27,090 bases of DNA, from IMG/VR virus record IMGVR_UViG_3300043391_000934, positions 1-27,090 of that record, one strand, 5' to 3'. Origin of the DNA: a virus. Its lineage: Duplodnaviria; Caudoviricetes. The translations under genes and the position numbers were made by a program. Below, piece by piece: positions 1 through 27,090 of this stretch (positions are counted from its first letter, which is position 1; each line of letters begins with the position of its first letter). The notes below the pieces were generated by a model. That model ran no database searches. It was not told where the DNA came from and worked only from the letters and a program-made list of their open reading frames with translations.

Positions 1-11
1 AGCGTGTCATT

Positions 12-443
12 TTGCCTATATTGTATAATGGGCTCATGGAGATATCAGTCGATTCTATGAGTGAAATTGTTCATAATAGCCATATCATGTCGGCGGCACT
101 TGAAACAGAGATTGCCATTTTAAAAGTCCGTGTTCAGGACCTTAGAGACCAGCGCGAGAATGACCGAAAAGAATTTATTGAATCAATTGCCGCAACGGCG
201 AATTCAAGAAAAGAAATGCACAAGAAAATTGATGACAACAACCATGCAATAGGGCACCTTGAATTAAAACTAACAAAACAGATCTCAGAGGTTAGGGATA
301 CAATATTATCAGCTGTATTACCAATAAAGACCGAGTCGGTTAATAAAGAAAACGTTAACTTGAGGTTAATTATCAATTGGGTGTTTAAGATAGTCGGCGG
401 AATTACAATTATGTGGCTGACAGTAAGAATGGGGCTTAAATAA
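12..443 (+). CDS. Coiled-coil protein with C-terminal transmembrane helix; holin-like or lysis accessory
   Basis: Heptad-rich middle, hydrophobic C-terminus (LIINWVFKIVGGITIMWLTV), TAATG overlap with the endolysin. The true start is probably a downstream ATG (36, 57 or 87). Confidence 0.5.
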   Translation: MPILYNGLMEISVDSMSEIVHNSHIMSAALETEIAILKVRVQDLRDQRENDRKEFIESIAATANSRKEMHKKIDDNNHAIGHLELKLTKQISEVRDTILSAVLPIKTESVNKENVNLRLIINWVFKIVGGITIMWLTVRMGLK

Positions 444-886
444 TGAATAAATTTAGCGAGCATTTTTCATACGACGAAATGACCTTATCTCAAACGGCAT
501 CTAGAAAGGGGATCGATAACACGCCCCCGGAATATGTGAAGAAAAACTTGGAAAGACTTTGCCTGAAAATACTTGAGCCAGCTAGGGCCGCACTTGGGGC
601 ACTTATTGTCTCATCTGCATATCGGTGCAAGGCGTTAAATAAAGCTGTGGGCGGCAGCGATTCAAGCGGCCATCCCGATGGGTACTGTGCAGATATAGTG
701 CCGGTAAAAGTAACCAAAATAGAATTTGCAAGATGGGTAAAAAATAATTGCGAGTTTGATCAAATAATTCTTGAATTTGGTACAAAAGATGACCCAGCCT
801 GGGTACATGTAAGCGCAGACCCAAGAAATAGACGACAAGTTTTGCAGATATTACGAGGAACGGGATATATCTCGGTAGAATTATGA
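443..886 (+). CDS. Endolysin, peptidase M15 family (Zn D-Ala-D-Ala peptidase fold)
   Basis: HFSYDEM..S.TA.R.GIDNTP N-terminus; SAYRC..LN..VGG...S.H..G.CAD and WVHVS motifs (His/Asp/His Zn ligands) typical of phage Peptidase_M15_3. Confidence 0.9.
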   Translation: MNKFSEHFSYDEMTLSQTASRKGIDNTPPEYVKKNLERLCLKILEPARAALGALIVSSAYRCKALNKAVGGSDSSGHPDGYCADIVPVKVTKIEFARWVKNNCEFDQIILEFGTKDDPAWVHVSADPRNRRQVLQILRGTGYISVEL

Positions 887-1314
887 GGAATATATTTACA
901 TTCCTTTTAATCATCGCCATGTCTTCATTGCTATATGCTGATTGGGGATGTGGTACATACTTAGAGTTAAGCCCAGAGCTATCGTATGGCGTCCATGATA
1001 ACGGCCCGGCATGGGTTGAATTGGTTCCGCTTCGAGGTGCGGTTCAAATATCGGATCAATCGAATATAAGTGGCGTTTTCGGTTACGCGTATGAGATTGA
1101 TCGAGATAAAAAGCCATTAGGAACGCTCAACCATTACGGGTGGCACATAGCCGCTAAGTTTGAGCACTCACTATTAAAAGGTAGTGATATGCGGTTTTTT
1201 TACGAAATTAATGTTGGCAATCGCGTTTCTGGAGCAATGAATGATATAAATTACTTGCAGACCACAAACTATCAGCGATTCGGCATTATTTGGCACATAT
1301 TAAGAATTATTTAA
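883..1314 (+). CDS. Secreted protein, possible small outer-membrane beta-barrel
   Basis: Sec-type signal peptide (MRNIFTFLLIIAMSSLLYA), alternating hydrophobic/aromatic strands, C-terminal RFGIIWHI; ATGA overlap with the endolysin. Confidence 0.5.
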   Translation: MRNIFTFLLIIAMSSLLYADWGCGTYLELSPELSYGVHDNGPAWVELVPLRGAVQISDQSNISGVFGYAYEIDRDKKPLGTLNHYGWHIAAKFEHSLLKGSDMRFFYEINVGNRVSGAMNDINYLQTTNYQRFGIIWHILRII

Positions 1315-1324
1315 GGAGAAAAAA

Positions 1325-1636
1325 ATGGACATTATTAATACACTAATCGGGGTGGCGACTGACAACATTATCGGAATGGCTATTGGTTCGATTGCAACCT
1401 TATCGATCGGGCTTTCGGTTGGCTTTGTATGGGACAAGATCCGGCCATTGAAACCATTTACCGATTACGCAAAGCAAAGATCAAACAAGTTTGGGTTTAA
1501 AACCCGTGAGTTTGCATTGAGTCGAATTGGAAAATGTAGCGCAACCGATAAGATTTTATTGGATCTTGAAAATTCAAGTGAAGAAATTCAAAACGCATAT
1601 GTTGACGGGCTTCGTGGAATTAAATATGACGTATGA
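1325..1636 (+). CDS. Membrane protein, holin-like
   Basis: Strong RBS AAGGAG; one N-terminal hydrophobic helix (IIGMAIGSIATLSIGLSVGFVW); lies in the lysis module. Confidence 0.5.
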   Translation: MDIINTLIGVATDNIIGMAIGSIATLSIGLSVGFVWDKIRPLKPFTDYAKQRSNKFGFKTREFALSRIGKCSATDKILLDLENSSEEIQNAYVDGLRGIKYDV

Positions 1637-1763
1637 CTTTCATTCCGAGCTTCAGCCAGATTGGCAGGAATGCGTTACCGATATAAAGTCGGCACCAATA
1701 GTTGATTTAGACATACTCAATTCGGTATTAAAATTGGAGGCCTCAGATGTTACTAGAGGATGA
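1626..1763 (+). CDS. Small hypothetical protein (45 aa)
   Basis: In-frame ATG at 1626 inside ORF 1527-1763; overlaps both neighbours and fills the gap. Confidence 0.4.
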   Translation: MTYDFHSELQPDWQECVTDIKSAPIVDLDILNSVLKLEASDVTRG

Positions 1764-2013
1764 TGATCACGAAGATAAAGATGGAAATGACTTGTCTATA
1801 TTCGACTCAATTAAAGCGCGTATCAATGACATAGCCTTAATAAATAAGGTACTAAGGGAAGCCCTTCAAAATAAAGATAGACTAGAGTGCCTTGTGATTG
1901 GATTTATGATGAATGATGAGGTGCAGACTTTACGGATAGGACCAATACCGAGTTGTATTGGCATAGCCGAATGCATTAAAAAAGAATCCTTGAGCAAGTG
2001 GCAAGTTGAGTAG
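1747..2013 (+). CDS. Hypothetical protein
   Basis: RBS GGAGG upstream; 88 aa; last gene of the rightward unit, with its stop abutting the ssb stop. Confidence 0.6.
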   Translation: MLLEDDDHEDKDGNDLSIFDSIKARINDIALINKVLREALQNKDRLECLVIGFMMNDEVQTLRIGPIPSCIGIAECIKKESLSKWQVE

Positions 2014-2343
2014 TTAAAACGGGATCTCGTTAATAACCCCTACTGTAGTGGCCATTATTCTTGGATATAGTCTCATTTCTTTTCCATCTGGCTGGAATGC
2101 CTTTGCCGTTATTTTGGCACTAACAACAACGGAACTCCCGGTACTCAGGCGATTGATAGTGTCCGCGCTTTGTCCAAACGCTACCATTGGTAGCGTTTGC
2201 GCCTTTTTTTCGTCTGGGTTAGGAATAAACAAATGAAAATCAATTGCCATTCCGCCGCCTTCCAACGCCTTCGCTTCTTCCTTGTGTACAATTTCCCCGC
2301 TAAATTGAGCCTTATTTTCTCCATAGAGTAGTTTGCTTATCAT
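2014..2343 (-). CDS. ssb: Single-stranded DNA-binding protein (OB fold)
   Basis: VAFGQSADTI..LSTGSSVVVSAKI OB-fold pattern and C-terminal EIPF tip resembling the SSB DDIPF motif. Confidence 0.8.
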   Translation of the reverse strand: MISKLLYGENKAQFSGEIVHKEEAKALEGGGMAIDFHLFIPNPDEKKAQTLPMVAFGQSADTINRLSTGSSVVVSAKITAKAFQPDGKEMRLYPRIMATTVGVINEIPF

Positions 2344-2603
2344 TAGTCTTTGAGTCCTTTTAAATATTTTTCCATACGAGATGTGCGCTTATCAAAATCA
2401 TGTTCACGCATTTCAATTTTTGTACAAACTTTTCCGTTTTTATCATACTTTACAGTGGCCCCACTGGGAAATTGCAAATAAACCACCCCGTCAACAGTTA
2501 CTTCAGAGTGTCCCTGTATATCGGAAATGGATTTATTATAAGACCCACACCCAGATAGTGTTATTAAAAGTAAAGCACATGATAAAAAATAAACCGCCTT
2601 CAT
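2343..2603 (-). CDS. Phage lipoprotein
   Basis: Signal peptide with lipobox LSGC, followed by a small beta domain (VDGVVYLQFPSG). Confidence 0.7.
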   Translation of the reverse strand: MKAVYFLSCALLLITLSGCGSYNKSISDIQGHSEVTVDGVVYLQFPSGATVKYDKNGKVCTKIEMREHDFDKRTSRMEKYLKGLKD

Positions 2604-2968
2604 TTTCGTATCTCCCTGAATTCGATGTCCGGGTATTTGGCCGCGAACATCTTTTTTTTTATTTTATAGACCGATGTAGCAAACCCCTTAAAGTCCTCTA
2701 CGACTAGTTTACCATTCTCGGTGTACTCGAAGTCCACCACGATTTTAATTGCGCGGTGGCCCTTCATTTTTTCTTGCAGGATATAGGGGACTTGGCACCT
2801 TAGACCGGAAATTGCCCCCGCCCTTTGGAGTAGCGATAACTCGCCATTCCGTATCCCCTCCCCAACGGAGTCGAACCCCGTGGACTTGTCGTTGCCGTAC
2901 TTTGGCGCTTTTTTAAGTGACGCAAAATACTCCGTTCTCCCCATGGAGTTGGATGCTTTTTTATCCAT
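2600..2968 (-). CDS. DUF1064-family PD-(D/E)xK endonuclease
   Basis: KYGN...FDS..E..R..EL.LLQRAG.IS.L..QVPY.L and DFEY.ENG..VVEDFKG..T.VY.IKKK motifs. Confidence 0.85.
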   Translation of the reverse strand: MDKKASNSMGRTEYFASLKKAPKYGNDKSTGFDSVGEGIRNGELSLLQRAGAISGLRCQVPYILQEKMKGHRAIKIVVDFEYTENGKLVVEDFKGFATSVYKIKKKMFAAKYPDIEFREIRK

Positions 2969-3101
2969 CCTTATTCACATCAAACCCGCACCATGTGCAT
3001 ATTCCAGACAATACATTCAAGCAGTAATTTTCACGCGTACACTCGGGGCATATAACGAGGGCTAACTTTCCGTCATCTTTCTTAAATAATTCGTTTGTCA
3101 T
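2961..3101 (-). CDS. Small zinc-ribbon protein (46 aa), absent from the ORF track
   Basis: Hand translation MTNELFKKDDGKLALVICPECTRENYCLNVLSGICTWCGFDVNKDG; two CxxC pairs; RBS AGGAAG; overlaps the start of the next gene. Confidence 0.75.
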   Translation of the reverse strand: MTNELFKKDDGKLALVICPECTRENYCLNVLSGICTWCGFDVNKDG

Positions 3102-3241
3102 TTTACTTCCTATATACTCACAAGCTTAATATCCCTCAAAGTTAATCTAACTAATATAGCAATATCGATTATGATTTGGTAATATCACCCGGCCCGGAAG
3201 GGCGTTAGGTGATTTACGAAGGCGGGGACGTCTGAGTAATT

Positions 3242-3263
3242 AGGCCGGTTTAATTACCGGCCT
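3242..3263. terminator. Hairpin AGGCCGGT-TTAATT-ACCGGCCT overlapping the stop of 3254-3562
   Basis: Perfect 8-bp inverted repeat; no clear U-tract. Confidence 0.35.
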
Positions 3264-3562
3264 GAGTTAATCTTTAAAAGATGGTCGTGGATTGAAAGAT
3301 TCCCATGCTTTTCATCGAGTGCACGAATTGCCTTATATAAATCATCCTTGGGTGTAAATGGGGCAATATTACCTTTCAACACCAACCTTGCCGCCTTAAG
3401 TACCTCCATAATCTCTTTCCTTGCTTGGAAGAAATCCATATCGCCTTCCTTCGAAAATGACGCTTCGCAACCTCCCTCCAGGCAATAAAGAGCCACGTCT
3501 CGGTCTGGTATGTAAGTCAATTCCAATGTCTCTTGTGTAATTTCTGGATTAAATACTTTCAT
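3254..3562 (-). CDS. Hypothetical protein, paralog of 5036-5365
   Basis: Start MKVFNPEIT by ATGA overlap; shares the N-terminus and VLKAAR...AI..LDEK with 5036-5365. Confidence 0.7.
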   Translation of the reverse strand: MKVFNPEITQETLELTYIPDRDVALYCLEGGCEASFSKEGDMDFFQARKEIMEVLKAARLVLKGNIAPFTPKDDLYKAIRALDEKHGNLSIHDHLLKINSGR

Positions 3563-3570
3563 TTGTTTTC
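3537..3570. repeat. 34-bp direct repeat, copy 1 (copy 2 at 5340-5373)
   Basis: GTAATTTCTGGATTAAATA[C/T]TTTCATTTGTTTTC, one mismatch between copies. Confidence 0.9.
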
Positions 3571-3879
3571 CTCCGGCATTGTTGGTATCTCGAAGTCGAG
3601 AAAGTAGGTGGCCTTTACATACATTCCACGTCCGTTCCATGCCTCTCCATCAATAACGGCCCCCCAGTACGGAATGTATCCTTTAAACTCACCGGTGCAC
3701 CTTGAAAAAAATGGAGAAAGTGCAAGTACTTGATTAGCATGGCTCAATTCCTCAATCGGTCGCCACACGGGGGCTTTGATATATTTCTCACAGTCTTCAA
3801 TAGGCCCGATAGGTTTAGGGTTACATTCCAAAAATCCGCCATTGCCTTCCCAGGCCCATATTTCATCTGGTATTGTCAT
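3559..3879 (-). CDS. Hypothetical early protein (WRPIE motif, DUF551-like module)
   Basis: VWRPIEEL...QVL motif common in phage accessory early proteins; coupled to both neighbours. Confidence 0.6.
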   Translation of the reverse strand: MTIPDEIWAWEGNGGFLECNPKPIGPIEDCEKYIKAPVWRPIEELSHANQVLALSPFFSRCTGEFKGYIPYWGAVIDGEAWNGRGMYVKATYFLDFEIPTMPEENK

Positions 3880-4061
3880 TACACTTTCCCCTCAATAATT
3901 TTACTGCCAGGGTACGCTTTTAGTGCCGATTCCTTGGATTCGAAAACTGGGCAGGCCCCAACCATCCCATCTGCCCAGCTTAGAGGTAGATATTTTTCAA
4001 GCGGTCCTAATTGGACCCCTAATTCTTCTTTGACATTCAACACAATAAAAATGTCTTTCAT
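3879..4061 (-). CDS. Hypothetical protein (60 aa)
   Basis: Coupled overlaps on both sides; protein-like composition. Confidence 0.65.
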   Translation of the reverse strand: MKDIFIVLNVKEELGVQLGPLEKYLPLSWADGMVGACPVFESKESALKAYPGSKIIEGKV

Positions 4062-4228
4062 TTAACACCTTTTCTTTTAATCCTAAGCTCAACCGTCCAG
4101 GATCTGCGTTTCTTTCTACCATACGGCTCTCTTGGAATCCCCCACTTTTTAAACAAATACTCCGTGATCCTGTACAACTTTATTCCACGATGACACTTTT
4201 TAGTTATCAAAATCTCAGTTAACATCAT
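4058..4228 (-). CDS. Small basic hypothetical protein
   Basis: Probable start MMLTEIL at 4228 (or 4225) inside ORF 4058-4285; K/R-rich; ATGA-type spacing with the next gene. Confidence 0.45.
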   Translation of the reverse strand: MMLTEILITKKCHRGIKLYRITEYLFKKWGIPREPYGRKKRRSWTVELRIKRKGVK

Positions 4229-4475
4229 TCTCGATACGTACCCTTCCCACAGCAATCGACTTGTTAGGGTCCGCCTTGTCAACAATAGACACCCTTCCCA
4301 CGCCCAAGTCTTTTATTGTCGATAAATCCGATGGATCTAACCAACTTACAAGACCGGGGATATCCGGTGGACTTACTGCCTTTCGCTTCTGGCTTTCTGG
4401 CTCTTTTGAAATTCTTATAGAATCTTTGTCAAAGCGAAGAATATTCAGATCTGATTCAAAATCACTACTCATCAT
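4215..4475 (-). CDS. Hypothetical protein carrying a WLDxSDxSTI motif like the tail lectin-domain protein at 26769
   Basis: SPPDIPGLVSWLDPSDLSTI compared with PLIVPGCVGWLDASDASTI. Confidence 0.6.
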   Translation of the reverse strand: MMSSDFESDLNILRFDKDSIRISKEPESQKRKAVSPPDIPGLVSWLDPSDLSTIKDLGVGRVSIVDKADPNKSIAVGRVRIENDVN

Positions 4476-4653
4476 GCTGAATGCGCATTCTATAGTCCTG
4501 TTCTAACCCAGAAACCCTAGATCTACACTCAGGGGCATCCATATTATCTAAGTCGTGTGGGTATTCCATGAACGGGTATGCCTGGGACGGCTTCGGGATA
4601 AATGCGATGAAAAGCAATACAACGACGACGATTAGGGCAAGTACTATAATCAT
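4465..4653 (-). CDS. Small single-pass membrane protein
   Basis: N-terminal hydrophobic helix IIVLALIVVVVLLFIAFI. Confidence 0.65.
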   Translation of the reverse strand: MIIVLALIVVVVLLFIAFIPKPSQAYPFMEYPHDLDNMDAPECRSRVSGLEQDYRMRIQHDE

Positions 4654-4654
4654 T

Positions 4655-4852
4655 TTAAAAACGCCCCTTCCCCCAGTCTCTCTTAAGATCAGCTAAGAAG
4701 AATAAATTAAGCACTGAAAGTGATGAGTAAAAACACGCATCCAGTAGATTGTCTATAGCAAAACTCTTAGATGCAATGATCGCCGCTATCAAAAAACCAA
4801 GTAAATAAATAGTTAAGAAAAAAAGATTCCAAATACCCCTCAAGACAAACAT
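4655..4852 (-). CDS. Small two-helix membrane protein
   Basis: Likely start MFVLRGIW at 4852; two hydrophobic segments. Confidence 0.55.
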   Translation of the reverse strand: MFVLRGIWNLFFLTIYLLGFLIAAIIASKSFAIDNLLDACFYSSLSVLNLFFLADLKRDWGKGRF

Positions 4853-5035
4853 CACGCCACCACTTTCCCTTCTAATATCCATACAAGCGGCCCCCTGCAA
4901 AACACCGTGTATTTAGGTTTGACCGACTGTTTATTTTTTAACAGCTTCACATGAACCCCGTGCAGTAATACGAATGGCTTCTGGGGGTGGTAAGGTAATT
5001 AGGCAATACTACGTGAATCCTATTTAAATATGTCA

Positions 5036-5365
5036 TTAATTTTCATCCGTTCTATACTTTTCGTCTAAAATGTCAATGGCTACGCCTAATTCAAGGAAGG
5101 AATTTTGACCAGGTGTCCCCAGAACATAATCATTATTTTCTTTAATAAACTTTCGCGCCGCTTTCAATACATCAAGAAGCTCTGGGACAGCGGAAATTGC
5201 GTCACAATCATCCGTATCACGATAATATGGGGCATTCCCCCTTTTTAGATTCTCCTCATCAATAAAGTAGTCATAAGGTACATTCTTACATATTTGACGC
5301 AAAGCTCCGTGTATCCATATCGAGTTCCAAGGCCCGGGCGTAATTTCTGGATTAAATATTTTCAT
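5036..5365 (-). CDS. Hypothetical early protein (TPGPW...AISAVPELLDVLK family)
   Basis: TPGPW and AxPELL motifs widespread in phage early genes; paralog of 3254-3562. Confidence 0.75.
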   Translation of the reverse strand: MKIFNPEITPGPWNSIWIHGALRQICKNVPYDYFIDEENLKRGNAPYYRDTDDCDAISAVPELLDVLKAARKFIKENNDYVLGTPGQNSFLELGVAIDILDEKYRTDEN

Positions 5366-5373
5366 TTGTTTTC
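5340..5373. repeat. 34-bp direct repeat, copy 2
   Basis: Matches 3537-3570 with one mismatch. Confidence 0.9.
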
Positions 5374-5547
5374 TACTTCCCTAGCGTGTTGAATTTCTAA
5401 AAACGCATCCGCAAACCTAAATGCTTCCAAAGCAATTCCTTGTCTCCAATGTTCGTCATGAAAAACAAGGTTATCATCCATCATAATCATTTTAATAATC
5501 ATTGGATAAATATGAAGTGCAATTTCAGTTCTATTCATTACTAGCAC
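5362..5547 (-). CDS. Hypothetical protein (AFRFADAFL motif)
   Basis: RBS GGAGG; A..A...ADA motif common in small phage proteins; start at 5547 (GTG) or 5538 (ATG). Confidence 0.65.
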   Translation of the reverse strand: MLVMNRTEIALHIYPMIIKMIMMDDNLVFHDEHWRQGIALEAFRFADAFLEIQHAREVENK

Positions 5548-5622
5548 CTCCTAATCTTGCAAACAGTTTCACATCAACCCCGTACAAACTAAGCTCTGAC
5601 ACACATGATTTGGGCGTAAGCA

Positions 5623-5787
5623 TCACGCCACCACCCACTCCCTAGTATTATCAGGAATCATCTTCTCGTACGCCTCCTCAGATATCACGTAGTCACTCGC
5701 CTCTCTGAATGTCTTAAACTCACCCGTTTTTAACTTTCTAAGTGCCACCGCCGCCCTAGTCTCTGGTACTGCAATTCTTTTATTCAT
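5623..5787 (-). CDS. Small hypothetical protein (54 aa)
   Basis: Start MNKRIAV at 5787 overlaps the dUTPase stop, with GAGG RBS. Confidence 0.55.
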   Translation of the reverse strand: MNKRIAVPETRAAVALRKLKTGEFKTFREASDYVISEEAYEKMIPDNTREWVVA

Positions 5788-6181
5788 GGCAAAGCCTCTC
5801 ATTGTCCTCAACCCCGTCAACCACCTTCTGGTACGTTCCATCTTTGTACCCACCAGATTGCCTTTCATGGTTCAATTTATTCTTCTTTGCGTATAGCTCG
5901 AATACCTCGTTGGCGTCCATTCCAAGTACGGTACACATTGAAACCCAAAAGTGGAGAATATCGACTAATTCTACCTTTGCGTTTTGTACATTGTCGTTAC
6001 CAGCTTTCCAAAATTTCCAAGCAAAAGAATCAACTAGCTCCGCCAATTCTTGCTGCAATGCGATGTAATATTTTAGAAACCATGTGCGACGGACTTCCGT
6101 GTCCTGAATCACAACGTACAGGTCGGGGACAATACGCTCATTTAACTTGATTTGCTGGTCGAAAATATCCTGTAAATTCAT
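5780..6181 (-). CDS. dut: Dimeric all-alpha dUTPase (dUTPase_2 / MazG-like)
   Basis: Q..LN..I, ALQQELAEL, WKFWK, VELVDILHF and Y..KN.LN..RQ..GY motifs; start MNLQ at 6181. Confidence 0.88.
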   Translation of the reverse strand: MNLQDIFDQQIKLNERIVPDLYVVIQDTEVRRTWFLKYYIALQQELAELVDSFAWKFWKAGNDNVQNAKVELVDILHFWVSMCTVLGMDANEVFELYAKKNKLNHERQSGGYKDGTYQKVVDGVEDNERLCHE

Positions 6182-6288
6182 TTCTGTAGAAACCTTTCCA
6201 GATAGCACATGGCGACATATCCGCCGCCAAAAATAACCAATAATTTAAAATCGGAACTTGAAACAATTCTACCCAAACCCTCAATCAT
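6178..6288 (-). CDS. Small membrane peptide (36 aa), absent from the ORF track
   Basis: MIEGLGRIVSSSDFKLLVIFGGGYVAMCYLERFLQK; ATGA overlaps at both ends. Confidence 0.55.
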   Translation of the reverse strand: MIEGLGRIVSSSDFKLLVIFGGGYVAMCYLERFLQK

Positions 6289-6452
6289 TCCGGTCTCGAA
6301 TATCGGACCATCTTTATCGGGAACGTCATTAACTTGCCTTTATTTGGCCCTTCAACGAACCGGACCTTGATGCATGATGTTCCGACATTGTCGATCACAT
6401 TTGCTTCGCAATACTCGCCAAATACCGGCACGTAGCATGATTCATTTGTCAT
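6285..6452 (-). CDS. Small beta-rich protein (55 aa, SH3/Tudor-like pattern), absent from the ORF track
   Basis: MTNESCYVPVFGEYCEANVIDNVGTSCIKVRFVEGPNKGKLMTFPIKMVRYSRPE; ATGA overlaps at both ends; GGAG RBS. Confidence 0.65.
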   Translation of the reverse strand: MTNESCYVPVFGEYCEANVIDNVGTSCIKVRFVEGPNKGKLMTFPIKMVRYSRPE

Positions 6453-7306
6453 AACTCTACTCCCATTCGTTTTCTGTATGCATCGGCAAGGTAAGTTTTC
6501 ATCAGTGGACTATTAAGCGGCGGCCGCCCAACACCACCGTCATACTCATACTCCCATCTTGCCTCAACTTCTACTTCTTCCCTGTCATCAACTGGCAACT
6601 CCTCAAATCTTTCGAGGAGTTCAAGGTGATCATTCCTGGATCTAGCAATCTCGTTTTCTAAATCCTGTCTGCCTTTTAACTCAATTGCAAACAGATCTTG
6701 TTTTTTTACATTCTCAATCTGCTCTTGTTCCCATGCAAAAACCTCACTCTTTGCGTCCTCATGTTCCGATGGGAATTCGGAGTACCTTCCCGCAAGATAC
6801 TTTTCAATCGCAATTGGGTCTTTAAACGATTTCCCCCTACTCTTGCGAATTAGAATAACCTGTCTAGCCAGCGCCCTAAAATCCTCACTTTCTTGATAAG
6901 CGGCGGCCACCTTTTGAGCCGCTTGCGGCTCTTTTATATTCTTCTCTTCTCTTCTCTTCTCTTCTCTATCACGTGACGTCACTGGTATGTCACGCGTGAC
7001 AAATTCTTGTTTTGAGCGTGACAATCGCTTACGTTCTTTTGTGGCCTCTTTATTCCGTTGATACTCCGTGACGTCTTCGATGACCTTCCGAACGATATCC
7101 GTTAACGAAGCGTTGCGGTTCCGAAGGCGTTCCGATAGTCCATCTAAAGACTTTTGGCCAACACCCGGAAGGTCTAAAATCTCCTCTTTAAGCGGCTCCC
7201 TTTCAAGTTCCGCTGTAAGTGCTTGAACCATAACAAGTATGCCTTTATCGGTGGGTGTTAACCCACCAAATAAAACATGCTGACCCTTTATTTTTACCCA
7301 GTCCAT
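6449..7306 (-). CDS. Phage replication initiator (lambda O / replisome-organizer-like)
   Basis: MDWVKI N-terminus, central K.RKR.SR..VTRDIPVTSRD-REEKRREEK linker typical of phage initiators that carry their origin; follows the recombinase. Confidence 0.7.
   Translation of the reverse strand: MDWVKIKGQHVLFGGLTPTDKGILVMVQALTAELEREPLKEEILDLPGVGQKSLDGLSERLRNRNASLTDIVRKVIEDVTEYQRNKEATKERKRLSRSKQEFVTRDIPVTSRDREEKRREEKNIKEPQAAQKVAAAYQESEDFRALARQVILIRKSRGKSFKDPIAIEKYLAGRYSEFPSEHEDAKSEVFAWEQEQIENVKKQDLFAIELKGRQDLENEIARSRNDHLELLERFEELPVDDREEVEVEARWEYEYDGGVGRPPLNSPLMKTYLADAYRKRMGVEL
6940..7072. other. Putative replication origin: CGTGAC/GTCACG iterons plus a pyrimidine tract
   Basis: CGTGAC at 6972, 6995, 7017 and 7067; perfect palindrome TGTCACGCGTGACA at 6988-7001; (CTTCT)n tract at about 6940-6967. 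Confidence 0.6.
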
Positions 7307-7435
7307 TCGGATGCCCTTAAGTCTAGTTTAAACTAAATACAACTGTCTCTGAGTGGCAACAAAACTCCATTGTTATGTGCCAGCCAAGAGGCTTTAACTC
7401 GATAAATGGAGCGATAATGTGGGGAAGCCCAATGT

Positions 7436-8437
7436 TCATTGAGATATTGCCTTAAACGCCTTGTTTTTCTCTCCATACGCTGATCTTACCTTTGCCAAGT
7501 CATCCGGGTTCATTTCTGACTTAAGCTCCGGGGTGATTTGCTTCCCAATCTCCTCAAGATCCACCAATGATTGTGCAAGCGCTATTTTGGCAACCAATTC
7601 TTCTTCTTTTGATTTACTGAATTGATTCCGAAAAAATTCTTCCCGCTCGATCGTTTCTTTGTCTTGAAGGGCTATCACGTCTGGAGACTCCATTGCGGCT
7701 TGCTTGTCACCGAGAAGCCCGACCAGTGGGGCACACATTGTTTGGAATGTTGGATTTTCGAAAGAGCGGCCGGCAAGTATCCCTGTTCGATCCTTTTCAG
7801 CAAATGCGGTGATTATTGCAGGCTCACCCTTTTTACTTGATCGAACAGATTCCATTCGTATTAAAATGTGAGGCTCATATGCGGTCTCGCCTTCAGCCTT
7901 CATCTTGACACCAATGGCCTTTAATTCTCCAGAATCATCACCGGCGCCATACTCTATACCTTGCCGACCACAAATGATCACATGGATTGGCGAGGACAAT
8001 AGAAAGTTCATTAAGTCCTTATAAGGCTTTTTAATCTTCCCCCATGCATGGAATGGGATCTGCCCCCCACTACCAGTTTTTCCAGAATATGCGGCAATAC
8101 AGGCTTCCCATAGGTGAGTAATCGAATCCAGAACAATAACTCCGTATTCTTCCGGGCGAATCTCTTTTAAGCCAGCCAGAACCTCGGTGATGCTTCGAGT
8201 ATAAATTGCATCAAAATCAAATGCTTGCGGGTGAACTCTTCGTTCTTTGACTTCCTGACAATAAAAGTCGGTTCCTCGTTCCGTGTCGACATAAGCAATC
8301 CTCTTTTTAGTTCCTGAAACTAACCCTTCGGCCAAAAGCAACGATGTCAGTGTCTTTCCAGATCCAGGTGGACCATAAATACCCATTTTTAATGCGGCTT
8401 GTTCTGCGGATGCTTTTTTAAATCTAAATCCTGCCAT
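7436..8437 (-). CDS. AAA_24 / Sak4-like P-loop ATPase (phage recombination protein)
   Basis: Walker A GPPGSGKT, YVDTERG, VIVLDSITHLW, HVIICGR, YEPHI and AEKDRT; start MAGFRF with GGAGA RBS. Confidence 0.85.
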   Translation of the reverse strand: MAGFRFKKASAEQAALKMGIYGPPGSGKTLTSLLLAEGLVSGTKKRIAYVDTERGTDFYCQEVKERRVHPQAFDFDAIYTRSITEVLAGLKEIRPEEYGVIVLDSITHLWEACIAAYSGKTGSGGQIPFHAWGKIKKPYKDLMNFLLSSPIHVIICGRQGIEYGAGDDSGELKAIGVKMKAEGETAYEPHILIRMESVRSSKKGEPAIITAFAEKDRTGILAGRSFENPTFQTMCAPLVGLLGDKQAAMESPDVIALQDKETIEREEFFRNQFSKSKEEELVAKIALAQSLVDLEEIGKQITPELKSEMNPDDLAKVRSAYGEKNKAFKAISQ

Positions 8438-8438
8438 T

Positions 8439-8525
8439 TTATTCTCTCCCAATCCATTCTAAATAATGCTCTTCACACAAAACGTTTTCTTCTGGGCAAC
8501 AACAACACTTGGGCTTAATATTCAT
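8439..8525 (-). CDS. Cys-rich micropeptide (28 aa)
   Basis: MNIKPKCCCCPEENVLCEEHYLEWIGRE; GAGGAG RBS; fills the operon gap exactly. Confidence 0.45.
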   Translation of the reverse strand: MNIKPKCCCCPEENVLCEEHYLEWIGRE

Positions 8526-8622
8526 TGAAAAACATCTCCTCAAGGTATAGTTTTCTTTGCGATTCGGTTAGTTCAAAGAATTCCTCATCTGTAAGCACAA
8601 CCACGTCAATCTCATCGTCCAT
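8515..8622 (-). CDS. Highly acidic micropeptide (35 aa)
   Basis: MDDEIDVVVLTDEEFFELTESQRKLYLEEMFFNEY; overlaps both neighbours. Confidence 0.5.
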   Translation of the reverse strand: MDDEIDVVVLTDEEFFELTESQRKLYLEEMFFNEY

Positions 8623-8941
8623 GGCAATACTTCTTAATAGCCGCCAAACACGATTGAACATCTTCCGTTAATCGTCTGATGAAAGCCTCGTTGCTATCGT
8701 CAAAATACTGAGGGGAATAGTAAAAGTGGTGTGAAAACAATTGGACAATCCCTAAGTCTTCCATTACGTTCGCAGTGTAGGTCGCCTTTGAAATGTAAAA
8801 AGAAACGTAAGTGATATTTGGGTGCATAGTGAACCCCGTTGAAATTTTACTGGATTTTGGAACCGAAATAACCGCATCAATTAGTTTTGATAAAATCTTG
8901 TGTGATTCTTGATTATCACTTGCCGTTGTATTAGTATCCAT
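8612..8941 (-). CDS. Hypothetical protein
   Basis: Likely start MDTNT at 8941 with AGGAAG RBS; the ORF extends to 9007. Confidence 0.6.
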   Translation of the reverse strand: MDTNTTASDNQESHKILSKLIDAVISVPKSSKISTGFTMHPNITYVSFYISKATYTANVMEDLGIVQLFSHHFYYSPQYFDDSNEAFIRRLTEDVQSCLAAIKKYCHGR

Positions 8942-8970
8942 GGTGTAAAACTTCCTATCTGTTCTATTTG

Positions 8971-9002
8971 AGCCATCGGTTATCGCCCGGTGGCTTTTTT
9001 TA
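8971..9002 (+). terminator. Intrinsic terminator-like hairpin oriented antisense to the early operon
   Basis: AGCCATCGG-TTATCGC-CCGGTGGCT followed by a T run on the + strand. Confidence 0.55.
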
Positions 9003-9007
9003 TTCAA

Positions 9008-9223
9008 TTAATCTTTAAAGAAATAATCAACATTAACTTCTAGCGCCTCTGACAGTATTTTCAATTCGCTAATACCTGGAGACGATCTCCCAAGTTCCCA
9101 TTTAACAAACGTCGCAAACGATTGCTTCAATCCCAATCCTTTCAATTTGAAAAAGAAGTCCATTTGCGTTTTACCCATTTCCTTTCTCTTACAACTTATT
9201 TTTCTACCTGTGCTTGTGGTCAT
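9008..9223 (-). CDS. XRE/Cro-like helix-turn-helix regulator
   Basis: GRKI...RKEMGKTQ...KWELGRSSP.I.EL..L.EALEV.VDYF; first gene of the early operon. Confidence 0.88.
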   Translation of the reverse strand: MTTSTGRKISCKRKEMGKTQMDFFFKLKGLGLKQSFATFVKWELGRSSPGISELKILSEALEVNVDYFFKD

Positions 9224-9229
9224 TCCTTT

Positions 9230-9258
9230 ATATTAACATTTACATATATAGTAGTCAA
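9230..9258 (-). promoter_or_regulatory. Sigma70-type promoter for the cro-like gene and early operon
   Basis: TTGACT (9258-9253), 17 bp, TAATAT (9235-9230) with extended -10 TG; only 6 nt before the ATG. Confidence 0.75.
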
Positions 9259-9306
9259 TAGGTAAATCTACAAGTGTATAAAAACAACATTAGTATAACG
9301 GGGTAT

Positions 9307-9335
9307 CCGTTCCCCTCGTAGGCGGGGATGAACCG
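9307..9335 (+). CRISPR. Solitary type I-E CRISPR-repeat-like unit (not an array)
   Basis: CCGTTCCCCTCGTAGGCGGGGATGAACCG, 29 nt, matches the I-E pattern GTTCCCCGC-N4-GCGGGGATRAACCG with one stem mismatch (T9316) and an intact 8-nt handle ATGAACCG; no second repeat seen. Confidence 0.75.
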
Positions 9336-9458
9336 ACATTATTCGTGCTCAAAAAGTTGCTGAGTTATTGGCCGAAAATGCTGAGTTGAAATTGCAAGCT
9401 GCGGTTGCCGGTAAACTGAAGTAGGGTTATAAGTAAACACGTATGATAAATTTTACTG

Positions 9459-9599
9459 GGCCGGACTGTCTGGGGTACCGGATGGATGCGCACCGGCCAA
9501 TATCAACAACGGATATCGGAGCCCGGTATCGGCGCGATCGGACCGCGCTAATTAGTCCTACCCATTTGCCAGCCTTCGGGTGGGTAATCAGGCGAAGCC
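9459..9599 (+). ncRNA. Candidate structured non-coding RNA or DNA element
   Basis: GC-rich non-coding stretch with five consecutive inverted repeats, including a cUUCGg loop and GGCGAAGCC. Confidence 0.35.
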
Positions 9600-9604
9600 A
9601 TATA

Positions 9605-10036
9605 TTATCCCAGTAGAAACGATTTCAGTTTGTAGTGTTCCCGATGCTGGATCACCCTCTTTTCCCTACAGGGATCACTACACAACACCGTCCAGTTATT
9701 CCCCATAAACGGTGATCCACATATTATACAGTTGACTAGAAATGGCTTCACCTTCTTCTTCTCGCACTTGATTTTGTTTAATCTCCGTTCCCCTTCTTTA
9801 CTACAAATGATTGAGCAATACTTGTACGGAGTCACCTTGCCAGGGACTCTAGGGATGCGTTCTTTACAGATTACACACCGTTTAATTTTATACTCACGAA
9901 TTTTAATTTCAGGACCGCGACGGATTCTTCTTTCACGTGCTAGTTGATACTCCCCTTCTATTCGGCACCAGGTGGAACAGTATTTTTTCAGTCGTTTTAC
10001 CCGGATTGTCTTCTCGCATATTTTACATCGCTTCAT
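9605..10036 (-). CDS. Cys-rich Zn-binding repeat protein (three CxxC...CSxxC units)
   Basis: CKIC..KYCSTWC, CVIC..KYCSIIC and CIIC..LCSDPC; very basic; GGAGG RBS. Confidence 0.75.
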   Translation of the reverse strand: MKRCKICEKTIRVKRLKKYCSTWCRIEGEYQLARERRIRRGPEIKIREYKIKRCVICKERIPRVPGKVTPYKYCSIICSKEGERRLNKIKCEKKKVKPFLVNCIICGSPFMGNNWTVLCSDPCREKRVIQHREHYKLKSFLLG

Positions 10037-10037
10037 C

Positions 10038-10166
10038 TTATTTCCTCCGAATTAAAGCCATTACCGCCACGCCGAGTGAGAACCCGATCACAACGTGCGC
10101 CGATAGCTGGAATAGGAACCACACGAGATTGTGTAGTGTGGGGTATAGTTCTGGTGCTAGTGTCAC
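10038..10166 (-). CDS. Small membrane protein (42 aa), absent from the ORF track
   Basis: GTG start by GTGA overlap with GAGGAG RBS; MTLAPELYPTLHNLVWFLFQLSAHVVIGFSLGVAVMALIRRK. Confidence 0.6.
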   Translation of the reverse strand: MTLAPELYPTLHNLVWFLFQLSAHVVIGFSLGVAVMALIRRK

Positions 10167-10360
10167 GATTCTCTCCTCAGTGCCTCAATACAGGAAGCGT
10201 TACTTTCACAGTCTGCAATAAGCCTTTTTATTGCGATCAATATAGCCTCGCCGTCGTTATCCCTAATCGCGCAGTCTAAACAATATCCTCTAGAGTTTTT
10301 ATGCAGGATATTGTCGGGTTCGTCCTCTATAAAATTTGAGCAGATCTTGCAATATTCCAC
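10163..10360 (-). CDS. Small zinc-finger protein
   Basis: CKIC...YCLDC; GAGGT RBS. Confidence 0.7.
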   Translation of the reverse strand: MEYCKICSNFIEDEPDNILHKNSRGYCLDCAIRDNDGEAILIAIKRLIADCESNASCIEALRRES

Positions 10361-10361
10361 C

Positions 10362-10739
10362 TTAAATTACCTCATCAATTAATTTTGTAATCTGAATCAA
10401 TTTGTTTTTATCTGATATTTTGCGAGTATCTCCGAACCCGTCAATTACGTGTTTAATATCAATTAATCCCGTTGAATAGGTATCAATGACAAATTCCAAT
10501 TCACGCACCTGCGATGATTCAGTATTTCCCAACTGATCAATTCGAGCCTCAAGGGATTGAGTGAATGATTCGACCACTTCCCACAATTGTGGATCAATTG
10601 ACTCGACTAAGTCCTGAATCTGGTCGCTTAGTTCGTACTTGTATTGCGCTACGAATACACGCTTGCCTTCAACGAATCCTGCGACGCGGCACCCTCGGTG
10701 GTTGGTTGGCGGGTATATCCTGGTTTCGATTGCGCGCAT
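10362..10739 (-). CDS. Hypothetical phage early protein (IETRIYPPTNHRG N-terminus)
   Basis: Strong RBS GAGGAG; the PTN.RG.R motif recurs in phage early proteins; coiled-coil C-terminal half. Confidence 0.7.
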   Translation of the reverse strand: MRAIETRIYPPTNHRGCRVAGFVEGKRVFVAQYKYELSDQIQDLVESIDPQLWEVVESFTQSLEARIDQLGNTESSQVRELEFVIDTYSTGLIDIKHVIDGFGDTRKISDKNKLIQITKLIDEVI

Positions 10740-10782
10740 TTTAATTGTCTCCTCTTATTAGAATCCTAGGTACTCAACGAAA

Positions 10783-11184
10783 TCAGTGGTGTTGTAGTAA
10801 TTTTAAAGTCGCTCGAATGAGATTGGTACGGATTAAAGACAGTGGCCGACACATATCGGAACAGTATCGCGTGCCTCTCAGATTGTTATTTAAAACCTTA
10901 ATTTCTTTTTTGCATTTTTTGCAGAAAATAGGATTCGATTTATTAGGGTATTGTTTATTTGCGTTATATTTGAGCCTACAAAGATCACTACAATATTTGA
11001 CTCTACTAGGCGCGTCTTTTTTTATACTTAAATTGCAATTTAGGCAAACCCTATCGAAACGATTGACAATTTCCAAATTCCGTTTCTCCGATCGCTTTTG
11101 TTTTGTGACCGACTGATAATATTGACTATTATACGCACGTCGTTTTTCAGATGGGTCAATTTCTGATACCTCATTAGAGCCCAT
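10783..11184 (-). CDS. Cys-rich Zn-binding repeat protein (two CxxC...YCSDxCR units)
   Basis: CLNC..KYCSDLCR and CKKC..RYCSDMCR; same architecture as 9605-10036. Confidence 0.7.
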   Translation of the reverse strand: MGSNEVSEIDPSEKRRAYNSQYYQSVTKQKRSEKRNLEIVNRFDRVCLNCNLSIKKDAPSRVKYCSDLCRLKYNANKQYPNKSNPIFCKKCKKEIKVLNNNLRGTRYCSDMCRPLSLIRTNLIRATLKLLQHH

Positions 11185-11371
11185 GGATCATAAAGAGCCC
11201 ATGGATAATAACCTCGTTGTGAAAGAGGTCTGCAGCGGCTTTTAATTCTTGATCATCCGCTAAGTCAAAGTCATATTCTTTTGCCCACGCTGGGAAAGTC
11301 TCGTTGTATACGTTTAATTGGTCTTGTGTATAGCCTTCAGTGTTATCCATAGTAAAAAATTTGTTGTTCAT
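11174..11371 (-). CDS. Small acidic protein, first gene of the leftward immediate-early operon
   Basis: GAGGAG RBS; MNNKFFTMDNTEGYTQDQLN...; directly downstream of a strong promoter. Confidence 0.8.
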   Translation of the reverse strand: MNNKFFTMDNTEGYTQDQLNVYNETFPAWAKEYDFDLADDQELKAAADLFHNEVIIHGLFMIHGL

Positions 11372-11403
11372 TTTAATTAACTCCTCGTTGATTTGATGGA
11401 CTC

Positions 11404-11432
11404 ATTATAGACTACCACGTAGTCAGTTACAA
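11404..11432 (-). promoter_or_regulatory. Leftward sigma70 promoter
   Basis: TTGTAA (11432-11427), 17 bp, TATAAT (11409-11404). Confidence 0.75.
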
Positions 11433-11492
11433 ATTGAAATACTGTGATGCATTGACTACTTAGTAATCATTATATTGACCACTACGGAATCA
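11409..11492. promoter_or_regulatory. Three 17-bp palindromic operators, consensus TGACTAC-N3-GTAGTCA
   Basis: AGACTAC-CAC-GTAGTCA at 11409-11425; TGACTAC-TTA-GTAATCA at 11453-11469; TGACCAC-TAC-GGAATCA at 11476-11492. Confidence 0.75.
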
Positions 11493-11503
11493 ATCGGTAT
11501 AAT
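11475..11503 (+). promoter_or_regulatory. Rightward sigma70 promoter for the HTH gene
   Basis: TTGACC (11475-11480), 17 bp, TATAAT (11498-11503); ATG 6 nt later with no SD sequence. Confidence 0.8.
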
Positions 11504-11509
11504 AATATA

Positions 11510-11698
11510 ATGAAGGCAAAGATAACGGACGGGGTTATAAAAATCATTAAATATGAGCTTGAATCGGGGAAAACACTCGATCAGATTGCGCCAATTGTTG
11601 GGTATTCTGATAAGCAGTGCCTATCACGTGCATTAAAAGCGGCCGGCTGCCTAATAGTTAAAACGCTATATCGGATTAATCGTGATCCCCAAAATTAA
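11510..11698 (+). CDS. Small helix-turn-helix DNA-binding protein
   Basis: GKTLDQIAPIVGYSDKQCLSRALK HTH pattern; adjacent to the operator triplet. Confidence 0.75.
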   Translation: MKAKITDGVIKIIKYELESGKTLDQIAPIVGYSDKQCLSRALKAAGCLIVKTLYRINRDPQN

Positions 11699-12069
11699 AT
11701 ACCGCGTCAAATTCCGTGAGAGATACGTGACCTATCAGGAGATATACCCGTGTGGAACTCTAGGGACTATGTACGGATTCCCGAAAAACAGGCAGTAGCT
11801 GAGTTTTATATATTATATTCACGCGTGTGCGCGCATTACACGCGAACTATAGTATCAAAAGAAAGTGTTTTATTGGGATTGAGTCTCAAAATACTCTTAA
11901 ACCAGTTCTAAAAATAGCAGCGGCGGCACTATCATGATCGATTAACTGTGGCGTTAATAGACGATAGCTTGTGATACGTGATTTTCATGGGGTATTGCGA
12001 TACTTGGGAGATTTGGTATACCCTATGCCCAATTAAGTTTTGTATCAAATCACCCTGCGCGAGGTTAAA

Positions 12070-12639
12070 GTGACCGAAAAAAAACGTGGACCAGGCTTTG
12101 GGCCACAGAAAAAAAAACTAAACACGACAGTCTTAAAGACCCCAGAAGGCGTCAAGGCCCTTTGTGAGGCAATTGAGGTTGGCGAATACTCTGTCCTTGA
12201 GATATCTAAGCGCCAAGGGTTTTCTATGGGCGGTTACTACGATTTACTTAGAAATGACAGTGAGTTTGAATCGCTTATTCAGGACGCCTATATCCGTCGA
12301 CGAAACAATAACGTTGAGAAGGCCGAGACTGAGGGGTTAAAGCGCATCAAGGGTTATCAGGTAGAGGATGTTCAAACTGAGGAGGGCGTGACCTCCAAAG
12401 GGACCATTAGCCTGACACGAACAACTCGACGACATGTCATGGCTTCCGATGCGTTTTTAATGTTTTTGATTAAAAATGGCGGAGACGGTCGGTACACAGA
12501 AAAACAGGTGGTTGAGCAAGTCGATTCGATCAAATCTAAGGCGGATTACGACGCAGTATTGAAAGAGATTTCCGATTTACAGAAAAAACTAGGCCTTGAT
12601 GGTGAGCCGGAAATAACAAAACCCAAAAAGCCTGAGTGA
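12070..12639 (+). CDS. terS: Terminase small subunit
   Basis: GTG start with GAGG RBS; N-terminal HTH-like region, EKAE..GLKRIKGY.VE, FLMFLIKN..GRY; overlaps terL. Confidence 0.78.
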   Translation: MTEKKRGPGFGPQKKKLNTTVLKTPEGVKALCEAIEVGEYSVLEISKRQGFSMGGYYDLLRNDSEFESLIQDAYIRRRNNNVEKAETEGLKRIKGYQVEDVQTEEGVTSKGTISLTRTTRRHVMASDAFLMFLIKNGGDGRYTEKQVVEQVDSIKSKADYDAVLKEISDLQKKLGLDGEPEITKPKKPE

Positions 12640-14135
12640 AAAAGATATTCGATCTTAGACGCAATGGGGCTGGGCTTACCGATCTTATAACGCTCCGAAA
12701 TAAGCTCCAGGATCTGCACAACTACCGGGTTCAAAATCGATTGGACTTCATGGAGTGGTCGAGGTATCACCGGCAAAATGAAATGCGGACGGCGATCCTT
12801 GATAGATCAGATACCAAGCAAGGCCCAAACTGGTTTATTGTGTTTGGATCTAACCGGTCTGGTAAATCAGAGCTAGGTGGCGGGACTATATCGGAGATAT
12901 TTGGACGTGGGGATAGGCTCCGTATTTGGTGTGCCACACTGTCCGATTTGTCGGTAAAGGTACAGCAGCGGAAATTGGCGTCTATGATACGCAAATCCGA
13001 TATCAAATATGGTGAATACAACGAGATACGTGGATGGAAAAACCGGGTCATTGTCTCAAACAACGATAGTGTGATCTATATCAAAACCTACGAACAAGGG
13101 GCCGCCGCTTTTCAAGGGGATGATATCGACGTTGTATGGCTGGACGAGGAACCGCCTTGGGATGTTTTCAGTGAGATTGTAATCCGACTCGCTGACCGTA
13201 AAGGTATTTTAATTGCAACATTCACCTCGTTGCAGGGCTTCACACGTCTTGTTAACCGAGTGTGGCAGTCTAGCGATCCCAATATAAAGACCTGCGTACT
13301 CACAGCGCAGGAAAACCCATTTCTGACTGAGGAAGCCAAAAAGCAACTCTATGACTCGATCGATCCAGATGAGCGAGCCAGTCGATGGGATGGCCAGCCG
13401 CACATCAAGCAAGGGTTGATTTATAAGGGCTACAACTCAGAGGATCACAGGATCAAACGATTCGATTACGCTAAATTGATCCTAGAAAACCCTACCCGCT
13501 GGGAGTTGCACGAGGGTATAGATCCTCACGAAAGGACGCCACACCACTGGTTGCGGTTTCTATATGACCGATCAAACGATATTGTTTATATCGTCGAAGA
13601 ATTAAAGGCCCCCACTGAGTCAATGCTGATATCTGATTACGCACGATTGATCAAAATGAAACGTGACAAGCTGATACCGAGATTCACGCAAATTGACACA
13701 TCATCTATGAAGCCCGACGTTATCGTTGCGCACCCAGATGAGGATCAGGAAAACGCCCACACAATCCGAATGGAATTCCTCCGCTGTGGTATTGAGACTA
13801 TTCTGGTCACAAAAGACAACGCAATCGGTATTGAAGCCGTGAAGGGCCGGTTGAAAATCGTAAGGACAGCAGATGGGACAATCAAGAGAGGTCCAACACT
13901 CAAGGTTTTTGACGACCTTGTTGGTGTTCACTTCGAATTCACACGGTACAGCTGGGACAGTTTCTCGTCCGATCGAGTATCAGAGCGTCGAGAGCTAATT
14001 AATACACCACTTAAGAAGAACGATCACTTCATGGATATCATAAAATACGAGGCAATCAAGCTGAAAAGTGAGAAGTATCGGGATGATTCTGAATTCATTA
14101 GCGATGACGAACTGTTTGATGGGACTGGTTATTAG
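12636..14135 (+). CDS. terL: Terminase large subunit
   Basis: Walker A GSNRSGKS, FQGDDIDVVWLDEEP Walker B, TFT coupling motif, nuclease acidic residues EGIDPH and NDHFMD. Confidence 0.95.
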   Translation: MKKIFDLRRNGAGLTDLITLRNKLQDLHNYRVQNRLDFMEWSRYHRQNEMRTAILDRSDTKQGPNWFIVFGSNRSGKSELGGGTISEIFGRGDRLRIWCATLSDLSVKVQQRKLASMIRKSDIKYGEYNEIRGWKNRVIVSNNDSVIYIKTYEQGAAAFQGDDIDVVWLDEEPPWDVFSEIVIRLADRKGILIATFTSLQGFTRLVNRVWQSSDPNIKTCVLTAQENPFLTEEAKKQLYDSIDPDERASRWDGQPHIKQGLIYKGYNSEDHRIKRFDYAKLILENPTRWELHEGIDPHERTPHHWLRFLYDRSNDIVYIVEELKAPTESMLISDYARLIKMKRDKLIPRFTQIDTSSMKPDVIVAHPDEDQENAHTIRMEFLRCGIETILVTKDNAIGIEAVKGRLKIVRTADGTIKRGPTLKVFDDLVGVHFEFTRYSWDSFSSDRVSERRELINTPLKKNDHFMDIIKYEAIKLKSEKYRDDSEFISDDELFDGTGY

Positions 14136-14175
14136 TGTACTATCGTGTCCTAAACCGTCGTAAAACGAGGAAAAA

Positions 14176-16173
14176 ATGACAGAATCAGACAAAAATTACC
14201 AAAAAGACCGAGACTTGATCGATTATTTCATGGGGTTAAAGGCCACTTATGCCGAACAACGACAACCATGGGAATTGAAATGGAAACAGGCGCTTGATGC
14301 GTACCTTGTTTCGGCAGATGCTGACAGGGTGTATCAGGGCCGCGCAAACATCCGAGTTCCCGTTATGACCTGGAAAGTAAAGGGGATCGTCTCTCGAATT
14401 ATGAAGGTGCTATTCAATTCAGTTCCGTTTGGACGAATTGAAGATCCGCATGAACAAGCAATGAAGAAGAATTTCGTTGGGCTTTGGAATAAGTATATCT
14501 TTGAGAAACAGATCCAGGATATTGATTTCAAACAGAATTTCAAAACATTCACACGAACCAAGGTAATTTACGGAACATCAATTGCGAAAATAACTCAAGA
14601 GTATGAAGTCGCTGACTTTTCTTACTTTGACGATGAGGAACCAGAGGAAATTGTTGTAAAAGACAACACGTACTTCCGACCAATGCTTCTAACCGAGTTC
14701 TACTCGGATATCAATAAGCCCAATATCTACGAGTCTGCGGCCAATATTCATTCAACGGTAGTTAGCCTAGAGGAGATTCGAAAAAATAAGCGGCGGGTTG
14801 AAATTGAAGTAACAGAAGTCACAGATCCAAATAGTGGCGAAGTGCTGGCGGTTAAAGAGAAGCGCAGAACAGTTGGTGTTTATGAAAACATTGATCTACT
14901 CACAACAAGCGATATCAAATCAGAGTTGACCGAGGAACAGTTGGTGTATGTCCAACAACTTGGCATGTCTCCAAAACAAGTCGGTGTTTATCAAAAATCA
15001 CTAGAGGCGACACGAAAGACCGGAAACGTTAGGGTTGATGAGTGTTATGGGCTATACGACCTTAATGCCGACGGCTATAGCGAGGAATGCATTATCGTTA
15101 TCGCCAACGGGAGCGTTGTGATTCGTGCTGAGCCTACCCCATTTAGGCACAAGCGATATAGGCGGCCGTTTATACGTGGAGTAATGGAAGAGATTCAAAA
15201 TTGCCTATATGGTTTGTCAACGGTAGTCCTTGGTCATTCTCTCTGGATGGAATTAAACGCAAGCCGGTCACAGGCAAGTGATGCTAAATCATTTTCAGTG
15301 TTCCCGATGTTTTATCAAGACACAACCAAACAAGTCGTTTGGGATAAAGTCTGGCGTCCTGGTGGCATCATTAAAGGCAATGGGCAAAATGGGATGGTTC
15401 CTATAATCAATCCAAATCTAGCCAATGCAGCGATCACAGACAGTGCGTTAATTCAAAAGGATCTTGACCAATTGTGGAGTCTATCTCCCGTCCAAGAGGG
15501 CACAAGTGATCGTCGATTTATTCCAGACACGGCAAGTGGCACAAACTCGATTATCAGCCAGAATGATATGCCGTTAAACGATATTATCGACACCGCAACG
15601 GATAACGAGCTGAAACCGTTCATTGAAATGCTATACGAACGCAACTTGCGATTTAAAGACGTGTCCGAGTTGTTATCGGTATGGGATGAAGCGGATCTTG
15701 CTGAAGCTGGGGTTCAAATTGATCAAGATGGAAAACCGTCCATTGACATCAAAGATCTATTGATAAATCTCAACGTTAAGCTTCTTGGTACCCTTGAGTT
15801 GAGCAATGAAGTTGCCCACCAACAAGGTTGGTCGGCCTTTGGTAACGTCGCAACCACGATTCCGCCTCTTGCTAGCCGGGTGGATTGGAATGAGTATGGT
15901 GACAAGCTTTTGCGTTCCTATGGCATTAAAGATGATGCCTCAAATATTTGGATCGATGAAGCGATATATCAAAAGGCTCAGCAAGAAATGCAACTGTCCC
16001 AGCAGCAGCAACAACAATCCGCTATGCAACAGGCCGCGCAGATGGAAAATGAGAGAGTTGGAAGATCTGTTCAAGAGCACCAGGCCAAAAAGGCGATTGA
16101 CACTGAATCCAATATTGTAATCATGCAGTCTGAAGCGCTTCTGGAAAAATCAACAGGGCAAAAGGTACAGTAA
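14176..16173 (+). CDS. Portal protein (podovirus-like, Gln-rich C-terminal barrel)
   Basis: 665 aa following terL; YGTSIAK, RPF...LYGLS and DTASGT..I motifs; QQQQQQ coiled-coil tail as in P22-like portals. Confidence 0.88.
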   Translation: MTESDKNYQKDRDLIDYFMGLKATYAEQRQPWELKWKQALDAYLVSADADRVYQGRANIRVPVMTWKVKGIVSRIMKVLFNSVPFGRIEDPHEQAMKKNFVGLWNKYIFEKQIQDIDFKQNFKTFTRTKVIYGTSIAKITQEYEVADFSYFDDEEPEEIVVKDNTYFRPMLLTEFYSDINKPNIYESAANIHSTVVSLEEIRKNKRRVEIEVTEVTDPNSGEVLAVKEKRRTVGVYENIDLLTTSDIKSELTEEQLVYVQQLGMSPKQVGVYQKSLEATRKTGNVRVDECYGLYDLNADGYSEECIIVIANGSVVIRAEPTPFRHKRYRRPFIRGVMEEIQNCLYGLSTVVLGHSLWMELNASRSQASDAKSFSVFPMFYQDTTKQVVWDKVWRPGGIIKGNGQNGMVPIINPNLANAAITDSALIQKDLDQLWSLSPVQEGTSDRRFIPDTASGTNSIISQNDMPLNDIIDTATDNELKPFIEMLYERNLRFKDVSELLSVWDEADLAEAGVQIDQDGKPSIDIKDLLINLNVKLLGTLELSNEVAHQQGWSAFGNVATTIPPLASRVDWNEYGDKLLRSYGIKDDASNIWIDEAIYQKAQQEMQLSQQQQQQSAMQQAAQMENERVGRSVQEHQAKKAIDTESNIVIMQSEALLEKSTGQKVQ

Positions 16174-16385
16174 TGGCAAAGAAAAAAATCAGGGTAGGTT
16201 TGAAAGAGGTGATGGCGACACTTGATGAGTTCAATCTGATCAGGATTGAGCAAATGGGCGTACTGTTAGACACTAGAGAGCTGGATCATTCGGCGATAGA
16301 AAGAGTTGCTATTGAGCGGCAATTGATTAACCAGCTCAAAGGAAGATTTGAATCAATGGAGGACGAAGAAAATGGAAACGAATGA
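16173..16385 (+). CDS. Small hypothetical protein following the portal
   Basis: TAATG overlap; 70 aa, helical. Confidence 0.7.
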   Translation: MAKKKIRVGLKEVMATLDEFNLIRIEQMGVLLDTRELDHSAIERVAIERQLINQLKGRFESMEDEENGNE

Positions 16386-16944
16386 ATTTAATGACGGTGG
16401 TTTAGGCGTGAATGCTGAACCAGAAAAAAAGACCCGCGCAAAATCTGCTGAGCGTGAACCAAAGGACGCTGATGATTTTGATACCGCAAAGTACTTTGAT
16501 GAACACTATTTCGATGCACCTGTTACTCGGGAATTTGATAAGAGCAATCGGGAAGTGATGGGCGAGTTCAAGAAGAACGTATTTAAACCCAACTATTCAA
16601 GCAATCGGATTCGATGCAAGATCCGAACCGCTCAGCGTTACAATGTCACGATTGAACATCTTGAAAATGCCGCGACCACTTTAAATAATCGCGTTATCGA
16701 TGGATTCTTGGCAAATGATCTTATTGGGCGTACCGGCTTTTATGATGGGGTAGTCATTAACAGGGCGGACCTTGCTACCCGGCTAAAAACAACCCCTCGC
16801 GCTATTGAGATTGCGGATTCAAAGCTTGCAAGCATCATCAAAAAAGAGGATGTTTTGAGCGCATATTCAATGGTTACAAGCCTAAAACTCAACGATATGC
16901 AACAAAAAGTTATTGCTAATGTTGCATTTGGTGGGGAAAATTAG
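16372..16944 (+). CDS. Hypothetical protein in the head module
   Basis: Start METNEF at 16372 with GGAGG upstream; about 190 aa. Confidence 0.7.
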   Translation: METNEFNDGGLGVNAEPEKKTRAKSAEREPKDADDFDTAKYFDEHYFDAPVTREFDKSNREVMGEFKKNVFKPNYSSNRIRCKIRTAQRYNVTIEHLENAATTLNNRVIDGFLANDLIGRTGFYDGVVINRADLATRLKTTPRAIEIADSKLASIIKKEDVLSAYSMVTSLKLNDMQQKVIANVAFGGEN

Positions 16945-16996
16945 GTATTATCTTAATCGAATTGTAAATAATAGGCTGAAAACCAAATATTTTAGG

Positions 16997-17056
16997 AAAG
17001 CCGCTTAACGAATTGGTCAAGATCTACGGGTCTTTATTATAAGTTGGCGGCTTTTT
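16997..17056 (+). terminator. Compound stem-loop/terminator upstream of the scaffold gene
   Basis: AAAGCCGC...GCGGCTTT outer stem plus T run, enclosing an AAGATC-TACG-GGTCTT hairpin. Confidence 0.55.
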
Positions 17057-17079
17057 GATTTTAAGAAAAGGTGCTGTAA

Positions 17080-17949
17080 ATGACAGAAATAACAGAAGAT
17101 TTTAATTCAATGAGTGAGGATGAGCTCAAAAACTTTATCAATAAACATAATGATGAAGAAAGCGAAGCCGATCAGGTTGATGAAAATGAATCAGCTATTC
17201 AAACTGAATCAGTAAGCGCCAAACAGGATCAAGCGGAACCGGAAACGGCAAAACCCAACGACCCAATCTTAGAATCACCGTTCTATAAGGGGAAGAGTCG
17301 GGAAGAGGTCATTGAGATGCAGGAGAATGCTAAGCGCAAAATCTCCCAGCAGCAAAATGAACTTCATCAAATGAGACTTGAAATGGAAAATATCAAGGGG
17401 CAGGTTAGCGCACTAGCCAAACCCGTTGAGACAAAAGAAGACCCGTTTGAAGCCGCACTAAAAACCTACGACAAAGAGGACTTGAGAATCATTGAGCAGA
17501 TTGCCGAAAGAAAGATCCGCGAAAAAGAGGAGTTGAGACTCAATGAAACCAAAGAAAAAACAAGAAAAGCCCAAGAAGCCAACGAAGCCACGTGGCGGAT
17601 ACTAGCCCCCATCATTTCTTCAACGTACCCAACGATGGCAAATCAAATTCAAGATGAAATTATGGATAAAATTAAGGCCGATCCTGAAAATACGTTGAAC
17701 AAAGAAGGATGGCTTGAAAGCTATTGGAGAAGTTATAAAGTCCCAGAATCTGCGAGTTCCCGAAAAACAGAGAGTAATGAAGTCGTTGTGAAACGTAAAA
17801 TAATGGCGGCCACAGTTGGTGGCGGTAATGGCAGTGTCTCAGGAAATGGCACGGCCAAAAAATCCGTCGAATCTATGAATGCCGAAGAATATGCGGATTA
17901 TATGCTCACAAAGGGCATTGATATTCGCAAAGGTACTCGGTCATCGTAG
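17080..17949 (+). CDS. Capsid scaffolding protein
   Basis: Acidic, coiled-coil, YKGKS.EE..EM..N..RKI..Q.NEL pattern, Gly-rich linker and C-terminal MNAEEY helix; immediately precedes the capsid gene. Confidence 0.78.
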   Translation: MTEITEDFNSMSEDELKNFINKHNDEESEADQVDENESAIQTESVSAKQDQAEPETAKPNDPILESPFYKGKSREEVIEMQENAKRKISQQQNELHQMRLEMENIKGQVSALAKPVETKEDPFEAALKTYDKEDLRIIEQIAERKIREKEELRLNETKEKTRKAQEANEATWRILAPIISSTYPTMANQIQDEIMDKIKADPENTLNKEGWLESYWRSYKVPESASSRKTESNEVVVKRKIMAATVGGGNGSVSGNGTAKKSVESMNAEEYADYMLTKGIDIRKGTRSS

Positions 17950-17965
17950 TAGAAAAAGGCTTTAA

Positions 17966-19063
17966 ATGACAGACCAAAAATCAACCGATGCGGCTTTATC
18001 AGCTGCCGTTAATACGTATTACTCCAAACGAATCCTAAAAGACTTCGAACCAAAAACACAGTGGTACCAATTGGCCCCTGTAAAAGAGACGATTCCTCAA
18101 GGTGGCGGCGACACGATCCAGCTTACCCGTTACAAAAAGATTTCAGGATTGCGAGGCGATAACTCCAACGAGTTTGCAGCGCAACAAATGTACCTTTCTG
18201 CCGTTATCGTTCAAGCCTTGCTGCATGAGCGTGACGGGTATGTTCAGATTTCGCGCTTTGCCTCATTAACCGCCATTGGAAAGTTGCTAGACCAAGCAAC
18301 CGATAAAGTTAAAGCTGCGGCTACAAAAACGGTTGACCTTCTTATCCGAAACGATATTGGTATGATCGTCGCTGACGTGGCCAACGCCTCCTCTCTTAAC
18401 ATGCAAAACATGTCAATTGATGGTGGGACCCTTAACTCTACCGGTAAAACCGCTCGGGTATGGTCTCATGATCGTTCAGCTGCTGGTGATCGGTTCCCTG
18501 TTTATCACAACAAAACTCGACTTGCTCAATCGGCACTTGTAACCTCGTTTGCTAAAACCGGGCTTACTGTAAAGACGGTTCAAAACGGAGTTATGCGGTT
18601 ACGTCAAAATGATATCGAGCCTTGTTCAGATGGTTATTTCCACATGATCACTCCAGTTGGCGCAGCGTATCAGATCACCACAAACCCAGGATTTAAAGGG
18701 TGGATTTCCCCAACCAATAGCAGCCCCTTAAAAGAAGACCCAACCAAAATTGGTGTAATCGCTGGCGTTATGATCCATGAAACAAATATGGCTTTATCGT
18801 TCCCCTTATCAGCTGATACACTTTCAACTGCATCGGGAGAACTTTATTGTTCATTCTTGTTTGGTGATGAGGCTTACGGTTGCGCGAGCATTGAAGGTGA
18901 AGATGGTGCGAAAGGATTTAGTTTCTACTTGAAACAGTCCGGCGCACAGTCCACAAACGATCCAACTAACAAGATCAAGCAAGCCGCATTCTCAGTCACC
19001 AACGTTGGAAAAGTATTGAACAAGTCCGCTGGTCTTTGGATGCTCTCAACGTCCCAAGTATAG
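17966..19063 (+). CDS. Major capsid protein (N4-gp56-like HK97 fold)
   Basis: TYYSKRIL, IPQGGGDTI...RY, IGVIAGV..HET, FLFGDEAYG and STNDPTN motifs; 365 aa following the scaffold. Confidence 0.88.
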   Translation: MTDQKSTDAALSAAVNTYYSKRILKDFEPKTQWYQLAPVKETIPQGGGDTIQLTRYKKISGLRGDNSNEFAAQQMYLSAVIVQALLHERDGYVQISRFASLTAIGKLLDQATDKVKAAATKTVDLLIRNDIGMIVADVANASSLNMQNMSIDGGTLNSTGKTARVWSHDRSAAGDRFPVYHNKTRLAQSALVTSFAKTGLTVKTVQNGVMRLRQNDIEPCSDGYFHMITPVGAAYQITTNPGFKGWISPTNSSPLKEDPTKIGVIAGVMIHETNMALSFPLSADTLSTASGELYCSFLFGDEAYGCASIEGEDGAKGFSFYLKQSGAQSTNDPTNKIKQAAFSVTNVGKVLNKSAGLWMLSTSQV

Positions 19064-19078
19064 ATCTAATTAAGAATA

Positions 19079-19100
19079 CCGGGGCCCATATGGGCCTCGG
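19079..19100 (+). terminator. GC-rich hairpin after the capsid gene, no U tract
   Basis: CCGGGGCCC-ATAT-GGGCCTCGG. Confidence 0.5.
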
Positions 19101-19117
19101 AGTAAAGGAGATTAATT

Positions 19118-19390
19118 GTGCCCCACCTCACTATTGATAACATCAATATTCACTTCTCACCGCAGCAAAATGGCCCCATTGGCTTCGCAAGTTTTATCCT
19201 CAACAACTCAATCAAGCTGTCTTCAATCGGTATATGGCGATCCAATGACGAAAATGGATTTAGGATCACGTATCCGACAAAGGGGCACAAGGACCTTGAG
19301 ATATTTCATCCAATAGACAAGCCCACTCATGAGCAGATTTTAAATGCAATTATTTCTAAAATTAGGGAGTATAGCAATGGTTTATATTGA
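19118..19390 (+). CDS. SpoVG-like nucleic-acid-binding protein
   Basis: GFASFILNNSIKL..I.I.....GFRITYP and IFHPIDKPTHEQILNAII align with the SpoVG pattern (ASV.FD..FVV..I, GLF.AMP, D.AHPI..E.R..I..AI); AAGGAG RBS, GTG start. Confidence 0.7.
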   Translation: MPHLTIDNINIHFSPQQNGPIGFASFILNNSIKLSSIGIWRSNDENGFRITYPTKGHKDLEIFHPIDKPTHEQILNAIISKIREYSNGLY

Positions 19391-19682
19391 TTTATCCGAA
19401 AGTTTTCTCAATCTTGATGGTACAAAGGCGATAAATGCCCCAATGGGGAAAACTCTTTCCCATCAATTCGCACAGGCAAATAGCGATTCCCCTGCAAAGT
19501 ACATGACATGGGCAGTTCAGTTATGGAAAGACTCATATTTTGAGGTTAGCGAATCAGAGCTTAAAGAGATCGTTTCATTCATTGAAAAAAATCAAGCGCT
19601 CACCAATTTGGCAAAGCATCAGCTATTAGAACAAATCAGCAAATGCGAAAACCGAGTAGCAAAGAATTCGGAAGCCCAATAA
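19377..19682 (+). CDS. Hypothetical protein
   Basis: Start MVYIDL at 19377 with GGGAG RBS; TAATG coupling to the first glycosyltransferase. Confidence 0.7.
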   Translation: MVYIDLSESFLNLDGTKAINAPMGKTLSHQFAQANSDSPAKYMTWAVQLWKDSYFEVSESELKEIVSFIEKNQALTNLAKHQLLEQISKCENRVAKNSEAQ

Positions 19683-21364
19683 TGAAAATCAATGTAATTG
19701 TTCCATTCTATAAAAACCACGACACTATCGAGCGGCTTTTAATGTCGCTTGATGATCAAGACTATAAAAACTTCGACGTCACGATTGTGAGTGACGGGCC
19801 AGACAAAGAGATTGAGGCGACTATCGGCACATATCTTGAAGCTGGGCGATTTGGATTTCCTTTAAAGTTTGAGTCATTACCAGAAAATAAAGGGGCTCCC
19901 GCCGCCCGTAACTTTGGCGCACAAATATCAGGCGAGGAATTGCCACATAGCTACTCACACAAGAGCACAAAGGCAGGCGCTGGGGAGATCCTGTTTTTCC
20001 TTGATGCTGACTGCCAAATGTACCCCGGAATTTTCTCGGAATTCATTACCCAATTCAAAAAGGACCCGAAAGTAGCCTTTGTGTATGGGAATTATCGATT
20101 TGAGAATAAATACGAATTCCATTCACAGCCGTTTGACGCATACTTACTCGAAACCATGAACTATATCCCTACTATGTCACCGATTCGAAGGTCGGTATTT
20201 AATGAAGTGGGGAAATTCATTGAAGGTCAACCATACTTTCAAGATTGGTCCCTGTTTTACAGAGCCGCAAAGGCTGGGTTTCAGGGGAAATTCATCAAAG
20301 AGTTCATCTTTACAACAAAAACATCTACCGAAGACAATATTTCAGGTACAAAAGGGCTCTCTCTGGACGAAAAGGCAGAAAAATTCCGCGATGAACACGG
20401 TATCGATCACAAGCCGTTCGCGATTACTACCTGGGGCGCGCCACTGCAAGCAATCCAACGGGCTAAAATCTTAGGCGCCGACTATGTTGGGCCGGCCAAT
20501 GGTTCCCGGCGTCAAGTTTTTCCAGTGAATTATCAATTCAAGAACTGGAAGGGCACTTACATAATGGGGGTTTATTCCGACCCATTATCTGCCTTTCAAA
20601 ATCACCTGTCCGTACTTTATGGTGAAAAGAAGGTATATCACTTTATTGGAACCGATGTTTTTCAGATGATGACAACACATCCGGCATTTGAGATTGAGGC
20701 TATCAGCAACGTATTTAAGCTTCAGAAGGCCACCGTGTTTGCAAACAGCCCTCGAATGGTTCGTGAATTGGCATCGGTTGGAATCGAAAGTGAGCTATTG
20801 TATACACCGATTTACAATATGAATCAGTATCAATCGTTCCGAGTAATGCCGGAAAAACTCACGATTGCAGTCTATTACAGCGATACAAACCCAATGCATT
20901 CTAGGGACGGACAGGGCGGATTAAGTAATATCCCATTGCTTTTAGACGTCGCGTATTCAATGCCAGACGTCAATTTCAAATTCTTTGGTGGCCAAGCCAA
21001 GGGAATAGATAAAAACGTTGAATGGTGCGGACGTATACCTGAGGAGAAAATGAATGAATTTATCAACTCTTGCTCTGGTATTATTCGGTCAACGATTCAT
21101 GATGGGTTTCCACAATTGCCGATACAGTTTATGTTAGCGGGTCGCCACGCGCTGGTAAGTTGCCCAGATAGGGAGATGGCATATGCGGATAAACTATCCT
21201 TCGAGGATATCAATCATTACGAAAACTCGAAAAATGAGGTTATTTCTAAGATTTATGCGCTTGAGTCGAAAAGTGGTCCGAATCCTGGAGATACTCATGG
21301 GTACTACAAAGCGTTGATGAATGAGGACTATTACCGAGAAAGGGTCCGCTCATGTTTCGCATAG
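19682..21364 (+). CDS. Two-domain glycosyltransferase: N-terminal GT2 (GT-A) plus C-terminal GT-B-like domain
   Basis: INVIVPFYK, IVSDGP, NKGAPAARNFG, FFLDAD and FQDW in the N-half; PDVNFKFFGG..NVEWCGRIP...IRSTIHDGFP..P..FMLAGR in the C-half. Confidence 0.88.
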   Translation: MKINVIVPFYKNHDTIERLLMSLDDQDYKNFDVTIVSDGPDKEIEATIGTYLEAGRFGFPLKFESLPENKGAPAARNFGAQISGEELPHSYSHKSTKAGAGEILFFLDADCQMYPGIFSEFITQFKKDPKVAFVYGNYRFENKYEFHSQPFDAYLLETMNYIPTMSPIRRSVFNEVGKFIEGQPYFQDWSLFYRAAKAGFQGKFIKEFIFTTKTSTEDNISGTKGLSLDEKAEKFRDEHGIDHKPFAITTWGAPLQAIQRAKILGADYVGPANGSRRQVFPVNYQFKNWKGTYIMGVYSDPLSAFQNHLSVLYGEKKVYHFIGTDVFQMMTTHPAFEIEAISNVFKLQKATVFANSPRMVRELASVGIESELLYTPIYNMNQYQSFRVMPEKLTIAVYYSDTNPMHSRDGQGGLSNIPLLLDVAYSMPDVNFKFFGGQAKGIDKNVEWCGRIPEEKMNEFINSCSGIIRSTIHDGFPQLPIQFMLAGRHALVSCPDREMAYADKLSFEDINHYENSKNEVISKIYALESKSGPNPGDTHGYYKALMNEDYYRERVRSCFA

Positions 21365-22101
21365 GCATTGTAGGATTCGGATTTGTTGGTCAAGCTGTGT
21401 ATGGCTCAATAACCCCGCATAGGTCTGAAGTTTGTGTTTATGACAAATACAAAGAGATGGGCAGCATCGAATCCATCAATAAGTCTCAAATTGTGTTTGT
21501 ATGTGTCCCGACACCAACTATTAATGGTGTGCAATCAACAGAAGAGCTAGATGAGGTTATGAGCTGGCTTACAGGTCCATTGATTGTCATCAAAAGCACA
21601 GTTTTACCAACATGGTTTGAAAAGCATCCAACAGTTGTTTATAACCCCGAATTCTTGAATCAAAATAATGCGATTTCAGATTTCAGGAACCAAGAATCAA
21701 TGGTAATTGGTGCGAGGGCGGATCTTGCTTTGGTACTTGAGAACGTGTACAACAACTATTTCACAATTGACTCAGACCGTATTTTTTGCAGCTTAAAAGA
21801 GGCGGCCGAATTTAAGTACACCCACAACCTTTACCATGCCTACAAGGCTCTTTTTTGGCACTATGTTCAAGAGTTAACAGGTAATCAGCGAAAGATGTTT
21901 TCTATGTATTCCAAGTTATACGGCACTAACGAGTCAAGAGAAATGGCGCGTATTTGTGCGGATGGTGAGCCAGGAGTTGGTGGTGCATGCTTCCCAAAGG
22001 ATATGGTTGCAATCAATTCAATGTTTAATCACGAATTGACAAAGATGATGATCGGATACAATAGCGCATTAAGAACCGACACGATGGAGGCTGTATTGTG
22101 A
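21352..22101 (+). CDS. UDP-glucose/GDP-mannose 6-dehydrogenase family protein, short form
   Basis: IGIVGFGFVG, FVCVPTP, VIKSTV, YNPEFL and catalytic-Cys motif GGACFPKD; 249 aa, with no C-terminal UDP-binding domain. Confidence 0.88.
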   Translation: MFRIGIVGFGFVGQAVYGSITPHRSEVCVYDKYKEMGSIESINKSQIVFVCVPTPTINGVQSTEELDEVMSWLTGPLIVIKSTVLPTWFEKHPTVVYNPEFLNQNNAISDFRNQESMVIGARADLALVLENVYNNYFTIDSDRIFCSLKEAAEFKYTHNLYHAYKALFWHYVQELTGNQRKMFSMYSKLYGTNESREMARICADGEPGVGGACFPKDMVAINSMFNHELTKMMIGYNSALRTDTMEAVL

Positions 22102-22913
22102 ATGTTCTGGTTATTGGCGGGTATGGCTTCATTGGGAGCCATCTTTGCAAGAAGCTAAAAGAAGAGGGCGTTTCGTTTGATATTTACGATAACGACACTC
22201 CAAATGGCAACCCAAGTGAAGCGTTAAAGGCCCGCAGAAAACAGGGGCTAGATAATCAGGTTTATGACATCAACGACTTGTCAAAGTACACCCATATCGT
22301 ACATCTAGGGTCTCTTGCTGGGCCTCGAAACGGGAATGATGAGGGTGAGTTTTATGAGAGGAATATAATGGGCCTTAGATTCTTACTTCCAAGAGTTAGC
22401 CAGAGCCAGCACTTCACTTATATAAGCTCATCGAGCATATTTGGAACTCCACAGACCGCATATTCTAAATCAAAAATGATTTGTGAAGGAATAACTCGGC
22501 TGTGGAGTAAAAGGTCATTGATTATTCGTCCGTTTACAGTGTATGGCGAGAATGGGCGACCAGAAATGCTTGTAACTAGGTGCGCATCACAAGGGAACGT
22601 ATTGATTAATGGGGATGGTAATTTAAAGCGGAAATTCACCTATGTTGGTGATTTGGTACGCATTATCATTGATGGGATTAAGATGAATGGGTCGGGGATC
22701 ATTAACGCAATTGGGAGGCATGAATATAGCATTTTAGATGTGGTACGAATATTCGGAAACTCTCACCGTTACGGGGATGAGTCGCCTTTTGATTTCAAGG
22801 AACAATCATCGGGATCTATCGTACTTGGTGAAGACTTTTCAGGTCAGAATATCTATTGTGAAACACGTATTGAAGATGTAAAAGATAAATTAATCGAAGG
22901 AAACAGACCATGA
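22098..22913 (+). CDS. NAD-dependent nucleotide-sugar epimerase/dehydratase (extended SDR)
   Basis: GGYGFIG, ISSSS, YSKSK (YxxxK), RPFTVYGENGRPEM and R.FTYVGD, resembling UDP-glucuronate 4-epimerases. Confidence 0.9.
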   Translation: MNVLVIGGYGFIGSHLCKKLKEEGVSFDIYDNDTPNGNPSEALKARRKQGLDNQVYDINDLSKYTHIVHLGSLAGPRNGNDEGEFYERNIMGLRFLLPRVSQSQHFTYISSSSIFGTPQTAYSKSKMICEGITRLWSKRSLIIRPFTVYGENGRPEMLVTRCASQGNVLINGDGNLKRKFTYVGDLVRIIIDGIKMNGSGIINAIGRHEYSILDVVRIFGNSHRYGDESPFDFKEQSSGSIVLGEDFSGQNIYCETRIEDVKDKLIEGNRP

Positions 22914-23593
22914 AATTGACTTTCGTTCTACCTGTACATAATGAACAATGCAATGTTGCAATCGCTTTAAGGCATCTTATTAGGCAGTCTGTTCCTGCTG
23001 AAATTATTGTTATTGATGATGGGTCTACCGATGCGACAATAAGGATTGTTAAAGAGATAATCAAAGACGCCCCAGAAGACAAGAAAATTATTTTCATTGA
23101 AAACCCAAAACGAATTGGTGCTGCTGCATGTCGGAATATGGGGAATAAGTTGGCGGAAGGCGATATAATTGCAGTGTGTGACGCCGAGATTTATTACAAG
23201 GACCGAGGCAAGGCAATCCTTGAATTCTTTGAATCATTCCCTGATAAAGGGTTTTTCTATTCCGCATTGCACCTAAAATCAGCCGAAACCCATGAGGATA
23301 TTGGGGAGATGCCAGCTATTGAATGGGATTTTAAATCAAAGTGCCCAATTTCTCACCCGTCCGTTGCGTATCGAAAAAGCGTTGCGATGCAATTTCCATA
23401 TCATGAAGCATCATTAGAAACGGATCTTTTTGAGTTTATGGCGTTGGATGCTCACAGGGGAGGCGTTTTGTTTGGGGGATGTCAAAATCCGCTACTATGC
23501 AAACTAGAAGGAAACTCAAATAGGGATATGATGGAATCCAAGATAGTAAAGCAACTTAAATATGAAGAATATGGGATTGAAGTATCTTTATGA
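22910..23593 (+). CDS. Glycosyltransferase family 2
   Basis: FVLPVHN, EIIVIDDGSTD.T, GAAACRN.G...A.GDIIAVCDA and HPSV.YRK. Confidence 0.9.
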   Translation: MKLTFVLPVHNEQCNVAIALRHLIRQSVPAEIIVIDDGSTDATIRIVKEIIKDAPEDKKIIFIENPKRIGAAACRNMGNKLAEGDIIAVCDAEIYYKDRGKAILEFFESFPDKGFFYSALHLKSAETHEDIGEMPAIEWDFKSKCPISHPSVAYRKSVAMQFPYHEASLETDLFEFMALDAHRGGVLFGGCQNPLLCKLEGNSNRDMMESKIVKQLKYEEYGIEVSL

Positions 23594-24234
23594 GGTATGA
23601 ATCTAAAGAGGAGGCGCAGGAATCCCATGTCCAGAATTATAGAAGCGACGGGATAGCAAAGAGAAAAGGGACGCGATATAGCTCCGATTTTTTGCGTGTA
23701 AACTTCATCATGGCCCATATTGATATGGATAGTCATGTTCTCGATGTTGGGTGTAACGGCGGAACCATATCCGTACCGTTAATGCAGCAAAAAGGGTGCT
23801 ATGTTAATGGCGTGGACATCGTTCCCGAGCTGGTTAAAAAGGCGCAGGATCGTGGAGTCTTTGCAATGGTTGGCGAGGCTGAGGACTTGAGTCAGTTTCG
23901 ACCAAATTCATTTGATCATGTTATCTGTTCAGAAGTACTTGAGCATCTATATGATCCACTTCCCGCAATAAGGGAAGCCTACAGGGTGTTAAAACCATCC
24001 GGTAGTTATCTTGTGACGGTTCCTCATCCTTTTGGGGAAATGGCCAAAAATCATAACCTTGGAGACTATCACCAGCAAAACTTTACACTTGAGATACTGG
24101 ATACCATTTTTCATAATGTATTCGAGCGTGGGAAAGTAGAGTTTTTTGAGATACCGTATTCAGAAGAGTTTTGCGTTGCCAATGGGTTGGATAAAAATCA
24201 GCCTCAATGGCTTGGATTAAAGGCGGTAAAATGA
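23590..24234 (+). CDS. Class I SAM-dependent methyltransferase
   Basis: VLDVGCNGG motif I, GVDI, FDHVICSEVLEHL.DP, RVLKPSG...VTVP; lacks DNA-methylase DPPY/PC motifs. Confidence 0.9.
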   Translation: MRYESKEEAQESHVQNYRSDGIAKRKGTRYSSDFLRVNFIMAHIDMDSHVLDVGCNGGTISVPLMQQKGCYVNGVDIVPELVKKAQDRGVFAMVGEAEDLSQFRPNSFDHVICSEVLEHLYDPLPAIREAYRVLKPSGSYLVTVPHPFGEMAKNHNLGDYHQQNFTLEILDTIFHNVFERGKVEFFEIPYSEEFCVANGLDKNQPQWLGLKAVK

Positions 24235-25343
24235 AAGTCTTATATGTAAATTCCCTCAACGTTGGCGTTTCTTACTGGCGACTTGAAAACTACGCAAGCG
24301 AGATGGTCCGGTTAAAAGTCCCCGTCTTTGTTGAATACTTATTCGATCCTCGGCTTGGGTATGCTTGGGATAAATTATGCTATGGCACTGGCGAGATATC
24401 GGAAAATATCCGGACAAAATTAGATCGGGCATTTAATCATTTCGATGTAATTATTTTCCAAAAAGTTCAGAATAAAGAAGGCGTGTATCTTATTCAGTCA
24501 CTTAAGGAGAAATACCCGTCCGTTGCGGTAATCGCTGAAATTGATGATTCACTTGGAGATATCACCCCATCAAATTTCAGAGAAATGAAGCATGAAGGGA
24601 CATGGGCGGCGGAACACTGCCATATTTCAGACGGGATCATATGCTCAACCCAACACCTGTCCGATTCAGTCGAAGCATTGAATGATAATAGATTCGTTGC
24701 GCCAAATTGCATAAACATTGAAACCTGGTCACCGGAAATTCATGAAGACAAAGACCCGTCAGCCCCATTTCGCTTTGTATACGTTGGTGGTGGTGGTCAC
24801 GATGAAGATCTTGAGATCATTCGAGAGCCCATGCTTCGGTTTTTGTCTGAAAACAGTAACGTGGAATTTGTTGTCCGATATGGTGGGTATGAATTGGATT
24901 GGATGAGAGGGAATCCTCAGATTGATTTTAAATCTGTTAATTGGTGTTTAGATGAGTACCCACAAAGACTTGCTGATTTACGTGCAGACGTTGCGTTGGC
25001 GCCACTTCGAGATTCCAACTTTAACCGATCTAAATCGGCATTAAAGTGGATCGAGTGGGGATCTATTGGGGTACCTCTACTTGCAAGCGATGTTGGACCA
25101 TATAAAGGACTTCCATACTCGGTGTTGTGTAGCAATTCGGATGATGCGTGGTATGAAGGGATTAATCTATCATTTAACAAGCCCAGAAACTCGGCTCAAT
25201 TGAAAGAATCCGTTTTTGAGCGGTTCAATTTACACGAAAACACAAAGGCGCTTATTGAATGGTTGACAGTTCTTTGTAATAATAAAAAAATATCTGAAAC
25301 AGATAGCCACAATGAATTAAAAAGCCCCTTCATTTTTTTGTAA
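24231..25343 (+). CDS. GT-B (GT4-like) glycosyltransferase
   Basis: YWRL, DVIIFQK, AEIDD, CST..L, APNCI, G..H.EDL, DVALAPL.DS.FNRSKS.LK..E...GVP.LASDV.PY. Confidence 0.88.
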   Translation: MKVLYVNSLNVGVSYWRLENYASEMVRLKVPVFVEYLFDPRLGYAWDKLCYGTGEISENIRTKLDRAFNHFDVIIFQKVQNKEGVYLIQSLKEKYPSVAVIAEIDDSLGDITPSNFREMKHEGTWAAEHCHISDGIICSTQHLSDSVEALNDNRFVAPNCINIETWSPEIHEDKDPSAPFRFVYVGGGGHDEDLEIIREPMLRFLSENSNVEFVVRYGGYELDWMRGNPQIDFKSVNWCLDEYPQRLADLRADVALAPLRDSNFNRSKSALKWIEWGSIGVPLLASDVGPYKGLPYSVLCSNSDDAWYEGINLSFNKPRNSAQLKESVFERFNLHENTKALIEWLTVLCNNKKISETDSHNELKSPFIFL

Positions 25344-25368
25344 GTATTTGGCTAAAAACCCGACGCGG

Positions 25369-25402
25369 AAAGCCCATTAAGAATTATCTTGATGGGCTTT
25401 TT
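25369..25402 (+). terminator. Intrinsic terminator closing the glycosylation cassette
   Basis: AAAGCCCATTAAGA-ATTA-TCTTGATGGGCTTT followed by further Ts. Confidence 0.7.
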
Positions 25403-25425
25403 TGCGTTTAAAAAAAAGGATTACA

Positions 25426-26697
25426 ATGAAACAATACCCACAGATTCCAATATTAGAACCGATCATTCCCCAGTTAACCCCGCAATTAAATTCTTTAATT
25501 ATGGGAAATGGATCATCGTGGGTGCTTAAGACACTCCCCCAACTTATTGATCAATTATTGATTCCGGTAGCAAATGGTGGGACTGGATCGACATCGTTCA
25601 CGTCTGGATCTATTCCATTTTCAAACGGAACCATTTTAACCCAAGATAATGCAAATTTCTTTTGGGATGATTCGAATAATCGACTCGGTATAGGAAAATC
25701 ATCCCCCGCAGTAGCCCTTGATGTAGTAGGAGCCATGACATGTACGACTACCGCAACGGCAAACACATTTAAATCAGGATATACAACAACCGCGACTGCC
25801 GCCGGGACTACAACGCTTACGTCATCAAGTACTATGCAACAGTACTTTACTGGGACAACTACTCAGACTGTAGTATTGCCAGTAACTAGCACTCTAGCTC
25901 TTGGGTGGAAGTATGAGATTTACAACACCTCAACGGGACTAGTTACAGTTCAGTCGTCTGGAGCTAATACAATAAGAGTTCTTGAGCCCGGAAGCTCCGT
26001 TATTGTCACCTGCATACTTACATCAGGAACAGGGGTTGCGTCATGGAGCGCATCGCATACCGCATTAGTTAGTGGCTCCCTTTACACGAACGTCCAAACC
26101 GGAACAAGTTACACCTTCGCATTGACCGATTCTGGGGCGACAGTTACGGCTAGCAACGCGTCCGCATCCACCTACACCCTACCACAGACATCCAATATTG
26201 CATTTCCGATCGGCACTCGAATTAAGCTAGTTAACCTTGGGGCTGGGGCAGTTACTCTTGTCAAAGAAGGGTCCGAAACGTTAGATGGGAACGCGCTTGT
26301 TGCTCAATACGCTACGGCTTTTATTGAGAAAATTACCACTTCTAAATGGCAGGTGTTTGGTGGGACGGCGACATTGCCCCAGTCATTCAATGTTGCAATT
26401 GTTAATACGCTAGTTAATGATAAGGTCTATGACATTGTCGTCCCTAATTTTAGCGGCACAATAACAGGGCTTATCCTGAGAAATACTTCTGCCGGAACAG
26501 CTGGGACATACACGGCAAAGATAAATAGCACGGCAATTACGGGACTATCCGCCATCGCAAATACAACAACAAGAACATTGACCGCCGCAACGGCCGCCAA
26601 TGCATTTGTAAGTGGCGACGTTATCAGCTACACCCCCACAGGTATGACGTCGGTTGTTGATGCGTTTATAACTGTGTATTACACAAGGAATTACTAA
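25426..26697 (+). CDS. Ser/Thr-rich virion structural protein (tail fibre/spike-like)
   Basis: AAGGA RBS and MKQYP start; PVANGGTG, FFWDDSNNRLGIG.SSP...LDV.G and QTGTSYT..L.D.G modules typical of phage fibre proteins. Confidence 0.75.
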   Translation: MKQYPQIPILEPIIPQLTPQLNSLIMGNGSSWVLKTLPQLIDQLLIPVANGGTGSTSFTSGSIPFSNGTILTQDNANFFWDDSNNRLGIGKSSPAVALDVVGAMTCTTTATANTFKSGYTTTATAAGTTTLTSSSTMQQYFTGTTTQTVVLPVTSTLALGWKYEIYNTSTGLVTVQSSGANTIRVLEPGSSVIVTCILTSGTGVASWSASHTALVSGSLYTNVQTGTSYTFALTDSGATVTASNASASTYTLPQTSNIAFPIGTRIKLVNLGAGAVTLVKEGSETLDGNALVAQYATAFIEKITTSKWQVFGGTATLPQSFNVAIVNTLVNDKVYDIVVPNFSGTITGLILRNTSAGTAGTYTAKINSTAITGLSAIANTTTRTLTAATAANAFVSGDVISYTPTGMTSVVDAFITVYYTRNY

Positions 26698-26768
26698 TAT
26701 GAGTCTGGGGAAGAGAATTGCTCCCAGCGATGCGATAATTTCTATCAACGATTTGATGGTTATGTAAT

Positions 26769-27090
26769 ATGGCAATTTTCCCACTAACTCAAGTTCCGCT
26801 AATTGTTCCAGGTTGCGTTGGGTGGCTTGATGCATCTGACGCCTCAACTATTACGTCAAGTGGGGGCGCGGTTTCTTCTGTTAGAAATAAAGCGAATTCT
26901 CAAGTTCCGTTTACTCAAGCAGCTGGCGCAAAACAACCATTAACTGCAGTTAATACAATTGCTGGTAAAAACGTATTAACTTTTGATGGTGTTGATGATC
27001 AGTTAGATGTGTCAACCCTTTTTCCGTCACCACAGACAACCGGGTTTACAGTCTTTATAGTAGCCTTTCCATTAAACCCCGTAGTTGGAA
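26769..27090 (+). CDS. LamG/concanavalin-like tail-associated protein, truncated by the window end
   Basis: Hand translation MAIFPLTQVPLIVPGCVGWLDASDASTITSSGGAVSSVRNKANSQVPFTQ...QP...NTIAGKNVLTFDGVDDQL...FTVFIV; open to the end of the window. Confidence 0.75.
   Translation, partial: MAIFPLTQVPLIVPGCVGWLDASDASTITSSGGAVSSVRNKANSQVPFTQAAGAKQPLTAVNTIAGKNVLTFDGVDDQLDVSTLFPSPQTTGFTVFIVAFPLNPVVG

Follow-up and report, generated by a model that had tools for sequence, protein, structure and literature searches.

The solitary type I-E CRISPR repeat of a freshwater phage is an exact copy of a host array repeat, stands directly behind a 32-nt protospacer flanked by AAG, and is most probably the scar of a recombination between the phage and a host array, which would have replaced the 5' part of a rightward gene. 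The window, i.e., the whole stretch of 27,090 nt that was analysed, has 42.5% GC and carries endolysin, Sak4-like, terminase, portal and capsid genes. The same phage is represented by record G001, which adds 10 kb and brings its known DNA to 37.3 kb in total. INPHARED gave no match, and the Sak4 relatives (≤70% identity) have no repeat and are too distant for synteny. The features are collected in Table 1.

Table 1. Positions of the repeat, of its flanks and of the protospacers in the window.
Feature	Positions	Strand	Basis or remark
XRE/Cro-like HTH gene (71 aa), head of leftward operon	9008-9223	-	Pfam HTH_3, E=7e-5; PHROGs transcriptional regulator
Leftward sigma70-like promoter, TTGACT-17-TAATAT	9258-9230	-	Consensus match only, 9/12
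AAG, canonical I-E PAM	9272-9274	+	Exactly 35-33 nt before the repeat
Protospacer A (32 nt), containing -10-like boxes	9275-9306	+	Putative spacer in the host array of run X6
Solitary type I-E repeat, CCGTTCCCCTCGTAGGCGGGGATGAACCG	9307-9335	+	29 nt, hairpin with T9316 mismatch
Predicted 8-nt 5' handle, ATGAACCG	9328-9335	+	Sequence, fold
Start-less coding remnant of 29 codons, ending in TAG	9335-9424	+	Codon score
Segment B, the «guide» of the earlier note, first 32 nt after the repeat	9336-9367	+	Part of the remnant
Protospacer C, AAT at 10570-10568	10536-10567	-	Site where an X3 contig connects two array repeats with the phage
Protospacer D, with AAG PAM	26986-27017	-	Matches X6 array spacer

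The earlier note had described one 29-nt I-E unit with its hairpin and an intact handle, and the coordinates, the uniqueness and the fold of this unit are all confirmed. No other ungapped match in the window has fewer than 11 mismatches, the repeat pattern was matched in 0 of 100 shuffles, and the second copy, rightly said to be missing from the window, is also missing from the 10-kb extension. Cas6e presumably cuts at the stem base, with a predicted position between 9327 and 9328, and leaves an 8-nt 5' handle. The array repeats of two sequencing runs (X3 and X6) are identical to the phage repeat, T9316 included, and their spacers have 32 nt. T9316, which had been suggested as possible decay or as slowing cleavage, is thus neither a decayed position nor a tuning mutation, since the host repeats carry the same letter. 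The unit is classified as a type I-E CRISPR repeat. The proposed comparison with host repeats succeeded in part: 26 of the 29 nt are identical in the repeat of a Desulfuromonadales array (L141), which belongs to a complete I-E locus with profile matches to Cas3, Cse1, Cse2, Cas7, Cas5e, Cas6e, Cas1e and Cas2e, but no genome with the exact repeat was obtained. Exact-repeat scans gave 0 in viral contigs, 0 in JGI metagenomes, and two loci in GTDB genomes, neither of them identical to the phage repeat. Rfam gave no match at the repeat locus and two weak matches elsewhere in the window.

By its definition, applied directly to the sequence, the locus is a solitary repeat unit (SRU): it matches a host repeat over the full length, has no partial neighbour within ≤100 bp, lies outside annotated ORFs, and stands on a mobile element (terminase, portal and capsid matches). 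As had been claimed for the window, no cas family matched among the ORFs scanned (49 of the 112 listed ORFs against PHROGs, subsets against other profiles). It is not a viral mini-array, no second full or truncated repeat being found after one spacer.

The left flank had been seen as an AT-rich leader; it is rather a PAM-flanked protospacer (AAG + 32 nt) than a dedicated leader. The AAG is the sole one in the 83-nt stretch 9224-9306, and a PAM plus a protospacer of spacer length directly 5' of the repeat is the arrangement expected of an array-recombination scar. Record 19 of run X6 has 89 nt, of which letters 29-89 agree with 9274-9334 at every position, with no loose end among the matches listed. 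Since 89 = 28 + 61, as given by repeat(1-28) + G + 32 nt + repeat(1-28), we infer that this record is repeat-A-repeat and that 9275-9306 is a host spacer; this relies on the record length, letters 29-89 having been compared and the first 28 being assumed to be repeat.

The right flank is coding DNA. The codon score of the remnant is attained by none of 358 stop-free windows in a wrong frame and by 16% of 373 true coding windows; for B alone, the score is reached by 0.4% of 1557 wrong-frame windows. An in-frame TGA lies inside the repeat. An ATG in the repeat was considered as start of the remnant and rejected (wrong frame). Since 9335-9424 codes without a start, the repeat is read, on codon usage, as adjoining the 3' end of a gene that lacks its 5' part. 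From the layout, a repressor gene is possible. The remnant has 0 matches among 1.84 billion proteins, Atlas matches under 0.9 and one weak PHROG match (E=0.003). The site had been presented as that of a cI gene: the layout fits, but neither cI nor integrase was detected among the ORFs scanned in the 37.3 kb known of this genome, which is not closed. The HTH protein has no relative except itself.

Segment B had been proposed as a possible guide of host Cascade against a competitor or a promoter. This is abandoned: B is truncated coding DNA that belongs to the phage, and neither the window nor the loci compared contain another target for it (none within 10 mismatches). Within these sequences, the suggested search for B protospacers gave only the phage itself, without PAM. 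As a spacer, B was not seen in the seven runs examined, including X6, which has A. Two X6 records touch this region. Record 21 is a phage variant with different DNA and a terminator-like hairpin before window position 9442; the stretch to the right of the repeat therefore differs among variants. In record 20, a spacer aligns over 6 nt with the start of B (9336-9341), with one mismatch somewhere in the 33-nt piece, which is either chance or right-junction microhomology.

As regards origin only, the main rival is that the locus is a dedicated and selected gene for an RNA anti-CRISPR (Racr) or a mini-guide and has a dedicated leader, so that PAM geometry and X6 spacer would be coincidental. This is improbable. 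It accords with a repeat, hairpin and handle that are all intact, with the same allele in three samples, with two I-E Racrs reported as functional (PMC10651486), and with the -10-like boxes just upstream, which are present as described (TAGTAT at 9291-9296 and TATAAC at 9294-9299). However, AAG occurs at 1.9% of sites, and one of the ~1,360 AAG sites on both strands of the 37.3 kb known would have to be the sampled spacer; by a hand estimate, the chance that both the PAM and an X6 spacer fit an unrelated repeat is ~1e-3 or less. Moreover, the repeat has not drifted from that of the host, and the best rightward promoter candidate scores 8/12, none being above the scan threshold. The alleged divergence from the cro promoter is confirmed for its leftward half (a promoter-like site before the HTH_3 gene) but not for the rightward one. 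Racrs are often, not obligatorily, beside acr/aca genes; here, no acr/aca match was found among 23 nearby small ORFs in NCBIfam, nor in PHROGs or Pfam, profiles that leave room for novel Acrs.

Whatever the origin, the phage repeat might have some anti-CRISPR or guide activity, which we regard as a tentative possibility. Cas6 cleavage is predicted if the locus is transcribed, because the phage repeat equals that of the host. In the case of RacrIF1, inhibition is due to the cleavage product upstream of the cut, not to the one with the handle (PMC10651486). If transcription began close to the -10 boxes, the upstream product would be approximately the hairpin only, i.e., a possible Cas6 sink and a poor Cas7 scaffold. 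The predicted downstream product is the handle plus B, with neither 3' hairpin nor clear terminator; because it is known to match nothing but this phage, where the PAM is missing, such a guide could act only on unscarred sisters. Weak transcription from the promoter of the old gene could add a Cas6e-processed RNA, giving both a hairpin decoy and a handle-plus-B guide against sister phages. A scar working as a Racr would be a novel case.

Nine sequencing runs contain part of the window, seven of which were examined (X2 and X8 were left out); the repeat locus is not covered in X5, X7 and X9. Runs X1, X3 and X4 carry the phage form, with no loose end at either junction. In X1, possibly the sample of origin (~87% of the run covered), a 3683-nt contig with a depth of 15.6 runs through the site; the part covered contains no array record, no alternative junction and no loose end at 9306 or 9336. 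In X3, from another study, the same junction is found in a 508-nt contig over 9116-9623. In X4, from a third study, a 151-nt record over 9237-9387 has 0 differences, and no array record is found among the matches listed; this record is probably one read, because many X4 records are exactly 151 nt. An assembly chimera, the artefact that the earlier note had feared, would require that the assembler jumped from the phage to the host array via spacer A and came back via B. Spacers of 32-33 nt do bridge k=31 graphs, and X3 record 8, which may itself be a chimera, joins array and phage beside an 8-nt coverage gap; nevertheless, with contigs or records from three samples spanning the repeat, a chimera is very unlikely here.

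The scar also supposes a host whose arrays meet this phage. In X6, most of the 36 records lie on the repeat, with a summed depth of ~200 vs. 2-4 for the phage, and one spacer matches window positions 26988-27017 (minus strand) behind AAG, with 0 mismatches over the 30 letters compared. In X3, one record has two array repeats; at the X3 join at 10567 (minus strand), the adjacent repeat copy has one difference and the phage has AAT. The last repeat base may derive from the PAM, which fits both the AAT at C and this one difference. The X6 spacer match at D and the X3 join at C thus indicate that a host with this repeat targets this phage, and the type I-E system that had been suspected in the host is borne out by arrays with the identical repeat. 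Another two spacers (one from X3, one from X6) match neither the window nor its extension, and the spacers beside repeats in the other I-E loci examined have no match to the window. That the phage repeat is an attP for integration into the host array, as proposed for SRUs (PMC8616872), as reported for a Streptococcus phage (10.1101/2020.10.09.333658) and as the phage-array join of X3 record 8 could recall, is hardly credible, since no integrase matched among the ORFs scanned in the window and extension of this unclosed genome, the X3 join is at 10567 and not at the repeat, and both the PAM at -35 and the repeat-A-repeat record are left unexplained.

For the recombination scar, the following course can be proposed: (i) the host would have attacked the phage at or near B, Cas3 would have degraded the DNA upstream, and the break would have been mended on the array; (ii) the left crossover would lie in A, by homologous recombination with an existing spacer, a route to which we give about an even chance and which could either use A-repeat-B as the template for repair or enter in A and leave through microhomology; (iii) the right crossover would lie in B, which would be the spacer next to A or else provide microhomology; (iv) the product would lose the intervening DNA, and B, which follows the repeat end CCG instead of a PAM, would be hidden. 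We infer the deletion, its size and the former PAM before B, because no repeat-free ancestral allele was found for this phage (patterns in B against viral contigs and in A against metagenomes gave 0). During I-E priming in Escherichia coli, most new spacers are taken upstream of the priming site, with its orientation and an AAG PAM, consistent with Cas3 moving upstream (PMC5389539). Here A precedes B and shares its strand, in line with B being the older target. The PAM of A is still perfect, therefore there is no escape from spacer A, and this is the weak point of a pure escape reading; the present function is probably the escape effect at B.

Alternatively, the left junction could be a Cas1-Cas2 half-site joint of prespacer A to the first repeat with the PAM side still attached, which we consider rather unlikely. 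It would explain the retained PAM and the survival of the product, but needs a separate entry of A into the X6 array. Half-sites with unprocessed PAM are real Cas1-Cas2 intermediates, in which the 3' end of the prespacer is joined to the 5' end of the repeat with the PAM attached, like the left junction here (PMC10284694). They are known, however, as short-lived and with short overhangs, whereas here a whole phage arm would have been joined in this way.

The spacing of PAM and repeat recurs at other loci. Two viral-contig scans for I-E repeats gave 115 loci with 349 matches, 27 of which, near locus ends, were dropped. AAG occupies -35 to -33 in 13 of the 25 unique solitary I-E repeats, whereas offsets -34 and -36 have none and each remaining offset has ≤2 (binomial P=3e-16 for a rate of 0.02); a first pass with a different edge cut gave 11/22. 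Within arrays, AAG at -35 is found for 11/52 first repeats, 1/161 internal repeats and 0/38 last repeats; its lack in internal and last repeats is expected because the end of a repeat occupies that position. The flanks are often truncated genes (profile positions 39-81 of 312 for L069, 38-60 of 103 for L113, an integrase tail for L133). The published SRU table includes AAG-positive L060, and also AAG-negative L057 and L106. As the 25 solitary repeats are nearly all from metagenome assemblies, spacer-bridged chimeras, which can produce this pattern too (compare the 11/52 first repeats), may explain some or many of the 13.

Plasmids offered a chimera-free check. Among 11 published plasmid I-E SRUs, five were scored (three were left out for other repeats nearby, and three others were also left out), and one of the five has AAG at -35, i.e., the completed Streptomyces plasmid pTFSG1. 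The S8 allele, which lacks the repeat, can be aligned with it as far as the point where the repeat begins, and at this site a sister plasmid contains an additional repeat-spacer unit. On the right side, the join to an integrase tail involves only about the last 10 of the 32 nt that follow the repeat. Real DNA thus shows an exact left junction, and a full spacer match is not required on the right.

Streptomyces globisporus plasmids (L165, L170 and L171) contain, in one strain each, a solitary repeat, an extra repeat-spacer unit and a 10-nt protospacer deletion behind the PAM, which looks like an escape mutation. A 52-kb viral record rated 100% complete (G002, loci L045 and L139) has a pair of oppositely oriented solitary I-E repeats with 5 kb between them; each has AAG at -35, and their junctions recur in contigs from other samples (L104 and L133). 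No repeat-free relative was found for prophage locus L156.

Four known systems resemble the locus, one of them the half-site intermediate described above. (i) Viral SRUs and Racrs, RacrIE1 and RacrIE2 included (Camara-Wilpert et al. 2023, PMC10651486), share the one host-identical repeat outside annotated genes, with no cas and no partner repeat within ≤100 bp; unlike them, the phage repeat has a PAM-flanked protospacer upstream, a truncated gene downstream and no acr neighbour found, and can be called a putative Racr only. (ii) In spacer-mediated phage-CRISPR recombination (Varble et al. 2019, as summarised in PMC8616872), a spacer and its phage target likewise serve as the recombination point; there the outcome is transduction of the CRISPR locus in staphylococci, whereas here it is a viable type I-E phage allele that keeps a single repeat. 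(iii) Viral mini-CRISPR arrays (PMC8616872) also have a repeat followed by a spacer-length stretch able to guide host Cascade; here, in contrast, there is no second full or partial repeat, and the guide would be the phage's own gene remnant.

Recombination between spacer and target is thus already known; new are its occurrence in type I-E, the connection with a host spacer, the read-length support and the offset statistic. The main text of the paper that defined viral solitary repeats and Racrs does not take up their origin, «recombin» having 0 occurrences there (PMC10651486). No paper that derives SRUs from scars of this kind came out of the literature search; Faure 2019 and Varble 2019 lay outside this search and may bear on the origin. 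The present locus ties one solitary repeat to a host spacer and a PAM, and gives a one-line test for the whole published SRU catalogue, the presence of a PAM at one spacer length before the repeat. If the pattern holds in isolate genomes, it is an origin route for Racrs and a little-noticed phage escape; if it is found only in short-read metagenomes, it is an assembly artefact in the lists of Racr candidates.

A broader proposal, which we advance as speculative and on balance unlikely, is that about half of the phage solitary I-E repeats are born in one step, by array joining at a PAM-flanked target. Such a step would delete the targeted DNA, mask one PAM, put a host-perfect repeat under a phage promoter, and give both an RNA anti-CRISPR and a guide against unscarred sisters. 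If this is true, CRISPR immunity hands phages an RNA counter-defence, and a PAM one spacer length upstream marks each birth.

The repeat matches in cultured phages are mini-arrays, none being solitary. Two lytic phages, Klebsiella KP13-16 (OP617741.1, L158:1440-1640) and Salmonella KE23 (PP856722.1, L159:1440-1650), have a cassette in common that is missing in close relatives, i.e., an I-E-like leader and a mini-array of 2-3 repeats directly before a gene of ~415 aa. This gene is annotated as a transposase in KE23 and may be TnpB-like with a captured array.

Two other regions of the window should be mentioned. Between the capsid and tail genes (19643-25343) lies a block of glycosyltransferase, UDP-glucose dehydrogenase, sugar epimerase and methyltransferase genes, possibly for glycosylation of virion or DNA. 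The 57 nt at 10593-10649 flank an insert of ~233 nt in part of the X1 population; the window has the short form, and the insert form is a 293-nt record with a depth of 7.6 vs. 15.6-18.9.
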